Assembly: GCA_964246795.1 (NCBI GenBank)
Contig: CAXTRR010000013.1
Span: 2,895 to 66,894 of the forward strand
Direction: 5' to 3'
Source: an uncultured Terriglobus sp.
Lineage (GTDB): Bacteria > Acidobacteriota > Terriglobia > Terriglobales > Acidobacteriaceae
Length of the DNA stretch: 64,000 bases
Within the stretch, counting starts at the first letter, position 1, and the number at the start of each line of letters is the position of its first letter. Below, one piece after another: positions 1-64,000 of the stretch. The notes beneath the pieces are model-generated. The model did not search any database, had not been told where the DNA came from, and was given only the letters and a program-made list of their open reading frames with translations. A program made the translations under genes and the position numbers.

Positions 1-444
1 CGCCGGATTGGTGCTTTCCAGCGTGTACCAGTAGATCTGCCCGACAGGGCTCCAGTCCGTGCCGATCTGCGGATTCAGGCCACTGGGCAGGGTCACCAGC
101 GAGAGCCGCTCCAGCACCTTGACGCGGTTCCAGTCGTCCACGCTGTCATCGTCAAAGGTCATCTTGGTGTCCGACAGACCGGCCAGCGAAAACGACCGCA
201 GACTCGTCATGTGCGGGATGCCGGCCATGGCGATCTCGATCGGCACCGTTACCTGCTGCTCCACCTCTTCAGAGGCGCGGCCAGGCCAGTGCGTGATGAC
301 CTCTACGTAGTTGTTGGCCACGTCGGGGTAGGCCTCGACAGGCAGATTGTGAAACGAGATCGCGCCCCAGATAAAGAGGAGGACGGCCACCACCATGACG
401 ATGAAACGGTTGTCGAGGGCAAAGTCGACGATGCGGCGGATCAT
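1..444 (-). CDS. RND efflux permease (CusA/CzcA-AcrB superfamily), N-terminal 148 codons; continues past the window edge
   Basis: Reverse complement of 1-444 starts at ATG(444) and reads MIRRIVDFALDNRFIVMVVAVLLFIWGAISFHNLPVEAYPDVANNYVEVITHWPGRASEEVEQQVTVPIE... This is the canonical N-terminus/TM1 of CzcA/CusA-type pumps. The frame is open to position 1. The start abuts the stop (447-445) of the adaptor gene. It is absent from the ORF track because it runs off the edge. Confidence 0.85.
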   Translation of the reverse strand, partial: MIRRIVDFALDNRFIVMVVAVLLFIWGAISFHNLPVEAYPDVANNYVEVITHWPGRASEEVEQQVTVPIEIAMAGIPHMTSLRSFSLAGLSDTKMTFDDDSVDDWNRVKVLERLSLVTLPSGLNPQIGTDWSPVGQIYWYTLESTNPA

Positions 445-1773
445 TTACTGGGCCGCCGCATTCTGCAGTTCCAACGCGTTTGCAACCACGGGTTGTCCTG
501 CGTCCAGGCCGGCGAGCACCTCAATGATGTTGCCGCTCAGGGCGCGGCCGGTCTTGATCTCGGTAGTGCGAAAGCTGCCGGAGCCGTTTGCCTGCCCCGT
601 TGGGGCTGAACCGGCCGGCTGGAAGACAAAGGCGCGGTCATGCAGATGCAGCACCGCATCCGCCGGAACGACGACCGCGGCGGACTGCTTGGCACTCTGG
701 AAGGTTGCGTTGGCAAACATGCCGAGGCGCAGCGAGCCGTCTGTGTTGGGCACCTGAATGCGCACCTTCGCCGTGCGGATGGACGGGTCGAGAATGGCAC
801 CGATGTCACTGACCGTACCCTTCACCACGCGGCCGGGAAAGGCGCTCAGGCGGATGTCGGCCTGCTCGCCCAGCTTGATGGTGGCCAGGTCGTTCTCGTA
901 GACATCGCACACGATCCACACGTGCGACAGATCGGCGATGGTGAGTGACCCCGTGGAGCCCGCATAAGTCACACCGGCCGCGGCCGAAGCCGTTGCATTC
1001 TGCGAAATCACCACGCCGGAGGTGGGCGCGTAAATGGTTACGGTGTCGCTGGGCTTGTTCTTGTCCACACCCAGAATGCGAAGTTGCTGCTCGCTGGCCC
1101 GCAGCAGCGCGGCGGCGTCCTGCTCGCCGTTTTCTGCAATTTCCAGTTGGCTCTGCGCGATGGCTCCCTTGCCGAAGAGCAGTTTGTCGCGGTCCAGCGT
1201 GATGCGGGTCAGGTGCTCGTCACTCACGGCCTTCAGGTAACTGCCGAAAGCGGTCGCAACATCCGGGCTTTGCACATCCATGATGGCCTGGCCCTTGCGT
1301 ACGGTATCGCCCAGCCGCACCCGCAGGTTTACCACGCGGCCGTTGGCCAGTGAAAGCACTGGCAGCTCGCGGGAAACATCAGGGTTGACCGAGCCAGTTG
1401 CGTTGAGCGTGCTGTAAAGCTGCTGCATGGTGGCGTAAACCAGTGGGAACTGCGCAGGCCTGTCCACAGTAATGGTGCCACCGCCCGTGGCCGAAGCAAC
1501 GGCGACCCTGGAGGGCGGTGCCTCCTGCGCTTCACGCGCGGCCTCACTCTGCTTTGCATGGCATCCGGTCAACAGCAAGCCCGCAAGACAGAGGGGAACC
1601 AGTTTGCAGTTGCGGCGGAAGACGTTTCCGCGCGGAGAAGCCGAAACCTGCCAGAAGGACGAAGATGAAGACCCCGGGCAGACGGGCGCGGTGTTGGGCG
1701 GAAAGGCGGAAGGTGCCCGACCGGCTACAGGCGCGGCCGAGGCCAACCATCCACCTTGGATTCCAGGACGCAT
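445..1773 (-). CDS. Efflux RND periplasmic adaptor (membrane-fusion protein, HlyD/CzcB family)
   Basis: ORF 445-1863. Lipoprotein-type signal KLVPLCLAGLLLTGC, then an MFP-like layout (GQAIMDVQSPDVATAF, TIYAPTSGVVISQNA, RTAKVRIQVPN). Sits directly upstream of the RND pump. The start is uncertain: the in-frame ATGs (1863, 1773) lie well upstream of the signal peptide. Confidence 0.8.
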   Translation of the reverse strand: MRPGIQGGWLASAAPVAGRAPSAFPPNTAPVCPGSSSSSFWQVSASPRGNVFRRNCKLVPLCLAGLLLTGCHAKQSEAAREAQEAPPSRVAVASATGGGTITVDRPAQFPLVYATMQQLYSTLNATGSVNPDVSRELPVLSLANGRVVNLRVRLGDTVRKGQAIMDVQSPDVATAFGSYLKAVSDEHLTRITLDRDKLLFGKGAIAQSQLEIAENGEQDAAALLRASEQQLRILGVDKNKPSDTVTIYAPTSGVVISQNATASAAAGVTYAGSTGSLTIADLSHVWIVCDVYENDLATIKLGEQADIRLSAFPGRVVKGTVSDIGAILDPSIRTAKVRIQVPNTDGSLRLGMFANATFQSAKQSAAVVVPADAVLHLHDRAFVFQPAGSAPTGQANGSGSFRTTEIKTGRALSGNIIEVLAGLDAGQPVVANALELQNAAAQ

Positions 1774-1905
1774 TCGAGTAGACCTCACAAAAGCCGCGAT
1801 CGGATTACGTCGCGAAAAGAACCGAACAGGAAACGAAGTATGTCCAGACCACGCCACTGTCATAAAGCCCGCTTGTTACGTACAAAGTGACGGGGAGCGC
1901 GGCAG

Positions 1906-2313
1906 CTACCGTGCGAAGTTCAGCAGGGTGGGCGGACGGATGGCGGCGGGCCGGAAGCGCGGCATGCGGGCAGGCAGGCGTCCTTCCAGGCTCATGCGTT
2001 CCGCCAGGCGCTGGCGCACCAGCAGCAGAAAGGCGCACATGAGCAGAAGCGCACCTCCATCAAGAAAGGTGGGCAGCAACGGCGCGGGCAGCGGCTCGAA
2101 GATATGACGCAGGCTCAGCTCCATGCCGGAGTTCGCGGCCTGCAGGTCATCGGTCATACTGATGGCGGGAAACAAAAGCACCGCCAGCAGCACGGAGCAG
2201 ATGAGACCAGTCCAGAGGGAAAGGCGCAGCTTGCCCCGCCGCCCGGCAACGACGCAACTGCCACAGAGCAGCATCGCAACGGACAGCCACAGCAGATTGA
2301 GCGCAGTCTCCAT
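1906..2313 (-). CDS. Hypothetical small membrane protein (about 3 TM segments)
   Basis: ORF 1906-2394. Internal ATG at 2313 gives METALNLLWLSVAMLLCGSC... with hydrophobic segments. No family recognised. Lies between the porin and the efflux adaptor. Confidence 0.4.
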   Translation of the reverse strand: METALNLLWLSVAMLLCGSCVVAGRRGKLRLSLWTGLICSVLLAVLLFPAISMTDDLQAANSGMELSLRHIFEPLPAPLLPTFLDGGALLLMCAFLLLVRQRLAERMSLEGRLPARMPRFRPAAIRPPTLLNFAR

Positions 2314-2415
2314 TGAGAACAGCTTACCGCACAGTTGGCAAAGGGACGGGGCACAGGCGGACCATGGCAGGATGTTGATTTGCAAGAAGTTCACCGCGCG
2401 CCCCTTTCCGTCGAA

Positions 2416-3918
2416 TTAGAAGTGGTACGTTACATCGCCCGCGACGATGAATTGGGTCTTCTTGGTGCCGAGGTCATACGCGCGCAGGTCGTAGCTGTGT
2501 TCCAGCCGGATCTCCGGACGGAATAACACCGTTGAGCCGATCCAGTGGCCGTAGCTGATCAGGTGCTCACTATATTTTGTGGCGTAACCGGTGCGCTGGC
2601 CCTTGATATCGTCCACGAACTCATTGCGGATGGACAGGTAGTTATGTGTATTGAACTCGCGCTCCACATAGTTGGTAATTGCGACTTCCGGAGCGAAGCA
2701 GGTTAGCCTGCCTGCCGCGCAGAAGGCACCGTTTGCGCCGATCTCCGGAGTAATCGGGTTGGCGACATTTCCCGCGATATTTGGCACCTGGCGCTCATAC
2801 ATGTACCAGGCCTCCGTGTCGGTGTGCCACTTGGCATTGAACTTGTGGTAATACGTCACAAAGTAACTCTGAATGTTGTTATAGGCGTACTTACCGCTAT
2901 TCAGAGAGTTCACGCACGTGTACACCGCGTCACCGCCCTTGTGCCAGGTGTAATCCACGCAGCCCGTAAAGGTGGGCTTGGCGTCCTTTGTCCAGAGGGC
3001 AACGTCATTGCCGTCCGAAATACCTAACTGAATGAGCCAGTGATCGGAAAGCTTGATACTGGAAACGATGCCCTCCTGCGTGTAAGGGTCCACCGTATAG
3101 AGCAGCGAGTGCGAGTATGTGTAGTTGTTTGGAGCCAACTGCGCCTCAATGTCAGGCAGTGAAATATACCGGCCGATGCGGACGTTCATGCCCTTGGCCA
3201 CGTGCGGAAAATAGATATCCGCGTACACCATCACAGGGTCGTAGCCGTTCTGGTGATTCTTCTGTAGCAGCTGCTGCGAGAAGATTCCCTTGGTCGTGGT
3301 GTAGCGGTAGTCCTGGCCATACAACTGGGCAATGCGAAAACCCCAGTCGATGTGATCGGTCTGCACTGTGTCCGGCAGCCGTTCGATATAGAGCACCTGC
3401 TGATCGGCGGTCACCCGGTTCGGGCTGTAATAATATGCCGCTGGAGAGTTCGCACCGATACCTTTGTTCGACGTACTTACATTGAAGCCGCCGTTCAGCC
3501 AGCCATACACCTTGATGCGGGACTTATTGCCGTTAATCGCTTGCATCAGGATGTAGGTCTGAGTGTCCGGCGCACCAATTACCGGCGTGCCGCCAACAGA
3601 ATAGTCATTGCCAGGAAAGGGCGGTGAGTCCAGCGGGCCATCATAGCCGCGGCGCTTCGGTGCTGGCGAAGGTGGCTGGGTGGGGTGCCAGTCTTCCTTA
3701 TAAGCCCGGGCAAAGCGCGCAAAGAAGTTACCGTGCGTGTCTGGCTCGGTATTCTTTTCAGACTGCACACCGGGGCCCGTCTGGCCATCCAGACTGGAAG
3801 AGATTTCAGCAGGCGCGATCAGGCTTGCCGTCGAGTAAGAGGTGTATTGCTCCTGGGCGTACGTTGCGCCGGAAGTGAGCAAGCAAGCCAGGAAGAGAGA
3901 AGACTTCAACATGAACAA
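2416..3918 (-). CDS. Outer-membrane beta-barrel porin (BBP2/OmpL-like family)
   Basis: Signal peptide MFMLKSSLFLACLLTSGATYAQE. Alternating aromatic beta-strand pattern. RIGRYISLPDIEAQLAPNNYTYSHS motif typical of BBP2 porins. C-terminal ...VTYHF ends in aromatic Phe. Confidence 0.75.
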   Translation of the reverse strand: MFMLKSSLFLACLLTSGATYAQEQYTSYSTASLIAPAEISSSLDGQTGPGVQSEKNTEPDTHGNFFARFARAYKEDWHPTQPPSPAPKRRGYDGPLDSPPFPGNDYSVGGTPVIGAPDTQTYILMQAINGNKSRIKVYGWLNGGFNVSTSNKGIGANSPAAYYYSPNRVTADQQVLYIERLPDTVQTDHIDWGFRIAQLYGQDYRYTTTKGIFSQQLLQKNHQNGYDPVMVYADIYFPHVAKGMNVRIGRYISLPDIEAQLAPNNYTYSHSLLYTVDPYTQEGIVSSIKLSDHWLIQLGISDGNDVALWTKDAKPTFTGCVDYTWHKGGDAVYTCVNSLNSGKYAYNNIQSYFVTYYHKFNAKWHTDTEAWYMYERQVPNIAGNVANPITPEIGANGAFCAAGRLTCFAPEVAITNYVEREFNTHNYLSIRNEFVDDIKGQRTGYATKYSEHLISYGHWIGSTVLFRPEIRLEHSYDLRAYDLGTKKTQFIVAGDVTYHF

Positions 3919-4152
3919 ATGCCGTCCTTTGAACCTTCACCATTACATGGCAAGCACCTGTAAGTTTTCCGTAAGAACGTGCCACCGGACGAGCGGCGGG
4001 GGAGGTGGCCAATGAACGTCATCTCCTAATGCAACTATGAGGGAATTCGACCCGCGAAGCTGCCCATGTTATGCCCACACGGCGGCAACTGGCAGATGCG
4101 GGATGGCAGACGGCAGGAGCTAATGGAAGCTCACTGCCGTTTGGCACGGCAC

Positions 4153-4740
4153 TTACCCAACGTGAGGACGCTGAAGGATCTCAAGCCTGACCCTGGCCAG
4201 GCCGCTGCGCAGGATACCGAGTTCATCGGCTGCGGCCGCGGAAAGATCGATCACGCGACCCGGGGCCAGCACACCGCGGTCATTAATCCGAACGATGACG
4301 GAGCGGCTTGTGTTCAGGTCCGTGACGCGGACAATGGTGCCAAAGGGGAGGGTACGGTGCGCCGCGGTCAACTCGTGCTCGGCAAAGGTCTCACCAGAAG
4401 CGGTATGGTGCCCCTCCAACACGGAACCATACCAGGAGGCAATACCGCTGAGCGGATTGGTGTGGAAGACGCTGGCGTGCACAACACGGTTGAAGAAGCG
4501 AGTTCCGGCGTTTTGCCGGCGGACCTTGGCGAGCGCTGCCGCGGGCGGCTCCACAGGGCGGGCGAGGGCCAGTGGATGGTGGCGCGCCGTATGGACGTGA
4601 TACACCGTTGCAGTGACGCCACAGATGCTGGCCGCGGACATGCAGCCGGCTACCAGAATGGCCCTGGCACGGCCTTCGATGGAGTTACTGCGGAAGCCGT
4701 GCCGGAATGCAGGCAGGGCGTGCCTTCCTCGGCTCAGCAA
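4153..4740 (-). CDS. rlpA: Septal ring lytic transglycosylase RlpA-family lipoprotein (DPBB domain)
   Basis: GIASWYGSVLEGHHTASGETFAEHELTAAHRTLPFGTIVRVTDLNTSRSVIVRINDRGVLAPGRVIDLS is the RlpA double-psi beta-barrel signature. Lipobox ILVAGC. The maximal ORF extends to 4908; TTG at 4740 gives a sensible signal peptide. Confidence 0.8.
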   Translation of the reverse strand: MLSRGRHALPAFRHGFRSNSIEGRARAILVAGCMSAASICGVTATVYHVHTARHHPLALARPVEPPAAALAKVRRQNAGTRFFNRVVHASVFHTNPLSGIASWYGSVLEGHHTASGETFAEHELTAAHRTLPFGTIVRVTDLNTSRSVIVRINDRGVLAPGRVIDLSAAAADELGILRSGLARVRLEILQRPHVG

Positions 4741-5006
4741 GCCCGCCGGCTGGAGGGAAGGAGCGGTGGAAGTGGCCAAAGGCGAGAAGCTCTCAAAACC
4801 TTTGGAAGTTTTGGCGCGGAAGTCGAGAACCGGGTCTTTTCCGGGGCGATTGCTGATCAAGCAGATACCTGCACGACGAAGAACCGAACGGGGCTTGCTT
4901 TCCCACAAGCTTCTATGTTGCTTTGGTCAGAGGGACGCTGTTGTGTCGAGCCTTCCGCGGCGCCCTTCCTGAAAGACATACGCGGCATGGTGTTCCGGCT
5001 CCAGCA

Positions 5007-6413
5007 ATGTCCCTGAGCTCCCCTGTTTTCTTCGTCTTCTTTCTGACTGGAATTGCGCTCTTCTGGGCGCTTGTTCGGTTCCGGAGAGCCCAGCAAGTGG
5101 TGCTGCTGCTATGCAATCTCTTTTTCCTGGCGAAGTTCGGCCTGGTGTACCTGCTGCTTCCACTGGCGGCCACGATCGACTTCGGGCTTGGACGCGCACT
5201 CGGGAAGCAGGCAAGCTCACCCCGACTTCGCCAAACCTTGGTTAGCCTATCACTGATCCTGAATCTCGGACTGCTCCTTTTGTTCAAACTTCTCCCACTT
5301 TTGCGGGGCAATGTCTGGGGCTGGCTCTTCACCCTGAGCCTCTCGTTTTATTGCTTTCAATCACTTAGCTACACCATCGACCTGTACCGGGGCGAAGCCA
5401 AGGCCGAGCCGGACATCCTGCGCTATCTGGGTGCGGCGCTCTTCTTTCCGGTGATCCTGGCCGGACCTATCCCCCGCACTACCAAGCTGCTGAAGCAGAT
5501 GGCGAAGCCCTTTGCCCTGAGCCGCGAACAGGCCGCCACGGCGCTTCTGCTGATCGGCACCGGCCTGGTAAAGAAGCTGCTGGTGGCCGACTATTTGGCC
5601 GACAACTTCGTGAACCGCGTCTTTGACACGCCCACCCTTTACAGTGGCGCGGAAAATCTGCTGGCCGTCTACGGCTATGCTCTGCAGCTCTTCATGGACT
5701 TCAGCGGCTACACGGACATTGCCATCGGCGTGGCGCTGCTGCTCGGCTTTACCGTGCCGGAGAACTTCCGCACGCCCTATCTGGCAACCAACCTGCAGGA
5801 CTTCTGGAAGCGCTGGCACATCAGCTTCTCGTCATGGCTGACGGATTACCTGTTCGAGTCGCTCCCCAAAAGCCGCCGTTTTCCGCCGGTCACCTATGGG
5901 TACGCGTTTGTGCTGACGTTTCTGCTGGGCGGCCTCTGGCACGGGATCACGTGGAACTTCCTCATTTGGGGCGCGTTGCACGGGGTTGGCCTGTGGTGCT
6001 TTTACCTGCTTACGCTTTGGCGGCGAAAGCGGGGCAAGAATCTACGCCTCAAAACCGAGACGTCGAGCACCCGTGCTGCTGTTGGCCGGGTTGGGGCAAC
6101 GTTGCTGACCTTCCACTTCGTCTGCTTTACCTGGATTTTCTTTCGTGCTCAGGACCTCCCCACCGCAAAGCTGATCCTGCGGCAGATTGGCTCGCATACC
6201 GCGGGCCTGGAGAATGTGACGCCGCTGCTGGCCGGCGTGCTCATTTTTGCGGCACTCGCGCACTGCATTCCGCCGGAGTGGTTTGCGGCCTGCGCGCGGC
6301 TGGGCGACCGCATTCCCTTCTGGGCGCAGGGAGCGGCGCTGGCCGGTGTTGTGCTGCTCATCCAGGCGCTGGCGGGACAAGGATCGGCGGGGTTTGTGTA
6401 TGGCAATTTCTAA
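5007..6413 (+). CDS. MBOAT-family membrane O-acyltransferase (AlgI/PatA/DltB-like)
   Basis: Polytopic membrane protein with MBOAT motifs FWKRWHISFSSWLTDYLF and LGGLWHG. ATG at 5007 gives an MSLSSPVFFVFFL... N-terminus typical of AlgI-like proteins. Confidence 0.9.
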   Translation: MSLSSPVFFVFFLTGIALFWALVRFRRAQQVVLLLCNLFFLAKFGLVYLLLPLAATIDFGLGRALGKQASSPRLRQTLVSLSLILNLGLLLLFKLLPLLRGNVWGWLFTLSLSFYCFQSLSYTIDLYRGEAKAEPDILRYLGAALFFPVILAGPIPRTTKLLKQMAKPFALSREQAATALLLIGTGLVKKLLVADYLADNFVNRVFDTPTLYSGAENLLAVYGYALQLFMDFSGYTDIAIGVALLLGFTVPENFRTPYLATNLQDFWKRWHISFSSWLTDYLFESLPKSRRFPPVTYGYAFVLTFLLGGLWHGITWNFLIWGALHGVGLWCFYLLTLWRRKRGKNLRLKTETSSTRAAVGRVGATLLTFHFVCFTWIFFRAQDLPTAKLILRQIGSHTAGLENVTPLLAGVLIFAALAHCIPPEWFAACARLGDRIPFWAQGAALAGVVLLIQALAGQGSAGFVYGNF

Positions 6414-8070
6414 CGAAGGCAGCAAGCCGGCGGGCCAGCGAGCGAGCGAGACAGCGATTGCCGCCGGAGCTTTTCCGGCGAAGGCCGCACTGGCGCTTGG
6501 TACGGCAATCATCCTCCTCTTTGGTGCGCACTGGTGGCGGGACGGCCATGGCGACCGTTCGCGCGGCGTTGACTTCCTGAGCTTTCCGGGCATGGTGCGG
6601 CAGGCCGCGATGCTGCATCTGCCGCGACGGCCGCACCCCGCTACGTCCACATCGCCGCTGAACGGCGTGCAACTTACCCGCAACCAGAGCGCTTCTTCCC
6701 TGGCCAACGGAACCCCTTCCTCTGTCGGCGCGCCAGCCAACCAGCCAGCCCGGCCGCCCGGGGCGCCCGGGGCGCCCGCCGGCATCTCACCCGTACTGAT
6801 CGACGACAGCCGTGCCCTCGACCCCTTCTTCGCCCAGTTGTGGACACTGCAGCAGCACAAGCAGCCGCAAGTCGTGACCGTGCTGCATTACGGCGACTCG
6901 CCCACCACCGCCGACCTGATCACTGGCGATGTCCGCGCCATTCTTCAGGAGCGCTTTGGCGATGCCGGCCACGGCTATAACCTGGGCGCAAAGCCTTGGG
7001 CCTGGTACGGCCACCGCGACGTGGAAATCAGCGACAAGGGCTGGGCTTCCTCACAGAAGGACGCTACCGGCGTTGGCCGCATGGAGCAGAGCATTTACGG
7101 CCTGGGCGGAGCCATCTTTACCGGCAGCGCGGGCGCGCAAACCGTGTACACGCTCAAAGACGCAGCAGCGGCGCCACCAACTTCCGTGACAGTGAGCTAC
7201 TTCGCTTCGCCAGGGTCGGGCACGCTCACGGTCTCCTCCGGCGACACCTCGATCGTGACCATCGCGACGGGCGCGGAGACATCCGGGCCTGCATCGACGG
7301 CCGTTCCGCTGCCGCCCGGCACCAAGTCGGTCAAACTGGCCGTCACCAACGGTACGGTGAAGCTCTTTGGCGCGGACTTCCGGCGTGGCGATGCCGGCAT
7401 TCTCTACGACTCGCTCGGCCTGAACGGTGCGACCACGACGGTGATCTCCCGCACTTTCGACCCAGAGGCGTGGGCGGCGGAGTTGAAGCAGGCCAGCCCA
7501 TCGCTCATCGTGATCAATTACGGCACGAACGAAAGCCAGTTCAGCGGCCTGGTGGAAACGCTCGACAAGGAGCTGCGCGCGGCCATCGACAAAACGCGTG
7601 CGGCCGCGCCCGGCGTGCCCATCCTGATCATGAGTCCAATGGATCGTGGCGAGCACAGCGGCTCCGATATCCACACCAATCCGGCCATCCCGCAGATCGT
7701 CGCCATCCAGCAGAAAGTTGCGGCCGACACCCATTGCGCCTTCTTCAACACCTATCAGGCCATGGGCGGCGACGGCACCATGGCGCGCTGGTACGGGGCC
7801 AGTCCCCGCCTGGTGACGGCCGACTTGATCCACCCCACGCCGCAGGGCGCCGTGATCGTAGCGCAACTGCTGGTGGACGACCTGTACCGCGGCTTCGACC
7901 GCTGGAAGCGCGCGCAGGGCATCGGCGTTGTAGTCGTGAAAAACCCCAGCGACGTGGCAAAAGAGCGTGCCGAAGCCAAAGCCAAGGCCAACGCCGAGCG
8001 GAAAGCGGTAAGAGCCAAAGCTCTGGAGGAGAAAAGGGCTGCTACTGCAGCAAAAAGGAATTCGCCTTAA
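6400..8070 (+). CDS. Exported SGNH/GDSL-family hydrolase/acyltransferase (PatB/AlgJ/DltD-like partner of the MBOAT)
   Basis: ATG 6400 overlaps the MBOAT stop by 14 nt. N-terminal signal anchor. SGNH blocks VLHYGDSPTTAD, LIVINYGTNES, DLIHPTPQGA. Lys/Ala-rich C-terminal tail. Paralogue of 55538-57478. Confidence 0.8.
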   Translation: MAISNEGSKPAGQRASETAIAAGAFPAKAALALGTAIILLFGAHWWRDGHGDRSRGVDFLSFPGMVRQAAMLHLPRRPHPATSTSPLNGVQLTRNQSASSLANGTPSSVGAPANQPARPPGAPGAPAGISPVLIDDSRALDPFFAQLWTLQQHKQPQVVTVLHYGDSPTTADLITGDVRAILQERFGDAGHGYNLGAKPWAWYGHRDVEISDKGWASSQKDATGVGRMEQSIYGLGGAIFTGSAGAQTVYTLKDAAAAPPTSVTVSYFASPGSGTLTVSSGDTSIVTIATGAETSGPASTAVPLPPGTKSVKLAVTNGTVKLFGADFRRGDAGILYDSLGLNGATTTVISRTFDPEAWAAELKQASPSLIVINYGTNESQFSGLVETLDKELRAAIDKTRAAAPGVPILIMSPMDRGEHSGSDIHTNPAIPQIVAIQQKVAADTHCAFFNTYQAMGGDGTMARWYGASPRLVTADLIHPTPQGAVIVAQLLVDDLYRGFDRWKRAQGIGVVVVKNPSDVAKERAEAKAKANAERKAVRAKALEEKRAATAAKRNSP

Positions 8071-8151
8071 TTACCTTAATAAAAGCTGATTTTCCTGAAT
8101 ATTTTACCTTGCATATTGAACACAACGTGTTTGATTTGCTAGGATGAATCC

Positions 8152-9336
8152 ATGGTCTCGCGGATGTCCAGGCCACTCATTGAGCACGCTCTTACCGAGC
8201 AGGCGGCAGTGTGCATCATCGGTCCGCGTCAGGTCGGCAAAACCACCGTTGCCCGGAAGATTGCAGATTCCCGCAGCGGTTCGATCTATTTGGACCTGGA
8301 GGCCCGTGAGGATCGTGAGCGGCTCGCCGAGCCTGCGCTGTTCCTGCGCCAGTTTGAGAAAAGTCTGGTGGTGCTGGACGAGATTCACCGTGCGCCGGAT
8401 ATCTTCAGCGCCCTTCGCGGCATTATCGATCAGGGCAGACGCAGTGGTCACGGGATTGGCCGCTTTCTCCTCCTCGGCTCCGCCGCAATCGACTTGTTGC
8501 GGCAGTCCAGTGAGAGTCTTGCCGGCCGGCTCACCTACATCGAGATGAACCCTTTTGAGGTGCTGGAATTGCCGAATGAAACAGCTGTCTCCGATCAGCT
8601 CTGGAATCGTGGCGGCTTTCCGGGCAGCTATCTCGCCCGCAGCGATGCATCCAGCTTGCGATGGCGCACTGACTTCATTCGTACCTATCTGGAGCGCGAT
8701 GTGCCTCAGTTCGGGCCGCGTGTGCCTGCCGGCGTGCTGCAGAGGCTGTGGACAATGCTGGCCCATGGGCAGGGATCGCTCCTGAACGCCTCCCGTTTGT
8801 CATCCGCTTTGCAGGTAGCGGCTCCCACCGTGCAGCGCTATATCGATTTACTCGCGGATCTGCTGCTGGTGCGGCGGCTGCTGCCGTTTCATAACAACGC
8901 GGGAAAGCGTTTGGTGAAGTCGCCAAAGGTCTATGTACGAGATAGCGGCCTTGTCCACGCGCTGCTCGGGCTCAGGAGCGCCGCCGACGTGGCAGGGCAT
9001 CCGGTAGCAGGAGCATCGTGGGAGGGTTTTGTGATTGAGAATCTCATCGCGGCCGCCCCTGCGCGCACGGTCGCCTCGTTCTATCGAACAGCGGCAGGCG
9101 CGGAGATCGACCTGCTCCTCGAAATTCCTGGCCATGGCCTGTGGGCTGTTGAGATCAAGCGAGGCCTGTCCAGCCGGCCGGAAAGGGGCTTCTATACCGC
9201 CTGTGAAGATTTGCAGCCCGAGCACCGCTTTCTGGTGAACGCCGGCGTGGAGCAATACCCGCTCAACGCGACGACCACAGCCATCGGCCTGCACGCGCTT
9301 GCCCGGAGACTGGAAGATTTGTCAAAGGAAACGTAA
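8152..9336 (+). CDS. AAA+ ATPase with DUF4143-type C-terminal domain
   Basis: Walker A IIGPRQVGKTT, Walker B VVLDEIH. The overall ~390-aa layout matches the widespread ATPase/DUF4143 family. Preceded by an 80-nt AT-rich spacer (8071-8151). Confidence 0.85.
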   Translation: MVSRMSRPLIEHALTEQAAVCIIGPRQVGKTTVARKIADSRSGSIYLDLEAREDRERLAEPALFLRQFEKSLVVLDEIHRAPDIFSALRGIIDQGRRSGHGIGRFLLLGSAAIDLLRQSSESLAGRLTYIEMNPFEVLELPNETAVSDQLWNRGGFPGSYLARSDASSLRWRTDFIRTYLERDVPQFGPRVPAGVLQRLWTMLAHGQGSLLNASRLSSALQVAAPTVQRYIDLLADLLLVRRLLPFHNNAGKRLVKSPKVYVRDSGLVHALLGLRSAADVAGHPVAGASWEGFVIENLIAAAPARTVASFYRTAAGAEIDLLLEIPGHGLWAVEIKRGLSSRPERGFYTACEDLQPEHRFLVNAGVEQYPLNATTTAIGLHALARRLEDLSKET

Positions 9337-9514
9337 GAAACAGGCTGTGTGCCCTGGCAGAACTGGCCGGCCTGCTCCCGTTATAATCAGATGTTCGTGC
9401 GCGACCGGTTCCTTCGGGGCCAGGGCTGGTGCGCTCCGCGAATCTTCCGGACACCAGACCTGCCATGGCAGCTCAGAATTTCCTATCCCAAGAAACTCGA
9501 GACAACGACCCAAC

Positions 9515-9985
9515 ATGCTGGATATCACCAAGAAGCTGCAGGAACAGATTCAGGTACTGGAATACGAGTTGACCACGGAACTGCCCGCCGAGATCAAACG
9601 GGCCGTGGCGCTGGGCGACCTGAGCGAGAATGCCGAGTACCACTCCGCCAAGCAGCGGCAGGAGTTTGTGAATGCGCGCCTGGGCCAGCTCAAGAAGCGC
9701 ATGGCCGAGCTGTCACTGGTGAACCTGCAGAACATTCCGCATGGCAAGGTCGGCTTTGGCTCCACCGTGGTGGTCCATGATGAGAGCAAGGACGAGGAAC
9801 TGAGCTACAAGCTGGTGACGAGCGAAGAAAGCGACGTGACCAAGGGGCTAATCAGCACCACATCGCCCATTGGCCGCGCCCTGGTGGGCAAGGAGGTGGG
9901 CGACACTGTGACGGTGGTGACACCGAACGGCCATCGCGAGATGGAAATCCTGAAGCTGACCACGATCCACGATTCCGCGGAATAG
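9515..9985 (+). CDS. greA: Transcription elongation factor GreA
   Basis: MLDITKKLQEQIQVLEYEL...ALGDLSENAEYHSAKQRQEFVNARLGQLKKR...TSPIGRALVGKEVGDTVTV matches the GreA coiled-coil plus C-terminal domain. 156 aa. Confidence 0.95.
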   Translation: MLDITKKLQEQIQVLEYELTTELPAEIKRAVALGDLSENAEYHSAKQRQEFVNARLGQLKKRMAELSLVNLQNIPHGKVGFGSTVVVHDESKDEELSYKLVTSEESDVTKGLISTTSPIGRALVGKEVGDTVTVVTPNGHREMEILKLTTIHDSAE

Positions 9986-10191
9986 TGCGAACAACGCAAA
10001 CATCTAAGTCCGGCAATGGACCCCGGACGCTGGCACCCGCTTTTTCTGGAGAAGTGCGTCTTTGAAGCCGTACAGAGCCAGTACGATGTGCCACACCGCA
10101 TGGAGCACAGCCGGCAGGGTTATACCGGCCGCGAAACCCACGTCCCACTCTGGCGGCAGGGAGTGAGCGGACTGGGCGGTATACTGCGGCT

Positions 10192-11091
10192 TTGCTGAAT
10201 TTTGCGCGAACCCGGCTGGGCGGCTTCTTTGGATTGGGTATGTTGCTTATTCCACTAAAGAGCTGCTTCCAGAGCACACGCTCGGTCATGCAGACGCATG
10301 CGCCCGACAAGATCCTCTCTGCCTCTTACGGTGAACTGGTGCAGTCTGCCAGGAGCCGCTACGACCATATCCAGTCGATGAATGCTTCGATCGAAATACA
10401 GGTCTCAACGGGAGGCGGCAAGAACGGAAAGGTCGTGGATTACAGCGCCTTTCCGGGCTACGTGCTGCTGCGCAAACCTGGTGATCTGCGTGTGCTGCTC
10501 TTTACTCCGGTGGGGCATGTCCAGGCCATTGACATGGTGACGAACGGTACCACCTTCACCATGCACATCCCGTATCAAAAGCGGGCCATCACGGGCTCAA
10601 ACGCCGTCACCACGCCTTCGGCCAAGCCGCTTGAAAATCTGCGACCGGAACTCTTCTTCGATTCGCTGCTGATCCGTGGACCGTTGGCGGAAGATCTGGT
10701 CGCGCTTACCTCAGAGGAACGCATTTACCAGCCCGATCCCACGCGTAAATATGTGGTGGACGAGCCGGAGTACGACCTGGGCATCTATCGCCACGCGGCC
10801 GCCAGCGCGGAACTTAAAACGCAGCGTGTGGTGCATGTTGGCCGCGCGACCCTGCTGCCCTACCAGCAAGATACCTACGACGATACAGGCCAGCTGGTAA
10901 CAGTGGCGATCTATGACAACTACCAGAAATTCGGTGATGAACTCTTTCCTTCCACGATCACCATTCAGCGGCCTCTGGACCAGCTCCAGCTCAAGATGAT
11001 CATCACCAAGCTGGCAATGAATCCAAAGCTGGACGACGACCAGTTTGAGCTGAAGCTGCCGGCCAATACCCAGGTGCAGAAGTTACCCTGA
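10192..11091 (+). CDS. Hypothetical lipoprotein, LolA/LolB-fold-like (DUF4292-type)
   Basis: TTG start gives signal MLNFARTRLGGFFGLGMLLIPLKSC. Beta-rich sequence ending ...DDDQFELKLPANTQVQKL, as in outer-membrane lipoprotein-sorting-like proteins. The family call is tentative. Confidence 0.5.
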   Translation: MLNFARTRLGGFFGLGMLLIPLKSCFQSTRSVMQTHAPDKILSASYGELVQSARSRYDHIQSMNASIEIQVSTGGGKNGKVVDYSAFPGYVLLRKPGDLRVLLFTPVGHVQAIDMVTNGTTFTMHIPYQKRAITGSNAVTTPSAKPLENLRPELFFDSLLIRGPLAEDLVALTSEERIYQPDPTRKYVVDEPEYDLGIYRHAAASAELKTQRVVHVGRATLLPYQQDTYDDTGQLVTVAIYDNYQKFGDELFPSTITIQRPLDQLQLKMIITKLAMNPKLDDDQFELKLPANTQVQKLP

Positions 11092-11124
11092 GGTCCCCCG
11101 CCCCTGCTGCTCAAAAGTGGTGGA

Positions 11125-11760
11125 TCAGGAGCGGGCAGCCAACTGCACAGCGCTGGTCCTGGCGCGGCTGTACGCCAGGCCAAGCGTGATCAGTGCGCTT
11201 CCCAATAAAATCGCGCCCGTGCCGAAAGCGCCTATGCCCGGCAGCCGTGGTCGCGAAACCAGTGCGATGCACCCGGCACACCACGCCACCAGCACCGTGG
11301 CCGTAACAGTGTGCATGGGATAGCGAAATGCCCCGGCGAGCGGATACAGGTGCAGGCCCACGATAATGCCGATGGCGGGCACAATGTACTCCGGCAAGTG
11401 CAGCAGGATCAGCACAATGACTGCGGTCGCAACGGCGACCCACTGGATGATGTTGACCGCGTTGAAGACCCGTTTCACACGTGCCACTTCCTCCGGCGCG
11501 ACGGCGGCATGCGGCAACCTGCCCGCCACCCGCAGCAGCGCGGCCGCCGCTGCCAGCGCAAGCAGCCCAAGCGCAAAGACCGCCGCCTCACTGCCCAGCG
11601 AGAGCCTGCCCATGTTGCGCAGCCCCATCAGCAGCCAGAGCGAGCCGAAACCGATAAAGAAAAAGCTGCCCCAGGCGCGGCCCTGCGCCGCTTCTGAGGT
11701 GATGGGCGTCCCGTGCGCTGTCCCGATCATGCTGACGCTCCTGTTGACGTGTTTCCGCAT
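11125..11760 (-). CDS. Hypothetical integral membrane protein (5-6 TM)
   Basis: Strongly hydrophobic 211-aa ORF. Last gene of the TetR-SDR string on the minus strand. No family recognised. Confidence 0.5.
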   Translation of the reverse strand: MRKHVNRSVSMIGTAHGTPITSEAAQGRAWGSFFFIGFGSLWLLMGLRNMGRLSLGSEAAVFALGLLALAAAAALLRVAGRLPHAAVAPEEVARVKRVFNAVNIIQWVAVATAVIVLILLHLPEYIVPAIGIIVGLHLYPLAGAFRYPMHTVTATVLVAWCAGCIALVSRPRLPGIGAFGTGAILLGSALITLGLAYSRARTSAVQLAARS

Positions 11761-11800
11761 GTTAAGCGACCACGGAGAGGCCTGCCAAACCTGGCCTGTG

Positions 11801-12667
11801 TTATCGGTTCAGCAAATCCGGATTGCCGGGCGCCTCTGCAAACACGGTCGAGAGCGTCAAGTCACGAAATGCTGCGGCCTCCTCGGCACGTGCCGTCTCG
11901 GCTTGCCGGACGTACGTCTCCGCATCTCTGCCGAGAATGAGCCGCCTCGGAACGTCATTGGCATATGCCAGCTTCACGATCACATCGGCAATCTTCTCCG
12001 GATCGCCCTCATGGCCACCAGCGCGAATAGCGTCCAATTGCTTGTACAGCCAGCCCACAGAGGCCTGGTAGTCGGGCAGCAGCTCCGGCGATTTCTCGCT
12101 CGCCTTGTGCCCAAAGTTGGTACGGATGCCGCCCGGCTCCAGGGTGCACACCTTTACGCCAAACGGAGCGGCTTCGGCGGCAAGCGAATCACTAAAACCG
12201 CCCACTGCGAACTTGGCCGCGTGATAGGGCGAGTTGCCGGGGATCGCCGTTCGCCCACCGATGGACGATACCTGGAAGATGTGACCGCTCCTCTGCCTGC
12301 GCATCACAGGCATGGCCGCGCGCGTGGTGTACACCACCCCAAAGAGGCAGGTCTCAATCACGTCGCGAAACTGCTCCGGCGTAGTCTGCTCAAACGGAGC
12401 GAAAACTCCATAGCCGGCGTTGTTCACCAGCACGTCCAGCCGCCCGTACGTGTCCAGGGCCGCCTGCACCGCGGCTCGGGCAGCCACTTCGTTGCGAACA
12501 TCCAGCTGGACCGGCCGGATACGCTCGCCGTACTGCTCCACCAGGGCCTCCAACTCTTGGAGTCGCCTTGCTCCCGCAACAACGTTGTCTCCCGTCGCCA
12601 GAGCAGCCTTTGCAATGTTGCGTCCCAACCCGTTCCCGCTTCCCGTAATCAACCAGACTTTGGCCAT
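11801..12667 (-). CDS. SDR-family NAD(P)-dependent oxidoreductase
   Basis: MAKVWLITGSGNGLGRNIA (TGxxxGxG), NNAG, and a catalytic YxxxK region (SPYHAAKFAV). ATG confirmed at 12667. Confidence 0.9.
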   Translation of the reverse strand: MAKVWLITGSGNGLGRNIAKAALATGDNVVAGARRLQELEALVEQYGERIRPVQLDVRNEVAARAAVQAALDTYGRLDVLVNNAGYGVFAPFEQTTPEQFRDVIETCLFGVVYTTRAAMPVMRRQRSGHIFQVSSIGGRTAIPGNSPYHAAKFAVGGFSDSLAAEAAPFGVKVCTLEPGGIRTNFGHKASEKSPELLPDYQASVGWLYKQLDAIRAGGHEGDPEKIADVIVKLAYANDVPRRLILGRDAETYVRQAETARAEEAAAFRDLTLSTVFAEAPGNPDLLNR

Positions 12668-12760
12668 GTGTCGAAACCTCCGACCACATACGATTTTAAT
12701 AATGAGTGAGTGGTTGCTCATTTCAAAAAAGCAAAAAGGGGGAGAGAGAGAGAGAGACGG

Positions 12761-13327
12761 TTACCTGGCCATACGCCAAAATGCTTCGAAACCCTTCTCG
12801 ATGAGGACCGTCTTTGCCCGTGGCTTTCTGGCAATGGTGTCCAGCACCGCATCCTGCATGGCCCCCATCGCAGAGGGTGCAAACCCTGGCGGCAATGCCT
12901 GGAAAGCCCCCCGCGTGGCGACTTCGCGTGTGGTCTGTGCCACCGCGCCACTCTCAGAGGCGGCACGCTCCCGCGTGGCGGCCGTCACAATGTCAGAGAC
13001 ATTCAAGTGCAGGGAAACTTTGCGCTCGGCCGGCTGCTCGATTGCCCACTGCATGGTCTCCATCCACACATGCCGCGCGCGTTCGCGAAGCCCAGCACCA
13101 TGCGGGAAATTGGCATTGGTGCGGCGGTACACCTCCGTTTTCAATGTGATGTACAGCTCATTCAAGAGCTCATGCTTGCTGGCGAAGTAGGTGAACAGCG
13201 TTCCTTCCGCCACATTCGCACGCTTCGCGATCCTTGCCGTGGAGGCCCCCAAACCTTCTTGTGCAATCTCCTGCACGGCGGCCTGCAGAATGGCTTGCCG
13301 CTTCTCCGGACTTTTTGCTCTGGCCAC
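12761..13327 (-). CDS. TetR/AcrR-family transcriptional regulator
   Basis: N-terminal HTH: KRQAILQAAVQEIAQEGLGASTARIAKRANVAEGTLFTYFASKHELL. Confidence 0.9.
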   Translation of the reverse strand: MARAKSPEKRQAILQAAVQEIAQEGLGASTARIAKRANVAEGTLFTYFASKHELLNELYITLKTEVYRRTNANFPHGAGLRERARHVWMETMQWAIEQPAERKVSLHLNVSDIVTAATRERAASESGAVAQTTREVATRGAFQALPPGFAPSAMGAMQDAVLDTIARKPRAKTVLIEKGFEAFWRMAR

Positions 13328-13501
13328 ACAGCCATGCTAAGCCAGCCGTTCCCCGCGCTCACCAGGCCGTTACTGCCTTCGGCAACAAGTCGTTGTTGTC
13401 TTCCATGTCGAGGCTTTCCTGGTGCCATCGGGAGCAGGCGGCGATGCCGAAAGAATGAGCGCTTGTATCCTCTGAGCAGAGGAGCAGAGCCTCTCTTTCG
13501 G

Positions 13502-15211
13502 ATGATCCGCACAAACTCTCAATCAGCCACAACACGCGAGGAACGCTTAACATCTTTCGCGCTTACAGCAGCATGTGCCGTGGTGCTGCTGGCCTGCATC
13601 CTGATTGCGCGACCCTTCGCCGAAGCTGGATTTATCGACGATTTCTCGTACATCTGGACGTCGAAGGTGTTGGCCGAGACCGGACACTTGGCCTATAACG
13701 GCTGGGGCAGCATGATGCTGGGCTGGCAGGCCTACCTGGGTGCGCTGTTCATCAAGCTTTTTGGGTACTCCTGCACGGTTGTGCGCAGTTCGGTGGTGCT
13801 CGTTTCGCTGGGCACGGCCATGCTGTTGCACCGGCTCTTGGTGCGGCTGGGGAGCTCAGCCTGGAACGCCTTTGTGGTCACGTTGACCCTCCTGCTTTCC
13901 AATCTTGCCTTGCCGCTGTCTGTCGGCTTCATGTCGGATATCCCAAGCCTGATGGGGGTGCTGCTGTGCGCTTATGCCTGCGTGCGCATGATGCAGACAC
14001 ATACCGGCCGGGCGGCGCTGTGGTGGCTGGCGGCGGCAGTACTGTCCAACCTCATTGTGGGTACCACCCGGCAAATCTGCTGGCTGGGCGCACTGGTGAT
14101 GGTGCCGGCGGCCGCCTGGGCGGTGCGCCAGCGGCGGGATGTGTTGCGGGCGGCGGTGGCCTGGTGGATTCTGAGTCTCGTTTTTGTGGAGGGCTGCCTG
14201 CTCTGGTTCAAAAGGCAGCCTTATACGCCGCAGGAAGCACTGGTGGTGCTGCACCGGCAGCAGCTCCCGGAGATCGCGCAGGTGGCCATGTGCGGCCTCG
14301 TGCTTCTGCTGCCGCTGCTGCTGCCCTTCCTGAACGTGCCTAGCCAACGCGGCAAGCCTTTTCTCCGCATCGGCATTCCCCTGCTGGGCGCGGCTGCGGG
14401 GCTGATGTTTTCGCTGGTGACCGGAAGGTTCTTCTTTGGAGCGAGCGACGCACTTTTCCCCTGGCCAGCGGGTTTGCCGGCATGGTTGCAGCGCGCCATC
14501 GCCGCACTGGTCTTTGCCTGCCTGGCAGGTTTGTGCTCCCAGCTTTGGACGCGCAAGGACTCCCTTCCGCGGGAAGAAGATAGGCGACCGGAGGGCGCTC
14601 CTGCTTTGACGGCACGCCAGTTCTGGTGGCTGATACTGCCCTATGCCGCCGCTTACAGCCTGCTGCTCATTACGCGGGCTGTAATCTGGCCGCGCTATCT
14701 GCTGTCATTACTGCCGGTCATCTGCATGGTCCTGCTGCGATGGCATGCGTTTGTGTTTCCCCGGCGGAGGCTGCCGGCCGCATCGCTTGCCCTGGTGACG
14801 GTCTTTGCCCTGCTGGCAGTGGTCAACCTCCACGACGCCTTTGCCCAGCAGCGCGCGCGTGTGGAGGCCACCGCGGTCTATAACCGCACCGGCCTGCCGC
14901 GCACGGAACTGGACGCCGGCCTGGACCTGGACGGCTGGGTACAGATCCAGAAAACGGGATACCTGAACGAGGGCCGGCTACGTGTTCCGGCCGGGGCGTA
15001 CCATCTCCGCACACCTCCCACGATCCCGACGCAGTGCCAGAGCTGGTTCCTGATTCTGACGCCCGCGCTGGACCCGCATTACGCGCTGACCGAGCAGGCC
15101 AATGAGTGCCTGGCCCTGACTCTGCTGCCACCCGCCACCTACACCACGTGGACCGCACCGCACCGCCACGCGGTCTACATTGGCAAATTCCGCTTTTTTG
15201 GAAAGCCGTGA
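13502..15211 (+). CDS. GT-C fold membrane glycosyltransferase (family 39/ArnT-PMT-like)
   Basis: ATG 13502 lies within the 833-aa ORF. More than 10 TM segments. First-loop acidic motif GFIDDFSY, as in ArnT/PMT enzymes. The upstream part of the ORF is antisense to the TetR gene and not protein-like. Confidence 0.7.
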   Translation: MIRTNSQSATTREERLTSFALTAACAVVLLACILIARPFAEAGFIDDFSYIWTSKVLAETGHLAYNGWGSMMLGWQAYLGALFIKLFGYSCTVVRSSVVLVSLGTAMLLHRLLVRLGSSAWNAFVVTLTLLLSNLALPLSVGFMSDIPSLMGVLLCAYACVRMMQTHTGRAALWWLAAAVLSNLIVGTTRQICWLGALVMVPAAAWAVRQRRDVLRAAVAWWILSLVFVEGCLLWFKRQPYTPQEALVVLHRQQLPEIAQVAMCGLVLLLPLLLPFLNVPSQRGKPFLRIGIPLLGAAAGLMFSLVTGRFFFGASDALFPWPAGLPAWLQRAIAALVFACLAGLCSQLWTRKDSLPREEDRRPEGAPALTARQFWWLILPYAAAYSLLLITRAVIWPRYLLSLLPVICMVLLRWHAFVFPRRRLPAASLALVTVFALLAVVNLHDAFAQQRARVEATAVYNRTGLPRTELDAGLDLDGWVQIQKTGYLNEGRLRVPAGAYHLRTPPTIPTQCQSWFLILTPALDPHYALTEQANECLALTLLPPATYTTWTAPHRHAVYIGKFRFFGKP

Positions 15212-15240
15212 CTGCCCGGCACAGTTGATGACTCCCCCGC

Positions 15241-16389
15241 CTACTGATTGAAGTTCGGCTCGTCGGTCTCGTCCACGCCGTAGCGGCGCAAGAGGTTGGG
15301 CAGATTCTGGCTGAAAGCGGAGCGCGGCATGACCGTGTGACACCCGGCCTCCACTGCCTTCTGCTTCAGATCTCCCTGCAGGTGGGAGAGAAAGCCCAGG
15401 ATGCTGGTGCCCTTCTTCAGCTTGTTTTTCAGCTTGGGGATAAGGGTGAGCGGCTTAGCGGCGGCGTTGTTGAGGTCAAAAACGATCAGCGATGGGTGCT
15501 CATGGTCGTGCAGCTCGGCCAGATGCGCCACCACGTCCTTGTCAGGCTTCATAAAGGCGACTTTTACCCCCTGCTGCTTGGCGACTTCCTGAATCTTGGC
15601 CGTGAAAAACAGGTCTTCGATAAAGAAGTAGATGTGGGTCGGGGCGTCTTCCGGAATGGCGACCGGGCGATAGTGGTGCATGAGTTCGGGCGGCAACCGG
15701 TCTTCATTAAAATGCCGTCCGTTGCGGTGACCGTTGTTCTGCCGGCCATGCCCATTGCCCTGCAGCTGAATCGTGGAGGCAGGGCTGTCAGCGAAGTTGC
15801 CGTTCGCCTCGCGATAGCTGTGGTCCATCGGACCCACAAACGCACGCGGGCCGCGGCTGCCGCCACCCCCCTGCTTGCGGTTGCGCCGGCCGGCACCGTT
15901 CATGCCGCCGCCATTGCTGCCCTGAAGGCTGTTGCCGGGCTCCGGCCGGGGCTGGCCGCCGGCTTCTCCGGCGCGCCGGAACTTCTTCTTTTTGCGGCGG
16001 GCGTTGCCCTGGTTCTGGCCCTGCGGATTGTTGGTGCCGTGCTGCCGCTGGTTATTGGACCGGGCAGGCTGGCCGTTGCTCTGGCCTGCATTCTGGTTTG
16101 GGGCCTGGCTTGCGTTCTGAGCCGCAGGCTGGGAGTCTCCAGAGGACTGCGGTTCGGCACTGGCCGTAATTTCGATGGAGTCTCCGGCCGATACGGTCTG
16201 ACCTTCCGCGGCGGTCTGCGGCGCGGTACCGCCGGCCGGGCGGTTTTTGCGTTTGCGGCGGCGACGGCGGCTCTTGTTTACCCCGCCACCGCCGCTGCCG
16301 GCATCTTCATTTTCTGATGAGTTTTCGTCATTGGAAGCAGGCGCCGCCACCGCGGTGGGGGCCTCAAACAGGTTCTGCTCTTCGCTCAT
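15241..16389 (-). CDS. Disordered basic/Q-N-G-rich protein with C-terminal atypical receiver (REC-like) domain
   Basis: ATG 16389 (MSEEQNLFEAP...). About 250 aa of low complexity with basic clusters KSRRRRRKRKNR and ARRKKKKFRR. C-terminal ~125 aa align to CheY-like receivers (IYFFIED..., LIVFDLNN..., ILGFLSH..., VMPRSAF). Confidence 0.6.
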   Translation of the reverse strand: MSEEQNLFEAPTAVAAPASNDENSSENEDAGSGGGGVNKSRRRRRKRKNRPAGGTAPQTAAEGQTVSAGDSIEITASAEPQSSGDSQPAAQNASQAPNQNAGQSNGQPARSNNQRQHGTNNPQGQNQGNARRKKKKFRRAGEAGGQPRPEPGNSLQGSNGGGMNGAGRRNRKQGGGGSRGPRAFVGPMDHSYREANGNFADSPASTIQLQGNGHGRQNNGHRNGRHFNEDRLPPELMHHYRPVAIPEDAPTHIYFFIEDLFFTAKIQEVAKQQGVKVAFMKPDKDVVAHLAELHDHEHPSLIVFDLNNAAAKPLTLIPKLKNKLKKGTSILGFLSHLQGDLKQKAVEAGCHTVMPRSAFSQNLPNLLRRYGVDETDEPNFNQ

Positions 16390-17028
16390 GGTTCTTCTTT
16401 CTTCAGGCAAATCAAATCGGCAGATAAAGTACAGCAGAGAAGCTGGCAGGTATCTCAGCTTCACGCAACGGCCGGGGTTGAATTGCCGGGCTGTAGCGGG
16501 ATTCCATGCAGCTAGACATGCAGCCGTTCACGGTTCTGCTCCTGGGCGGGAGTGCCCAGCGGGGAGGACGGAGGCTTGCAGGTGACGAGTTACCGTTCAC
16601 GTCGCGTGTTTCTCAGGTTCATTCCATGGTTCCCAGCAACTTGACCCGGTGTTAGCGGAACCGTTCGCGGGCATTCGGATGATGACGCAGAAGAAGCTGC
16701 CGGGCTCACTTCACTTCACGCGGCCAAGCGTGTCGGCCGTCAAAGCGATTCCGTTGATGGCTCTCGCAGTCTCCCAGCATCTTTTCGAGTAGGTCTTTCT
16801 TCGCAAGTCCGCCCATGATGAGGGGCGCCTGTCTTGTTCCTGCTACCCTTTGGACGCCTTCTTATCGTGTGATGGCCAACCTAACGGGCAGATCCAACTA
16901 GAGGATTGCACCGTAAGCGATCACCCGGTCACAAGCCGGGCCGGAACTAAAGCAGGCCGATCTCTAAACTGCCTCATAGTACGTCATGGCAACAGGGTTG
17001 GCAAGCATTGGCCTCTCCCGGTGTTCTG

Positions 17029-17065
17029 CGAAAAACGGAACACCGCCCGGCATGCGGGCGGTGTT
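17029..17065 (-). terminator. Rho-independent terminator (minus strand)
   Basis: Minus strand reads AACACCGCCCG-CATGC-CGGGCGGTGTT (11-bp perfect stem, 17039-17065) followed by CCGTTTTTCG (T-run = plus-strand A-run 17031-17035). Confidence 0.5.
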
Positions 17066-17224
17066 GTCACTGGCCAGTCACTGGCCTCCATTAAAGGGCC
17101 GTACATCCAGGCGGGCGGTCGGGACCTCATGGGAATCCAAACTCTGCCGCTACACTGAATTTTTCTTTTCGTACATTGGTCCTGCCACGCTTGGCAGCAG
17201 TACCTATCCGCACGCACTTCCCGC
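17029..17224 (-). ncRNA. Candidate ~195-nt sigma-54-dependent small RNA (unclassified)
   Basis: Bounded by the sigma-54-like promoter (17234-17250) and the terminator (17029-17065). Contains internal hairpins CTGCCA-AGCG-TGGCAG and GGCCAG-TGA-CTGGCC. The only long ORF here is not protein-like and reads through the terminator. Confidence 0.3.
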
Positions 17225-17233
17225 ACAGGCATG

Positions 17234-17250
17234 ATGCACTCACCGTGCCA
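17234..17250 (-). promoter_or_regulatory. Sigma-54 (-24/-12) promoter-like element
   Basis: Minus strand TGGCACGgtgaGTGCAT versus consensus TGGCACG-N4-TTGCW. The GG and GC dinucleotides are at the correct spacing, with a single mismatch at -14. Confidence 0.4.
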
Positions 17251-17434
17251 AACGCTAAATGCCTCAAAATATGCGGAGAAGCGTGGATGCTCGAGCACAT
17301 CTCTACGGGAATTAGCGTTGGAAGCAGCCGGCGCTACAGGTTTTCATAGGCTCTGGCACATGAGGGGGCGATTTTTGACCCGCCGCAATCCGGCGGGTTC
17401 CCCTCCGTCCAATCTGCGCGATACTAGGAGGGTG

Positions 17435-18010
17435 ATGCGTATTACCCCGGACGACCTGATTCCAGAACCGCTCGATATCGACGAAACTATTCCGGCCGGT
17501 TCCATCGACTATTCGCTGGACCTCCGCCAGACTGGCCCGGTGCGCGTCACCGGCAGGGCGGAACGCATTGAGGAGCACCGTGGACCCAAAGATGTCGTGG
17601 ACGACATCCGGATCCGCGCGAAGTTTGTGGGGGATTTTGAGGCGCTCTGTGCCCGCTGCGTGGAATCGATCGCGCAGCACGTGGAGGAGGAGATTGACTT
17701 GATCTTCCGTCCGGGCGGAGTGGATGCGGAGCTCGGGGAACGATCTATTTCCGAAGCAGAGACCGAAATCGGGTATTATGAAAGAACTGGCCTCGTGTTG
17801 GAGGAAGTCGTACGCGAGCAGGTGTTGCTATCCCTGCCGGACCGTACGCTTTGCCGGCCCGACTGCCTAGGACTCTGTCCGCACTGCGGAGTAAACCGGA
17901 ATGAGACTCCTTGCGATTGCTCGACACAGGTTGTCGATCAGCGCTGGAAGGCATTGCAGGGTTTATCCGTGTCGGAGAGGGCCAGTGAACCGCAAACCGC
18001 TCGGAAATAG
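17435..18010 (+). CDS. yceD: YceD-family (DUF177) protein, large-subunit rRNA accumulation protein
   Basis: AGGAGG RBS at 17426-17431 and ATG at 17435. C-terminal Cys cluster CRPDCLGLCPHCGVNRNETPCDC is typical of DUF177. Immediately upstream of rpmF, as in most bacteria. Confidence 0.9.
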   Translation: MRITPDDLIPEPLDIDETIPAGSIDYSLDLRQTGPVRVTGRAERIEEHRGPKDVVDDIRIRAKFVGDFEALCARCVESIAQHVEEEIDLIFRPGGVDAELGERSISEAETEIGYYERTGLVLEEVVREQVLLSLPDRTLCRPDCLGLCPHCGVNRNETPCDCSTQVVDQRWKALQGLSVSERASEPQTARK

Positions 18011-18097
18011 CGAGAAGCGGCCAAATTTCTGAATCAGCACTGATTCCGCGGAGCGCTTTAGCCTCAGCGGGGCAGTTGCGTTGAAAGGTTAACTCCG

Positions 18098-18283
18098 ATG
18101 CCGAATCCAAAGCGCCGCCACTCCAAGCAGCGCACCGCCAAGCGCCGCTCGCATGACTTCCTGACCGCTCCCAACAGCAACGTCTGCCCGAATTGCCAGG
18201 AGCGCAAACTGCCCCACCACGCCTGCCCAAAGTGCGGCGAGTACAAGGGGCGCGCCATCAGCACCGCCCAGCCCGCAGCATAG
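18098..18283 (+). CDS. rpmF: 50S ribosomal protein L32
   Basis: MPNPKRRHSKQRTAKRRSHD...CPNCQERKLPHHACPKCGEYKGR is the canonical L32 with a zinc ribbon. Confidence 0.97.
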   Translation: MPNPKRRHSKQRTAKRRSHDFLTAPNSNVCPNCQERKLPHHACPKCGEYKGRAISTAQPAA

Positions 18284-18343
18284 ACCTACCTGCATTTCAA
18301 AGAAGCTTGTTGAGCCTCCGCAACACAAACCTTCTTCCTTGCG

Positions 18344-18487
18344 GTGGAACTCTTTGTGTTGGTCACTTATTACTCGGGTGCTCTGGGTCGGCGTCTGATT
18401 GAGGCATGTGCGATGGTGGCAGGCTCAACGGGTGACGTAGATTTCACCCGTCATTCTTCTACCTGGCGGCCTTTGGATTTGTCGTGA
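18344..18487 (+). pseudogene. N-terminally truncated FitA/VapB(StbC)-type antitoxin remnant
   Basis: The frame opens after TGA 18311-18313. It reads ...SGALGRRLIEACAMVAGSTGDVDFTRHSSTWRPLDLS*, resembling only the C-terminal toxin-binding tail of FitA-like antitoxins. There is no room for the RHH DNA-binding domain, since rpmF ends at 18283. The stop overlaps the vapC GTG (GTGA). Confidence 0.45.
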
Positions 18488-18888
18488 GTCACGGGTTTCT
18501 ACTCGACACCAACGTTCCTTCCGAACTGACGAAGCCCTCTCCGGATAAGCAAGTCGTTCGCTGGTTGGCGACTCAGCGCCACCTGCACCTAAGTGTCATC
18601 AGCATCGGAGAGTTTCGCCGGGGATTTGCTCTGCTTCCCTACGGAAAGAGGCGTCTGCGGCTTGAGCAGTGGTTCGATCAAACGCTTCTGCCATTGATCG
18701 CGCCTGAAATCCTACCTGTGACGCTGAGCATTGGTGAACGCTGGGGAGTTCTTGGAGCAGACTGCGAAAGACGCGGAGCTCCGCTCCACCTTGCAGATGA
18801 CCTGATGGCCGCAACCGCACTCGAGCATGACCTGACCCTGGTCACGCGGAACGTCAAGGATTCACCGTGCCTCATCTTGTCCTCCTAA
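18484..18888 (+). CDS. vapC: PIN-domain ribonuclease toxin VapC (FitB-like)
   Basis: MSHGFLLDTNVPSE (first acidic Asp), ...ISIGEF..., and LADDLMAATALEHDLTLVTRNVKD are the classic PIN/VapC motifs. The C-terminal end after RNVKD is atypical. Confidence 0.85.
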   Translation: MSHGFLLDTNVPSELTKPSPDKQVVRWLATQRHLHLSVISIGEFRRGFALLPYGKRRLRLEQWFDQTLLPLIAPEILPVTLSIGERWGVLGADCERRGAPLHLADDLMAATALEHDLTLVTRNVKDSPCLILSS

Positions 18889-19110
18889 ACTCCTGGACGG
18901 CATAAGCCATAGCTACGCCTGTTCGGCCTTGCGCGTATAGATGCTGGAGTGTGTGCGCTTTTTTGAATGCAGCCAGAACGTTGCGTTCCATTGTGAGAAG
19001 AAGCCGGTAATTCGGCAGATGTTCCCTGCGCGATACCTGCAGCTGCGGGAATCGCTGCGCTCCCTTACCGTAAGTAGAGAGCGCGTGAATGCCCACGTGC
19101 TGGGAGTGTT

Positions 19111-20457
19111 GTGTTGCTGAGGTGGTCTGCTGTTCTGCTTTGCCTTGCCGCCGGGATTGGTGGGCTCGCCGCACAGGAAGTTACGAGCGACAGGAACCTG
19201 CCGCCGATGGGTTCAGCTGAACCCATCGCCCAGAAGATTTTCCAGCGGACAGCCTCCACCGGCATGGTGATAGTGGCTGTGCGCGACGGCGAAGTCTGGA
19301 TGAGCTCCTATGGGGAGGTCGCGTATGACAAAACCGAGCGGCCCGGTCCGGACACGCTGCTGCGCCTTTGCTCCATTACAAAGGTTCTGACGACGGACCT
19401 GCTCGTCAAACTTGTCGCCGACAAGACCGTTGCCTTTACCGATCCGCTGCAGAGGTTCGCGCCGGCGGGCGTGACTGTGCCGACAAAGACCATCCATGGC
19501 GAGGTGGACCGGCCCGTCACGCTGGGCGACCTGGCCACGCACACGGCCGGGCTGCCGCGAGAGATCGCCTACCCTCCCGTGGGTGCGGCACACTTCACTT
19601 TCCCCGATTACGAGTTCCGCTGGCAATGGATGCCCGGCTTTCGCATGCGAACGCAGCCGGGGGAGGCTGCGCACTACTCCAACATCGGCTTTGACCTGCT
19701 GGCGGACGCGCTGAGCCAGGCCGCGCACAAGCCGTACCCGGAGCTCTTTGCGGAGCGCACGGTGCGGCCGCTGGGCCTGAAAGACACCACGCTGCAGCCC
19801 ACCGCGGAGCAGTGCTCGCGCTTGATGAGCAGCCCTAAGGAAGCGAACATGTGCACCACGACAGAGGCGGCGGCGGGCTCGGGTGGCATGTACTCCACAC
19901 CCCGCGACATGGCGCGGCTTCTGCGCTACTTTCTGAACCTGCCCGGTGTTCCCGCGCACCAGAACGGATTTTCGACAGCGGTCTACCTGCAGCCGGCGGA
20001 CCTGCGCAGCGTGCAGGGGCTGTCGCACGCGGGCGTGCCCACGGGCATCGGCCTGGGCTGGATTGAAATCAACCGCGAATTTGACGATGCCCGCATTATC
20101 GAGAAAACCGGCGGAGGTGCCGGCTTTCAAACCTACATTGCGCTCAATCCGGCGCACCACGCCGGCATGTTTATCGCACTGACGCAGAGCCGGCGGCGAA
20201 GCGCGGGCAATATGTTCCGGGAGGCGAATGACCTGTTGCTGGAACTGGTAAATCTGCCGCCGGTACCCGTGGATCCCGACGATCCGGAGCGTGAGCGCAC
20301 CGCTGACGAACTGGAGGAGGCGAAGAAGGAAGCGCCACCCCGGCGGCCGGCGGCCCGCTCCCGGCGTGTTCAGCTTCGTACCGTGACTGGGGCCAAGCCG
20401 AGCCGCAGGTCCGCAAAGCCTCACGGAGTAGCAGCAAATACCAAGCGCCGCCGCTAA
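19111..20457 (+). CDS. Serine hydrolase, beta-lactamase/transpeptidase-fold (class C/DD-peptidase-like)
   Basis: GTG start and signal peptide. SxxK motif LCSITKVLT, YSN motif (HYSNIGFDLL), and KTG-like EKTGGGAG. Basic ~60-aa C-terminal tail. Confidence 0.9.
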   Translation: MLLRWSAVLLCLAAGIGGLAAQEVTSDRNLPPMGSAEPIAQKIFQRTASTGMVIVAVRDGEVWMSSYGEVAYDKTERPGPDTLLRLCSITKVLTTDLLVKLVADKTVAFTDPLQRFAPAGVTVPTKTIHGEVDRPVTLGDLATHTAGLPREIAYPPVGAAHFTFPDYEFRWQWMPGFRMRTQPGEAAHYSNIGFDLLADALSQAAHKPYPELFAERTVRPLGLKDTTLQPTAEQCSRLMSSPKEANMCTTTEAAAGSGGMYSTPRDMARLLRYFLNLPGVPAHQNGFSTAVYLQPADLRSVQGLSHAGVPTGIGLGWIEINREFDDARIIEKTGGGAGFQTYIALNPAHHAGMFIALTQSRRRSAGNMFREANDLLLELVNLPPVPVDPDDPERERTADELEEAKKEAPPRRPAARSRRVQLRTVTGAKPSRRSAKPHGVAANTKRRR

Positions 20458-20479
20458 TTTTTTGAGTGACCCACAGAAC

Positions 20480-20519
20480 GGGTGCCCCACCTTCACCGCG
20501 CTTTTGGCGGTTAAGGTGG
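20480..20519 (-). repeat. REP-like palindromic element, copy 1 (inverted orientation)
   Basis: GGGTGCCCCACCTTCACCGC-GCTTTTG-GCGGTTAAGGTGG is a 13-bp imperfect hairpin plus a GGGTGCCCC tail. It is the reverse complement of the consensus seen at 36864-36910. Confidence 0.6.
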
Positions 20520-20556
20520 GATCGGGTGGCGGCGGAACACTCTGTAAGCGGAAGAA

Positions 20557-20605
20557 CCCCCTTAACGACGATAAAACCGTCGTGAAGGGGGGGGGGCACC
20601 CATTT
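20557..20605 (+). repeat. REP-like palindromic element, copy 2 (contains a G10 tract)
   Basis: CCCCTTAACGACG-ATAAAAC-CGTCGTGAAGGGG followed by GGGGGGCACCCATTT. G10 homopolymer at 20587-20596. Together with copy 1 it fills the gap between convergent genes. Confidence 0.6.
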
Positions 20606-20637
20606 CATTGAAGCCCCTGTTGTTTATCGAAGCCTGA

Positions 20638-21888
20638 TTACGCCATCGCCAGGGCGTGTACCGGCAGCTTTCTGCCGCGGACGGAGGCGGTGGAGCGGTG
20701 GTAGTCCGAGTGCCGCTGCAGCACCAGCGCGGCGGCGCCGCGCAGCCGGGACTGCTCCCCATCGCCGATGGCGACCAGCTCCGGCGGGGCACCCACGAGC
20801 ATGCGGTTTTCCAGCTCACGCTGCACGATGGGGCCGCTGCGGTGCCAGCAGGCGGTGATGCTGCCGGCGAAGAGCAGCAGCTCCGGGCTCAGCGCCGCGG
20901 TGACCATGCGCAAGCCGCGGCCGATCCAAACGGCCTGCTGCTCCAGCGCGGCAAGTGCAGTGGTGTTGCCAGCGTCGGCTAGCGTGAGCAGATCGGCGAA
21001 GCTGGCGGCTGGCGGAGTCCCGTGCTGCGCGCCATACATGCGGAGCACGGCGCGGGTGGAGGTGAACATCTCCCAGCAGCCGCGCTCGCCGCAGTTGCAC
21101 AGCGGCCCATTGGGATCCACGGGAATGTGGCCGAACTCGCCCGCCAGGCCGCCTTTGCCGGTAAGCAACTGCCCGTTGGCGAGCACGGCGGCGCCCACGC
21201 CCTCACTGATGGTGACCAGCACGGCGTTGCGCAGCTTCTGCCGCCGGCCAAACCACAGTTCGCTCAGCAGCGAGGCATTGGCGGCGTTGTCCATCTCCAC
21301 CTGCAGGCCGAGCCGGTCTTCCAGCACGGCTTTCACGTCGTAACCCTGCCAGCGCAGATTCGGGGCCCAGACCAGTTGTTGCGATTCCGGGTCAACGCGC
21401 CCCGGTATGCTGATGCCGACGCCCTCAAAGCTCTTGGAAGGAAAGCTGTTGCACAGCTGCTCCAGCACTTCCCCAATCCGGCGCACGCCAGTTTCGGCGT
21501 CAGAGGAGACGGAGACACTTTCCCGCGCGAGGAAGTATCCGTTCAGGTCAACGACGGCGCAAATGGCGTGGCTGCTGCGCAGGTCAACGGTCAGGATCAC
21601 CAAATCGGCATTGAGTGAGAGCATGGTGGGCCGCCGGCCGCGGGCGGTGTGCACCGTCGCGCCCTCCACAATCCAGCGCTCCGCCACCAGCTGCTCCACA
21701 ATGAGCGAAACGGTGGACCGCTGCAGTCCGCTGAGCCGCGCCAGGTCAACCCGGGCAATGGGCTGTTTGCGGCGCAGTAGCTCCAGGATGATGTCGCGGT
21801 TGATGTCACGCGCCAGTTCGCTGGAGGCTGGGTCCTCAGTGTGGAGATCGAAGCGGCGCTTGCCGCCGGCGCGGGTCATAGGAATCAT
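20638..21888 (-). CDS. ROK-family transcriptional repressor (NagC/Mlc/XylR-like)
   Basis: N-terminal wHTH INRDIILELLRRKQPIARVDLARLSGLQRSTVSLIVEQL. ROK sugar-kinase-like body with Zn motif GHIPVDPNGPLCNCGERGCWE. Confidence 0.9.
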   Translation of the reverse strand: MIPMTRAGGKRRFDLHTEDPASSELARDINRDIILELLRRKQPIARVDLARLSGLQRSTVSLIVEQLVAERWIVEGATVHTARGRRPTMLSLNADLVILTVDLRSSHAICAVVDLNGYFLARESVSVSSDAETGVRRIGEVLEQLCNSFPSKSFEGVGISIPGRVDPESQQLVWAPNLRWQGYDVKAVLEDRLGLQVEMDNAANASLLSELWFGRRQKLRNAVLVTISEGVGAAVLANGQLLTGKGGLAGEFGHIPVDPNGPLCNCGERGCWEMFTSTRAVLRMYGAQHGTPPAASFADLLTLADAGNTTALAALEQQAVWIGRGLRMVTAALSPELLLFAGSITACWHRSGPIVQRELENRMLVGAPPELVAIGDGEQSRLRGAAALVLQRHSDYHRSTASVRGRKLPVHALAMA

Positions 21889-22000
21889 TCGTACTACAAA
21901 CTGAATGCACTGGGCACGCCGGGCTTATTTAAGCTGGCCTAATTAAGCCGGAGGGTTAATAAAGAAAAGTGGCTTTCCCTTTATTAGCTGGAATAGGAGG

Positions 22001-22425
22001 ATGCCCGGCGAAATGGTCAAGAACCCGCGTCTGGGTCGATATGTGCAGACCATTGCCGGCGGCGAAACTGTCCGTGCCTTTGTACCAAACGCTGCCTCTC
22101 TCATTGCGGCTGATCCGGGACATGCACGGAAGGCTGCTGCAGAGCGGGCGCGGTGCTACCAAGGATCCCGGAGAGTTCCGGCGAACGCAGAATTGGATTA
22201 GCGGGACGCGACCTGGCAACGCCTTGTACGTACCGCTGCCAGTCAAATCAGGTCATGCGGGACACCGGCCTGAGCGCGCCCACGGTGAACGCCGCTCTTG
22301 CCGATCTCACCCGTCTTGGCATTGTGGCGGAGATTAGCGGAAGGCGGCGCGGCCGCGTTTTCAGCTATGCGGCATACCTCGACATCCTGAATGAAGGCAC
22401 AACTCCGTTGCCTGCAATCTCGTAA
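22001..22425 (+). pseudogene. Decayed Fic-family (Fic/DOC) gene
   Basis: Three frames carry Fic-protein pieces: LGRYVQTIAGGETVRAFVP (22001 frame), LIRDMHGRLLQSGRGATKDPGEFRRTQNWISGTRPGNALYVP (21969 frame), and C-terminal wHTH VMRDTGLSAPTVNAALADLTRLGIVAEISGRRRGRVFSYAAYLDIL (22153 frame). The HPFxxGNGR core is missing. About 425 nt remain, versus ~1.1 kb expected. Confidence 0.7.
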
Positions 22426-22792
22426 CCGTGAAACTCTCGAAGACGTGCGAAGATCAAACACGTTTTTTGTGGATGTGAAAGCTTCGGCCACGGATGCAGC
22501 TACGGACGCAGCCACGCACAGCTCCAAAGCGCATTGGGCGCAGCGGGCTGGCTCTGCCAACGTTCGCGCGGACTACCGCGTAAGCAAAGGCGCAACGCGC
22601 ATGGAAGAGAGTTACGTGGCGAGTATGCAGACGCAGGAACAGGGTGGTGACTGCACGGGCGTTCAATCGGCTCCTGCATTGCCAAGGGCGGGCCGTTGGC
22701 GCTACAGTGCGAAAGCCAACGATTTGCGCGGAGCAGTTGCTGTGTAAGTTCGCAAGGCAAACCAACTCTGAACGACGGAGACGCACGCACAG

Positions 22793-24034
22793 ATGGCCAA
22801 AGACCTGAGCCGCCGTAACTTCCTGCAGACCCTGAGCGCCGCCGGCATGGCCGGGGCTGCCGCCATGCCGATGATGGCGCTGCCTGCGGACCTGAATACG
22901 GGCGGCTTTGACGACGGCACGGTGCGGCATGAGGTGCTGCCGCCCGATCAGGATGCTGCGGCGCCGCCGAAATACTCCGTCAAGTTTGCCGTCTGCGGCA
23001 TGAGCCACGGCCACATCTACGGCATGATCGATGCCATCCGCGGTGGCGGCGGCGTGCTGGTAAAGGCATGGGGGCAAGAACCGGAGCTGGTGGCCGCCTT
23101 CAAGAAGCGCTTTCCAGACGTGCCGGTCGCGGCGACCCAGGACGAGATCATCCACGATCCCGAAATCAAGCTGGTCATGACCTCGCAGGTGAATAACGAG
23201 CGTGGGCCGCTGGCCGTAAAGTGCATGAACGCCGGCAAGGATTTCCTTTCCGACAAGCCCGGCATGACGACGCTGGCACAGCTGGAGGCGATCCGCTCGA
23301 CGATCACAAAGACCGGCCGCTTGTACGGCGTGATGTACTCCGAGCGGTTGGAGGTGAAGGCCGCCGTGAAGGCCGGCGACCTGGTCAAGCAGGGGGCCAT
23401 CGGCAAGGTCATCCAGACCATCAACATTGCGCCGCACCAGATCGGGCAAAAGCCGGGCGCGGATGCCGGTTCCTCCGGCCGGAACGGCGGGCGGCCTGAC
23501 TGGTTCTGGGTGGAGGAGCAGTTTGGCGGCATCCTGTGCGACATCGGCTCGCATCAGGTGGACCAATTTCTGTATTACACCGGCTGCACGGAGGCCGAGG
23601 TCGTGGCGTCGCAGGTGGCGAATCTCCGCCACCCCGACCACCCAAAGTTTCAGGACTTCGGCGACGTGATGCTGCGCGGCAACAACGGCTTTGGCTATGT
23701 GCGCGTGGACTGGTTCACGCCCTACGGCCTGGGCACATGGGGCGATGGCCGGCTGTTCATTCTGGGCACGGACGGCTACATCGAGTGCCGCAAGTACGTA
23801 GACGTGGCGCGCAGCAAGCAGCAGAACAATCTCTTCATCGTCGATCAAAAAGAGTCGCGCTTTATCGATTGCAACAATCTCTCCTTGCCCTTTGGCGCGC
23901 AGTTTGTAAGTGATGTGGTGAACCGGACGCATACCGCGCAGGACCAGGCGCAAACGCTGTTGGCGATGGAACTGGTCATCAAGGCGCAAAGCAAGGCAGC
24001 GCGGCCGCATCTAGCCTGGGAGGGCCGCGGTTAG
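22793..24034 (+). CDS. Tat-exported Gfo/Idh/MocA-family oxidoreductase
   Basis: Twin-arginine signal MAKDLSRRNFLQTLSAAGMAGAAAMP. Rossmann N-domain (KFAVCGMSHGHIYG) and a Gfo/Idh/MocA C-domain. Confidence 0.9.
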   Translation: MAKDLSRRNFLQTLSAAGMAGAAAMPMMALPADLNTGGFDDGTVRHEVLPPDQDAAAPPKYSVKFAVCGMSHGHIYGMIDAIRGGGGVLVKAWGQEPELVAAFKKRFPDVPVAATQDEIIHDPEIKLVMTSQVNNERGPLAVKCMNAGKDFLSDKPGMTTLAQLEAIRSTITKTGRLYGVMYSERLEVKAAVKAGDLVKQGAIGKVIQTINIAPHQIGQKPGADAGSSGRNGGRPDWFWVEEQFGGILCDIGSHQVDQFLYYTGCTEAEVVASQVANLRHPDHPKFQDFGDVMLRGNNGFGYVRVDWFTPYGLGTWGDGRLFILGTDGYIECRKYVDVARSKQQNNLFIVDQKESRFIDCNNLSLPFGAQFVSDVVNRTHTAQDQAQTLLAMELVIKAQSKAARPHLAWEGRG

Positions 24035-24283
24035 CCACCTTCATGAAGTGGACAACAGGACTGGATGTCATATCCATGCAGCTTTGCCGCAATGGGTGGC
24101 TTCGGAGTGGCGGCGGAACTCCCTACAAGCGGAAAAACCTTGTTAACGTCGATAGAGCCGTCGCAATATACAGTACGCAACCGCTGAACTCCGACCTCGC
24201 CGACGTTCGCCCAGATAGCTCGTGATTAGGAGAGTGTCCCGCTGAGACGGCTACTCTGAATCGAGGCTGGGCCGAAAGGCGCA

Positions 24284-25000
24284 CTATGCTTCATGCCGCT
24301 TGGTACGCATGAACTCAGCTTGCTTACCGATTTCTTCAGCGAAGGCTTGAATGAGCTGCATTCGTGCTGACTCATCTGCACACACTATCTCACGCAGCAA
24401 CTGTGAAAGGGATAGATTGTCATCTCCCGTCATGCGCCAGAAAGAATCAGACCAGACACGTTGCATGCGGCAATGGCACTCTACAAGCTGAGTGAGGAAC
24501 TCTCCTGACTTGAGATTACGGATTACCAACCATTTGCGATCACTATTGGCTCTTGCATTGCACTTGTCAATGAAAGTAACGATTTTGGTGCTGAGGACCC
24601 TGATACGATCGAGTTCTCGATTGGAGACCTGCTCTGGCCCTCTCGACCAGACGGCTACTGCATTTGCCTGAAGAAGCCTAGCTTCCTCCTTCTCGTCGAG
24701 GAGTATCGTGCCATGCGCTATCCCTCTGAGAAGAAAATCGTTATTGAGATCACGGCTTTGCTTGATGCGATTGTGTAGTTGAAGCGCTGTGATGAAGGAG
24801 CAATCCAAAATCGTCTCATTGCAAGCTATGATGGCGTACTCAAGGGAGATTTCGGACGAAATACAGATCATGTCCACATCACTGTGTGAATCGAATCTGT
24901 CACTCATCCGGAACCTGGAGCCGAAGCCAAAGACTCCTGTCAGTTGCCCGTTGCCAACTGATCTGCAGAAGGATCTTAGAAACTCTATGTCAACCGGCAA
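24284..25000 (-). CDS. Pol-beta-superfamily nucleotidyltransferase (antibiotic-NTase/KNTase-like architecture)
   Basis: GFGSRFRMSDRFDSHSDVDMI matches the G[GS]-x9-13-DhD NTase motif, followed by a helical C-terminal domain. The maximal ORF reaches 25108. An in-frame TTG at 25000 sits 2 nt after the upstream gene's TAG. Low-GC gene. Confidence 0.7.
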   Translation of the reverse strand: MPVDIEFLRSFCRSVGNGQLTGVFGFGSRFRMSDRFDSHSDVDMICISSEISLEYAIIACNETILDCSFITALQLHNRIKQSRDLNNDFLLRGIAHGTILLDEKEEARLLQANAVAVWSRGPEQVSNRELDRIRVLSTKIVTFIDKCNARANSDRKWLVIRNLKSGEFLTQLVECHCRMQRVWSDSFWRMTGDDNLSLSQLLREIVCADESARMQLIQAFAEEIGKQAEFMRTKRHEA

Positions 25001-25002
25001 GG

Positions 25003-25752
25003 CTATTGACTCAGGCGAATCAGAGGCAGTTGAGCGAAAATCCGTGCTCGAATCAGCATAGCGTCGTTGCCTGCTCTTTCCTGCACAGTAAGTAAATATT
25101 CCGCCCACTTCGCGCGCGCAACAGTGTATCCAGCCTCTGTCCCCAGGCGCGCGGACTGCAAATCCTTGCCTAGAGCTACGCTGTTGTGAAGTCGATCACG
25201 AAGCTGTTCCGCACTCTCTCCTTTTGTAGAGGCTATCAGCATGGATAGGCCAGCATCATGCTTCGCATTCCGCTCGGCAGTGAAGGCATGCGCGAGGCCG
25301 GAGTCATTTTTGCCTTCCCAGTGTCCGTCGCTGAAGATGACAACATCGAGAGCTGGGGCGACTGATCGGGCACTGGCCAATGTCCGTGCAAGTGGATGCC
25401 GCTCCTGGAGGGATTTCATGCGACCAATCGTCTCAACTGAATCCGCCGATCTCTCATGGGCATTGATGAGGGGGTTGACGATTCTGCGCTGGCCAGCTTC
25501 CAGTCCAAAGCCGAGAGGCCGGGTGGGGTTGTCCGTGTGCTCTAGATCGTCAAATGCCTGGTAGAACGAGCGGGTGCCGGACCCATCCTCAACGTCCCAT
25601 CTGATGACGTAAGCCACAATGGTCTTGCCGTATGTGTTGTGCATAATAAAGCTGGATCGACTTACGGCCGGATTCATCTCTCGCGATAGGGCGGCTATCT
25701 GAATGGCAGACCGGGCACTGTCTGCGGCAAGTGGTTGGATGACGGCGTGCAT
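25003..25752 (-). CDS. Hypothetical protein (249 aa), no recognisable family
   Basis: ATG 25752 (MHAVIQPL...) is preceded by GAGG. The upstream part of ORF 25003-25980 overlaps the preceding gene and encodes a poly-Arg artefact. No signal peptide or TM segment. Confidence 0.5.
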   Translation of the reverse strand: MHAVIQPLAADSARSAIQIAALSREMNPAVSRSSFIMHNTYGKTIVAYVIRWDVEDGSGTRSFYQAFDDLEHTDNPTRPLGFGLEAGQRRIVNPLINAHERSADSVETIGRMKSLQERHPLARTLASARSVAPALDVVIFSDGHWEGKNDSGLAHAFTAERNAKHDAGLSMLIASTKGESAEQLRDRLHNSVALGKDLQSARLGTEAGYTVARAKWAEYLLTVQERAGNDAMLIRARIFAQLPLIRLSQ

Positions 25753-25856
25753 GCGACTACCTCTACACTCCGACCAGCTTGAACGGACTGGCCTAAAGCG
25801 ATGCTCGAACAAAGAATAAGGGAAAGGAATAACCGCGTCATAGAGCCTCATTCTCT

Positions 25857-26417
25857 TTAAACGTTGCACCATATGTTGCCCATAAACCCGTAATAACAGC
25901 TGACAGGACCAGGTCCGCCGCCGTCTCCGCCTCCGCCTCCGCCTCCCGGCGGCAGAGGAACCACAATCGGTGGCTCCCATCCAGGAGGCTGAGCATCACA
26001 GACTGTCGAGTTGTCTGTTGCAAAAGAGATGGGTGGGCCGCCGCAGGCCTCTTGGGCAAAGGCACTACCGCGTGGCAGCAGATTGTAAAGATCTATTGCT
26101 GAGCCGACTCCGTTTATAGCGTCTACCGCGTTCCATCCGCCTTTTGAGGTGTTCTGTACAAAGTGATTCGGACAAGCAAGTCCTGAATAGACAGTTATGT
26201 CGAGTGTGCTGAAAAGCAAATATCCGGAACACAAGGCTTGAACGTTGCACTCAGTTAGTGTTCCGAAATACCCGCCGATGGGTGCGGTATCAGACGTATC
26301 GACGCAGTTCTGACCCGCGACAAAGACGATTTGGCCGGATCCTCTACTAGTGAAGGTGCAGGACAATGAAAGGAGTAGGAGAGAGTTTATGCGTTTGCGA
26401 GTCAAGCTAACCCCCAT
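25857..26417 (-). CDS. Secreted cysteine-rich protein with Gly-run linker and short C-terminal Cys-loop
   Basis: Signal peptide MGVSLTRKRINSLLLLSLSC. About 8 Cys in the mature part. PPGGGGGGGDGGGPGP linker encoded by the (CTCCGC)n repeat at ~25925-25948. The tail is VSCYYGFMGNIWCNV. No family recognised. Confidence 0.55.
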   Translation of the reverse strand: MGVSLTRKRINSLLLLSLSCTFTSRGSGQIVFVAGQNCVDTSDTAPIGGYFGTLTECNVQALCSGYLLFSTLDITVYSGLACPNHFVQNTSKGGWNAVDAINGVGSAIDLYNLLPRGSAFAQEACGGPPISFATDNSTVCDAQPPGWEPPIVVPLPPGGGGGGGDGGGPGPVSCYYGFMGNIWCNV

Positions 26418-26619
26418 GGGATAGCAGGAGAATTACACCGCAGCGTGCTTTGCAGAGTGAACGTTGATGAATTAAGAGAGCTTCACTGCAGAACATCGTG
26501 GGCCAGGCTTTCAGCCCTAAAATTACGGCTTGAGGCTGACCTGGGGCTTGCTCGGAACTTGTATGGCGAGTCTTGACCCCCTAAACTCGTGGCCGCATCC
26601 TGGGCCGCATCCTGGATGC

Positions 26620-28197
26620 TTAGGCGGCCACGGCCTGCTCGCCCTTGTACTGCAGGGGATCGCTGTCACGGCCGTCCGCGTTGCGGCCGCCTTTGTATTG
26701 GCGGTCCAGTGCGTCCGCCGCGATCCAGCCCGACTGCATGACCATGGGCATGCCGGGGCCGGGGTGGGCCGCGCCGCCGGCCAGGAACAAGCCGTCGATG
26801 CCGCGCACCACGTTGGATGGCTTGAACGCGCCGTTGAAACGGCCATGCGAGCTGAGCCCATAGATTGCTCCGTTCAGCACACGGTAGCGCTCGTGAATGT
26901 CCTGCGGCGTCAGCGCGCGCTCAAACACAATGCGCTCTTCCAGGTCTGGCATCTGGCCGGTGGTCTTCAGCTTGTCCAGGATGACCTGGCGGTAGCCCGG
27001 AAACATCTCGCGCCAGTCGTGATTGGGCCGCAGGTAGGGCGTGTGAACGAGCACATACAAGGCGTCGCCGCCGGGGGGCGCGGTGTCCGGCTCGGTGCGG
27101 CTGGTGGAGGCCAGATAGCAGGTCGGGTCCGGCGCCGGAATGCCCAGCGTATAGATGGAATGGAACTCCTCATGCGGATCGCGTGAGAAGACAAAGTCGT
27201 GGTGCGCCAGGTGTTCGTAACGCTTGTTCAGGCCGAGATAAAGCACCACGCCGCTGCAGGCCGGCTCATAGTTGCTCTTGCGGTCGAATTGGGCGGTCGC
27301 GTCAGAGCCCGGCAGTAGTTCCCGGTAGGTCCGTACGCTGTCTTCATTGCTCACGATGGCGTCGAATTTGAAGCGCTGGCCGGTGGTCAGGGTCAGGCCA
27401 TCCGTGACGGGCAGGCCGGCCACCTTGCGGGTGCAGATCTGGCTCACGTCCGCGTCCGTGTGATAGACGACACCCAGCTCCTGGCCCAGTTTAATGAGCG
27501 CCTCCGGAACGGCGCGGGTTCCGCCCATGGGGTACCAGATGCCCTGCTCGGTTTGCATGTGGCCGATGGCGCACAGGATGGCGGGCGACTGGTCCGGTGA
27601 CGAGCCCACGTATTGCACAAAGTGGTCCAGCATCTGCGCCGTGTTCGGGTCGGAGATGTATTCGCGGATGACGCCGGCCACGGTTTTGCCCAGGCGCATC
27701 TTCATCACATCCTTCAGCACGGCGGTGTCGAACATGCCGCGCATCTCCAGCGTATCGAGCATGGAGCCGATGGGCCGCCAGAAGAAAAACTTGTCGCTAA
27801 TACGGTGAAGCTGCTCGCTGACGCCAATGAATTCGCGGTACCTTTCGCCCATGCCAGGCTTGACCTGGTTCAACTCCGCGACCATATCGTCCATCTTGTC
27901 TTTGAGTTCCAGGATGGTGCCGTCTTCAAAGAAGCAGCGCCAACTCGGGTCCAGGCGAACCATTTTCACGTAGTCGTCCAGATTGCGGTTTGCTTCGGCA
28001 AAGATTTTGCGCAGGGTGGAGGGCTGAATCAGGATCGTTGGACCCATGTCGAAGCGGAAGCCCTCTTCCCGAAGAACGGCTGCTTTGCCGCCGAGCCAGG
28101 TATTCTTTTCAAAGACTTCCACTTCATAGCCGCGTGCCGCGAGTGTGGCGGCGGCGGAAAGTCCGGCCAGGCCGGAACCGATAACTGCAACGCGCAT
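26620..28197 (-). CDS. Phytoene desaturase-family FAD oxidoreductase (CrtI/CrtD-like)
   Basis: AAGGAG RBS and ATG at 28197. MRVAVIGSGLAGLSAAATLAARGYEVEVFEKNTWLGGKA dinucleotide-binding motif. C-terminal GLFLAGGAAHPGPGMPMV signature of CrtI-family enzymes. Confidence 0.9.
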   Translation of the reverse strand: MRVAVIGSGLAGLSAAATLAARGYEVEVFEKNTWLGGKAAVLREEGFRFDMGPTILIQPSTLRKIFAEANRNLDDYVKMVRLDPSWRCFFEDGTILELKDKMDDMVAELNQVKPGMGERYREFIGVSEQLHRISDKFFFWRPIGSMLDTLEMRGMFDTAVLKDVMKMRLGKTVAGVIREYISDPNTAQMLDHFVQYVGSSPDQSPAILCAIGHMQTEQGIWYPMGGTRAVPEALIKLGQELGVVYHTDADVSQICTRKVAGLPVTDGLTLTTGQRFKFDAIVSNEDSVRTYRELLPGSDATAQFDRKSNYEPACSGVVLYLGLNKRYEHLAHHDFVFSRDPHEEFHSIYTLGIPAPDPTCYLASTSRTEPDTAPPGGDALYVLVHTPYLRPNHDWREMFPGYRQVILDKLKTTGQMPDLEERIVFERALTPQDIHERYRVLNGAIYGLSSHGRFNGAFKPSNVVRGIDGLFLAGGAAHPGPGMPMVMQSGWIAADALDRQYKGGRNADGRDSDPLQYKGEQAVAA

Positions 28198-28713
28198 GAA
28201 AACTCCTTCAATCTGTGGCAGCTCAGTGGCTGGCGGGGGTCTTGAGAGATAGACGGGCCGCACGCCTTCCGGGTTTGTCTGGAGATGTCCGCGCCAACTG
28301 CCGCCGTTGCCGTCATCACTGTTTGTGGGCGTTCCGTGCGATGTGGCGGGAGTCGTTGCATCCTGTGAATGCCGACCCACACCGAAAATTTCGAAGAGTA
28401 TTAGGCTTTTTCAGGCGCGGGGAGAAGGACGAGTCTGCAAGCAGCCGGTTGCGGCGCTTCGAGGGTTGCGTTTGTGGGTTGTTGGATCACCGGTCCACGG
28501 GCAGGCTCAACGGTTTCGCGCAGGCAACCGGCTATCCGATTTCGGGCACTGCCAGCACCCCAGAGAGCCGGGCGCGGCTCATTATAAGGAGGCTGCTGAA
28601 GTAACCCACCTTATTTCGGGCCGGACACCTTTCCCGCCCGGGCCGGAAGCACGTCCGTGGTATTCCGCCCTGAAACTGATCGATCTGTAGCGGAAGAAGA
28701 GACGGCTGCCCAC

Positions 28714-29787
28714 TCAGGCCGCCACCGCCTCGGCCTTTAAGCGCTCCGCCGTGTCGTGCGCAATAAGTGCATCCACGATGGGCTGCAACTTGCCTTCCAT
28801 CACATATTCCAGCTGATGGAGCGTGAGACCGATGCGGTGATCCGTCAGCCGGTTCTGCGGAAAATTGTAGGTGCGGATTTTCTCTGAGCGGTCACCCGAG
28901 CCCACCTGCTGCTTGCGCTGGCTGGCCTGCGCCTGGTGCTGGCGCTCCATCTCCACTTCGTAGAGGCGCGAACGCAACACGCGCATGGCCTTATCGCGAT
29001 TTTTGATCTGCGATTTCTCGTCCTGGCAGCTCACCACAGTGTTGGTGGGCAGGTGCGTAATACGAATCGCCGAGTAAGTGGTGTTCACCGACTGGCCGCC
29101 CGGCCCGGAGGAGCAGAACGTATCCACGCGCAGGTCCTTTTGCTCGATCTTGACATCAACCTCTTCGGCTTCCGGCAAGACGGCTACCGTTATGGCGGAG
29201 GTGTGCACGCGGCCCTGCGTTTCCGTCGCCGGTACGCGCTGCACCCGGTGCACGCCGCTCTCATACTTGAGCGAGCTATAGACCCGGTTGCCCTCGATGA
29301 GCGCGGTTACATCCTTCAACCCACCCACGCTCGACTCGGTCTCTGAGAGCACTTCCACCTTCCACCGGTGCAGCTCGGCGTAACGCAAATACATGCGAAA
29401 GACCTCCGCCGCAAAGAGCGAGGCCTCGTCGCCGCCGGTGGCCGCGCGGATTTCCAGCACCACGTTCTTTTCGTCGTTCGGGTCCTTGGGCAGGAGCATG
29501 ATTTTAAGCTGCTCCTCGATCGCCGGCATCCGGCCCTGCAGCACCGTGAGTTCGTCCTGCGCCATGGCGCGGATGTCAGGGTCAGTTTCTACGAGCATGG
29601 TCTTTGCGTCGGCAATGCCGGTCCGCACCTGCTTGTACTCGCGGTAGCGCTCAATCACCGGCTGCATGTCGCGGTGCTGCTTGCCAGCCTTTTGGAAACG
29701 CTGCTGGTCGGTAATGATGGCTGGATCGGCCAGGTCCCCTTCCAACTCGCGATAGCGCTCTTCCAACTGCTCGAGACGGTCAAACAT
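28714..29787 (-). CDS. prfA: Peptide chain release factor 1
   Basis: [22 protein letters not shown]..., PAT tripeptide ([14 protein letters not shown]), and GGQ motif ([11 protein letters not shown]). 357 aa. Confidence 0.97.
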
Positions 29788-30034
29788 GGGCGGAAACTCC
29801 TCTGCGCGGCGGCGCAGCTCAAAATCATAAGATCAAAGGGTCGCTACAGGCGCGGGCAGGATGCGGCAACAGAGCGCAGCTAGGCAAAGTCGAGCCGCTG
29901 CGGGCCCGTACGGGAAGAACTCACCGGGATGGCCGCGGGATGCTTCATCTGTTCATTGGATGATAGCGCGAAGCCACGGATGCGCGCGGCGCCTCGGAGG
30001 GAACAGGTCGCGACGCATCGGTGTCACTTCTTAT

Positions 30035-30911
30035 GTGAGCCGCCACCCCAAACTGCCGCCGTGGTCGAGTGTGCTCCTTCTTGTCCTTGTGAACCTCTGC
30101 ACTTCATCCATCTCAGCGCAGCTTGGACGAGTGATCGAGCATCCAGAGGACCTGGCCGGAGTGTGGGAAGCTCCCGACCAGCACGGCGGAGTAACAGGCA
30201 TGCTGATCGGAGTTGATACGCGTATCGACCGTTTGCCGGATGACAAGAGCGCACGCCCGCAGTTTCTCGATCAGTTGTCCATCGGCCTATACCGCCGAGC
30301 TGTCCCCGGTGCTGCACCTTCCGGCTTCGGCTTCTTCTCAGTCGCATCCCAGCGAGAAACCAGGTGGAACGGGAAACGTCTGCAGATCGACTGGCAGGAT
30401 CGCACCGGCGTGGATTGGGTTCGCCTCGATCTGATTTGGCACCCGCTGACGAAGGACTGGACAGGCCATTTCGCGCGCGGAGACCGAGACCGGCTTCTGA
30501 CCTTTGATCGACCGCAGAATGGAGCTCAGACCGTATCGCAACTGGCTGGCACGTGGTTCGACGGAAAGAGCAAACTGTCTGCACATCGCGCAGGCTTCTG
30601 ACCAGACATATGCAGCGTGGTCCGACGTCGTAAGGACCTCCGGCATACGCTACGCCAACCACATCGTGCCACTGCCAACGATCCTGGAAATCTATGGCAT
30701 TGGCGCAATGGTAGATGTCAGACCCGCCGGCTTCGTCGACGTGGAACTCGGGGCAAAGCAGGCAGTCTGCTGCTCCCAGCGCCACCTGATGAAGCTCGCC
30801 CCTGGTGGGCAGAGCTTGCAGGAAGCGTGGCGGTCCGATCATGGAACAACATGGAAGCGCATGCCCGGCGAGCGCTGCCTTTGGCCTTACTGGACGGGCG
30901 TGAAACGGTGA
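30035..30911 (+). pseudogene. Exported hypothetical protein, apparently frameshifted near 30560-30580
   Basis: GTG 30035 gives signal MSRHPKLPPWSSVLLLVLVNLCTSSISAQ. The frame stops at 30601, but a protein-like reading continues in another frame (ORF 30504-30911: ...CLHIAQASDQTYAAWSDVV...). It could also be two small genes or a sequencing error. Confidence 0.4.
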
Positions 30912-30918
30912 TCTCTAC

Positions 30919-32244
30919 CTAGACTTTCGGCTCAAACCCCTTGGCATATTCCGCGCGCTTCGTCATGGCTACGGCTTCCTTGTCATTCACAATGCTACCG
31001 CTCGCATCCAGTGCCAGCGTGCGTTTGGCGAAGTAGGAGATGTTCGCATAGTGCAGCATGGTTACGGAGATGTTGCCCTGGCTCACCGGCTGGTTCAGCT
31101 TGTCGCCATTGCGGATGGCACCCAGGAAGTTCGCAAAGTGCGCGTCGGTGTAAATGTCGATGCCCGCGCGGTCGGAGCTGGGCGCGGCCATGGCTGCTTT
31201 GGGCGGTTTGACCGACTCGCTCAGCTTTTTGTCGTGGTTGTCGTAAATCTCCCAATCGCCGATGTCGATCACCATCACGCCTTCGGTGCCATGGACGGCC
31301 ACGCCCCGGTCGCGGCCATAGGTCTTTTTGCCGCTGATGCAGGAGCCCTTCCAGGTGATCATGCTGTCGGGATATTCAAAGGCGGCGTCCATATTGTCGT
31401 AGAACTGCCAATCGTCCTTGGTCTGGTAACGGCCGCCCGAGGCAGAGACTGTCTGCGGCATCCCCACCCCAAGCGCCCACACGGCCACATCTACCTCATG
31501 CGTGCCGTTATTCAGGCTTTCGCCCGTGCCCCACTTGCGGAACCAGTGCCAGTTGTACGGGTGCAGGTTGTCCTTGTAAGCCTCGCGCGGCGCTGGGCCC
31601 TGCCACAGGTCCCAGTCCAGCGTGGCGGGCACGGCTACCGGCTTGCCCACGCCAATGGGCTGCCGGGCCGTCGCGTACCAGGTTTCCGCCCAATATGGCC
31701 GGCCGATGACGCCGGAGCGCAGCTTCTCGATTGCCTCCATCACCGGCTTGGAGGAGCGCCGCTGTGATCCCATCTGACACAACTTACCCGTCTTTTGCGC
31801 CGCCTGCACCAGCCAGCGGCCCTCCTGCGGGTTGTAGGCGCAGGGCTTTTCCACGTACACATGCTTGCCAGCCTGCATGGCCAGAATACCCATGGGCGCG
31901 TGCCAGTGGTCGGGCGTGGCGATGGTGATGGCGTCCAGATCCTTCATGGCGAGGATCTTACGAAAATCCCGCTCGCCTTTGGGAGCCGTGCCCATCTGCG
32001 TGGTCGCATCCGTTACGAACTTGTCGAGGTAACGCGTGTCCACGTCGGCAACGTAAACCAGGTTTACGTTCTGCTTGCTGGCCTTGAGCGCGGCCAAATG
32101 TGCATAAGCACGGCTGCGGAGACCCACGACCGCAAAGTTCACGCGGGCATTGCTGCCCAGGATTTGTGCGTAACTCCGGGCGCTTGTGGATGCAAACGCG
32201 GCCGTGCCGACAGCGGTGCCTGCAACAAAATCACGACGATTCAT
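30919..32244 (-). CDS. Tat-exported Gfo/Idh/MocA-family oxidoreductase (possibly GH109-like)
   Basis: Twin-arginine signal MNRRDFVAGTAVGTAAFASTSARSYA. Rossmann motif NFAVVGLRSRAYAH. Downstream of a TonB-dependent receptor on the same strand. Confidence 0.9.
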   Translation of the reverse strand: MNRRDFVAGTAVGTAAFASTSARSYAQILGSNARVNFAVVGLRSRAYAHLAALKASKQNVNLVYVADVDTRYLDKFVTDATTQMGTAPKGERDFRKILAMKDLDAITIATPDHWHAPMGILAMQAGKHVYVEKPCAYNPQEGRWLVQAAQKTGKLCQMGSQRRSSKPVMEAIEKLRSGVIGRPYWAETWYATARQPIGVGKPVAVPATLDWDLWQGPAPREAYKDNLHPYNWHWFRKWGTGESLNNGTHEVDVAVWALGVGMPQTVSASGGRYQTKDDWQFYDNMDAAFEYPDSMITWKGSCISGKKTYGRDRGVAVHGTEGVMVIDIGDWEIYDNHDKKLSESVKPPKAAMAAPSSDRAGIDIYTDAHFANFLGAIRNGDKLNQPVSQGNISVTMLHYANISYFAKRTLALDASGSIVNDKEAVAMTKRAEYAKGFEPKV

Positions 32245-32402
32245 GGTGCGGTACTCCTATTGACCTTCTACAACCCAGGTGGAAAGGAAGGGTCAGATAG
32301 CTTCCATAGCATCTCTGCCGCCCTTCTCATCTAACTTCGCGAAGGTGGAAAATCCCACGCATCGCAACTACCTATCACTTACTTCCTACTACTTACTACC
32401 TA

Positions 32403-35400
32403 CTAAAACTGCAGCTTCACCGAAGCCTGCAGCGCACGCCCACCGCCCACGCCATTTACGCTGCCCTGGCCGGAGCCCAGCGTGCTGGTGATGTAGCCGT
32501 AGTTGGTATTGCCAAAGGTGCCGGTTTGCGGGTTGGCGAACTGCGGCGTGTTGCTGAGCTGGAACGCTTCAAACCGGGTTTCCAGATTTGCCTCACGGAA
32601 AATTGGGAACTGTTTGAAAACGGTCAGGTTGTCCTGAACGAAACCGGGGCCGCGGAACGCATTGCGGCCGGTGTTGCCGGTCACGCCGTTGCCGGTGGGC
32701 TGGCCGAACGATGCCGGATCGAAGTAGTTAATCCCGATCGTATTATGGCCGCCGATCCTGCGGTACGGCGCTACCAGGTTCGCGGTCTGGGTAACGCCGG
32801 GCGTATTTAGAGCACCACCATTCGCATTTACAGTGAACGGCGTGCCGGAGACCAGAGAGAGGATTCCGGACAGCTTCCAACCGCCGAGCAGGAATTGGGA
32901 AGGCCCCGTGCTGAAGTACTGGTGACCACGTCCGACCGGCAACTCATAGGTGAAGCTGCTTTCAAAATTGTGGGCACGGTCGAAATCGGCCAGTGCGTAA
33001 TTGCGGCGAAGCTGCGCAAAGAAGAGCAGGCCGCCGTTGTCGGCGGATTGATAATTCAGCGTCTTGCTCCAGGTGTACGCCGTGGTGAAGCTTAGACCCT
33101 TGCTGAAGCGCTTGTTCAGCTGTGCCTGAAGCGACTGGTAGTTTGACGAAAATCCAAGAAATTGCGCCGTGCTTGCAGCAGTCCGGCCGAAGAGAAGATT
33201 CTGCGGCTCACTTGCGACGCCCCCACCCAGGTAATTCGGCAGGTTAATGTTCTGGCTCACCGGCTGGTGCACTCCATGATTGGCGACATAGGCCAATTGC
33301 ATCGTCACGTCATTGGCAAACGCTTGCTGCAAGGCAACATTCCAGGACATGACGTAGGGATTGTAATAGTTCTGTGGAATGATTGTGTAATTCTGGCTGT
33401 TTAGCAACGTGCCGCGTTGTACCTGGATCACGCCGGTGGACGGAATCACTGCAGGAGTGGGCGCGGGAAAGCCAGCTTGAAAGCTTGCCGGAGTGGCTCC
33501 ATCGGCCAGAACAGCCGGCCCGTAAGTCGTCGCCGGATTGAAACTGTTATTCGACCGCACTGGATAGTTATAGGCATAGGTATTATCCGGGAACGGAAGA
33601 TAGCTCATGCCGAAACCGGCACGCAGCACAGTTGTATCCGTGGCTCGGAAGGACAGACCGGTACGCGGCGCAAAGTAGCTGTAACGTGTTTTAATTCCGA
33701 GATCACGCGGTACATTACCGACACCGGCAAGACGCAGCTGGTTGTTGTTGAAATCGTAATTGGAGAAGCCCCCTGTCACCTTCGGTGTTGCGGAGGGGTA
33801 GTACTCCCAGCGAACGCCCAGATCCAGTGTCAGCTTGGGATTGACCTGCCACTTATCGGCTACGAAAGCAAAAAGCCACGTCTGGCGATACGCCGGGACA
33901 AACGTGTTCAGATCGCGGCCGGCCTGGCTCGGAACATCAAGGAGGAAGCTCGCAACGTCATTAGCGACATTGGTGCTTGCCCCCGGTACTGATGTCTGAT
34001 TTTCACCAAAGGTATACGCACCGCGCGGACTGAAGGTCTGGTCCTGCAACAAATCATCTCTCACGCGGCGAACGTCCGCACCAAACTTGACCGTGTGATT
34101 CTTCAGGATTTTGGTCCAGTTATTAACGAAGTCAATGTTGGCCTCAGCGCGAAGCCATGGCACCGATGCCGCATAGCCAAACTGCGGGTTGGAAAAGCCA
34201 CCATTAACGGTAATGCCTACCTGGCCGCTGGTAAATGGCTGGCCGGCGATATTCACGCCCGGAATACCCGCGGCAGTCGCATCATTGCTGCCGTAATCGC
34301 TGGGCTGTGCATTGTTCCGCAGGTGAGCCACGCCGATGCGGCCCTCCGTGAACAACGTGCTGTTAAAGACATGCTCCAGGTTGGCACCGGTGCTGTACGC
34401 CGTTTGCACGCCGACACCCTGAAAGCCGCCGCCGATGGGGCCGCCCAGAAACGAGCCAAAGGCCGGTGCCTGAAAGGTATTGACTCGCTGCCAGGAAAAG
34501 CGCCCGCTCAGGTGGTCTTTCTGCGTGATGGTGTAGTCGGTCTTGATGTCGTAACTGTTCGTGTTTTTCGCGAAGGGCAGGTTCGTGCTGTAGTTATTTG
34601 TCGGCGAAGCAATGTTGCTAACATTCCTGTTCGGTGCTGGCAAGCCACGCAGCAGGGCCAGCGTAACCGGATTCACGCGGCTGACTGGGATGAGATTGCC
34701 ACGGAAGGGCGTACGGCCTGCACCGCTGGTGCTTCCCGTTGCAGGGTCATACACCTGACCTGTGTTGAAAAGTCCCGCCGCATTGGTTCCTTTGGCGATT
34801 CCCGGTGCACTCAGGTCAATAAACCCATTGCCATTGTCCGTATAAAACTGCGTCGGCACAATGGACAGAATGCTGTTGTAAGCTTCGCGGTCCGTAGTGC
34901 GCAGATAGTCGCCAAAGATAAAAAGCCGGTCCTTGATGATGGGGCCACCCAGGCTGCCGCCAAAGTAGTTATAGGCAAGGTGGCCCAGCGGCCCTCCAAA
35001 GTAGGAGCGTGCATTGGTGGCATTGTTCTGAATGAACTCAAAAGCCGAGCCATGAAAAGCATTTGTGCCGGAGCGAAGTGTCACATTGGTGACGGCGCCA
35101 ATCGCCCGGCCAAGCTCCGCGTCAAAATTGTTTGTTGTCACATCAATGGACTGGATCGCCTCTGCCGGCGGAATGATGATCTGCAACAGGCCGGTGCGCT
35201 CGTCATCGTCGATGCCTTCAATCTGATACAAATTTCCCATACGCGGAATACCATTGGCACGCGTCTGAATGGCTCCCTGCGCGTTGAAAAACTGTGAGTG
35301 CTCATAGGTGGCCGGCGTGGTGCCAGGCACCAGGTTCAGCAGTGACTGGAAATTGCGATTGGTACCCAGCGGCAGATCGGCCACCGCCTGCCGCTCCAGC

Positions 35401-35906
35401 TTGGTGCTGATGTCCGCACGGTCCGTCTGCAGCACCGGCGGCGCGGTCGAGACCGTGACCTGCTCGGTGATGGACCCCGTGACTAGATTGAAATCTACTC
35501 GGGTAGAACTGTTGCTGACCAGGTCAATGTGCTCATGCACCTCCCGTTTGAAGCCCGGCGACTCCACCGTGATGGTGTAGTTGCCCGGCTGCAGTCCTGG
35601 AACTTCATAATTGCCGCTGCTGTTGGAGGTGAAGTGCTGCACCTGCGCCGTCTCTGTAGCGGTGATGGTGACCTGTGCGTTGGCCACGGCCGCACCGCTG
35701 CTGTCCTGCACGGTACCCAGCAGGGTGCCGCTCACCGCCTGCGCGTAAAGCGGTGCCGTTTGCACCAGGCACGCGGAAACCGCCAGCGCCAACGCCGCCG
35801 GCGCAAACCAAAGCTGGTGGCGAACCAGTCCGTGTGCGGAGATCCGCTGCAATACCTGGGAGAAATGACAAAACATGGGCTGCCTCCAAAAGTGCTTCCG
35901 CGACAC
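32403..35906 (-). CDS. TonB-dependent outer-membrane receptor with N-terminal carboxypeptidase-regulatory-like domain
   Basis: Signal peptide, then GTLLGTVQDSSGAAVANAQVTITATETAQVQHFTSNSSGNYEVPGLQPGNYTITVESPGF (CarbopepD_reg_2-type), a plug, and a very large beta-barrel ending ...ASVKLQF. Confidence 0.9.
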   Translation of the reverse strand: MSRKHFWRQPMFCHFSQVLQRISAHGLVRHQLWFAPAALALAVSACLVQTAPLYAQAVSGTLLGTVQDSSGAAVANAQVTITATETAQVQHFTSNSSGNYEVPGLQPGNYTITVESPGFKREVHEHIDLVSNSSTRVDFNLVTGSITEQVTVSTAPPVLQTDRADISTKLERQAVADLPLGTNRNFQSLLNLVPGTTPATYEHSQFFNAQGAIQTRANGIPRMGNLYQIEGIDDDERTGLLQIIIPPAEAIQSIDVTTNNFDAELGRAIGAVTNVTLRSGTNAFHGSAFEFIQNNATNARSYFGGPLGHLAYNYFGGSLGGPIIKDRLFIFGDYLRTTDREAYNSILSIVPTQFYTDNGNGFIDLSAPGIAKGTNAAGLFNTGQVYDPATGSTSGAGRTPFRGNLIPVSRVNPVTLALLRGLPAPNRNVSNIASPTNNYSTNLPFAKNTNSYDIKTDYTITQKDHLSGRFSWQRVNTFQAPAFGSFLGGPIGGGFQGVGVQTAYSTGANLEHVFNSTLFTEGRIGVAHLRNNAQPSDYGSNDATAAGIPGVNIAGQPFTSGQVGITVNGGFSNPQFGYAASVPWLRAEANIDFVNNWTKILKNHTVKFGADVRRVRDDLLQDQTFSPRGAYTFGENQTSVPGASTNVANDVASFLLDVPSQAGRDLNTFVPAYRQTWLFAFVADKWQVNPKLTLDLGVRWEYYPSATPKVTGGFSNYDFNNNQLRLAGVGNVPRDLGIKTRYSYFAPRTGLSFRATDTTVLRAGFGMSYLPFPDNTYAYNYPVRSNNSFNPATTYGPAVLADGATPASFQAGFPAPTPAVIPSTGVIQVQRGTLLNSQNYTIIPQNYYNPYVMSWNVALQQAFANDVTMQLAYVANHGVHQPVSQNINLPNYLGGGVASEPQNLLFGRTAASTAQFLGFSSNYQSLQAQLNKRFSKGLSFTTAYTWSKTLNYQSADNGGLLFFAQLRRNYALADFDRAHNFESSFTYELPVGRGHQYFSTGPSQFLLGGWKLSGILSLVSGTPFTVNANGGALNTPGVTQTANLVAPYRRIGGHNTIGINYFDPASFGQPTGNGVTGNTGRNAFRGPGFVQDNLTVFKQFPIFREANLETRFEAFQLSNTPQFANPQTGTFGNTNYGYITSTLGSGQGSVNGVGGGRALQASVKLQF

Positions 35907-36089
35907 AAGTGTGCTGTGTTGATTTGTGCCCCGAACTATAAGGAGAGCGCTGCAGCACTGTCAAGCTGCAAGTCCCGCTTGCCGCACGAAGGTCGCCAGG
36001 GGTCGACACCTGCCCGCAAGACCAGCACCCGTGAGCCACCACGCAGACCCGGCAGCATTAGGAGAAGCGGACAATGACAGCCCGGCAGA

Positions 36090-36701
36090 TCATCGCAGGT
36101 GGCGCATGCTGTGGCGGAAAAGCTGCTCAAAGTCGTTGCGCACCGTCAGCTCTGTGGCGGCATGGGCCGCAATCGCCGCATCCACGGCTTTCTGTGCCAT
36201 GGGCCGGCCGTACCCCAGGTTCATCAGCGCGGAAATCACGTCCTCCACCGCCGCACCCACTGCCGCCGCCGGTTCTACCGGTCTCGCGGGATCCCCGATA
36301 AAGTCCAGTTTGTCCTTCAGCTCCAGCACAATGCGCTCCGCCGTCTTTTTGCCGATGCCCGGAATGCGCACGAGCAGCGCGTGGTCCGCCGAGCGGATTG
36401 CCGAAGCGAGCGCGGCCGCCTCAATGCCGCTCAACAGCGTCATGGCCAGCTTGGGTCCCACACCGGAGATGGTGATCAGCTTCTCAAACAGCTGCTTCTC
36501 CTGGCGCTCCAGAAAGCCAAACAGCGCAATCGCATCCTCGCGCACCTGCGTGTTCACATGCAGGCTCGCGGTTTGCCCCTCGTCCGGCAGGCGCGTAAAG
36601 CACTGCACACTGATGGCAACGTCATAGCCCACGCCGCCGCAGTCCACCACGGCCTGGTTGGGGGCCTTGCTCAGGAGAATGCCTTTCAGGTGCGCAATCA
36701 T
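36090..36701 (-). CDS. ruvA: Holliday junction branch-migration complex subunit RuvA
   Basis: MIAHLKGILLSKAPNQAVVDCGGVGYDVAISV..., HhH motifs ISGVGPKLAMTLL and IPGIGKKTAERIVLELKDK, and C-terminal domain III. Confidence 0.95.
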   Translation of the reverse strand: MIAHLKGILLSKAPNQAVVDCGGVGYDVAISVQCFTRLPDEGQTASLHVNTQVREDAIALFGFLERQEKQLFEKLITISGVGPKLAMTLLSGIEAAALASAIRSADHALLVRIPGIGKKTAERIVLELKDKLDFIGDPARPVEPAAAVGAAVEDVISALMNLGYGRPMAQKAVDAAIAAHAATELTVRNDFEQLFRHSMRHLR

Positions 36702-36863
36702 GCTAGGTGGATTGTAGATGGATGCGAGTAGAACCACCCTGACCGGGAGCAGCGATGCTGTGAGTGTAGTGATGCTGTAAATGCAGTGATGATGGGGGTG
36801 CCGCACCTTTGCGAAGCTAAGCTGGGTTTTGTCCGAGACAGACTCGACCTCAGCGCCTGATCT

Positions 36864-36910
36864 CCCACCTTAACGACGTTAAGACTGTCGTAAAGGTGGG
36901 GCACCCATTT
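36864..36910 (+). repeat. REP-like palindromic element, copy 3
   Basis: CCCACCTTAACGACG-TTAAGAC-TGTCGTAAAGGTGG followed by GGCACCCATTT. Same architecture as 20557-20605 and, inverted, 20480-20519. Confidence 0.6.
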
Positions 36911-36918
36911 ACCCGGCT

Positions 36919-37992
36919 TTACGCCACCGTCCGCCCGCGCACATTGCTTACGTAGTCCGGGTCGCCCCATCGGCTCTGCGGAATGCCCTGCGCCACGTAA
37001 CGAGCCTTGCGTTCCTCAGCGGTCACCTGCGCCCACTCGGCCTTGCCATGTTTGCCATCCGCGTCCAGCTTCACCTCGAGCAGACCGCCGGCCTGCCTGG
37101 CCACGTACTCATGAACCCGTCCGGCCTCGCCGTTATAAAGACGAAGCGTTTCGTTGTCCAGCATCTCCGGCGTAAAGGGCGCCAGCGTGACCTCCACCGC
37201 TGCCTTCCCAGCCGTTTTGCGATGCGCGTTGAAAGCACTCACCAACTCCTGAAACGCCGGGCTCGCGGCATAGGTGGTCAGGTAGTGCCGCGCGGCCTGC
37301 TGCTTCTGTTCAAAGAGCGCCAGCGCCGCCCGCAGGTTCGCCTGCCAGTGCCAGACTTCATCGTCCGTCGGCGCGGGGATGGTGATCTGGCCCAGGCCCA
37401 CACCGCCCAGGTTGTCGCCGCTGAAGAGCGGATAGCCCGCACCCTCGCCCTTCGTCCCAAACTGCCGCAGGCCGGACTCCGCCATCATCAGCTTTAGCAG
37501 GAGCTCCGGCGCACCCTCCGCTCGCAGCAATGCCGCCGTAGGATTGGTGCCCAGCACCGGCACCTTTGCGGACGCCGTCGCCTGCTTGCCATCCACCGTC
37601 GCGGTCACATTCACGGTAAGCGTACCGCCGCGCACCGCCGTAAACGGTACGATGAACTCTGCCGCTTCCGTCATCGCACGCATGGCCGGATGCCGCGTGA
37701 CCCGGCCCATGGCATGCGGCACGCCGGCCGGCTCCAGCTCCAGCGTCGCGGTCCACTCAAAGCGTTGGGGCGGCGTATGGCTGAAGAACTCGCAAACCGC
37801 CTTCACCGCCGGCATCTGCCCGTGCTGGTCGATCATGAACCGGGAGAGCGGCGGCTCAAAGCGGAGCTTGACAGCAGCCGGGCCGGCCTCGCCCTCGGCC
37901 CACACCCGCTCCAGCACAAGCTCATACAAACGCAGGTAACGCCGGCGAGCTTTCTGCCCGGAGGCACGGTGAAATCCGGGCCTTCGCTTCAC
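36919..37992 (-). CDS. Lysozyme-like/SLT-domain protein without signal peptide, N-terminal beta-rich domain
   Basis: GTG 37992 overlaps the LacI-gene stop (GTGA). The C-terminal half carries lytic-transglycosylase-like motifs LMMAESGLRQF (E-S), GVGLGQIT (GLxQ), and LRLYNGE (YNxG). Confidence 0.55.
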   Translation of the reverse strand: MKRRPGFHRASGQKARRRYLRLYELVLERVWAEGEAGPAAVKLRFEPPLSRFMIDQHGQMPAVKAVCEFFSHTPPQRFEWTATLELEPAGVPHAMGRVTRHPAMRAMTEAAEFIVPFTAVRGGTLTVNVTATVDGKQATASAKVPVLGTNPTAALLRAEGAPELLLKLMMAESGLRQFGTKGEGAGYPLFSGDNLGGVGLGQITIPAPTDDEVWHWQANLRAALALFEQKQQAARHYLTTYAASPAFQELVSAFNAHRKTAGKAAVEVTLAPFTPEMLDNETLRLYNGEAGRVHEYVARQAGGLLEVKLDADGKHGKAEWAQVTAEERKARYVAQGIPQSRWGDPDYVSNVRGRTVA

Positions 37993-39200
37993 CGCAGCTT
38001 CTCCGCCCCGCCCGGCCGCGTCCCCACCGGCGCGGTCGACTCACGCACCACAAACTCCGGCTCCAGCATGATCTCCTCGGATGGTTCCGAACTGTCCGCC
38101 GCCGCGATCGCCTCCAGCAGTTTGGCCGCCGCCACCTCGCCCATGCGGCGCAGCGGCTGGCGCACCGTGGTGAGCGCCGGATTCTGGAAGGCCGCGGCCT
38201 GGATGTCGTCAAAACCCACAACGGACACATCCTCCGGCACGCGCCGCCCGGCCTCCCGCAGCGCACGGATGGCTCCAATCGCCGAGATGTCGTTGAACGC
38301 CAGCAGCGCCGTAAACGCCTCGCCACGGGCCAGCAGCCTGCGGGCGGCCAGATACCCCGGCTCATGCGTCGGCAGGTCTTCTTCCAGCTGCGCCACCAGA
38401 GCCTCCGCAATGCGAAGGCCACGCCGCGCTGCCGCCGCCTGCACCGCATCCCATCGCACCGCCGAGTCGGCGCTGAAGCTCTGACCGCGGATCACGGCGA
38501 TCCGGCGATGGCCCAGCTCCAGCAGATGATCCAGCGCCATCTCCACACCGCGCGCCTGATCCAGCAGCACATGGGTGCCGCGGCCCAGCGCATGAGCCGC
38601 GCCGGCGAACGGCTCCTGCGAGCTCGGGTGCAACACCTCGTCAGCCGTCCCGCTCTCTGCATTTCGCCGGCCCGCCACCGTCACCAGCGGCACCTTTGCC
38701 GTGCACGGGAATGTGGTGTCGATGGCCAGGATTCCATCCACCGCGCGATCGGTCATGCCGCGCTGCGAGCGGTGCATCACCTCCGCCGAGTGGTGGTGCG
38801 AGTTCAGCAAAAAGGCATACCCGGCCGGCAGCAGCACCTTCTCCACACCCGCCAGCACAGCGGTAATGTAACCCTCGGAAAGCTCCGGCACCAGCACACC
38901 CGCCGTCATGGACCGGCCCTGCCGCAGTGACCGCGCCAGCAGATTCGGCCGGTAGCCAAACTGCTCGGCCGCCGCCACAATGCGCTGCTGCGTTGCCTCC
39001 GGGATGGACCGCGCCGCCGGCGCGCCGCTCAGCACCCGCGAGATCGCCGCGGTAGAAAGCCCCAAATGCTCTGACAAGGTCGCCAGCGAAACCGTTACCT
39101 GCTTTACGCGGGTGGACGTCCGCGGCGTGAGTTCATTCGCTCTGCGCGAAGGAGTCTTCGTGTCGGGCATCGCTGCATTCTTGCGAGGGGGGATCGTCAT
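37989..39200 (-). CDS. LacI-family transcriptional regulator
   Basis: HTH VSLATLSEHLGLSTAAISRVLSGAPAARSIPEATQQRIVAAAEQFGYRPNLLARSLRQG plus a periplasmic-binding-protein-like sugar-binding core. ATG at 39200 (or 39170). Confidence 0.9.
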   Translation of the reverse strand: MTIPPRKNAAMPDTKTPSRRANELTPRTSTRVKQVTVSLATLSEHLGLSTAAISRVLSGAPAARSIPEATQQRIVAAAEQFGYRPNLLARSLRQGRSMTAGVLVPELSEGYITAVLAGVEKVLLPAGYAFLLNSHHHSAEVMHRSQRGMTDRAVDGILAIDTTFPCTAKVPLVTVAGRRNAESGTADEVLHPSSQEPFAGAAHALGRGTHVLLDQARGVEMALDHLLELGHRRIAVIRGQSFSADSAVRWDAVQAAAARRGLRIAEALVAQLEEDLPTHEPGYLAARRLLARGEAFTALLAFNDISAIGAIRALREAGRRVPEDVSVVGFDDIQAAAFQNPALTTVRQPLRRMGEVAAAKLLEAIAAADSSEPSEEIMLEPEFVVRESTAPVGTRPGGAEKLR

Positions 39201-39266
39201 CGCGGGGCTCGATAAGGAGTGTTGCACAAATCTCGCGGTACACCGTCTCTTCCTGTTTCTGAGGGG

Positions 39267-39296
39267 TTGACAGCGGCATCGGCAAAGGAGCACATT
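39267..39296 (+). promoter_or_regulatory. Sigma-70-type promoter candidate for the TBDR/glycosidase operon
   Basis: TTGACA (39267-39272), an 18-nt spacer, then CACATT. Lies in the divergent LacI/TBDR intergenic region. Confidence 0.35.
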
Positions 39297-39303
39297 CACC
39301 AGT

Positions 39304-39317
39304 GGCAATCGATTGCC
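39304..39317. promoter_or_regulatory. Perfect 14-bp palindrome, LacI-family operator candidate
   Basis: GGCAATCGATTGCC has a central CG and AAnCGnTT-like core, as in LacI/GalR operators. Located just downstream of the candidate promoter and 50 nt upstream of the TBDR start. Confidence 0.5.
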
Positions 39318-39367
39318 CATCCCTATCTCGTTACAGGCAATCCAGGGCCCTTTCCAGGAGGCACCAC

Positions 39368-42300
39368 ATGCACCACCGTTCCGGCCAACTCCCAGGCACC
39401 AAAAGAACAGCCGCCAGCCGTAGGCCGGCCTCAACGCTGCTCCACCTCTCGGCCGCCGCCACCATGCTCTGCGCCACCGCCGCCTTCGGCCAGTTCCGCG
39501 CCTCCATCACCGGCACGGTCGCCGATCCCACGGGCGCGGTCATCCCCAACGCGACGGTCACCCTGGTCGACGTGGAGACCAACAAGACCCTGACCGCCAC
39601 CAGCAATGCCAGCGGCGTCTACACCTTCAACGCGCTGCCGTCCGACCACTTCACCATCACGGCAAAAGCGCCGGGCTTCAACGACAAAATCATCCAGAAC
39701 CTCACCATCACGCCGGAACAGGCCAACAACGTCGACATCGCGCTGGCAATTGGTGACAACAACACGAGCGTCACAGTCAACGGCGAAGACGTTCCGCCAC
39801 TGGAAACCTCCACCGGCTCCATCAGCGGCACGATCACTGCCCAGGACATTCAGCACCTGCCTTCCGCGGGCCGCGACGTCTTCCAGCTGACGCAACTCAC
39901 ACCCGGCGTCTTCGGCGATGGCCAGCACGGCGCGGGCGGCGGTACCAACAGCCTGCCCGGGAACCAGGGACCAGGCGGCACCAGCAATACGGATGGCGTG
40001 TTTAAGACGGAGAACGGCCCGCAGGCTCAGTCCGCCGGCGGCCAGTATGAGACCAATAGCATCAACGTGGACGGCATCAGCACGGTTTCCGCGGTGTGGG
40101 GTGGCACGACCGTGATCACGCCCAACGAAGATTCCATCGACAACGTAAAGGTGACCAGCAACGGCTACGACGCCGAATTTGGCCGCTTCAGCGGTGCCAA
40201 TACCCAAGTCACCACCAAGAGCGGTACGAACCAGTTTCATGGCAGCGCCTTTTTCCGCGTAGCGCGGCCAGGGTTGAATGCTTTCCAGCGCTACAACGGC
40301 CCCGGCACGTTGTCGCCCGTGACCCTCGATCCCGGCGTTGCGGATACAAACGTCAACCGTGCCGCGAAGCGTGGCCTGTTGCGCGACACTGCGCGTTACA
40401 ACGACATTGGCGGCAGCTTCGGCGGTCCCATCCTCAAAAACCGCGTCTTCGCTTTCTTTGCCTATGAAACCATCCGGAACAGCACGGCTTCGACTAACAA
40501 CGCCTGGTATGAGACGCCGGCCTTCGATCAAACCGTGACCGCCGCGGTCTACGCAGGATCCATCGCGAACCGTTATCTCACCTTCCCGGGCAACGGCATT
40601 GTCGGCGCGACCGCGATTTCCTCCACCTGCGCCATCGCCGGTCTCGCCGAGGGCCCAAACTGCCGCACGGTGAACGGCGGCATCGATATCGGTTCGCCGC
40701 TGCGCACAGCCCGCGGCACGCAGGATCCAACATACGTCTCCAGCACCACGCCCGGCATTGGTGGCGGCCTGGACGGCGTCCCCGACCTGGTTCAGTACCA
40801 GACCGCCACGCCCTCCTCACAAACGCAGGTGCAATACAACGGACGGCTCGACGGCGATGCCACACAGAAGGATCATCTCGCCTTTGCGATCTATTGGCAG
40901 CCTGCCAGCAATCACTTCATCAACGGCCCAGCCCGCGCCTACAACCAGTGGAACCACAACCAGATCAACGATGCGTTCTCCGTCATCTGGAATCACACCT
41001 TCTCGCCGAGCCTGCTGAATGAGGCGCGCGCCAATGCGGCAGGCTGGCGCTGGAATGAGGTCACGGACAATCCGCAGGCACCCTTTGGCCTGCCCGTCGG
41101 CAGTATTAACGGTCTGCCTAACATCGCACAGCAACCCTTCGGCGCTTCAGGTCCAAGCCACCTGAACCAGTGGACGTACGGCTACAAGGATGTGGCCACT
41201 AAAATCGTCAAGACCCATACAATCAAGTTCGGCGCGGATGTTACCCAACTGCACTACCTGCAGGATGCCGTGTATGCGGCCCGGCCCAGCTTCACCTTCT
41301 ATAACATCTGGAACTTTCTCAATGATGCTCCATACAACGAGAGTGGCACCTTCAGCCGCTTCACCGGCATCCCGTTTTCCAATCGCTACGATATGCGCGA
41401 GTGGATTTATGGGGCCTTTGTGCAGGACGACTGGAAAGCTACCCAGAACCTGACGATCAATGTGGGTCTGCGTTACAACTACTTCGACGCGCTCTCCTCC
41501 AAGCAGGGCAATTTGCCCCACGCCGTGCTTGGTCAGGGTCCAGCGGCCTTTACCGGTCTTTCCCTGGTGCGCGGCGGCAATTCCTGGGTGCCTCAAAAAG
41601 GCAACGTCGGCCCGCAGATCGGCTTTGCCTATAACCCCGATTTCCTGAACAAGAAGTTTGTGATTCGCGGCGGTTATGGCCTGAATTACAACCAGGAAGA
41701 GATCGCGATTGCAGCCAATCAGTCCAATAGTCCCAACGATGCAGTCTCACCTTCTTTCAACAACAGCACACCGCTTGTTGCCGATCCCCGTATTCAATAC
41801 AACATTCCGAGTGATTCCAAATCGCTCTTCGGCTATGCCTCCAATCCGAATACCATCACGAACTACGGCGCGAATGGTCTGCCTCTAAATGGGACATTCA
41901 ACCTGACGACCGTACCGTATCACCTAAAAACTCAGCAGACGCACCACTACTCGCTGGAGATCCAGGGCGACCTCGGCCACAAGATGGTCGCTTCCGCCAC
42001 CTACCAGGGCAGCATTGCGCACCACCTGATCTATCACCAGAATGCCTATCTTTACGGCCAGTATCACGGTGCCGCATTCAACCCGGCCAGCTCTTATATC
42101 GAAAGCTTCGGCGACAATGGCGGCTCAAACTACAACGCCTTGATTGCCGACCTGAAACATAACTTCGCTCACCAATTCTCAGTGGACGCCAGCTTTGTCT
42201 GGTCCAAGAGCATGGATGATAGCTCTGGCCCCTTCGAGATCGATCCATACACTTACAATCCGTACTTCAGTCGCGGACGCTCCGATTACAACGTGGGTAA

Positions 42301-42916
42301 GGCGCTCAAGATCTACGGGCAGTATGCGCCCAAGTTTTACTACGGCAGTAACTCCTTCGCCAGGATTGCTCTGAACGGCTTCAATATCAGCGGCATTTAC
42401 AACCTGCACACCGGCTTTCCCTGGACGCCGACGCGCAATTACGGAACCAATGCCTACTACACGGGCAGCGGTTACGGCACGTTGCGTCCGACGGCTTATC
42501 TGGGCGGGGCGGGCCACAACACCGGCAACCAGGCCTTTGAATCCACCGGCCTAAGTCCAAATTACAGCCGCGGTGGAACCAGTTACTTCAGCACCTATGA
42601 TCCCGCACAGATTACTGCGAGTTCCTCTGCTTTTCCGGCACCCATTACCTTCTTCCCAACCCCGGGCGTTGCACGGAACACACTGGATGGGCCACGCTAT
42701 CAGGCACTGGACACAACGGTGACCAAAGCTTTCGGTATCCCCAATAAGTACCTTGGGGAGCGGACAGGCGTCGAGTTTCGGGTGGATGCTTTCAACGTTC
42801 TGAATAACACCAACTTAACCGGTCCTCAGGGTGACGTCACCAGCACATCTTTCGGCGTCGCCAGCGGCGGATTGGCCGGCCGCCAAGTGCAGATGCAGGC
42901 GCGGGTCAGCTTCTAA
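39368..42916 (+). CDS. TonB-dependent outer-membrane receptor with carboxypeptidase-regulatory-like domain
   Basis: AGGAGG RBS and ATG at 39368. Signal peptide, then SITGTVADPTGAVIPNATVTLVDVETNKTLTATSNASGVYTFNALPSDHFTITAKAPGF, a plug, and a large barrel ending ...QARVSF. Confidence 0.9.
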   Translation: MHHRSGQLPGTKRTAASRRPASTLLHLSAAATMLCATAAFGQFRASITGTVADPTGAVIPNATVTLVDVETNKTLTATSNASGVYTFNALPSDHFTITAKAPGFNDKIIQNLTITPEQANNVDIALAIGDNNTSVTVNGEDVPPLETSTGSISGTITAQDIQHLPSAGRDVFQLTQLTPGVFGDGQHGAGGGTNSLPGNQGPGGTSNTDGVFKTENGPQAQSAGGQYETNSINVDGISTVSAVWGGTTVITPNEDSIDNVKVTSNGYDAEFGRFSGANTQVTTKSGTNQFHGSAFFRVARPGLNAFQRYNGPGTLSPVTLDPGVADTNVNRAAKRGLLRDTARYNDIGGSFGGPILKNRVFAFFAYETIRNSTASTNNAWYETPAFDQTVTAAVYAGSIANRYLTFPGNGIVGATAISSTCAIAGLAEGPNCRTVNGGIDIGSPLRTARGTQDPTYVSSTTPGIGGGLDGVPDLVQYQTATPSSQTQVQYNGRLDGDATQKDHLAFAIYWQPASNHFINGPARAYNQWNHNQINDAFSVIWNHTFSPSLLNEARANAAGWRWNEVTDNPQAPFGLPVGSINGLPNIAQQPFGASGPSHLNQWTYGYKDVATKIVKTHTIKFGADVTQLHYLQDAVYAARPSFTFYNIWNFLNDAPYNESGTFSRFTGIPFSNRYDMREWIYGAFVQDDWKATQNLTINVGLRYNYFDALSSKQGNLPHAVLGQGPAAFTGLSLVRGGNSWVPQKGNVGPQIGFAYNPDFLNKKFVIRGGYGLNYNQEEIAIAANQSNSPNDAVSPSFNNSTPLVADPRIQYNIPSDSKSLFGYASNPNTITNYGANGLPLNGTFNLTTVPYHLKTQQTHHYSLEIQGDLGHKMVASATYQGSIAHHLIYHQNAYLYGQYHGAAFNPASSYIESFGDNGGSNYNALIADLKHNFAHQFSVDASFVWSKSMDDSSGPFEIDPYTYNPYFSRGRSDYNVGKALKIYGQYAPKFYYGSNSFARIALNGFNISGIYNLHTGFPWTPTRNYGTNAYYTGSGYGTLRPTAYLGGAGHNTGNQAFESTGLSPNYSRGGTSYFSTYDPAQITASSSAFPAPITFFPTPGVARNTLDGPRYQALDTTVTKAFGIPNKYLGERTGVEFRVDAFNVLNNTNLTGPQGDVTSTSFGVASGGLAGRQVQMQARVSF

Positions 42917-42942
42917 GCTGGATGTGCTGCCGTCCGAGGAGA

Positions 42943-42966
42943 GGCGACCGTAAGCCGGTCGCCTTT
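42943..42966 (+). terminator. Hairpin/partial terminator after the TBDR gene
   Basis: GGCGACCG-TAAGC-CGGTCGCC (8-bp stem) followed by TTTCCC. Confidence 0.4.
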
Positions 42967-43013
42967 CCCGACTGATATCTTATTCCGAACAAATTCCAGA
43001 AGGATTCCAGGCA

Positions 43014-44606
43014 ATGCGATTGCATTTTCGCTCACAATTCTCTGCGACCATGGCTGCAGCTCTGAGCGGTCTGGTGCTGGCATCCTCGATCGCGGCGCAG
43101 TCAGCACCCGAACGTATCACTATTGACGCTTCCGCCAAGACGACGCCCTTCCCTCATTTTTGGGAGCAGACCTTTGGCTCAGGGCGCGCAATTCTTTCTC
43201 TGCGCGAGAGCTACCGCAACGACCTGCGCACGGTAAAGCAGGCCACCGGCTTTCAGGCGATCCGCTTTCACGGCATCCTGATGGACGAAGTGGGCCTGTA
43301 TGATCCGGGCCGCGTGACGCAAGACCCCGGCCTCGCCGCGCGCAAGGCCGCGGATGTCTCCCCATATAACTTCGTTTACATCAACGAGATTTACGACGGT
43401 CTGCTCGCCAACGGCGTGAAGCCCTTTGTCGAAATCAGCTTCATGCCGCGGCAGATGGCGGCCGATCCGAACATCAAGCAGGCCTTCTGGTACCAGCCCA
43501 TCGTCTCGCCGCCCAAGGACTATGCGCAGTGGGACGCGATGATGAAGGCCTTTGCCGCGCACCTGATCGAGCGTTACGGCATCGAGGAGGTGAGCACGTG
43601 GCGCTTTGAAGTGTGGAACGAGCCCAACCTCGACTTCTGGGGCGGCAACCCGCGCCAGGCGACTTACTGGGAGTTATACGACCACACCGCGCGCGCTCTC
43701 AAGTCCGTCTCGCCCCGGCTGCAGGTGGGCGGCCCTTCGACGGCGCAGGCCGCGTGGGTTACGCCGTTTCTGCAGCATGTGAAAGCCGCCAAGGTGCCGG
43801 TGGATTTTGTCTCCACCCACGTCTACGCGAATGACACCGCCGACAACGTGATGGGCACGACGGAGAACATCCCGCGCGAGACAATGGTGGCGCGCGCCGT
43901 GGCAAAGGTGCACGGGGAAATCCTGCACTCGCCCTACCCGAAGCTGCCGCTCATCTTCAGCGAGTACAACGCCAGCTACTCCAACGAGCCGAATGTAACA
44001 GACTCGACCTTCATCGGGCCGTGGCTCGCCAACACGATCCGCCTGACGGACGGCATGGTGCAGGACATGGCGTACTGGTGCTTCTCCGACGTGTTTGAGG
44101 AGCAGGGCGTGAATCACACGCCGTTCTACGGCGGCTTCGGCCTGCTGGCGGCGGAAGGCATTCCCAAGCCGTCACTGAATGTCTTCCGCGCGCTGCACAC
44201 GCTGGGCGACCGGCGCATCGCGGTCACCAGCACCTCCGCGCTGGCCACGGAAAGCAGGGACGCCGTCACGCTGGCACTGTGGAACTACACGCCCCCTGTG
44301 GGCGAGGGGCCCGCGTACACCACGCCGCCCGCATCGCTCGGCCCGGAGCACACCTTCACCGTGCACCTGGACCACATCGCCAAGAACGCCCGCGTGGAGT
44401 TGCTGCGCGTGGACCCAACCCACGGCAACGTGCTGGCCGCTTTTGACAGGATGGGCCGCCCCCCCGCCGACCTCTCGCGGCAGCAGGTAAAACAGCTGAA
44501 AGCCGCCGGTGCCATGGCGCCTGCGGAACAGACGCAACTGCAAAACGGCGACCTGACCCTCACCGTCCCAGCGCAGGGTCTGGCCGTCGTGCGCGTGGCG
44601 AGGTAA
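43014..44606 (+). CDS. Glycoside hydrolase family 39-like (beta-xylosidase/clan GH-A)
   Basis: Signal peptide. WRFEVWNEPNLDFWGG (acid/base NEP motif) and LIFSEYN (nucleophile region). Beta-sandwich C-terminal domain. Confidence 0.8.
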   Translation: MRLHFRSQFSATMAAALSGLVLASSIAAQSAPERITIDASAKTTPFPHFWEQTFGSGRAILSLRESYRNDLRTVKQATGFQAIRFHGILMDEVGLYDPGRVTQDPGLAARKAADVSPYNFVYINEIYDGLLANGVKPFVEISFMPRQMAADPNIKQAFWYQPIVSPPKDYAQWDAMMKAFAAHLIERYGIEEVSTWRFEVWNEPNLDFWGGNPRQATYWELYDHTARALKSVSPRLQVGGPSTAQAAWVTPFLQHVKAAKVPVDFVSTHVYANDTADNVMGTTENIPRETMVARAVAKVHGEILHSPYPKLPLIFSEYNASYSNEPNVTDSTFIGPWLANTIRLTDGMVQDMAYWCFSDVFEEQGVNHTPFYGGFGLLAAEGIPKPSLNVFRALHTLGDRRIAVTSTSALATESRDAVTLALWNYTPPVGEGPAYTTPPASLGPEHTFTVHLDHIAKNARVELLRVDPTHGNVLAAFDRMGRPPADLSRQQVKQLKAAGAMAPAEQTQLQNGDLTLTVPAQGLAVVRVAR

Positions 44607-44609
44607 GCC

Positions 44610-46109
44610 ATGATCGATCCATCTGACGATGATCTGGGTGCCCCACGTCTCGATTCTGAGACGTGGGTTCTACCGCCTGCACGATCCAATCTGCTGACTC
44701 GCCGCCATGCGCTCACGATGCTCACCGGGGCTGCCGCCTCTGTCCTCCTGCCTGGACGCAATGAAGCTCAGAGAGCCCGTCAGCCTGCAGTACCTCACCG
44801 CTTCATGCCCTTCCGCCTCAACCGCGCCGACGACGCCTTTCTGGACGACATGGAGCGGCGCGCCTGCCTCTATTTCGTGGAGCAGGCCGGTGCCGAGAGC
44901 GGCCAGGTGCTGGACCGTGCGGCCTTTTACGGCAACGGCGGCAAGATCGATCCGCGGCCCATGGCCAGCATCGCCGCCACGGGCTTCGGCCTGACGGCGC
45001 TCTGCATCGGCGACCGCCGCGGCTATCTCTCCCACGCCGCCGCGCGCGCACAGGTGCTGCGTACGCTCCGCTTCCATGCGGAAGACCTGCCGCATGAGCA
45101 CGGCTTCTTCTACCACTTCAACGACGTGACCACCGGCAAGCCTTTCGCCTTTAGCGAGGTGTCTTCCATTGACACGGCGCTGCTGCTCTGCGGCGTGCTC
45201 ACCGCGCGCGCCCACTTTGCGAGTGACCCGGAGATCGTGCGCCACGCCACCACCATTTACGAGCGCGTGGACTGGCCATGGATGCTGAACGGCGGCACGC
45301 TCTTCCGCATGGGCTGGAACCCGGAGCGCACCCTGAAGGGCAAGCCCGCCGCCGTTGCCGTGGGAGCAAACGGCAAACCTGTGCAGCCTGGCAAACCCGT
45401 CCCCGTCGCGCCAGACATCGTGCGCCCCGCCGCCTTTCTGGACGCCACCTGGAACCACTACTGCGAGCTCATGATGATTCCTCTGCTCGCTCTCGGCTCC
45501 TCCACCTTTCACGTGGACGCTGACGTTTGGTCCGCCTGGTCAAGGCCAGAGAAGACCTACGGCGGCATCACTTACATCACCGGCGACGACCCGCTCTTTA
45601 CCCACCAGTACAGCCACGCCTGGTTCGACTTCCGCGGCAAGCGCGACGCCTTTACCGACTATTTCGATAATTCGATCAAGGCGACACGCGCGCACCGTGC
45701 CTTCTGTCTCGGCCTGGGTGCGCCCTATGCGGCCGATTATTGGGGCATCAGTGCCTCCGACTCGGCGACGGGCTACCAGGCCTGGGGCGGTCCGCCCGCA
45801 CTCGGCCGCATTGACGGCAGCGTGGTGCCGAACGCGACGGCCGGCTCCCTGCCCTTTCTGCCCGCCGAATGCCTGGCCGTGCTGCGCCACCTGCACAGCC
45901 GCTATGCCGGAAAAGGCTGGAACCGCTACGGCTTTGCCGATGCCCTGAACCCGGAGAAGAACTGGTACGACGCCGACGTTCTCGGCATCGACCTCGGTAT
46001 CGGCATGCTCATGGCAGAGAACCTGCGCAGTGGCTTCGTATGGCAAACCTTCGCGCGCAATCGCGAGGTGGGCACCGCCATGCAGCGGGCAGGCTTCCGC
46101 GCAGGCTAG
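44610..46109 (+). CDS. Glucoamylase-like (PF10091/DUF3131) protein, GH144-type endo-beta-1,2-glucanase candidate
   Basis: Tat-like signal LLTRRHALTMLTGAAASVLLP. Motifs ASIAATGFGLTALCIG, HGFFYHFNDVTTGKP, SSIDTALLLCGVL, HQYSHAWFDFRGKRD, WGISASDS and RYGFADALNP are typical of this (alpha/alpha)6 family. Confidence 0.75.
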   Translation: MIDPSDDDLGAPRLDSETWVLPPARSNLLTRRHALTMLTGAAASVLLPGRNEAQRARQPAVPHRFMPFRLNRADDAFLDDMERRACLYFVEQAGAESGQVLDRAAFYGNGGKIDPRPMASIAATGFGLTALCIGDRRGYLSHAAARAQVLRTLRFHAEDLPHEHGFFYHFNDVTTGKPFAFSEVSSIDTALLLCGVLTARAHFASDPEIVRHATTIYERVDWPWMLNGGTLFRMGWNPERTLKGKPAAVAVGANGKPVQPGKPVPVAPDIVRPAAFLDATWNHYCELMMIPLLALGSSTFHVDADVWSAWSRPEKTYGGITYITGDDPLFTHQYSHAWFDFRGKRDAFTDYFDNSIKATRAHRAFCLGLGAPYAADYWGISASDSATGYQAWGGPPALGRIDGSVVPNATAGSLPFLPAECLAVLRHLHSRYAGKGWNRYGFADALNPEKNWYDADVLGIDLGIGMLMAENLRSGFVWQTFARNREVGTAMQRAGFRAG

Positions 46110-46296
46110 GGGGTCGACAGTCGCTGACAGTTCATCTTTCGAATCCTGATTGAGAGCACTGCCTCAACGCGAATGCGTTTCCAGGTGAGTGTCCTCCCAA
46201 GCACTCTTACACTCTCCTTTCAGTGCGTATCACACCTTGAAGTGCCTACTTCCTGAAAGCGTTGCCTCTCTGTAGAGTCGCGAATACGGAGCCACG

Positions 46297-46656
46297 ATGC
46301 GTACAAAACTGTTTTACGGCGCCTATGGCTGGCTTCTTTTTTCCGGCTTCCTCCACTTCGGAATCGATGTTGTTTCTCAGTACCTGAGACATAAACGGCC
46401 TCCCGGGCCTGAGGCCACCCTCTACTACGGCCTGAACACTTCATATGCGCTTGGACAGGCCGTCTTTGCAGGATTGGCACTGCTTCTGCTGCGAAGCGGC
46501 AGCCCATTGCTGGGCCAATGGCAAGCCTTGGCTCTCGGCTTTTTTGCAGCCGCGGCCTGGCTCGCCATTAGCAATCTTTTTATTGAGTATCCCCAACCCC
46601 GTATTGTGGCGGCAATCTTCGCTGTGCTGCTCGCCGCCGCGGCTTTCACTCACTAA
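46297..46656 (+). CDS. Hypothetical small membrane protein (4 TM)
   Basis: 119-aa hydrophobic ORF (MRTKLFYGAYGWLLFSGFLHFGIDV...). No family recognised. Confidence 0.45.
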   Translation: MRTKLFYGAYGWLLFSGFLHFGIDVVSQYLRHKRPPGPEATLYYGLNTSYALGQAVFAGLALLLLRSGSPLLGQWQALALGFFAAAAWLAISNLFIEYPQPRIVAAIFAVLLAAAAFTH

Positions 46657-46671
46657 AGGAGAAACACCGCG

Positions 46672-46760
46672 AAGCTGACCAACAACACCGTCCTAATTGC
46701 CGGCGGAACCAGGGGGTCTCGGTCTTGAACTGGCAAAGCAGCTCATCGTCAATCGGCAAA
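46672..46760 (+). pseudogene. Remnant of an SDR gene (first ~30 codons only, frameshifted)
   Basis: An AAGGAG RBS is retained at 46657-46662. It reads KLTNNTVLIAGGTRG, a 1-nt shift, then GLGLELAKQLIVNRQK*, i.e. the TGxxxGxG Rossmann start of an SDR. There is no ATG and no continuation. Confidence 0.4.
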
Positions 46761-46773
46761 AGTAGTCCTGTAG

Positions 46774-46826
46774 GCGAAAAGGATCTGCTCCTTCCAAAGC
46801 TTTCCAGCTCCGGGAGAAGCAGATCC
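46774..46826 (-). terminator. Candidate katG terminator
   Basis: Minus strand: GGATCTGCT...AGCAGATCC (9-bp stem, large loop) followed by TTTTCGCC. A second hairpin CTTGTTT-N10-AAACAAG lies at 46827-46850. Confidence 0.4.
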
Positions 46827-46867
46827 CTTGTTTACGTCTCTTCAAACAAGAGATTTTGCTGGCCAGA

Positions 46868-49213
46868 CTATTGAGCTGCTGTTTGCAACAGGCCGGCCTG
46901 CGTTCCGTTTAGATACGGAGCGAAGGCCGGAGATGTTTTTACGTCGAAACGGTCGAGCATCATGACTTTGTTCCAAACCTTTACAAAGTCCTTTACAAAG
47001 CGTCCATGCCCGTCGCTGCCGGCGTAGACCTCGCAGACAGACCGCAGCTGCGCGTTTGACCCGAAGATCAGGTCGCAGCGGGTCGCCTGGTATTTGGGTT
47101 GGCCTGTTGACCGGTCGTTCAGTGAAAACGCCATACCCTTCTCATCGTTCTTTTTCCACTCGTATTCCGTGCTGGTGAGGGTGGTAAAAAAGTCGTTGCT
47201 GAGTACGCCCACCCGGTTGGTGAAAACGCCGTGGCTGGCGTTGTCATAGTTGGTGCCCAGCACGCGCAGCCCGCCGGCCAGCGCAACCCACTCGGGCGCG
47301 GTGAGCGCCAGCAGGTTTGCCTTGTCAAAGAACATCTCCTCGGGGGAAACGCGGCCCTGGGTGATCTCCTCGTAGTTGTCCGCCACATAGTTGCGGAAGC
47401 CGTCGACCACCGGCCGCAGCCACTCGAAACTCTCAGCGTCGGTCAGTTCCTGTGTCGTGTCCATGCGGCCCGGGGTAAAGGGCACCGCTGTTTGCACACC
47501 TGCGTCCGCCGCGGCCTTTTCAACCGCTGCGCAACCGGCAAGCACGATCAGATCGGCGAGCGAAACCTTCTTCCCGCCGCCATGGCCGCCGTTTTGGCCG
47601 CCGTTGAACTTGGCCATCAGCTCCCGCAGCTTTTCGATCACGGGCAGCGTGCGGCGATTTACCACCCAATCCTTCTGTGGAGCGAGCGCCAGGCGTGCAC
47701 CGTTCGCGCCGCCACGCTTGTCGCTGTGGCGGTGCGCACCGGCAGCCGAGAAGGCGGTGAAGACCAGATCCGAAACAGAGATCCCGGTGGCCAGAATCTG
47801 CTGCTTGAGCGAGGCAATGTCGTTCGCGTCAATCAGCTCATGATCCACCGGCGGAATCGGGTCCTGCCAGATCAGGCCGTCCTCGATCTTGACCTCGGGG
47901 CCAAGATAGCGCTCCTTGGGTCCCATGTCGCGATGGGTCAGCTTGTACCAGGCCTTTGAGAAAGCCAGCGTGAAGTAGTCGAAGTCAGAGAGAAACTTTT
48001 CGCAAACCTTGCGGTAATCCGGGTCGGTTTTGAGCGCAATGTCGGTCGTCATCATCATCAGGTCATTCATCTGGCCCGGGATATGCGCGTCCGGCGTCTT
48101 GGGCGCCTGTGGATCGATGGGCGTCCATTGCAGGGAACCGGCCGGGCTTTTTGTCTGCTTCCACTCGAACTTGAAGAGGTTTTCCAGGTAGCTGTTGTCC
48201 CACTGCGTCGGATTCTGTGTCCAGCTGCCCTCAATGCCGTTGGTCATGGTGAATTCCGAGTGGCCGGTGCCTCTGGGGTTATGCCAGCCGAGCCCCATCG
48301 CCTCAACGGGCGCAATCTCCGGCGGAGCGCCGATCTCTTTCGCCGGCACCATGCCGTGGCTCTTGCCAAAGGCGTGGCCGCCGGCGATCAGCGCCACCGT
48401 TTCCTCATCGTTCATCGCCATGCGGGCAAAGGTGATGCGGATGTCGCGCGCCGAACCCATCGGATCGCCGTTGGCATAAGGGCCTTCAGGGTTCACATAG
48501 ATCAGCGCCTGGTGTGAGGCGCCCAGCGGATTCTCCAGGTCATAGTCCGCATCGCCGTTTTGGCCGCGCCAGCGCTTGTCGCGGGTCACCATGCTGTCAA
48601 ACGATTCGACCTTGGCCGGTTCCCAGACTTCGGGCCCCAAATAGCTGCTGTTGTCCGCCTCATTGGCATCGCGCCGGCCGCCGCCGAAGCCATAGGTGGG
48701 AAAGCCCATGATTTCCAGCGCGCAGTTGCCGGTCAGAATCATCAGATCTGCCCAGGAGAGCGCGTTGCCGTACTTCTGCTTGATGGGCCACAGCAGGCGG
48801 CGCGACTTGTCGGTGTTGCCGTTGTCCCACCAGCTGCTGATCGGCGCAAAACGCTGCAGTCCCTGGCCCGCTCCACCGCGGCCATCGGCAATGCGGTAGG
48901 TGCCGGCGGAGTGCCACGCCATGCGGATCATCTGCGGGCCATAGTTGCCGTAGTCAGAGGGCCACCAGCTGACCGACGTGGTGAGAAAGTGATTGATGTC
49001 GCCCTTCAACTGCGCAAAATCGATCTTCGCGAACTCCGCGGCATAGTCGAAATCGGGCCCAAGCGGGTCGGCGAGTGGGCCGTTCTGGTGCAGCAATTCC
49101 ACCCGCAGGCGAGCCGGATACCAGTTCTCCAAAGTCGGCGGCGTGCCCAGAGCACCACCGATACGATCTCCACCAAAGGGACACTTACCTTCCAACGGGT
49201 TCATGAGTACCAC
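46868..49213 (-). CDS. katG: Catalase-peroxidase (HPI)
   Basis: [10 protein letters not shown]..., [11 protein letters not shown] (distal His region), [16 protein letters not shown] (proximal His). Two-domain ~780 aa protein. Confidence 0.97.
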
Positions 49214-49553
49214 CTTTCCACACTTATGGTAACTGCTGTTAAAGAGTAAAGGCTATCGTTTAAAGGATTCCCGCTTATCTGCCGAAGGCGACCGGGGCGA
49301 GCTATCGCTTCCGTTTTGAGTAGAGGACGGAAAGGTGCAGCCGTTGCGCTTTTGAACTAGGACGATGTGTTGTGGAGATAAGTCTTTGTGATCCGGATTT
49401 ATTCACTGCGTCTTCAAGTGAGGCATCCGGCACGTCCCGCCATAGATAGCCGGCCGGGCATACTTCCTGCACTTATCCCGGGTCCTTGCCTTTGGCTGTC
49501 CTCCTGGCGGCAAGCCGCGCCGCGGTTGCCAGCTGCGGTAAGGTGAGACTGGC

Positions 49554-50114
49554 ATGCTACCTGACCGCATTGTTCCGGTTTTCGATCAGCGGGCCGATCC
49601 GCAGTCCTGGTCGAACCGCATGAAGCGGGGCGAGTCTGCGGCCATGCTGACCGATGCCCGCAGCGGCTCGCCCTGCGATGAGGCGGGCATGCCGGTGATG
49701 GATGTGAACCGGGCACCGTGTTACATCTTTTCCGATCTGGCCAGCGCGAACGCCTGGTGCGTGGCGCTGGTACAGGCCATGCCGGAGATTCGCTGCCGCG
49801 TGTATGACGCAGATGGCCTGGCCAAGCCGCCTGCCGCCGAGCACTCCGCGCCGCAGTATGTGCGGCGCGACCCGCTGAACCGCAAGGTGAGCCGGCGCGC
49901 GGGCATCGGTCTGCTCGCCGCAGGCCTGCTGCTCTGCCTCATCGAGTGGCTGTCGGGCTTCCGGCTCTCATGGGCGGCCATGCTGGGCATGCGGCTGTGG
50001 CCTGCCGGGCTGGTGCTGCTGGTGGCGGAGGCCGCTTTTCTGGCGGAAGACGCGCGCAAGCGACGCAAGGCGCGGCAGGCGGCTGCCAACGGCAACAAGG
50101 ACGCAACCGGGTGA
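49554..50114 (+). CDS. Hypothetical protein: soluble N-domain plus two TM helices and a basic tail
   Basis: 186-aa ORF. Its stop TGA (50112-50114) shares a base with the ATG of the antiporter gene (TGATG), implying translational coupling. Confidence 0.5.
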   Translation: MLPDRIVPVFDQRADPQSWSNRMKRGESAAMLTDARSGSPCDEAGMPVMDVNRAPCYIFSDLASANAWCVALVQAMPEIRCRVYDADGLAKPPAAEHSAPQYVRRDPLNRKVSRRAGIGLLAAGLLLCLIEWLSGFRLSWAAMLGMRLWPAGLVLLVAEAAFLAEDARKRRKARQAAANGNKDATG

Positions 50115-51376
50115 TGGCGCCTGTACCGGCACTGCTGGATGCTTCGCGCTTCCTCCTGCAACTTGTGGCGGTGCTGATGGCCACCTGGAGCTGTGGCCGC
50201 GTGGCGCGATGGCTGCGCCAGCCCGCTGTGGTGGGGGAGATCGCCGGCGGCCTTCTGCTCGGGCCCACCTGCTTTGGCGACTGGCTTCCCGATGCTGCGG
50301 CGTGGCTCTTTCCACCCGGTCATCTGCGCGGGCTGGAGTGGGTAAGCAACGCGGGTCTGGTGCTGTTCCTCTTCGGGCTGGGCGCGGAGATGCACCTGCC
50401 CGCCCTGGCACGTTCCCGGCGGATCCTGCTGGGGACCGCCGCCGGCAGTGTGGCGCTGCCGCTGGTGTGCGGCGTGGCTCTGGCAGCTGCGCTGATGCCT
50501 CGCCATGCGCACCCGGGCATGCGCTTCTGGCCCTTCGCGCTTTTTGTCGGAACCGCGATGAGCGTCACGGCGCTGCCAGTGCTGGGCCGCATCCTGCAGG
50601 ACCGCGCGGCGGCGGGCAGGCCGGTGCGCCTGGCCGTCGCGCGGCTCGCGCTGGGTGTGGCCGCGCGGAACGACGCGGCCGCCTGGCTGCTGCTCTTGCT
50701 GGCGCTGAGCCTGGCCCGGCCGGGCGCTGGGTTGAGCGGCTTCGCAACGCACCTGCTCCTGTTTTTACTGCTGCTGTCCGTGCTGGTCTTTGCCGTGCGA
50801 CCGCTCTTTACACGGGCCGTGAAAGACGGCCGCATGCCATGGGCCCTGGTGCTGTCCTGCTGCGTCCTGCTTGCCTTTGGCAGCGCAGCATTTACAGACC
50901 GGCTGGGTCTGCACGCCTTCTCCGGCGCGGTGCTTGCAGGCGTTTGCGCGCCGCGGGCCATGGTGGGCGGCCGGGCGCTGGCGGAACGGTTTCAGCAGAC
51001 GCTGGGCCCGGGCATCGGCATTGCCCTCCCAGTCTTCTTCGCGCTCACCGGCCTGCGCACTCGCCTTGACCTGCACGGCTCCGGCAGCCTGTGGCTCCTG
51101 GCGATCCTGGCAACAGCCGTGGGGAGCAAGGTCTCCGCTGGAATCCTCGGCGCGCGCGCCGGCGGCCTGCCCTGGCGCTGGGCCCTGGAGACCGGGGTGC
51201 TGCTCAACACGCGCGGCCTGGTGGAGCTGGTGGTGCTGAACGTGGGCCGGCAGGCCGGTGTGCTGGACTCCGCGCTCTTTGCCATGCTGGTGACCATGGC
51301 CCTGTTCACGACGGCGATGACGGTGCCGCTGCTGAACCTGCTGCGCCCGCGCGATGCTTCGCCTTCGGCAGCATAA
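50114..51376 (+). CDS. Cation:proton antiporter (CPA2/Kef-type Na+/H+ exchanger family)
   Basis: ATG 50114. LLQLVAVLMATWSCGRVARWLRQPAVVGEIAGGLLLGP is the characteristic CPA N-terminus. 10-12 TM segments. Confidence 0.9.
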   Translation: MAPVPALLDASRFLLQLVAVLMATWSCGRVARWLRQPAVVGEIAGGLLLGPTCFGDWLPDAAAWLFPPGHLRGLEWVSNAGLVLFLFGLGAEMHLPALARSRRILLGTAAGSVALPLVCGVALAAALMPRHAHPGMRFWPFALFVGTAMSVTALPVLGRILQDRAAAGRPVRLAVARLALGVAARNDAAAWLLLLLALSLARPGAGLSGFATHLLLFLLLLSVLVFAVRPLFTRAVKDGRMPWALVLSCCVLLAFGSAAFTDRLGLHAFSGAVLAGVCAPRAMVGGRALAERFQQTLGPGIGIALPVFFALTGLRTRLDLHGSGSLWLLAILATAVGSKVSAGILGARAGGLPWRWALETGVLLNTRGLVELVVLNVGRQAGVLDSALFAMLVTMALFTTAMTVPLLNLLRPRDASPSAA

Positions 51377-51386
51377 TCAGAACGCT

Positions 51387-52229
51387 CTACGAGCGCCGCC
51401 GGTACAAAATGGAGAAGGTATATCCCTCGTTTGCGGGATACAGAGCGTTCACTGTCTTCAACCGCAGGGCCAGCGCCGCGGGCACCAGCAGCGGGTACTC
51501 GCGCTCGCGCAGGTCGGCGTAGTCGAAATCCAGATAAAGCGAGAGCAGATAAATCGCTACGGCGTCGGCAAAGGCGGCACTGCGGTAGTCTTCACGCGCC
51601 TTCTGCTTGGTCACGGGGTCGGTCAGCTCTGACAGGCGCGGCCCGCCACGCGGCGTTGTTTCCGGCGGTGCGCCATAGCCCTGTACGCGGTGTTCCCAGG
51701 CGTCAATGGAGGTTTCGCCGCGTGCCTGCTCGCGGATCTGCTGATCCAGCAGCTCCGTAAACTTCTCCGGAATCCCCGCAATGTCGACCAGGTCATGCGC
51801 CACGTTGATGAACAGCTCAAAGGCCAGTGCAAAACGGTCACTGTGCAGCTGCGTTGAGAGGAAGACGTACTCCGCGCCGGCGACGGTGCTGTTGCGATGG
51901 CAGACGGCCTTGTCCGTCAGCGCGGCGGTTGCCACTGGGGCGATGAGCGTGCGGTCACCCGCCTGGGACGCGGCATCCGCCGCATCGTCACCGGCCAGCC
52001 GCGCACCGGAGAGTGCCAGCGGCACAAAGGCAGACGGGCGGCCCGCCAGCACGCGCGCGATCGCCGCCGGCACGGTTCCCGCCAGCCGTGAAATCTCGGA
52101 AGCGGAGGTATGCGGCGCATCCAGCCGGCCCAGCGTGGCGTAGTGCAAACCAGTGGCCGCTGTTTGCCGCCGTAGTTGCAGAGCTGCAGCCTCCGCGCTC
52201 AGTAATCCGGTTTGGAGGAGGTCAGGCAC
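51387..52229 (-). CDS. Hypothetical protein, no recognisable family
   Basis: ORF 51387-52316. GTG at 52229 avoids overlap with the divergent small membrane gene. The C-terminal half (YVFLSTQLHSDRFALAFELFINVAHDL...) is protein-like. Confidence 0.45.
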   Translation of the reverse strand: MPDLLQTGLLSAEAAALQLRRQTAATGLHYATLGRLDAPHTSASEISRLAGTVPAAIARVLAGRPSAFVPLALSGARLAGDDAADAASQAGDRTLIAPVATAALTDKAVCHRNSTVAGAEYVFLSTQLHSDRFALAFELFINVAHDLVDIAGIPEKFTELLDQQIREQARGETSIDAWEHRVQGYGAPPETTPRGGPRLSELTDPVTKQKAREDYRSAAFADAVAIYLLSLYLDFDYADLREREYPLLVPAALALRLKTVNALYPANEGYTFSILYRRRS

Positions 52230-52296
52230 GCCAAAGCGTATTCTAATGGAAGTGGGCCAGAACACTTCGGCCTTTGCGGCGGCGCCGCCTAACATC

Positions 52297-52596
52297 ATGC
52301 CAGGAACACGCATCATCCAGCCCGATTACACCGGTCCCCGCCTCTTTGGCGCGCCCATCGGCGACTTTTCCGCCTTTCAAACAGTGCTGGTCACGGTGGC
52401 CGTTGGCGCGGCCGCGTTCTTTGCCGGCACATTTGCCGGCATTCTGGGCCTGGCCGTGCTGGGCATTGCACGCCACCACATGCTCGACTTTTCCCTCAGC
52501 TATCGCTGGATCGGGCTGCCCTTTGGCGTGCTGACGATGTTCGTAACGGGGCTCTACCTCGGCAGCATCCTGATCCGCCGCGTCACCCGGCGGTAA
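52297..52596 (+). CDS. Hypothetical small membrane protein (2-3 TM)
   Basis: ATG 52297 lies within ORF 52153-52596: MPGTRIIQPDYTGPRLFGAPIGDFSAFQTVLVTVAVGAAAFFAGTFAGILGLAVLG... Confidence 0.45.
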   Translation: MPGTRIIQPDYTGPRLFGAPIGDFSAFQTVLVTVAVGAAAFFAGTFAGILGLAVLGIARHHMLDFSLSYRWIGLPFGVLTMFVTGLYLGSILIRRVTRR

Positions 52597-52617
52597 AACG
52601 GTGCTGCTTCCGCCTGC

Positions 52618-53613
52618 TTACGAATTGCTGTCATCAAAGGAGCCGCCGTCGTCTCCCCCGAAGCCGCTATCGCCTGAATCGAAATCACTGCCGGTGTCGA
52701 ATCCGTTGCCGGAATCGCTATTGTCCGAGAGATTGTCGCCATCCGTATCGGCCAGGCCATAGCCGCCCGTGCCGGAGTAGCCGCCCGTGCCGGAGTCGCC
52801 GCCCGTGCCGGAGTCGCCCAGGAAATTCGACCCGCCCCGGCGGTCCTCAATGTCCGAGCTCAAGCCGCTGCCGGCATCGGCCTGCTGCGTGACTGCGTCA
52901 TGAAAGGCACTGTCACCGCCGCTGCTGTCACCCGGATTGCCGGTGTCTGTAAATCCGCGGCTGTCGCCCAGCACATCGCGGTCTGAGCCGTATCCGGCGG
53001 CATGGCCAAATCCATGCATCATGCCTTCCAGTCCCTGCGTCAGCAGCTCCCCGGCGGCCACGCCCGCAGCCACCTGCATGGCGCCCTGCAGGAAACCGCC
53101 ACCGCCAAAGCCGCCGCCGCCCATCATACCTCCGCCAGAGGGCGCATACCCATAGCCAGGCTGCCCATAGGCGGGCTGGCCATAGCCGTAGCCCTGAGGT
53201 GCATATTGCGGGGGAGGATAGGGCTGCCCCTGCGGCGGCATCGGCTGGCCGCCCTGGTAAACCGCTGAGCCATAACCCTGTCCCGGCTGCCCGGCAGGCT
53301 TCGCCGGGCGGTTTGGGTCCGGAGTGTGCGAACCGAAGATCTTTTCCAGAAAGCTGGGCTGGTGCTCCGTGGACCCGCCTGTTTGCTGCTGCAGCGCCTG
53401 CACCTGCTCACGTGCCTGCTGCAGTTGCGTTTGCGCCTGCTCCAGCGCGTAGCTCTGCACCAGCACCGTCTGGCACAGGATGTAAAGAGCGTTTGGATCG
53501 CCACCGAGACCGTTCTGGATTTCGCGCTGTGCTTCCGCATCCTTCGCCGTCTCCGGCGCGTTCTTTACGCGGCCAATCAAGCCGTCCAGCAACTGCTGTT
53601 CCTGTGATGTCAT
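52618..53613 (-). CDS. DUF2076-domain protein with acidic Gly/Ser/Asp-rich repeat tail
   Basis: MTSQEQQLLDGLIGRVKNAPETAKDAEAQREIQNGLGGDPNALYILCQTVLVQSYALEQAQTQLQQ matches the DUF2076 N-domain. A Gly-rich middle is followed by GGFLQGAMQVAAGVAAGELL. Three 18-nt tandem repeats at 52761-52814 encode (D/Y)SGTGG. Confidence 0.75.
   Translation of the reverse strand: MTSQEQQLLDGLIGRVKNAPETAKDAEAQREIQNGLGGDPNALYILCQTVLVQSYALEQAQTQLQQAREQVQALQQQTGGSTEHQPSFLEKIFGSHTPDPNRPAKPAGQPGQGYGSAVYQGGQPMPPQGQPYPPPQYAPQGYGYGQPAYGQPGYGYAPSGGGMMGGGGFGGGGFLQGAMQVAAGVAAGELLTQGLEGMMHGFGHAAGYGSDRDVLGDSRGFTDTGNPGDSSGGDSAFHDAVTQQADAGSGLSSDIEDRRGGSNFLGDSGTGGDSGTGGYSGTGGYGLADTDGDNLSDNSDSGNGFDTGSDFDSGDSGFGGDDGGSFDDSNS
52761..52814. 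repeat. 3 x 18-nt tandem repeat inside the DUF2076 gene
   Basis: AGCCGCCCGTGCCGGAGT occurs twice, then CGCCGCCCGTGCCGGAGT. Confidence 0.8.
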
Positions 53614-53721
53614 CGTCGTTCACTCCTCCGCACGTTGACTTCACGTGACCCGCCCGCTGTAGAGACGCTGGAAGTGAAGCAACGTTTGCCCGCGTTCGTG
53701 CTGCTGCCTAAGACAACGTTT

Positions 53722-54696
53722 TTACGCCGGCAGCAGCAGCATCGCTCCCCAATTCAGGCCAGCTCCAAAGGCGCTCAACACCACCGGTCCGCCGGGAGCC
53801 GGATGAGGTCGAAGATACTCCTCCAGCGCAATCAGCAAGGAAGCTGACGAGGTGTTCCCGTACCTCTGAATGTTCGTGAAAAAACGGTCAGCCGGCAGCT
53901 TCAAGCTACCCGCCACCTTCAGCAGCAGGTTCAGGTTGGCCTGGTGCAGCACGTATTGCTCCACAGCTTCCGCCGCAATGCCGTTGCGCCGCAGCAGCTC
54001 CGTGATGGCCGCGGGCAGCTTGCGAGAGGCGCGCAGGATCACCGAGCCGCCCTCCATGTGCAGCTGCTCGCCCTCCATGTAGAGCACGTCGGCACCGCTG
54101 CCATCCGTGTAAAGCACCGCGTCCGCCAGGCGCATCTGCGGGGAAGGTGGCCTGGACCCGGAACTGTCGACCGGCATCGTCTCCGCCGGTTTCGTGGGAT
54201 CGATCAAGCACGCACCGGCTCCGTCTCCAAAGAGGATGGCCGTATTCACCCCTGCGGGCGTGCGCTCTATGCGGCGGCTCATGATTTCCGTCCCAATCAC
54301 CAGCACCTTGCCCACGTGCGGCGCGAAACGCATCGCCATCGTCATCGCAATCAGTGACCCGGCGCTTGCCACGGGGATGTCCAGCGCGGGCGTTGAGTTC
54401 AGTCCCAGCCGGGCCGCCACCGTGCTGGCCGGGCCGGGGCAAAATCGCTCGGCTGAGCCGCTGCTCACCAGAATCATGCCCACTTCGGCCGGCGTGATCT
54501 CCGTGCGCTGGAGGCAGTCCTGCGCCGCCAGCACGGCCAGGTCCGCCGTGCTCTGCCCATCCGCGGCATACCGGCGCTGCTCAATGCCACTGACGGAGCG
54601 GATCCACTCCGCCGGCTGGCCCACCAGCGCGGCAAGCTCGCTGTTGTCCACGATCCGCTCGGGCAGGTAACAGCCAGTCGCACGCAGAAAGCTCAT
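53722..54696 (-). CDS. KAS III (FabH)-fold enzyme with active-site Cys replaced by Ser; acyltransferase-type
   Basis: FabH-like throughout (ERIVDNSELA..., VLHQANLNLL, YGNTSSASL, FGAGLNWGA). The AACAG nucleophile motif reads VASAG. Ser111 codon AGC = complement of 54364-54366. There is an extra Pro/Ser-rich insertion DPTKPAETMPVDSSGSRPPSPQMR. Confidence 0.85.
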   Translation of the reverse strand: MSFLRATGCYLPERIVDNSELAALVGQPAEWIRSVSGIEQRRYAADGQSTADLAVLAAQDCLQRTEITPAEVGMILVSSGSAERFCPGPASTVAARLGLNSTPALDIPVASAGSLIAMTMAMRFAPHVGKVLVIGTEIMSRRIERTPAGVNTAILFGDGAGACLIDPTKPAETMPVDSSGSRPPSPQMRLADAVLYTDGSGADVLYMEGEQLHMEGGSVILRASRKLPAAITELLRRNGIAAEAVEQYVLHQANLNLLLKVAGSLKLPADRFFTNIQRYGNTSSASLLIALEEYLRPHPAPGGPVVLSAFGAGLNWGAMLLLPA

Positions 54697-54887
54697 GCGG
54701 CTATCTTTTCATTCCTGTCTTGCCCGGGGTAAAGCTTTTCCGGGGGAACGTACTGCGACTTTCGTTCCAGTGTCCGCAGGCGCGGGCGCGGATACACTCA
54801 GGCCAATCCTTCGGCGGTCCGGCCGTCGCGATGAGCTCTCCTGCCCAGGCGTTCCCAATTTCCGCGCTCAACGCGGAAACGGCAAAC

Positions 54888-54910
54888 GCTCCGAGTTAGA
54901 GGCTCGGAGC
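54888..54910 (-). terminator. Hairpin, possible terminator after the carrier-protein gene
   Basis: GCTCCGAG-N7-CTCGGAGC (8-bp stem). On the minus strand it is followed by GTTTGCCGTTTCC. Confidence 0.3.
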
Positions 54911-55216
54911 GTTCGTGCGTCGAAGGAGGTGAGATGCCCATGCGGCCAATTCTGGTCAAATGGGGCAAGTTTCGGTTGCAGATACCTACTGAAGTAGTGA
55001 TCTATCTGCTGCTGAGAGCGCTCAGCCATTTGTAACTCGAATGGACTTGGCTGTTTCACAAACCCGTTCCCCTCGCCCCGGAAAAGCGGGGGACGGCCTT
55101 TCCGCTCAGGAACGTCTTCCCGTGCGGAATGTTCCTAGTGTGATGCAGGACGGCTAGCCTTTGCAAGAGTTTTCTCGACCGCCAGCGCCGGATTTCCCTC
55201 CAAGAGAGGACCGGTG

Positions 55217-55525
55217 CTACTCCGCCTTGGCCGCCAGATAGCTGTCGACCTTGTCAATCGTGTCGAACTTGCGCGCTGAAAGATCGCTGTCCGGGATGGA
55301 GACGCCGAACTCCGACTCAAGCCCGCTCACAAAATCGGGCAATGCGAAGCTGTCCAGCAGCCCGGAAGAGAACAGGGATTCGTCCTCCTCCGGCGTGATT
55401 TGCTTGCCCGCTACCGCCTGCAACACTTTTAGGATCCCCGGCTTCCTGTCCACAGCATTCTCCTTCTTCAAAAGTTTCTGATCCACGGCAGCCATTGTGA
55501 TGCAGAAACGCTCAGAGCTTGCCAT
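55217..55525 (-). CDS. DltC-like acyl/aminoacyl carrier protein
   Basis: LFSSGLLDSFALPDFVSGLESEFGVSIPDSDLSARKFDTIDKVDSYL aligns with the DltC/ACP phosphopantetheine-attachment region (LFESGLLDSM...). The start is either 55525 or 55495. Confidence 0.75.
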   Translation of the reverse strand: MASSERFCITMAAVDQKLLKKENAVDRKPGILKVLQAVAGKQITPEEDESLFSSGLLDSFALPDFVSGLESEFGVSIPDSDLSARKFDTIDKVDSYLAAKAE

Positions 55526-55537
55526 CGAGCGGCGTTT

Positions 55538-57478
55538 CTACGGCACATAGCCGCTGTAGGCCGAGAGCAGATCCGCCACCAGCGCATCGGCCAGCGCCCG
55601 GTAGCCCGGACCCGTCAAGTGGGTGTGGTCCGGCTGGGCATAACCCGCCGCCACCCAGCGGCCCACTGAGCCAAAACCACCCTGCCGCGCGCGCCAGTCC
55701 CAGAAAGCGCAGTCGTGCGTCCGGCAGACCTCACGCTGTGCGTTCAGGATGCGGTCGGTTCCGCTGTAGGGTGCATAGTACCGGTGTGCAATGCGGTGGG
55801 CGCGGCGGCCACGGCCCACCACGGTGTACGTTGTCGAGCCGATGGAGCGGTCACCCGGCCCAAGCACCAGAATGGACGCTTCCGGAGCGGTGCGGTGCAG
55901 CATGTCAATGAGCCGCGCAAAGGTAGCGCGGTATTCCTCGCCGCCCCAGCGCGCGGCAGCTTCGTTGGTTCCATAGGCCAGCACGATCAATTGGGGCGCG
56001 GCGGCGGCCATGTATCCCTGGAAAAGCCGCTGGTTCCAGCGCAGCAGCAGTGGCGCTTCCGCGCCATTTATGCCGATGGACTCCCACGTGATGCCGGGCT
56101 GCAGAGCGACCGTCCCTAGCAGCCGGACAGGCCCACCCCCCTGCGAGGTGAAGCTGAAGTGGTGTGACCCTGCCGGGCAGTCATAGTGGAGCGCGCCAAG
56201 GGCAGGGCTGCTTCCATCCGCGGAGTTCTCCGGCGCGTTCAACTGGGCCGTAGTGTCGGTCGTCTCCGCGGGCTCCGGCAGAGTGGGAGCCGTGTTGGAG
56301 GGCGCGGTGGCTGGAATGCTCGTGGACGCGCCCATACCTGCGGCTCCGTAAAGCACCGGGCCGCCGGTGCCGGCAGTCGACACCGTTTCCACGGCAAAAC
56401 CGTTGTCGGCAAACTGAAAGCTGCCGCCCCCCGCCTGCCGTAGATAGTGCACCTCCAGCTTCAGGCAGGGTGCATCCAGTGAAGCGGCGTCACCGGCTCG
56501 CTCCGACTGAATCGCGACGCCGCCCAGTCCGAGCAGGCCGTCACCCAGTTGAGTGAAGTGCGTGCCCAGCGTGGTCCAGGACCCGCTCTGGCCGCGTCCC
56601 GAACCCAGAATGCGATAGCCGGCGAACGGGTGCCCCGCGTAGGAGAAGCCCACGCCGCCATCGCCGAAGCGGTTCTGCATGCGTGCGCGCGCCTGGCCGG
56701 TGAACATGTCTGCAGCGGTGTGCGAGTCGCCCCACTGCAGGATGCGAACGGGCTGGTCACCCGGTGACTGCTCCCTCTGCTGCAACGCAGCAAAGAATTT
56801 TCGCAAAGCCTGGGGAAACTGCAGCGCCGTTCCACCCTGGGCAAGCATTTGCGCGATGGGATTGCTGGAAAGCAGCGGCGAGGTGGTGCGCGCCTCGGCC
56901 GCGGCGGAAAGGTCCTCCGCGGAACTTTGCGGAAGGGAGGAATCCTCATCCCCGGCGCGCTGGGGGGCCTGGGTCCGGGGTGCCGTCGCCTGAGGCACCG
57001 TTGCTCTGGGAACCGACGCCTGGGGCGGCGCTGCCTGGGCCATTGTTGCCTGGGGTGCCGGGGAAAGGAGTGGCCGCGCAGTGGGAGCCGTCGATGACAC
57101 TGGCCCTAGAGCAGTTCTCTTCGCGATGCTCGCCGCCGGCAGCTGCAGGGGCGTTTGCGGCCGCAGGGGCGGGCTGAATGCCTGGAATGGCGAATTTCCG
57201 GCGTGCCGGGAACCGCTCGTACTTCTGGCAGCGGTTGAAACTGAGCCTGGCCGGCCACGGTGAGAAGCAGAGCTCGTCCCTGCCGAACTGTTCCGGCCTT
57301 TCGCGGGCTCTGCGGCGGAGTGTTTTCCGGAACGTGTTCCGGGCGGACGCGATCGTGCCGCGGGCGCATGAGTGGAACGGGGTCGAGCCGGCTTTGAGCT
57401 TTGCAGGTGGAAGGCGGCATGCCGGGCACCCTCTGCCCAGAGCGACCCCGCGGCCAGAACCGGACACAGCAGCAACAA
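55538..57478 (-). CDS. Exported SGNH-family protein (DltD/PatB-like), paralogue of 6400-8070, with long Pro/Ala/Ser-rich linker
   Basis: TTG start and short hydrophobic N-terminus. About 230 aa of low-complexity linker. SGNH blocks ILQWGDSHTAADMF, LIVLAYGTNEAA, DHTHLTGPGY. RMQNRFGDGGVGFSYAGHPFAGY parallels ILQERFGDAGHGYNLGAKPWAWY of the 6400 gene. Confidence 0.75.
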   Translation of the reverse strand: MLLLCPVLAAGSLWAEGARHAAFHLQSSKPARPRSTHAPAARSRPPGTRSGKHSAAEPAKGRNSSAGTSSASHRGRPGSVSTAARSTSGSRHAGNSPFQAFSPPLRPQTPLQLPAASIAKRTALGPVSSTAPTARPLLSPAPQATMAQAAPPQASVPRATVPQATAPRTQAPQRAGDEDSSLPQSSAEDLSAAAEARTTSPLLSSNPIAQMLAQGGTALQFPQALRKFFAALQQREQSPGDQPVRILQWGDSHTAADMFTGQARARMQNRFGDGGVGFSYAGHPFAGYRILGSGRGQSGSWTTLGTHFTQLGDGLLGLGGVAIQSERAGDAASLDAPCLKLEVHYLRQAGGGSFQFADNGFAVETVSTAGTGGPVLYGAAGMGASTSIPATAPSNTAPTLPEPAETTDTTAQLNAPENSADGSSPALGALHYDCPAGSHHFSFTSQGGGPVRLLGTVALQPGITWESIGINGAEAPLLLRWNQRLFQGYMAAAAPQLIVLAYGTNEAAARWGGEEYRATFARLIDMLHRTAPEASILVLGPGDRSIGSTTYTVVGRGRRAHRIAHRYYAPYSGTDRILNAQREVCRTHDCAFWDWRARQGGFGSVGRWVAAGYAQPDHTHLTGPGYRALADALVADLLSAYSGYVP

Positions 57479-57774
57479 AGATATCCGAGTCAGTTGCAGC
57501 GCTCACACCCCTCCGTAGCTTAGACGATTCAGTTCCGGAGAGCAGCCGGATTTGACCCTGCACAAAGGTTTTTCCACGGCCCGGTTGCGGAGCGGCATAC
57601 CTTTCTCCTAAGTTTCGCTTCCGTCCCGCATCTTGCACAGCCGGCAGCACTCGCTGAAGCGAACATATAGCGAAGAGACTTCACGTATTCCTTTCACTTT
57701 CACCGCCATCCCTATCGAAAGGTAAGTGCTTGTAAACAGGACTCCTAGCTTTCCCGTTTTGGGACTTTTCACCA

Positions 57775-57803
57775 TTGACACCGGCACCGTCGCTGGTTAT
57801 CTT
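57775..57803 (+). promoter_or_regulatory. Sigma-70-type promoter candidate
   Basis: TTGACA (57775-57780), a 17-nt spacer, then TATCTT (57798-57803). Lies ~265 nt upstream of the zinc-ribbon gene. Confidence 0.4.
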
Positions 57804-58070
57804 CGGTGAACTTCTCAAACATGCCGAGGGGGCAGCGAGAGTGACTGGTTTTCCACAGATGTTTCAGGCGCCGGCGGTGATCTCTAACCGCCGCCAGGCT
57901 GACCCGCCGCGGAGACACTGGCCGGAGCTGCCCATGCATTCACGGATACGGGACGGGCACACTGCAAAGGCCAGGAGAGCCTTCGCCACGGACACGATCC
58001 ACAGCAGCCGGGAGCCGCATTCCCCGACGCAAGACGCGGCCAACCCGGACGTAGAGCACTGGAGCAACAC

Positions 58071-58544
58071 GTGAAGTATTTTCGAAGGGAATTAAAAGTA
58101 TGCGAAGGGTGCGGAGGCCTATGGGTCCGCACCGGAACCGAAGCAGGGGTGTATTGCCGCCACTGCTGCCCGCTACTGGCCGATCTGCCCGGCCGGCGCA
58201 AATACAGCCCGGGCCGGCCATGCAAAGCGCGTGGAGGGTCCACGACGGCGCTGCACGTGGTTCACGCAGCCGCGCTGGAGAAGGAGGAAACGCCACGCGG
58301 GCGCTGCCGGCGAAACTCCATGCTGCCGACAGTGGAGCACGATGCAGAAGCGGACCGGTCAGCCGCCACTCGCCGTGCCGCCATGAGCCTGCACCAGGGC
58401 GGTCAGGCTACGTCCCAAAAGACGGTAGCGAGGGCGGAGGAAGTCTCTGCATCCGCAGCGGCGTTTCTGCCCGCAGCGGTCGAGATGCCCCGTTTGCTCT
58501 CGATTGTCCCCATGATCCATGCCGTGGCAGGAGGTGCCCGATGA
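58071..58544 (+). CDS. Hypothetical zinc-ribbon protein (CxxC...CxxCC) with disordered tail
   Basis: GTG start with GGAG 7 nt upstream. N-terminus KVCEGCGGLWVRTGTEAGVYCRHCC. The stop overlaps the next start (ATGA at 58541-58544). Confidence 0.4.
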   Translation: MKYFRRELKVCEGCGGLWVRTGTEAGVYCRHCCPLLADLPGRRKYSPGRPCKARGGSTTALHVVHAAALEKEETPRGRCRRNSMLPTVEHDAEADRSAATRRAAMSLHQGGQATSQKTVARAEEVSASAAAFLPAAVEMPRLLSIVPMIHAVAGGAR

Positions 58545-59179
58545 AGCTGTTGACAATGCCAAGCCATAGAGAAAACACGAACGTTGCCAACTCTGACAGC
58601 ACCTCCCATGCCGTGAGCCAGATATGGGCGACCGAGGGCAACCTGGCGCGGGCCGTGGTCGCCATACACGCCGAGGCGCACAGACCGGCCAATGCCCAGG
58701 CCGAGCTACCGCAGCGGCCCGCGCTCCGTGTGGTAATCACGCCGGAGACGGCCTTCTACCGCAAGTACACAGAGGCCATGCTGCGGAGGTATGCGGTGAT
58801 GAAGCTGCAGAAAGGCCGCGTTCCCTCCCTGCTGGGGCGCGAACTCTTCCGCGGAAAGGTGACGAGTTGCCGCATCCACGGCTTTGACGACATGATCCAC
58901 TACGTGCTGGATGTGGAGAGCTGCCTGAAGCTGCTGAACGCCGACCAGCAGAAGGTGGTTTTCCGGGTGGCAGTGCAGGAGTACACCTTGGGGGAAGCGG
59001 CGGCGATGCTGCGCTGGAGCCTGCGCTCGACCCAGCGCCGCTACAACGAGGCAATCGACGAACTGACCGCCATCTTTCAGAAGCGGAAGCTGATGGAGAG
59101 GACGCCAGGCCTGAAGCAGCAAAATCGCTGTCAAGAGGGAGAAGATGGGGGCGTGGCTGTAACTTACACTCCCGAATAG
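58541..59179 (+). CDS. Sigma-70 region-4-like HTH regulator (divergent ECF-like?)
   Basis: GGAGG RBS and ATG at 58541. AFYRKYTEAMLRRYAVM is region-2-like. LLNADQQKVVFRVAVQEYTLGEAAAMLRWSLRSTQRRYNEAIDELTAIF is a region-4-type HTH. The family assignment is tentative. Confidence 0.45.
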   Translation: MKLLTMPSHRENTNVANSDSTSHAVSQIWATEGNLARAVVAIHAEAHRPANAQAELPQRPALRVVITPETAFYRKYTEAMLRRYAVMKLQKGRVPSLLGRELFRGKVTSCRIHGFDDMIHYVLDVESCLKLLNADQQKVVFRVAVQEYTLGEAAAMLRWSLRSTQRRYNEAIDELTAIFQKRKLMERTPGLKQQNRCQEGEDGGVAVTYTPE

Positions 59180-59291
59180 ACTTGCGGGCGGAAAATAATT
59201 GGCAGGGTATTTATGCCCGGCTTGTTATTCTTAATAAGTGAGTCAGGAGAGCGGCAAGACGCTCTTCAACAAGTATCTCCAAAGCAAACGG

Positions 59292-59320
59292 AACGGGAGG
59301 CCTTCGGGTCTCCCGTTTTG
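59292..59320 (+). terminator. Strong hairpin with UUCG tetraloop: terminator/attenuator between regulator and structural genes
   Basis: AACGGGAGGCC-TTCG-GGTCTCCCGTT (11-bp stem including one G-U pair) followed by TTG. It lies 45 nt upstream of the ATG of the tail-fibre-like gene. Confidence 0.55.
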
Positions 59321-59364
59321 CATTGCGGGTGTTTGCCAACTTCACTCACTTCAGAGGAGCCTTC

Positions 59365-62300
59365 ATGCACTTCGGTTTTCCAAAGCGCGCCGGCAGCGCA
59401 GCGCCTCCTGCCATCAGGCCGCATCCAGCAGGAGTCCCTGGCTGGCGGCTTTTCAAGCTGTATACCTCGGCTCTTGGTTTAAGCACCGCGTTGGCGACCA
59501 CAGTGGGCGTCCTGTTGCCGCTGGCGGTGTTGCCGGTGTCGGCGCAGGCGCAGCAGGCCGCCACGACCGCCATTACAGATACAGTGCTGCAGGCCAATGG
59601 CTCGCCCGCGCAGGGTGTGGTGCTGATCAGCTGGCCGGCGTTTACCGGGGCAAGCGGCGTTGCCATTCCGCAGGGCAGCACCTCTGTCACGCTGGGCGGC
59701 AATGGCTCGCTGAGTGTGCAGCTGGTACCCAATGCGGGCAGCACGCCGCTGGGCAGCTTTTACACGGTGGTGTACCACCTGAGCGATGGCACGGTAACGC
59801 GGGAGTACTGGTCAGTGCCCGCAAGCAGCGGTGCGGTCGCGCTGAGCGCGGTGCGCACGTCTGTGCTGCCGGCCTCGGTCGCGGTGCAAACCGTCTCCAA
59901 GCAGTATGTGGACACGGCGATTGCGCGAGCTGTGCAGGGTGGCGCGGTTGCAGGCGGCACAGTTGCAGCGGGGCCGGGGGCGGGGAACACCACGCCCTAC
60001 GTTCAGAAGGCGGGCGACACGATGACCGGACCGCTGCAGCTTTCCGGTGATCCGGCCACCGGCCTGCAGGCCGCCGATAAAAGTTATGTGGACGGCAATG
60101 TGGCCGCGGCCCAGGCCGGCCTGAACCAGAAGGTGAGCAAGATACCCACGGGCACCCAGATCGTAACGCAGCCCGCCGGAACACAGCTGCGGACCAACCG
60201 GCTGAACGCAGAACTGTATGCGAGCCAGTTCTTTTCCAGCTTTGGCAATGACGGCATTGCCAACGCCTTCAACGCGCCGGAGTGCGGGGCAAATTGTCAG
60301 GTGATTGCCGAGCCGGATTACAACGGCAACGACTCACTTCCCGCCGGCAAGTTTGGCGCGCATCTTTCTGACCGGCGGCTGGGGCAGCTAAGCGAGACGT
60401 TTACCGGCCGGGAGGGTGGCGGCCTGCAGTATGGCACCAACATTGTGCGCACGGACGCGCAGCACCCGGCCACTGTAACCAGTACGCTGCAGACCACGGC
60501 GTTGCGGCTGCAGCAATCGGGCCTGCGGGGCGGCAACAATCTGTTTCCGGAGGGCGTCACCTCCGCGCTGCCGTACTTCAAAACGACCTATGGCACGCTG
60601 ATCGAGCAGGCCGATAACTATGCGCAGGGACAGCACGTGATGGATACGCGCGTGACCAATTGTTACGGCGTGGGCGATTGCCTGATCCATGGTGATTTCA
60701 TGAGCAGCTCGGGCGGCTTTCGCGATGCGGCCGACGAGGGCGCGCACCCGGCCGACCTGCAATACACCGAGGACACGCGCGTGCCACGGGGCAACTGCGG
60801 CACGGGCTGCACCACCGGTTCGCAATCACTGAAGGTGAACTTTACGAGCGGCGCGGGTACACAGGGAGATGGACGTTTTCTGGTCGATCTGGAGCCCTCA
60901 AAGGGCTACAGCGGCAATGCGCTGATTGGTGGTGACTCCGGTGGCTACCCGGCCGCGACGGCGGTTTTTACCGGCACCAGTTTTCCAGTGAGTACCTTCT
61001 TCAGCACGGCGGGGGCGGCGCTGCCGCAGAGCAACAATATGGCACCGGGAGCGGTGACGCTGCCGATTGCGACGGGCGGCGTGATTGCGGGCTTCAGCAC
61101 CAACACGGCAAGCGCACCGGCCGGCAGCGGCACGGCCTGCGTGGCGGATGCCATCAGCGGCGGCACCGCGACCCCGGAAAACTATGAGATGGCCCCCTAC
61201 ACCGTGGTGGACGGCACGCACCTGAGACTGACTCTCTTGAAGCCGCATGCGACAGGCTCAGTGGTGGCCATGGGCGGATTGTGCGGCTACGGCCTGGAGC
61301 AGACAATTGACAGCTCCAACGGCTATCAGCAGGTGTTTCCGATTGTTGGGTCAAGCAGCGGAACGTCACTCTATGTGGCGTCTGGCCTGACATCGATTGT
61401 GGGGCGAAACTTCAGCACGAGCGGGTATCTGAATCTGCAGTTCCAGGTGACCTCAGTGGTGCGGTCGAACAATGTGGTGACGGTGAACATCACCAACACG
61501 GCCGCGGGCGACCTGACCGGCTTGCCGCTGACGTTGGCAGGTGTGGCGGACGCGAGCTTCAACGGGACGTTCAATATGTCGACCGTGGGGAGCGGCCAGT
61601 TCAGCTATCCGCAGACAGGGCCGAATGCGAGCTCCAGCGGCGGCACGCTGGTGATTGTGACAAGCGGCTACAACATCTACCCTATGGCGGAAGTGCTGGA
61701 CGTTTACAACGACGCGACCGGCAACGTGGACGGCCAGATGACGCTGGCACCCAACACCGTGCCGTGGGCGGCGGGCGACCGCGTGACGCAGCCACACTAC
61801 TTCCAGCAGCGTGTGGGCGCGGACGTGACGTACATCACGCAGTACACACCGCGGCCAAGCGCTTATCAGCCCGCCGGCATTTATTACCAGGGCAACAACG
61901 GCGGCGGGCTGCGCGGCTGGGTGATTGCCAACAACACGCCGGCGCAGAGCTACCTTGGCGATGGCGGCACGCATGTGCCTCCGGACTTTGCCTTCGGCAA
62001 CAGCGGCGTCTGGAATACGACGGCCGACTTCCAGGCAGGCGAGCAGACGGCCTTCCGCATGCATTGCAACGGCCGCGGGTGCAGCCGCTTTGACAGCACG
62101 TATAACCTGTTTGCGCTGGACAACAGCGTGGGCGGCGGCTCTTACGACGCGGTCACATGGGCCCCGCAAACCAGCACCATGACGTGGAACATGCGCGGCG
62201 CGCAGTACAGCATGAGTCCCACGGCCATGACGGTGGGCACGCTGAATGTGACGAACCTGAATGCAAGCCACATCAGCGGCAGCACGGCGGCCACCAGCAC

Positions 62301-62814
62301 GGCGCAGGGCTCGGTTCAGCTTGGACCGACGGCGACCAGCTTTATCCTGTCGAACGTGGCAAGCAGCGGCGCGGCCAGTGACATGACCGGGCTGGCACCG
62401 AGCGCGACGATTGACACGACAAACGCGGCAAATATCACCGGCGGCACGCTCGATCCGGCGCGTTTGCCGCCCGGCATCGGGGGTGGGTCGTGCGCTTCGA
62501 CGATTGCGTTCAGCGCGGCACCAGCCATCGCGGTGAGCTGCAGCAATGCGCTGATCCACGTGCCGCTCACCGGCAACATGACCGGCATGAGCTTTACGGG
62601 ATTGCAGGCGGGCCAACGTATCACGCTGGTCTTTCAGGTGGGCGGTACGGGTGGGTACACGGTGCAGTGGCCATCACAGGTGCATGGCGGATTTGCGACG
62701 AGCACCAGCAACACGTCGCCCTTCTATGCGCAGGCGGGCAAGTACTTTGTGCAGCAACTGGTGGTGGACGCCGATGGCGCAACGCTGCTGAATCCGGGGG
62801 CGGTGAATCAGTGA
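59365..62814 (+). CDS. Secreted giant protein with phage tail-fibre-like motifs
   Basis: GAGGAG RBS and ATG at 59365. Sec-type signal ...LAVLPVSAQAQQ. Ig/CarbopepD-like first domain. KQYVDTAIA and GDTMTGPLQLSGDPATGLQAADKSYVDGNV match the phage tail-fibre repeat (GGTMTG.L) and collar motifs. Gly/Thr/Ser-rich beta-rich body. Confidence 0.8.
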   Translation: MHFGFPKRAGSAAPPAIRPHPAGVPGWRLFKLYTSALGLSTALATTVGVLLPLAVLPVSAQAQQAATTAITDTVLQANGSPAQGVVLISWPAFTGASGVAIPQGSTSVTLGGNGSLSVQLVPNAGSTPLGSFYTVVYHLSDGTVTREYWSVPASSGAVALSAVRTSVLPASVAVQTVSKQYVDTAIARAVQGGAVAGGTVAAGPGAGNTTPYVQKAGDTMTGPLQLSGDPATGLQAADKSYVDGNVAAAQAGLNQKVSKIPTGTQIVTQPAGTQLRTNRLNAELYASQFFSSFGNDGIANAFNAPECGANCQVIAEPDYNGNDSLPAGKFGAHLSDRRLGQLSETFTGREGGGLQYGTNIVRTDAQHPATVTSTLQTTALRLQQSGLRGGNNLFPEGVTSALPYFKTTYGTLIEQADNYAQGQHVMDTRVTNCYGVGDCLIHGDFMSSSGGFRDAADEGAHPADLQYTEDTRVPRGNCGTGCTTGSQSLKVNFTSGAGTQGDGRFLVDLEPSKGYSGNALIGGDSGGYPAATAVFTGTSFPVSTFFSTAGAALPQSNNMAPGAVTLPIATGGVIAGFSTNTASAPAGSGTACVADAISGGTATPENYEMAPYTVVDGTHLRLTLLKPHATGSVVAMGGLCGYGLEQTIDSSNGYQQVFPIVGSSSGTSLYVASGLTSIVGRNFSTSGYLNLQFQVTSVVRSNNVVTVNITNTAAGDLTGLPLTLAGVADASFNGTFNMSTVGSGQFSYPQTGPNASSSGGTLVIVTSGYNIYPMAEVLDVYNDATGNVDGQMTLAPNTVPWAAGDRVTQPHYFQQRVGADVTYITQYTPRPSAYQPAGIYYQGNNGGGLRGWVIANNTPAQSYLGDGGTHVPPDFAFGNSGVWNTTADFQAGEQTAFRMHCNGRGCSRFDSTYNLFALDNSVGGGSYDAVTWAPQTSTMTWNMRGAQYSMSPTAMTVGTLNVTNLNASHISGSTAATSTAQGSVQLGPTATSFILSNVASSGAASDMTGLAPSATIDTTNAANITGGTLDPARLPPGIGGGSCASTIAFSAAPAIAVSCSNALIHVPLTGNMTGMSFTGLQAGQRITLVFQVGGTGGYTVQWPSQVHGGFATSTSNTSPFYAQAGKYFVQQLVVDADGATLLNPGAVNQ

Positions 62815-64000
62815 AAAGACGAGTGAATCGATTGCGAAGCAGAGTTCCTCTGAACATCTTCTGGGCAGCCATCTGGCTGCCCTTCTTTTTTGGCGCGGAG
62901 TTGATTCAAACACCCGTGACGCTGGCGCAGACGGGCGGTCTGCCCGCAGCGATGAGCGGCGATTGCACGACCTCCGCCGCAGGTGTGGTGACGTGCACGA
63001 AGAGCAACGGCGCCGCGCTGGCACCGAGCGCGACGACGGACACAACGAATGCCGCAAACATCGGCGCGGGTACGCTGCCTTCCGCGCGGCTGGCTGTGGG
63101 AACCGCGGGTACGCTGCCGGCCTACACGGTGGGCGGCCTGCTGCAACCGGCGGCCGCGGCACCCTTCAGCGCAAATGCAGGCCCGGTGAAGGCAGCGCCC
63201 TTCAGTGTGAGCGCGCAGAGCTCTGCGGGACCGGCGGTGCTGGGGCCGAGCGGCGGCGACACAAGCTTCCGCTATGCCAACATCGCCAATGGCGCTCGGC
63301 TGATTGCGGGCGGCAGCGTCTCACAGGTGAAGACGTTTGTGAACAGCGTGAGCGGTGTGAGCGCGCTGTATTTCGAGCTGTGGCGCGTGAACGGCTCCGG
63401 AACGTTCAGCCTGGTGGGCCGGTCACAAAACCTGCTGAGCGCGACGACAGCGGGCACGGCAAATACTTACACGCTGACGACGCCAATTGCGGCACGCGCG
63501 GGCGACTATCCGGCGATGTACCTGGAGGGCAGCTTCAGCGCGACGACGAATGTATTCTCCGCGCCGACGGGACTGGCTTCTTCGGTGTATCCGTCGTACA
63601 ACGTGCGCAACGCGGGTATGACCTCGACGATGGACTTTGTCGGCGGTACGACGAGCGCGATTGCGCCGTATGTGAATTACGAGAACCCGATCGAGGTGTA
63701 CCTGAGCGCAGGCCCGGTGGTGGCCTGGCTGGGGGATTCCAAGGCGGCAGGCACGCCCAGCAGCGGGGACTACCTGCAGGCGGGCGGATACAACGGAACG
63801 TGGGTTTTCCCCATGGCGCCGGTGCTGACGCCTTCGTCGACTGGCAGCGCGGCCGCGGTGGGCACGTCACTCATTGATGCAGGGAACCAGCCGTGCACTT
63901 ACCTGCAGCGCACGCTGGGGTACAGCTGCGCGAACTTTGGCGCGCCGGGTGCCACGACGGCACAGCTGCTGAGCAATGTGCTGCCGGCCGCGCTGGCGGC
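62811..64000 (+). CDS. Exported protein with tail-fibre-like N-module and C-terminal SGNH esterase domain (partial; runs off the window)
   Basis: GTG 62811 overlaps the previous stop (GTGA). I translated the frame by hand to 64000 with no stop. Signal MKRRVNRLRSRVPLNIFWAAIWLPFFFGA. LAPSATTDTTNAANIGAGTLPSARL is shared with the upstream protein. SGNH block I VVAWLGDSKAAG (GDS 63732-63740) and block II NFGAPGATT. Confidence 0.7.
   Translation, partial: MKRRVNRLRSRVPLNIFWAAIWLPFFFGAELIQTPVTLAQTGGLPAAMSGDCTTSAAGVVTCTKSNGAALAPSATTDTTNAANIGAGTLPSARLAVGTAGTLPAYTVGGLLQPAAAAPFSANAGPVKAAPFSVSAQSSAGPAVLGPSGGDTSFRYANIANGARLIAGGSVSQVKTFVNSVSGVSALYFELWRVNGSGTFSLVGRSQNLLSATTAGTANTYTLTTPIAARAGDYPAMYLEGSFSATTNVFSAPTGLASSVYPSYNVRNAGMTSTMDFVGGTTSAIAPYVNYENPIEVYLSAGPVVAWLGDSKAAGTPSSGDYLQAGGYNGTWVFPMAPVLTPSSTGSAAAVGTSLIDAGNQPCTYLQRTLGYSCANFGAPGATTAQLLSNVLPAALA

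Follow-up and report, generated by a model that had tools for sequence, protein, structure and literature searches.

A five-gene system of soil Acidobacteria that combines peptidoglycan O-acetylation-type membrane proteins with a DltC-like carrier and a Ser-variant FabH homologue

Related acylation systems

The Dlt system, which D-alanylates teichoic acids, passes its acyl group from a carrier thioester in the cytoplasm to an MBOAT protein, then via an acyl-Tyr to the catalytic Ser of an SGNH protein, and finally to the polymer. A role of the FxYxxF motif as the acyl-Tyr shuttle has been demonstrated for both PatA and DltX; PatA-type MBOATs, in which this Tyr motif is fused to the enzyme, take acetyl-CoA directly, and PatA-type pathways are regarded as carrier-independent (PMC12148441). 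Fused-Tyr-motif MBOATs and periplasmic SGNH-like proteins also acylate secreted glycans in the alginate (AlgI/J/F/X) and cellulose (WssF-I) systems, which employ AlgX/AlgJ-type proteins and have neither a carrier nor a KAS III. The KAS III fold can itself serve as an acyl-CoA:carrier acyltransferase or O-acyltransferase, as in DpsC, CerJ and ChlB3, which act in polyketide pathways rather than in envelope modification. These enzymes have a His-Asp (CerJ, ChlB3) or His-His (DpsC) pair (PMC9573744). A Ser nucleophile is workable in the KAS III fold in DpsC, and the C116S mutant of CerJ is inactive (PMC9573744).

The system described here resembles Dlt in that a small DltC-like carrier is encoded together with a DltB-related MBOAT and periplasmic SGNH proteins, and its acyl transfer would follow the same logic. 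However, a Ser-type KAS III, hereafter KAS III(Ser), stands in the place of the adenylating DltA, DltX is absent with FxYxxF fused to the MBOAT, and the SGNH proteins are Ape1-like and not DltD-like. Teichoic acids are lacking in the host, a Gram-negative acidobacterium, and the acyl group cannot be an adenylation-activated amino acid. With the Pat/Ape clusters for peptidoglycan O-acetylation (OAP), it shares the MBOAT-SGNH-SGNH gene order, an MBOAT with a C-terminal FxYxxF and catalytic His, Ape1-fold SGNH proteins with a CBM-type insert, and often a nearby lytic transglycosylase gene. It differs from them by the additional carrier and KAS III(Ser), whereas PatA works from acetyl-CoA, and by the lack of a PatB-type SGNH protein, both paralogues being Ape1-like. 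In contrast to the alginate and cellulose systems, no polysaccharide synthase is linked. This combination of a peptidoglycan O-acetylation-type membrane machine, a DltC-like carrier and a Ser-variant FabH has not been described before.

Gene content and operon organization

We analysed a 64-kb stretch of DNA, hereafter the window, in which the original prediction had recognized three minus-strand genes, for an SGNH protein, a carrier and a KAS III, and a single distant MBOAT gene paired with an SGNH paralogue. All of these ORFs are present at their predicted positions, and outside the trio the window has a single MBOAT and a single paralogous SGNH protein. The features are as follows.

4153..4908, minus strand: gene for an RlpA-like lytic transglycosylase, divergently oriented to the MBOAT gene (Pfam DPBB_1, NCBIfam RlpA)
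5007..6413, plus strand: MBOAT with conserved His271 and His312 and a C-terminal FVYGNF (FxYxxF) (Pfam MBOAT)
6400..8070, plus strand: SGNH1, membrane-anchored, Ape1-like, block I being an invariant GDSP; the start overlaps the stop of the MBOAT gene
52618..53613, minus strand: DUF2076 gene, directly 3' of the KAS III gene (Pfam DUF2076, E 1e-52)
53722..54696, minus strand: KAS III (FabH-fold), 324 aa, with a Ser111-His251-Asn281 triad (Pfam ACP_syn_III and ACP_syn_III_C)
54790..55060, strand unassigned: conserved, strongly structured non-coding insert that separates the carrier gene from the KAS III gene
55217..55453, minus strand: DltC-like carrier, 78 aa from GTG 55453 (Pfam PP-binding, 26 bits)
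55538..57478, minus strand: SGNH2, exported, Ape1-like, with a CBM-type insert and preceded by a low-complexity Pro/Ala/Ser linker (Pfam Lipase_GDSL_2)

The association of the trio with the distant pair proved stronger than had been claimed. In 50 of the 64 species loci with enough flanking sequence, the full order MBOAT-SGNH1-SGNH2-carrier-KAS III(Ser) is found in one operon, the MBOAT gene lying directly 5' of the other four; the complete order also occurs in 20 metagenome loci with a KAS III just 43-51% identical to that of the window. In 79/80 species genomes, KAS III(Ser) directly follows the carrier gene, mostly with gaps of 2-20 bp, and an SGNH gene precedes them in 67/73 loci, so that KAS III(Ser) is decisively syntenic with the carrier and SGNH genes. 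These compact operons, in which genes often overlap, are kept from 100% down to about 43% KAS III identity, and the synteny extends over hundreds of genomes. In the window, the five-gene system is in two pieces about 47 kb apart, and Terriglobus aquaticus shows the same split with both halves kept. Because most relatives hold all five genes in one operon, the MBOAT does belong to the system: the trio at 53722-57478 is half of a five-gene operon, and the MBOAT-SGNH pair at 5007-8070 is its detached other half. The system is conserved across soil Acidobacteria, with Terriglobia (Acidobacteriota) as the host group.

The earlier statement that neither an adenylase nor an MBOAT adjoins the trio thus holds in the window, but not for the MBOAT in most relatives. 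No adenylating enzyme was found adjacent to the trio, among 10 of the larger ORFs between the two halves, or in the compact operons of relatives. As no operon examined has an adenylase or acyltransferase gene, KAS III(Ser) is the sole candidate loader, and we infer this function from the gene composition. The best explanation of the locus appears to be a carrier-dependent PatA/Ape1-type O-acylation pathway in which KAS III(Ser) charges the carrier, to which we assign a probability of roughly 0.6. Synteny and the universal Ser described below support the route for envelope O-acylation that had been proposed.

Some carrier-KAS III(Ser) pairs, though a minority, stand without an MBOAT or SGNH gene, an observation that speaks against this explanation, and one distant KAS III(Ser) member has no carrier at all. 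In loci L087 and L094, the pair is next to FliD and giant flagellins of 1,119-1,121 aa, and in L078 it lies between sugar-modifying genes, namely an epimerase and a GT2 gene. These loci, the physical separation of the pair from the MBOAT in the window's clade, and the use of acetyl-CoA by the fused-FxYxxF MBOATs characterised so far would agree with an independent cytoplasmic module whose product, be it an acyl substituent, a polyketide or a small lipid, serves to modify glycans or flagellin. The MBOAT would then work on acetyl-CoA like PatA, and its adjacency would reflect co-regulation or a common target. We consider this quite unlikely because the operon is tight over the whole identity range, the carrier is nearest to DltC, which is alone among carriers in being known to supply an MBOAT, the nearest characterised relatives of the MBOAT are DltB proteins, and the operon encodes no other consumer of an acyl-carrier.

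The Ser-type KAS III and its carrier

The KAS III of the window has the VASAG, HQAN and GNTSSAS motifs, Ser111 encoded by AGC (54366-54364) and a Pro/Ser-rich insertion, all as originally described; the insertion is lineage-specific. The Ser nucleophile occurs in 120/120 database proteins, in 80/80 species genomes and in all 76 metagenome loci, of 80, with a readable motif. It is encoded by AGY in 114 and by TCN in 38 distinct sequences. Judged from these alignments, Ser is universal in the family and under selection. Among the 150 KAS III representatives listed, those with at least 45% identity have Ser wherever the site is covered, and the full-length ones also have His and Asn, whereas the 119 with Cys-His-Asn all have at most 42% identity. 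KAS III(Ser) therefore appears as a discrete clade with a sharp boundary. AGC is one base from the Cys codon TGC; nevertheless, the reading that the Ser stems from a sequencing error or from decay of a fabH paralogue, with the trio together by chance, has practically no probability left. It is refuted by the universal Ser, its two codon classes and the clade boundary, and is also opposed by 71 invariant columns in the family alignment and by the extensive synteny.

No sequence family is closer than FabH (profile E 1e-59 to 7e-66), and the NCBIfam FabH score of 242.4 is slightly under the cut-off of 249. DpsC, CerJ and ChlB3 are not among the best 60 PDB profile matches and are not close relatives. 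By sequence, the clade is derived from true FabH and not from DpsC. Because it descends from FabH and has kept His-Asn, the DpsC-like loader of the original prediction stands as an analogy, not as kinship. KAS III(Ser) shares with FabH the fold, the His-Asn dyad (His251 and Asn281, invariant in 156/156 members), Trp32, which stacks on the CoA adenine (155/156), and most of the small acyl pocket. In contrast to FabH, every member has Ser in place of Cys112, and the gene accompanies a DltC-like carrier instead of lying in a fab cluster. In 155/156 members Asn stands in place of the AcpP-docking Arg249, and Lys214 and Lys257 are also lost, which fits a dedicated carrier partner. All members lack the CoA-contacting Arg36, and the window's protein is one of those that lack Arg151 as well, which weakens the case for acyl-CoA as the donor. 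Retention of the FabH-type His-Asn, unlike in the known KAS III-fold acyltransferases, also speaks against charging by this enzyme, as does the inactivity of CerJ C116S.

The C112S mutant of Escherichia coli FabH keeps decarboxylase activity and loses condensation and transacylation. By analogy with KSQ/CLF and with condensing-enzyme mutants in which Cys is changed to Ser or Gln, KAS III(Ser) might be unable to form an acyl-thioester and might act as a malonyl-carrier decarboxylase, producing acetyl-carrier after malonylation of the carrier by FabD. The invariant dyad, which serves malonyl decarboxylation in FabH, the replacement of Cys and the loss of Arg36 in every member are consistent with such a role, and dedicated KAS III-fold acyltransferases normally have an altered dyad. 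Decarboxylation of malonyl-ACP to acetyl-ACP is an established route in MadA (PMC8666670). However, an external malonyl transferase would be required and none is encoded in any operon, the route to an acetyl thioester is roundabout with acetyl-CoA at hand, and Trp32 is retained. We therefore find a decarboxylase rather doubtful and prefer charging of the carrier by KAS III(Ser).

The carrier is DltC-like, as had been proposed: DltC is its top NCBIfam model, and the best four PDB matches are all D-alanyl carrier proteins. Its pI is 4.36, and the predicted phosphopantetheine-attachment Ser lies within GLLDSF (GxLDSF in 149/155 orthologues). The earlier length of about 90-100 aa is probably too long. 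The ORF stays open as far as ATG 55525, but an AAGGAG Shine-Dalgarno sequence is located 7 nt 5' of GTG 55453 and orthologues have 77-80 aa; GTG 55453 is most likely the start.

Membrane and periplasmic proteins and the proposed pathway

The only NCBIfam and PDB matches of the MBOAT are DltB, with the catalytic His aligned. All 73 orthologues have the C-terminal FxYxxF, with no variation in the His residues or the Tyr. These features assign it to the PatA/AlgI type, with a fused motif, and not to the DltB+DltX arrangement. Because fused-motif PatA-type MBOATs use acetyl-CoA, the MBOAT here might not need a carrier, a point against the carrier-dependent explanation.

SGNH1, for which the public gene call is identical (556 aa), is 27% identical to SGNH2 (E 2e-27) and matches Ape1 over its full length (E 7.9e-16); its predicted model (pLDDT 85) superimposes on Ape1 with a TM-score of 0.86. 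SGNH2 has the GDSL blocks quoted in the original prediction, and its PDB sequence match is Ape1 of Neisseria meningitidis (E 1.9e-23). The predicted SGNH2 model gives TM-scores of 0.77 with Ape1, 0.74 with Campylobacter jejuni Ape1 and at most 0.36 with the next match. Blocks I-V are invariant in 98 SGNH2 orthologues, and the catalytic blocks of SGNH1 are likewise invariant. The public gene call for SGNH2 (501 aa, start 57043) lacks the hydrophobic leader seen in orthologues, which makes the long ORF from 57478 plausible. Both proteins are thus predicted to have the fold of the peptidoglycan O-acetylesterase Ape1. A DltD-like identity was rejected, Ape1 being the sole match among solved structures. 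Neither protein showed likeness to PatB, the known transferase, in sequence and model comparisons with solved structures, which does not favour the proposed pathway.

In this carrier-dependent pathway, KAS III(Ser) would charge the phosphopantetheine arm of its dedicated carrier with a short acyl group in the cytoplasm, most simply from acyl-CoA via an acyl-O-Ser111 intermediate. The DltB-like MBOAT would accept the acyl group from the carrier and pass it through a transmembrane tunnel to its own FxYxxF Tyr on the periplasmic side. Membrane-anchored SGNH1, which appears to be translationally coupled, would take it onto its catalytic Ser and transfer it to an envelope glycan, and SGNH2, the more Ape1-like paralogue, might remove acyl groups or act as a second transferase. 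The operon has the pat-ape2-ape1a order of OAP clusters (PMC1199599). Together with the Ape1 fold and the frequent RlpA neighbour, this order makes peptidoglycan (MurNAc O-6) the likeliest target, and the pathway probably acts on it.

The RlpA-like gene is divergent and 5' of the MBOAT in 28/54 loci and absent in Bryobacterales. It is an associated neighbour rather than a core component, and this limitation to certain lineages weakens the proposed explanation.

Acidobacteriaceae are prolific producers of exopolysaccharides. The same machinery could modify an envelope glycan other than peptidoglycan, such as an exopolysaccharide, by analogy with the acetylation of alginate (AlgIJFX) and cellulose (WssFGHI), which we judge possible, if somewhat unlikely. 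Locus L005 is close to GT2, RgpF and Poly_export genes, about half of the loci, including all in Bryobacterales, lack the RlpA neighbour, and CBM35-type inserts are able to bind other glycans. Some bacterial members of the Ape family may be xylan esterases (PMC1199599). Peptidoglycan is preferred because the two solved peptidoglycan O-acetylesterases are the sole matches of either SGNH protein, all carbohydrate esterases trailing far behind, because OAP clusters have this gene order, and because no conserved polysaccharide synthase was found beside the operon.

Two further features flank the KAS III gene in the window. The gap between the carrier and KAS III genes is 520 bp, compared with 2-20 bp in most relatives, and contains the insert at 54790..55060. 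The insert includes the hairpin at 54888-54910 that had been noted originally and a second hairpin, and showed neither an Rfam match nor a canonical terminator. Its core is about 97% identical to that of locus L011, where the adjoining KAS III protein is 81% identical and a 63-aa ORF inside the insert is broken; the fold z is -3.3 on the plus strand and -2.3 on the minus strand. The DUF2076 gene lies 3' of KAS III solely in loci of the split, Terriglobus-like clade (8/75), in none of which an MBOAT gene is adjacent; as a neighbour it is clade-specific and confined to the split arrangement.

Conservation of the operon and the proposed mechanism

Of the proteins encoded by the operon, the carrier and KAS III(Ser), which has the FabH fold, are cytoplasmic, the MBOAT lies in the membrane, and the two SGNH enzymes are periplasmic. 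The following genes of the window are discussed here.

4153–4908, minus strand: RlpA-like gene
5007–6413, plus strand: MBOAT, the detached first gene
6400–8070, plus strand: SGNH1, a membrane-anchored Ape1-like protein
52618–53613, minus strand: DUF2076 gene
53722–54696, minus strand: KAS III(Ser)
55217–55453, minus strand: DltC-like carrier (probable extent of the gene)
55538–57478, minus strand: SGNH2, an exported Ape1-like protein

The three same-strand ORFs that the original prediction had placed on the minus strand are all present at their positions. Terracidiphilus and related MAGs carry the genes as a compact operon in the order MBOAT, SGNH (~500 aa), SGNH (~500 aa), carrier (77–78 aa), and KAS III(Ser), in which neighbouring genes overlap and a divergent RlpA-like gene lies on the upstream side. 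All loci were gathered by way of the KAS III gene. When the family alignment was used to scan a single genome for each species, 305 genomes matched, and the neighbourhood counts rest on the best 80 of these 305, all of which are labelled Terriglobia except two MAGs labelled as other phyla.

Gene order around KAS III(Ser) in the best 80 of the 305 matched genomes
Carrier immediately upstream of KAS III(Ser): 79/80 loci, gap mostly 2–20 bp
SGNH gene before the carrier: 67/73 loci with sufficient flank
Whole five-gene order: 50/64 loci whose upstream flank spans 5.5 kb or more

The synteny of KAS III with the carrier/SGNH pair, which had been proposed as a check, is therefore kept (carrier adjoining in 79/80 genomes), and the suspected link to the distant MBOAT-SGNH pair is borne out by the complete five-gene order in 50 of the 64 species loci. 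With the most divergent Ser-type members as seeds, a metagenome scan yielded 80 further loci, whose KAS III proteins are 43–51% identical to that of the window. The five-gene order is complete in 20 of these 80 loci, and the MBOAT is missing in just 2 of the 16 having at least 5.3 kb upstream. The five-gene operon is fixed across a class of abundant soil bacteria, in at least 305 species-level genomes. As judged from sequence, the genes constitute a well-supported conserved genetic system, for which we infer the biochemistry.

The simplest flow for the parts of this operon, and the most likely mechanism on the grounds of homology, conserved residues, and synteny, would be as follows. KAS III(Ser) would load a short acyl group onto the carrier, the DltB-like MBOAT would shift this group onto its own C-terminal Tyr, and SGNH1 would pass it to the polymer, with SGNH2 either trimming the acyl group or working in parallel. 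Neither an adenylase nor an acyltransferase gene is found in the operon. No AMP-binding gene occurs beside the window genes or in the compact five-gene operons, in agreement with the predicted lack of an adjacent adenylase, and none was found when 10 of the larger ORFs separating the operon halves in the window were checked.

In the Dlt pathway, the carrier is charged by an adenylating enzyme, whereas other MBOAT/SGNH pathways are described in a 2025 mechanistic paper as having no carrier and using acyl-CoA directly (PMC12148441). The operon breaks this division by combining periplasmic parts of the PatA/Ape1 type, a carrier of the DltC type, and a putative loader of a third enzyme family. If the proposed hand-off is true, it represents a natural experiment in MBOAT donor choice, assigns the FabH fold a new function, and predicts that Acidobacteria carry an envelope modification yet to be studied, which may affect resistance to lysozyme or autolysins in soil. 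Hundreds of genes are probably misnamed as "ketoacyl-ACP synthase III" and "lysophospholipase L1-like esterase". Full-text literature searches found no prior description of an MBOAT paired with FabH (an absence there that proves no absence everywhere), no combined description of MBOAT, ACP, SGNH, and ketoacyl, and no report for Acidobacteria, peptidoglycan, O-acetylation, and MBOAT.

A minority of loci show the carrier and KAS III(Ser) genes in other contexts. In two distant lineages (L087:3960–10900 and L094:339–9975), the pair lies beside FliD and a giant flagellin (1,119 and 1,121 aa, respectively) with no MBOAT or SGNH gene next to it, and L094 also carries FliW and CsrA. In L078:5266–8179, a NAD-dependent sugar epimerase/dehydratase and a GT2 gene flank the pair instead of SGNH and MBOAT. 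Because of these contexts, the pair may be a portable acyl-supply cassette rather than solely an MBOAT partner, and at L087 and L094 it may additionally supply acyl groups for flagellin (glycan) modification. A lone Ser-His-Asn KAS III, 42% identical to that of the window, was observed at L091–L093 (protein P0122; MAG labelled Zixibacteria or Terriglobales), where its gene is placed between rho and msrB-like genes. No carrier gene was detected at these loci by tblastn, and an AMP-binding gene lies ~4 kb off on the opposite strand.

MBOAT, SGNH proteins, and the target polymer

The sole curated and solved relatives of the MBOAT are DltB proteins, with a score of 180.6 against the DltB model versus a cut-off of 375. 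No PatA/AlgI structure was found in the PDB search, and no PatA/AlgI NCBIfam model matched. An alignment of 66 orthologues shows no variation at His271, His312, or Tyr465, and a C-terminal FxYxxF is present in 73/73 orthologues (FVYGNF in the window). This hexapeptide is an acyl-Tyr shuttle, as shown experimentally in DltX and PatA, and is fused to the MBOAT in PatA (PMC12148441).

The public call for SGNH1 is the same 556-aa protein. Its reading frame begins before the MBOAT gene has ended, and its N-terminus bears a membrane anchor. For SGNH2, the quoted GDSL blocks and the low-complexity linker preceding them were found at 55538–57478 as predicted. Its deposited start is probably wrong: the public call (protein P0398, 501 aa) starts at ATG 57043 and has no signal peptide, and the longer ORF from TTG 57478 opens with an orthologue-like hydrophobic leader.

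SGNH1 and SGNH2 are 27% identical to each other. Blocks I, II, III, and V occur in all of their orthologues, with an invariant GDSP in SGNH1 and an Ape1-like GDSH in SGNH2. Both match Ape1 of N. meningitidis by sequence (E values of 7.9e-16 for SGNH1 and 1.9e-23 for SGNH2), and their predicted folds match only the two solved Ape1 proteins.

Fold matches of the predicted SGNH structures
SGNH1 model: pLDDT 85; TM 0.86 to N. meningitidis Ape1 and ~0.80 to C. jejuni Ape1; next match ≤0.36
SGNH2 model: pLDDT 73; TM 0.77 to N. meningitidis Ape1 and 0.74 to C. jejuni Ape1; next match ≤0.36

The PatB structures 7TJB, 7TLV, 7TRR, and 8TLB gave no sequence match to either protein at E ≤ 1, and PatB is absent from the best 50 fold matches of each. 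We therefore rejected a PatB identity for SGNH1. A DltD identity was likewise discarded for the SGNH proteins, since no DltD model matched and Ape1 is preferred by both sequence and fold.

MBOAT systems other than Dlt act on peptidoglycan, alginate, cellulose, and secondary wall polymers (PMC12148441). We consider peptidoglycan to be the target polymer here with a probability of roughly 55–60%, because the specific Ape1 fold is shared by both SGNH proteins, the genes are ordered as in the peptidoglycan O-acetylation (OAP) clusters, and a lytic transglycosylase gene adjoins in 28/54 loci. O-acetylation of MurNAc blocks lytic transglycosylases, and the canonical OAP order is pat-ape2-ape1a (PMC1199599). 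The operon resembles the OAP clusters in its MBOAT with invariant His and C-terminal FxYxxF Tyr, in the order MBOAT-SGNH1-SGNH2 (50 species and 20 metagenome loci), and in an Ape1-type SGNH esterase with a CBM35-type insert. In contrast to OAP clusters, it lacks a PatB-type SGNH O-acetyltransferase, and a conserved carrier and KAS III(Ser) are added to the published composition, in which acetyl-CoA is the direct donor without a carrier. It also differs from Dlt, because DltA (the AMP-binding D-alanine:carrier ligase) has no counterpart, FxYxxF is fused to the MBOAT C-terminus whereas a separate DltX supplies the acyl-Tyr in Dlt, and the SGNH proteins are Ape1-like and not of the DltD type. By these comparisons, the system would work like a hybrid of Dlt and PatA/PatB/Ape1 and is a member of neither.

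The carrier, KAS III(Ser), and the loading step

The small protein had been predicted to resemble DltC. It has a Pfam PP-binding domain, and its best NCBIfam model is DltC, yet with a score of 36.6 versus a cut-off of 68. Among solved structures, D-alanyl carrier proteins account for all four of its best relatives (1DV5, 7R49, 6BUG_A, and 8JF2_F). GxLDSF, comparable with the DltC attachment motif (E/S)GLLDS, is present in 149/155 orthologues, which are 77–80 aa in length. The original prediction of a carrier of ~90–100 aa from 55217–55525 was right as to a PP-binding protein and probably too long. The gene is probably 55217–55453 rather than the whole ORF up to 55525, because GTG 55453 with AAGGAG upstream gives a protein of 78 aa (pI 4.4).

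KAS III(Ser) matches both KAS III Pfam domains and falls below the curated NCBIfam cut-offs for FabH (NF006829, 242.4 versus 249; TIGR00747, 210.4 versus 292.1). The FabH alignment places Ser111 (AGC, 54366–54364) at the nucleophile position, confirming the predicted replacement of Cys. His251 in HQAN and Asn281 in GNTSSAS are both kept, as claimed, and the reported Pro/Ser insertion is present, though lineage-specific. Instead of the Cys-His-Asn triad of FabH, Ser-His-Asn is found in the window protein and every aligned homologue, and in 120/120 of the nearest database homologues. Ser is present in 80/80 species-representative genomes (VASAG in 69, VASCG in 11) and in all 76 metagenome loci with a readable motif, out of 80. 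Among 152 distinct KAS III(Ser) sequences, its codon is AGY in 114 and TCN in 38. Since both classes encode Ser, the residue has been maintained across codon-class switches. A sequencing error or pseudogene is ruled out by the universality of Ser and the use of both codon classes. VASCG, which places a Cys directly after the nucleophile Ser, occurs in eleven species altogether (loci L019, L022, L023, L028, L046, L050, L055, L057, L061, L062, and L068).

When 1.8 billion cluster representatives were searched with KAS III, the 150 matches listed revealed a sharp clade boundary. Representatives with at least 45% identity have Ser wherever the nucleophile is covered, and the full-length ones have His and Asn. 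In contrast, 119 of the 150 are ordinary Cys-His-Asn FabH proteins, all with ≤42% identity. The nearest PDB matches of the family profile are genuine FabH enzymes (2EBD, 7e-66; E. coli 1HN9, 1e-59), and the best 60 comprise FabH, PqsD, BioZ-type enzymes, and similar proteins, with no entry named DpsC or CerJ. The suggested likeness to Ser-type homologues such as DpsC therefore holds for the Ser nucleophile and fails for relatedness; homology to DpsC was rejected because the profile groups the family with true FabH.

The Ser clade also differs from FabH outside the triad. In E. coli numbering, Arg249 is replaced by Asn in 155/156 Ser-type members and is Arg in 44/45 Cys-type representatives. 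Lys214 is replaced by Leu or Met, and Lys257 by Ala, Ser, or Thr. Arg249, Lys214, and Lys256/257 form the basic AcpP-docking patch of E. coli FabH. KAS III(Ser) thus departs from FabH in its triad, docking patch, and curated cut-off. Arg36 is also gone compared with the Cys-type representatives, whereas Trp32, His244, Asn274, and most pocket residues are retained. Pocket position 87 is Phe in 98 and Cys in 47 of the 156 members. The clade of the window has Cys (window residue 86) at this position, which lines the acyl pocket as Phe87 in E. coli FabH.

For the loading step, the original prediction proposed loading by KAS III(Ser), and direct acyl-CoA:carrier transfer via acyl-O-Ser would need no outside enzyme. 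A serious rival is that KAS III(Ser) decarboxylates malonyl-carrier to acetyl-carrier, because its clade has kept the FabH decarboxylation dyad and lost a CoA-contacting Arg, and because the known KAS III-fold acyltransferases have different triads, namely Cys-His-Asp in CerJ and ChlB3 and Ser-His-His in DpsC (PMC9573744). In place of the His-Asp or His-His dyads of these enzymes, KAS III(Ser) has a FabH-like His-Asn (triads from PMC9573744). KAS III(Ser) may also condense to form a 3-oxoacyl-carrier. In an extended and unlikely version, the pathway would be a non-acetate one: KAS III(Ser) would have kept a DpsC-like ability to condense on its private carrier, or would pick a non-acetyl acyl-CoA, the MBOAT would export 3-oxoacyl, propionyl, or longer acyl groups, and the cassette would be reused on flagellin glycans. 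If so, peptidoglycan or another envelope glycan would carry a type of acyl modification with no known bacterial precedent, KAS III(Ser) would be a new carrier-charging class, and carrier use would be a general means of MBOAT donor selection.

The divided operon and the intergenic insert

The carrier-KAS III gap is 2–20 bp in most relatives, and the carrier stop and KAS III start overlap in a Terracidiphilus relative (L003). Only the window and its nearest relative have a gap of ~520–680 bp. The core of this insert (~54790–55060, ~270–280 nt, non-coding) is ~97% identical to that of the nearest relative (L011:9480–9760), whereas the flanking KAS III proteins are merely 81% identical. The insert is strongly structured (z of −3.3 on the plus strand and −2.3 on the minus strand), with two perfect hairpins, and the hairpin reported at 54888–54910 is present. 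The terminator scan passed no canonical terminator at this hairpin, and the insert has no T-tract terminator. Because a structured insert separates the two genes here, the earlier caveat that KAS III may be transcriptionally apart stands for the window genome, in which its coupling to the carrier may be broken or subject to regulation. No Rfam family matched the insert. A 63-aa ORF in the gap was dismissed as a gene because a stop and a frameshift interrupt it in the nearest relative. A repeated mobile element is not supported, as the insert is single-copy in the window and was found only at L010/L011 among 174 loci. A regulatory or antisense RNA and a MITE-like insertion are candidate identities.

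The window falls in a Terriglobus-like clade with a divided operon, in which SGNH2, carrier, and KAS III are followed by the DUF2076 gene. The MBOAT-SGNH1 half lies at 5007–8070 in the window, ~47 kb off, and has kept its divergent RlpA-like neighbour. In the isolate Terriglobus aquaticus, the halves are ~75 kb apart on a single contig. Both halves have been kept after separation, which argues for their continued joint function.

The DUF2076 protein of the window has a Gly/Pro-rich middle and an acidic Ser/Asp/Gly-rich tail. Equivalent genes follow KAS III in the split-clade loci L001, L005, L010–L016, L018, and L054, and never occur in the compact operons. The opposite strand immediately upstream of the locus carries a 1,163-aa ORF (59323–62814, plus strand) with no Pfam match, and the ORF preceding it (58100–59179, plus strand) has only a weak sigma-70 region 4 signal.

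The SGNH2-carrier junction seems prone to insertions. In T. aquaticus (L001:187–7385), ~7 kb are inserted there, with genes for a dienelactone hydrolase, a methyltransferase, a phosphodiesterase-TPR protein, a GNAT, and a PMT_2 (GT-C) glycosyltransferase. The last was rejected as a substitute partner, because it sits within this insertion and MBOAT-SGNH1 is found elsewhere on the same contig. L010 has an insertion at this junction too, of a CHRD/PEP-CTERM gene.

Follow-up and report, generated by a model that had tools for sequence, protein, structure and literature searches.

Positions 57775 to 64000 of the window (the whole stretch of 64,000 nucleotides that was analysed) hold two small genes, A and B, followed by two fibre-like genes, C and D. 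Everything listed there by a preliminary description of this DNA is present where it was placed, and most of it is conserved in relatives. The features, all on the forward strand, are as follows.

57775..57803, +, promoter-like site of the A-B operon: TTGACA (57775-57780), 17 nt, TATCTT (57798-57803)
57804-58070, +, leader of 267 nt downstream of the promoter-like site
58071..58544, +, ORF A: small zinc-ribbon protein with a basic tail, 157 aa, GTG start
58541..59179, +, ORF B: 212 aa, C-terminal sigma-region-4-type HTH, ATGA overlap with ORF A
58883-59083, +, HTH of ORF B (residues 115-181), from weak profile matches and fold
59199..59231, +, late-promoter-like element: TTGGCA (59199-59204), 21 nt, TTGT-TATTCT (59222-59231, extended -10-like)
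59289..59325, +, terminator-like hairpin t1: 14-bp stem, UUCG loop, UUUUGC tail, between the late-promoter-like element and C
59365..62814, +, gene C: 1149 aa, predicted Sec-exported phage-fibre-like protein with motifs KQYVD, GDTMTGPLQL and DKSYVD
59365-59550, +, signal peptide of C (residues 1-62)
59899-60093, +, fibre motifs of C
62811..64000, +, gene D (5' part, runs off the window): GTG start in a GTGA overlap with C, predicted exported second fibre module and SGNH esterase domain
62811-62927, +, signal peptide of D
62863..62892, +, terminator-like hairpin t2: GGGCAGCC-ATCT-GGCTGCCC plus T-run, within the signal-peptide codons of D
63003-63131, +, module of D shared with C
63732-63740, +, GDS block I of D

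A putative regulator pair and the control region behind it

The promoter first proposed for the operon, TTGACA-17-TATCTT, is present, but a single match of this kind is no better than chance (1.0 expected per region). Its form is nevertheless kept in 10 of 12 related loci, where TTGAC[AGT]-17-TAnnnT lies 250-340 nt upstream of A and is followed by an ACTTTC-like block. An Rfam search with the 267-nt leader returned no match. The zinc-ribbon ORF and the region-4-like ORF joined to it by an ATGA overlap were confirmed (58071-58544 and 58541-59179). The ribbon of A is C11-x2-C14-x14-C29-x2-C32 (CxxC-x14-CxxC, nt 58101-58166), and a GGAG Shine-Dalgarno sequence lies 6 nt upstream of its start, a distance of 6-8 nt across all loci. 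Conservation is limited to the N-terminus: identity over the first 40-55 aa is 50-77% wherever DNA upstream of B is available, while called homologues (n = 17) measure 65-127 aa, mostly 65-90, and in the window a non-conserved tail lengthens the protein to 157 aa. Searches of A against Pfam, PHROG and PADLOC gave nothing significant.

For B, 814 homologues were found, many with precomputed PF08281 or PF04545 domains. Its own region-4 matches are weak, with PF08281 at E = 0.003 and PF04545 at E = 0.0098, both below the Pfam gathering cut-offs, and the PHROG sigma profile at 1.3e-5. AF2 models residues 115-181 with a pLDDT above 90, and Foldseek placed ECF -35-binding domains at the top for this segment (TMt 0.8-0.86, rmsd 1-2 Å, though at an E of only 0.02); B superposes on region 4 of 3hug, 2h27 and 3vfz. 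That the two small proteins are transcription factors is plausible. The likeness of B to a sigma factor is limited to the -35-binding domain. Sigma70_r2 is absent from B in Pfam and NCBIfam searches and from the precomputed domains of 120 homologues, and the model before region 4 holds only helix 68-89 and one short helix. Lacking region 2, through which a sigma factor engages core RNA polymerase, reads the -10 element and opens the DNA, B is therefore not a true sigma factor and resembles only the part that binds the -35 element.

Downstream of B, the sequence TTGnTATTCT could be located in 16 loci and is unvaried in every one, with an A-rich/TTnGC box about 21 nt upstream. The UUCG hairpin noted earlier is real: t1 (59289-59320) folds at -24.5 kcal/mol with a z of -6.9. 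Fourteen of the 16 loci have a hairpin of -15 kcal/mol or lower followed by a T-rich stretch, against 0.3% of shuffles, and its stem sequence varies from locus to locus. The second hairpin, t2 (-18 kcal/mol, z -4.2), retains its stem GGCAGCC/GGCTGCC in 9/9 orthologous loci around a variable loop, with one compensatory change in L011. The TTGGCA box with TTGnTATTCT (16/16), t1 (14/16) and t2 (9/9) together follow a layout of the Q/GafZ type. By analogy, A and B, the promoter-like element and the terminators would form a late switch like those of lambda Q and GafYZ, and it is from this anatomy alone that we infer antitermination at the locus. A and B have no homology to Q, GafY or GafZ, and neither Q nor AlpA nor any protein like them came up when their sequences and folds were compared with the PDB. 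Both hairpins could also be plain attenuators or mRNA-stability elements.

The same region could be read by a true sigma factor, with B as an ECF-like alternative sigma, A as its zinc-binding anti-sigma, and RNA polymerase carrying B transcribing from the late promoter with no antitermination at all. The region-4 likeness of B in sequence and fold, the annotation of some B homologues as sigma factors by NCBI, the small zinc-binding protein encoded beside B and the conserved TTGGCA box upstream of a -10-like element all fit such an arrangement. We consider it decidedly unlikely, because neither the searches nor the model reveal a region 2 (a single long helix precedes region 4), TTGnTATTCT resembles a housekeeping extended -10, and the TTGGCA box at 21 nt stands beyond the canonical -35 distance. 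Moreover, A has no HxxxCxxC anti-sigma motif and is encoded upstream, not downstream, of B.

Two fibre-like proteins with signal peptides

The fibre-like nature of C and D was supported, and the motifs are present in C. After the signal peptide, C has a beta-sandwich at its N-terminus (residues 64-166), then a beta-rich body with many Cys residues and a C-terminal domain. Its homologues number more than 780, many of them about 1500 aa long with a fused SGNH domain; across them the N-terminus is conserved, the C-terminus is variable or fused, and Cys pairs are kept. With the C model (AF2 pLDDT 66), Foldseek found phage neck and tail fibres (PDB 8keg_a, 8.5e-4, global TM-scores being low) and 73 BFVD matches at E<=1e-3. 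Neither C nor D matched the fibre families of Pfam or PHROG by sequence.

The start of D overlaps the stop of C (GTGA/ATGA) in six loci, and in three D has its own ribosome-binding site. A 43-aa module of D is 58% identical to residues 1005-1047 of C. Of the five catalytic SGNH blocks (GDS ... G ... GxND ... DxxH), D includes only block I and a possible block II within the window, and the truncated protein has no Pfam match; orthologues 52-57% identical to it carry PF13472 (L010, 1.7e-12; L012, 6.5e-11), and the full-length proteins of L010, L012 and L001 exceed the cut-off for this family. The assignment of D as an SGNH protein is thereby supported through orthology. Upstream, at 55538-57478, a divergent gene encodes one more exported SGNH protein.

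Both signal peptides are real: 102 of 114 C homologues, and every one of the nine D orthologues examined, show an n-h-c pattern with an AxA site. Conserved Sec signal peptides are unusual on fibre-like proteins, and we found no precedent in the literature for them on virion fibres. Because of this, C and D perhaps lie outside any particle; the conserved signal peptides may argue that they are not particle components.

A phage-derived cluster beside purEK

From synteny with relatives, 57775-64000 is probably the 5' end of a phage-derived gene cluster of about 19-20 kb that is fixed in the Acidobacteriaceae chromosome and would continue past 64000. The order in relatives (type 1) is A, B, C, D, large terminase (TerL), HipA-like kinase, DUF3037 protein, portal, I, J, K, head-tail adaptor, M, N, O, P, Q and then purE-purK. 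By gene-order comparison, terminase and portal genes follow D in all related loci, beyond base 64000. In T. aquaticus and an ENA contig, TerL (PHROG_2, 4e-27), HipA_2 and DUF3037 lie 3' of D, with the portal (PF04860, 7.7e-47) and the adaptor (PHROG_442, 3.8e-18) further on. The earlier statement that no other phage genes are in view holds for the upstream part of the window, where none were found, but not past 64000. The idea of a cellular secreted system without phage context was not supported, since in all related loci the cassette sits in a terminase-portal-capsid cluster.

Nor do A and B serve the fibres privately, as had been supposed. They are always first in the cluster, preceding C in type 1, I in type 2 (L085, L095) and F in L033 and L064. 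In type 2 loci C is found 6 kb away, amid structural genes between O and TerL. Because their leading place does not change with the structural gene that follows, A and B head the cluster as a whole and are not reserved for the fibres.

A portal-based scan located the cluster in at least 534 GTDB species representatives, and gene-order maps cover about 90 loci. Portal (91/91 loci) and K (34/34) are intact throughout, and TerL is so in 68/71. On position, size and conservation K is the probable capsid; it is 74-95% identical between genera, and its best PHROG match (E = 0.028) appeared in 2 of 18 sequences. Genes for a small terminase, a tail tube, a tape measure or an endolysin could not be recognised in the cluster. 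Between TerL and the portal, beyond the window, the HipA-like and DUF3037 genes are fixed (81/82 and 79/84 loci); in related loci they match PDC-M66A (3.2e-7), PDC-M66B (8.8e-9) and Pfam HipA_2 and DUF3037.

In both gene arrangements Q is adjoined by purE (57 loci) and purK (53 loci). The left flank in G. rosea contains SHMT, topoisomerase and other housekeeping genes and no integrase. For L001, L004, L006, L041 and L095, the 10 kb beyond each end contain no integrase, repressor, replication or lysogeny gene; the flanking genes there are purEK, 2-oxoacid dehydrogenase, SHMT and topoisomerase. The region and the rest of the window have equal GC content. Relatives of K in IMG/VR amount to only 10, and B and K had zero matches across 50,697 phage genomes.

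One alternative is a temperate prophage of the ordinary kind, still active or in decay, acquired through separate integration events in many Acidobacteriaceae, with A and B as late-gene activators and C and D as tail fibres. The cluster does have a terminase, portal and adaptor, K is present on ten IMG/VR contigs, and the type 1 and type 2 orders resemble circular permutations of one another. "Prophages" of the Terriglobus type were assigned to Cluster 153 by Eichorst et al. (2018; PMC5900883), and that cluster may be the present element. The HipA/DUF3037 toxin-antitoxin pair alone could stabilise a decaying prophage. An ordinary prophage is nonetheless very unlikely given the missing integrase, repressor and replication genes within 10 kb on both sides, the same purEK neighbour in 57 loci of many genera, intact core genes across so many species, a length of only about 20 kb, a GC content equal to that of the host, and the lack of matches to B and K among phage genomes. 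The early guess that a prophage or tailocin continues past 64000 was essentially right about phage genes, but because of the absent integrase and the fixed site beside purEK the cluster is not like an ordinary prophage. A tailocin was rejected, as terminase, portal and probable capsid are present.

The other way to account for C and D is as a cellular secreted adhesin and glycan esterase, linked to the phage cluster and sharing its promoter while belonging to no particle. Their conserved Sec signal peptides, Cys pairs typical of exported proteins, the separation of C from the remaining genes by t2, and the divergent SGNH gene upstream favour this, as do L033 and L064, which lack C, D and TerL between B and the HipA-like gene and show that the block is separable. 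Yet practically every locus has C inside the cluster, and type 2 loci have it in the midst of structural genes, between O and TerL; a conserved N-terminal domain with variable C-terminal modules is the logic of a tail fibre, and the fold matches are to phage neck and tail fibres. We hold the adhesin explanation to be unlikely.

With no integrase, intact core genes and the same flank in most loci, the element is therefore a candidate for a vertically inherited, domesticated cluster similar to a gene transfer agent (GTA). Its presence in so many species beside a shared purEK flank fits vertical inheritance under purifying selection, and it is a phage-like structural cluster without genes for integration, replication or lysogeny. 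We lean towards an undescribed GTA-like phage cluster of this kind. A and B would be produced from their own promoter, after which B would dock through its region-4-type HTH on the TTGGCA box of the late promoter, the zinc-ribbon protein A probably acting together with it there. Bound B, with A, would activate transcription, drive RNA polymerase through t1 and t2, or both, as is the case for lambda Q and Caulobacter GafYZ, and the entire set of particle genes would be co-expressed. C and D would be the receptor-binding, glycan-deacetylating fibres of the particle; being Sec-exported, they would meet it only outside the cytoplasm, or would act on the cell envelope. Overall, the element is most likely a domesticated producer of GTA-like particles. 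That a family-wide GTA-like element, the zinc-ribbon/region-4 switch, the Sec-exported fibres and the embedded HipA-like/DUF3037 pair all hold together as one system is possible but doubtful. Under this joint reading, the particle would be completed, or the cell envelope prepared, outside the cytoplasm.

The Acidobacteriaceae rank among the most abundant bacteria in soil, and to our knowledge nothing is known of gene exchange within them. An intact phage-derived cluster at one site in at least 534 species would make a strong case for a further GTA family beyond the Alphaproteobacteria, and "prophages" in acidobacterial genomes would need re-interpretation. A pair of a zinc-ribbon protein and a sigma-region-4-like protein would, as a switch, be previously undescribed; with its invariant promoter element and two terminators, the regulatory region is directly testable. 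Sec-exported fibres within a head-tail cluster challenge the assumed cytoplasmic assembly of virion proteins, and a terminator-like hairpin in signal-peptide codons is a case of dual coding.

Relation to known systems

B shares with ECF sigma factors (group 4 of the sigma-70 family) a C-terminal domain that superposes on the -35-binding region 4, and differs from them in lacking region 2. Phage tailspikes and fibres can bear SGNH domains, as in the O-antigen deacetylase gp63.1 of phage G7C. With these C and D appear to have in common a modular build (a conserved N-terminal part for attachment and a distal SGNH domain), the motifs KxYVD and GDTMTGPL, and a second fibre gene with a shared module; in related loci, outside the window, they also stand amid TerL, portal, adaptor and other structural genes. 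Unlike tailspikes, which are assembled in the cytoplasm without an export signal, they have conserved cleavable-type Sec signal peptides (C 102/114, D 9/9) and conserved Cys pairs.

The lambdoid late switch consists of the Q protein, the PR' promoter and the tR' terminator. Here, too, a putative regulator gene lies directly upstream of a late-promoter-like element, and a strong terminator-like hairpin follows within about 100 nt, ahead of all structural genes; A and B, however, are not similar to Q-lambda, Q21 or Q82. The lambdoid switch is discussed alongside that of the Caulobacter GTA, in which the binding element is inside the promoter and GafZ overrides a terminator located behind the first gene (PMC11150451). 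The HipA-like kinase/DUF3037 pair is known as the defence pair PDC-M66 of PADLOC and as DS-6 "HipAD" (PMC12548924; PMC13092281). The pair between TerL and portal matches both PDC-M66A and PDC-M66B, but is fixed in a phage-derived structural cluster rather than in a defence island.

Among the closest parallels are RcGTA with GafA and CcGTA with GafY-GafZ, head-tail clusters of about 15-20 kb that are phage-derived and without integration or replication genes (PMC6363796; PMC9638019; PMC11150451). The present element belongs to another phylum and has no detectable sequence homology to RcGTA or CcGTA in any component. The small partner is a zinc ribbon here and a DnaA-like HTH there; the regulators head the cluster here and are encoded elsewhere there; and the fibre genes, with signal peptides, and the HipA-like/DUF3037 pair are inside the cluster. 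What they appear to share, judged here from the genes, is vertical inheritance across a bacterial family, a dedicated activator whose DNA-binding domain resembles that of a sigma factor, its gene preceded in some lineages by that of a small DNA-binding protein, and a promoter with the binding element within it, an extended leader and, behind the first gene, a terminator that would be read through.

The proposed regulator pair at the head of the element

Every feature listed in the preliminary description of 57775-64000 was confirmed, and these lie on the forward strand as follows.

Features of the element within the window
57775-57803, +: sigma-70-like promoter site, TTGACA-17-TATCTT, the single site in the region by consensus scan
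58071-58544, +: ORF A, zinc ribbon; GTG start with GGAG 6 nt upstream; C11-x2-C14-x14-C29-x2-C32
58541-59179, +: ORF B, sigma-region-4-like; ATGA overlap with A
59289-59320, +: UUCG hairpin t1; 14-bp stem, dG -24.5 kcal/mol, z -6.9
59365-62814, +: gene C, fibre-like protein of 1149 aa; GAGGAG 5 nt before ATG; KQYVD, GDTMTGPLQL, DKSYVD
62811 to past the window end, +: gene D, 5' part, SGNH protein; GTG in a GTGA overlap; GDS at 63732-63740

The consensus scan found one promoter-like site in the region against 1.0 expected by chance. Among related loci, the promoter of the A-B operon is conserved in form and position, as is the length of the leader that follows it (250-340 nt). The leader (57804-58070) and its equivalents in five related loci (L001, L004, L033, L064 and L095) contain blocks conserved inside subgroups, such as GCAAAGGCCA..AGAGCCTTCGCCACGGA in one subgroup and CCCTATAGCAACCTG..CGACCGCTGAAAA in another group. 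These have no Rfam match, and an Rfam search of 57600-59400 returned zero matches; the leader may serve as operator or as regulatory RNA.

Conservation in A is confined to the first 40-55 residues, which comprise M.YLR..LKVCEGCG.LW.RT, about 5 residues, VYC..C and a basic tail. Called homologues are mostly 65-90 aa long, and the 157-aa ORF in the window is therefore an extended version. A was found at every locus with DNA available upstream of B. For B, 814 homologues were collected, and its residues 115-181, at the end of the conserved core, are modelled by AF2 with pLDDT above 90. This segment superposes on the -35-binding region 4 of ECF sigma factors (TMt 0.8-0.86, with a Foldseek E-value of only 0.02). 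The sigma-like character first ascribed to B holds for the region 4 domain; as B is without region 2, it is not a sigma factor. Sequence searches of the PDB with B and with C gave no usable match.

On the minus strand, divergent from A, lies a 646-aa protein (55538-57478) whose N-terminus resembles a signal peptide and which also has an SGNH domain (PF13472, 4.6e-12); it may serve the element as an accessory esterase. Its place beside A is conserved in two Terriglobus loci (L001 and L004) and not in G. rosea. Further upstream, also on the minus strand (52618-55525), are a DUF2076-like Gly/Ser/Asp-rich protein, a FabH-like KAS III and a small acyl-carrier protein; in L004 the element has these three neighbours too.

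A head-tail gene cluster in Acidobacteriaceae

Past the end of the homologous A-B-C-D cassette, T. aquaticus genomes and an ENA contig carry further genes on the same strand, phage-type ones among them.

Genes 3' of D in T. aquaticus and the ENA contig, in order
Large terminase (TerL; PHROG_2, 4e-27)
HipA_2 kinase, then DUF3037 protein
Portal (PF04860, 7.7e-47)
Three unannotated genes
Head-tail adaptor (gene L; PHROG_442, 3.8e-18), with more genes beyond

The preliminary description had favoured a stand-alone cellular secreted system with its own regulator. The comparison does not support this, as the cassette precedes terminase and portal genes in relatives. Moreover, A-B always head the cluster irrespective of the next structural gene (in L033 and L064 the HipA-like gene comes straight after them), and their putative control therefore extends to the whole cluster rather than to the fibres privately. 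The other possibility raised there, the edge of a tailocin or prophage continuing beyond 64000, was correct in outline with respect to a phage-like element, while a tailocin is ruled out because terminase and portal genes are present.

Scanning one genome per GTDB species with the portal confirmed at least 534 cluster loci, of which 80 were kept with 10 kb on each side. A few loci carry non-acidobacterial MAG labels; all are short contigs and are taken to be mis-binned. From tblastn maps, two main gene orders were evident.

Gene orders across loci
Type 1 (the window's relatives, Terriglobus, Silvibacterium and E. aggregans-like loci): A-B-C-D-TerL-HipA-DUF3037-portal-I-J-K-L(adaptor)-M-N-O-P-Q
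Type 2 (most Granulicella, Edaphobacter and Tunturiibacter): (A)-B-I-x-J-K-L-M-N-O-C::SGNH-TerL-HipA-DUF3037-portal-P-Q

The block C-TerL-HipA-DUF3037-portal stands before I...O in type 1 (L001-L012) or between O and P in type 2 (L013-L050, L085 and L095), with C and D being two genes in the former and one fusion of about 1500 aa in the latter. This rearrangement appears to track host genera.

Intact genes, counted where one match spans at least 80% of the gene
Portal: 91/91 loci
TerL: 68/71 loci
K: 34/34 loci
HipA-like: 81/82 loci

Conservation is highest for K, at 74-95% identity between genera, and lowest for C, at 31-62%. Judged from its position and size, K is probably the capsid protein. 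PDB profile searches with B, K and O gave only insignificant matches, and PHROG and Pfam searches of I, J, K, M, N, O and P found no family.

The HipA-like kinase and the DUF3037 protein are fixed between terminase and portal (81/82 and 79/84 loci, respectively; L001:16596-18438 and the matching position in about 80 loci, beyond the window end). The pair matches PADLOC PDC-M66A/B, the validated defence toxin-antitoxin system DS-6 'HipAD', and its candidate roles are those of addiction module, kill switch and defence cargo. The last cluster gene, Q, encodes about 82-133 aa with a C-terminal transmembrane segment, and the gene following I, of 130 aa, matches a holin family weakly (PF09682, E=0.0034; L024:13484-13732 and L095:11702-12094 for these observations). 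Both are candidate lysis genes; no endolysin was recognised in the cluster.

To the right, purE comes next after Q in 57 loci and purK in 53, in both gene arrangements, followed by 2-oxoacid dehydrogenase E2, LipB and E3. In G. rosea, the left flank holds a hydrolase, SHMT and a topoisomerase. That the same flanks recur across loci counts against independent insertions. Integrase, repressor and replication genes were not seen in the cluster or the examined flanks, and the GC content of the element region equals that of the remaining window. Only ten relatives of K were found in IMG/VR, and B and K had no match among 50,697 phage genomes. This is the pattern of a domesticated phage remnant, inherited vertically and of gene transfer agent (GTA) size, and not of recurrent lysogeny. 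The best description of the element is a family-wide, domesticated, GTA-like cluster whose fibres are exported and whose regulator pair is undescribed. The literature searched contained no description of the cluster in these terms. Nearly every subdivision-1 genome was reported to have one terminase and one portal, and a "Cluster 153" of Terriglobus-type prophages was delineated (Eichorst et al., 2018; PMC5900883); Cluster 153 may well be the same element.

Fibre-like proteins with predicted signal peptides

The homologues of C (>780) all come from Acidobacteriaceae (Terriglobus, Granulicella and Edaphobacter), and many are about 1500 aa long with a C-terminal SGNH fusion. The N-terminal domain is the most conserved; the distal part is variable or SGNH-fused. 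Confident parts of the AF2 model (pLDDT 66) are a beta-sandwich (64-166), a beta-rich body (470-810) and a C-terminal domain (1041-1145). The likeness to tail fibres noted earlier is suggested also by fold searches, which match phage neck and tail fibres (PDB 8keg_a, 8.5e-4) and give 73 BFVD matches at E<=1e-3 (best, the Synechococcus phage S-SM2 fibre, 4.8e-10), with low global TM-scores. Some homologues are labelled trimeric autotransporter adhesins by JGI; this was rejected, as Pfam finds no anchor domain. The SGNH domain noted in D is supported by its orthologues of 52-57% identity, which carry PF13472.

A 43-aa joint module, 58% identical between the two, is common to C and D. A short module that both contain, SATxDTTNAANIxxGTL, is found again in metagenome contigs from soil, freshwater and marine sources (L097-L176) and probably represents a joint motif widespread in phage fibres. 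What a metagenome scan with D recovered was mostly unrelated contigs sharing the short fibre motif DTTNAANI.

The signal peptides first proposed for both proteins are also predicted in relatives. The succession of a basic n-region, a hydrophobic core free of charges and, directly preceding the conserved mature start, an AxA-type site is present in 102 of the 114 C homologues with a complete N-terminus, and those failing the pattern are mostly truncated gene calls. C also has several invariant Cys pairs, which fit with an oxidising compartment. For D, the pattern was found in 9/9 loci examined. Just past C, a second hairpin with a T-run (t2; 62863-62892, z -4.2) falls within the h-region codons (AAxWLPFFF) of D. 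This allowed for the D start being mis-called, with a translated terminator mistaken for a signal peptide and the true start at ATG 62952. Nine orthologous loci rule this out by keeping the called start, basic n-region, h-region, AQA-type site and hairpin together. In these loci the t2 stem GGCAGCC/GGCTGCC is preserved, with a compensatory change in L011 (GAGCAGCC/GGCTGCTC), and Ala-Ala is encoded by GCA GCC without exception; the 4 nt of the loop are free to vary. The signal-peptide codons of D are thus dual coding, with a terminator-like hairpin inside them.

No virion fibre carrying a cleavable Sec signal is known to us, nor did a search of the literature turn one up. C and D may be added to the particle only once export and lysis have taken place, or they may act on the envelope or EPS of the producer or recipient, for example in receptor destruction or EPS deacetylation. 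The Sec signals remain the least explained feature of the element.

The putative control region and systems of similar layout

In 16 of 17 loci an invariant TTGnTATTCT is found 3' of B (59222-59231 in the window), with an A-rich TTGGCA-type box about 21 nt upstream (59199-59204). At most 110 nt downstream of TTGnTATTCT, 14/16 loci have a hairpin of <=-15 kcal/mol with an adjoining T-rich tail, usually TTTTGC, compared to 0.3% of shuffled controls under the same procedure. The stem sequences of this hairpin, t1, differ among loci, indicating that structure and not sequence is conserved. In order, the region has a regulator gene, a putative late promoter with an internal box, a predicted terminator and then the structural genes, the first of which is followed by another predicted terminator.

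Homology of A or B to Q or Gaf proteins was not found. A sigma-factor-like DNA-binding domain has been tentatively assigned to GafA, whose gene is preceded by that of a small DNA-binding protein in some lineages (PMC9638019). In Caulobacter, GafZ mediates read-through of a terminator that follows the first gene, and the element it binds is located between -35 and -10 (PMC11150451). In anatomy, the present control region corresponds both to the lambda Q/PR'/tR' switch and to the GafYZ-controlled GTA cluster of Caulobacter. From this anatomy alone, it is proposed that B, together with A, would bring about activation, antitermination or both.
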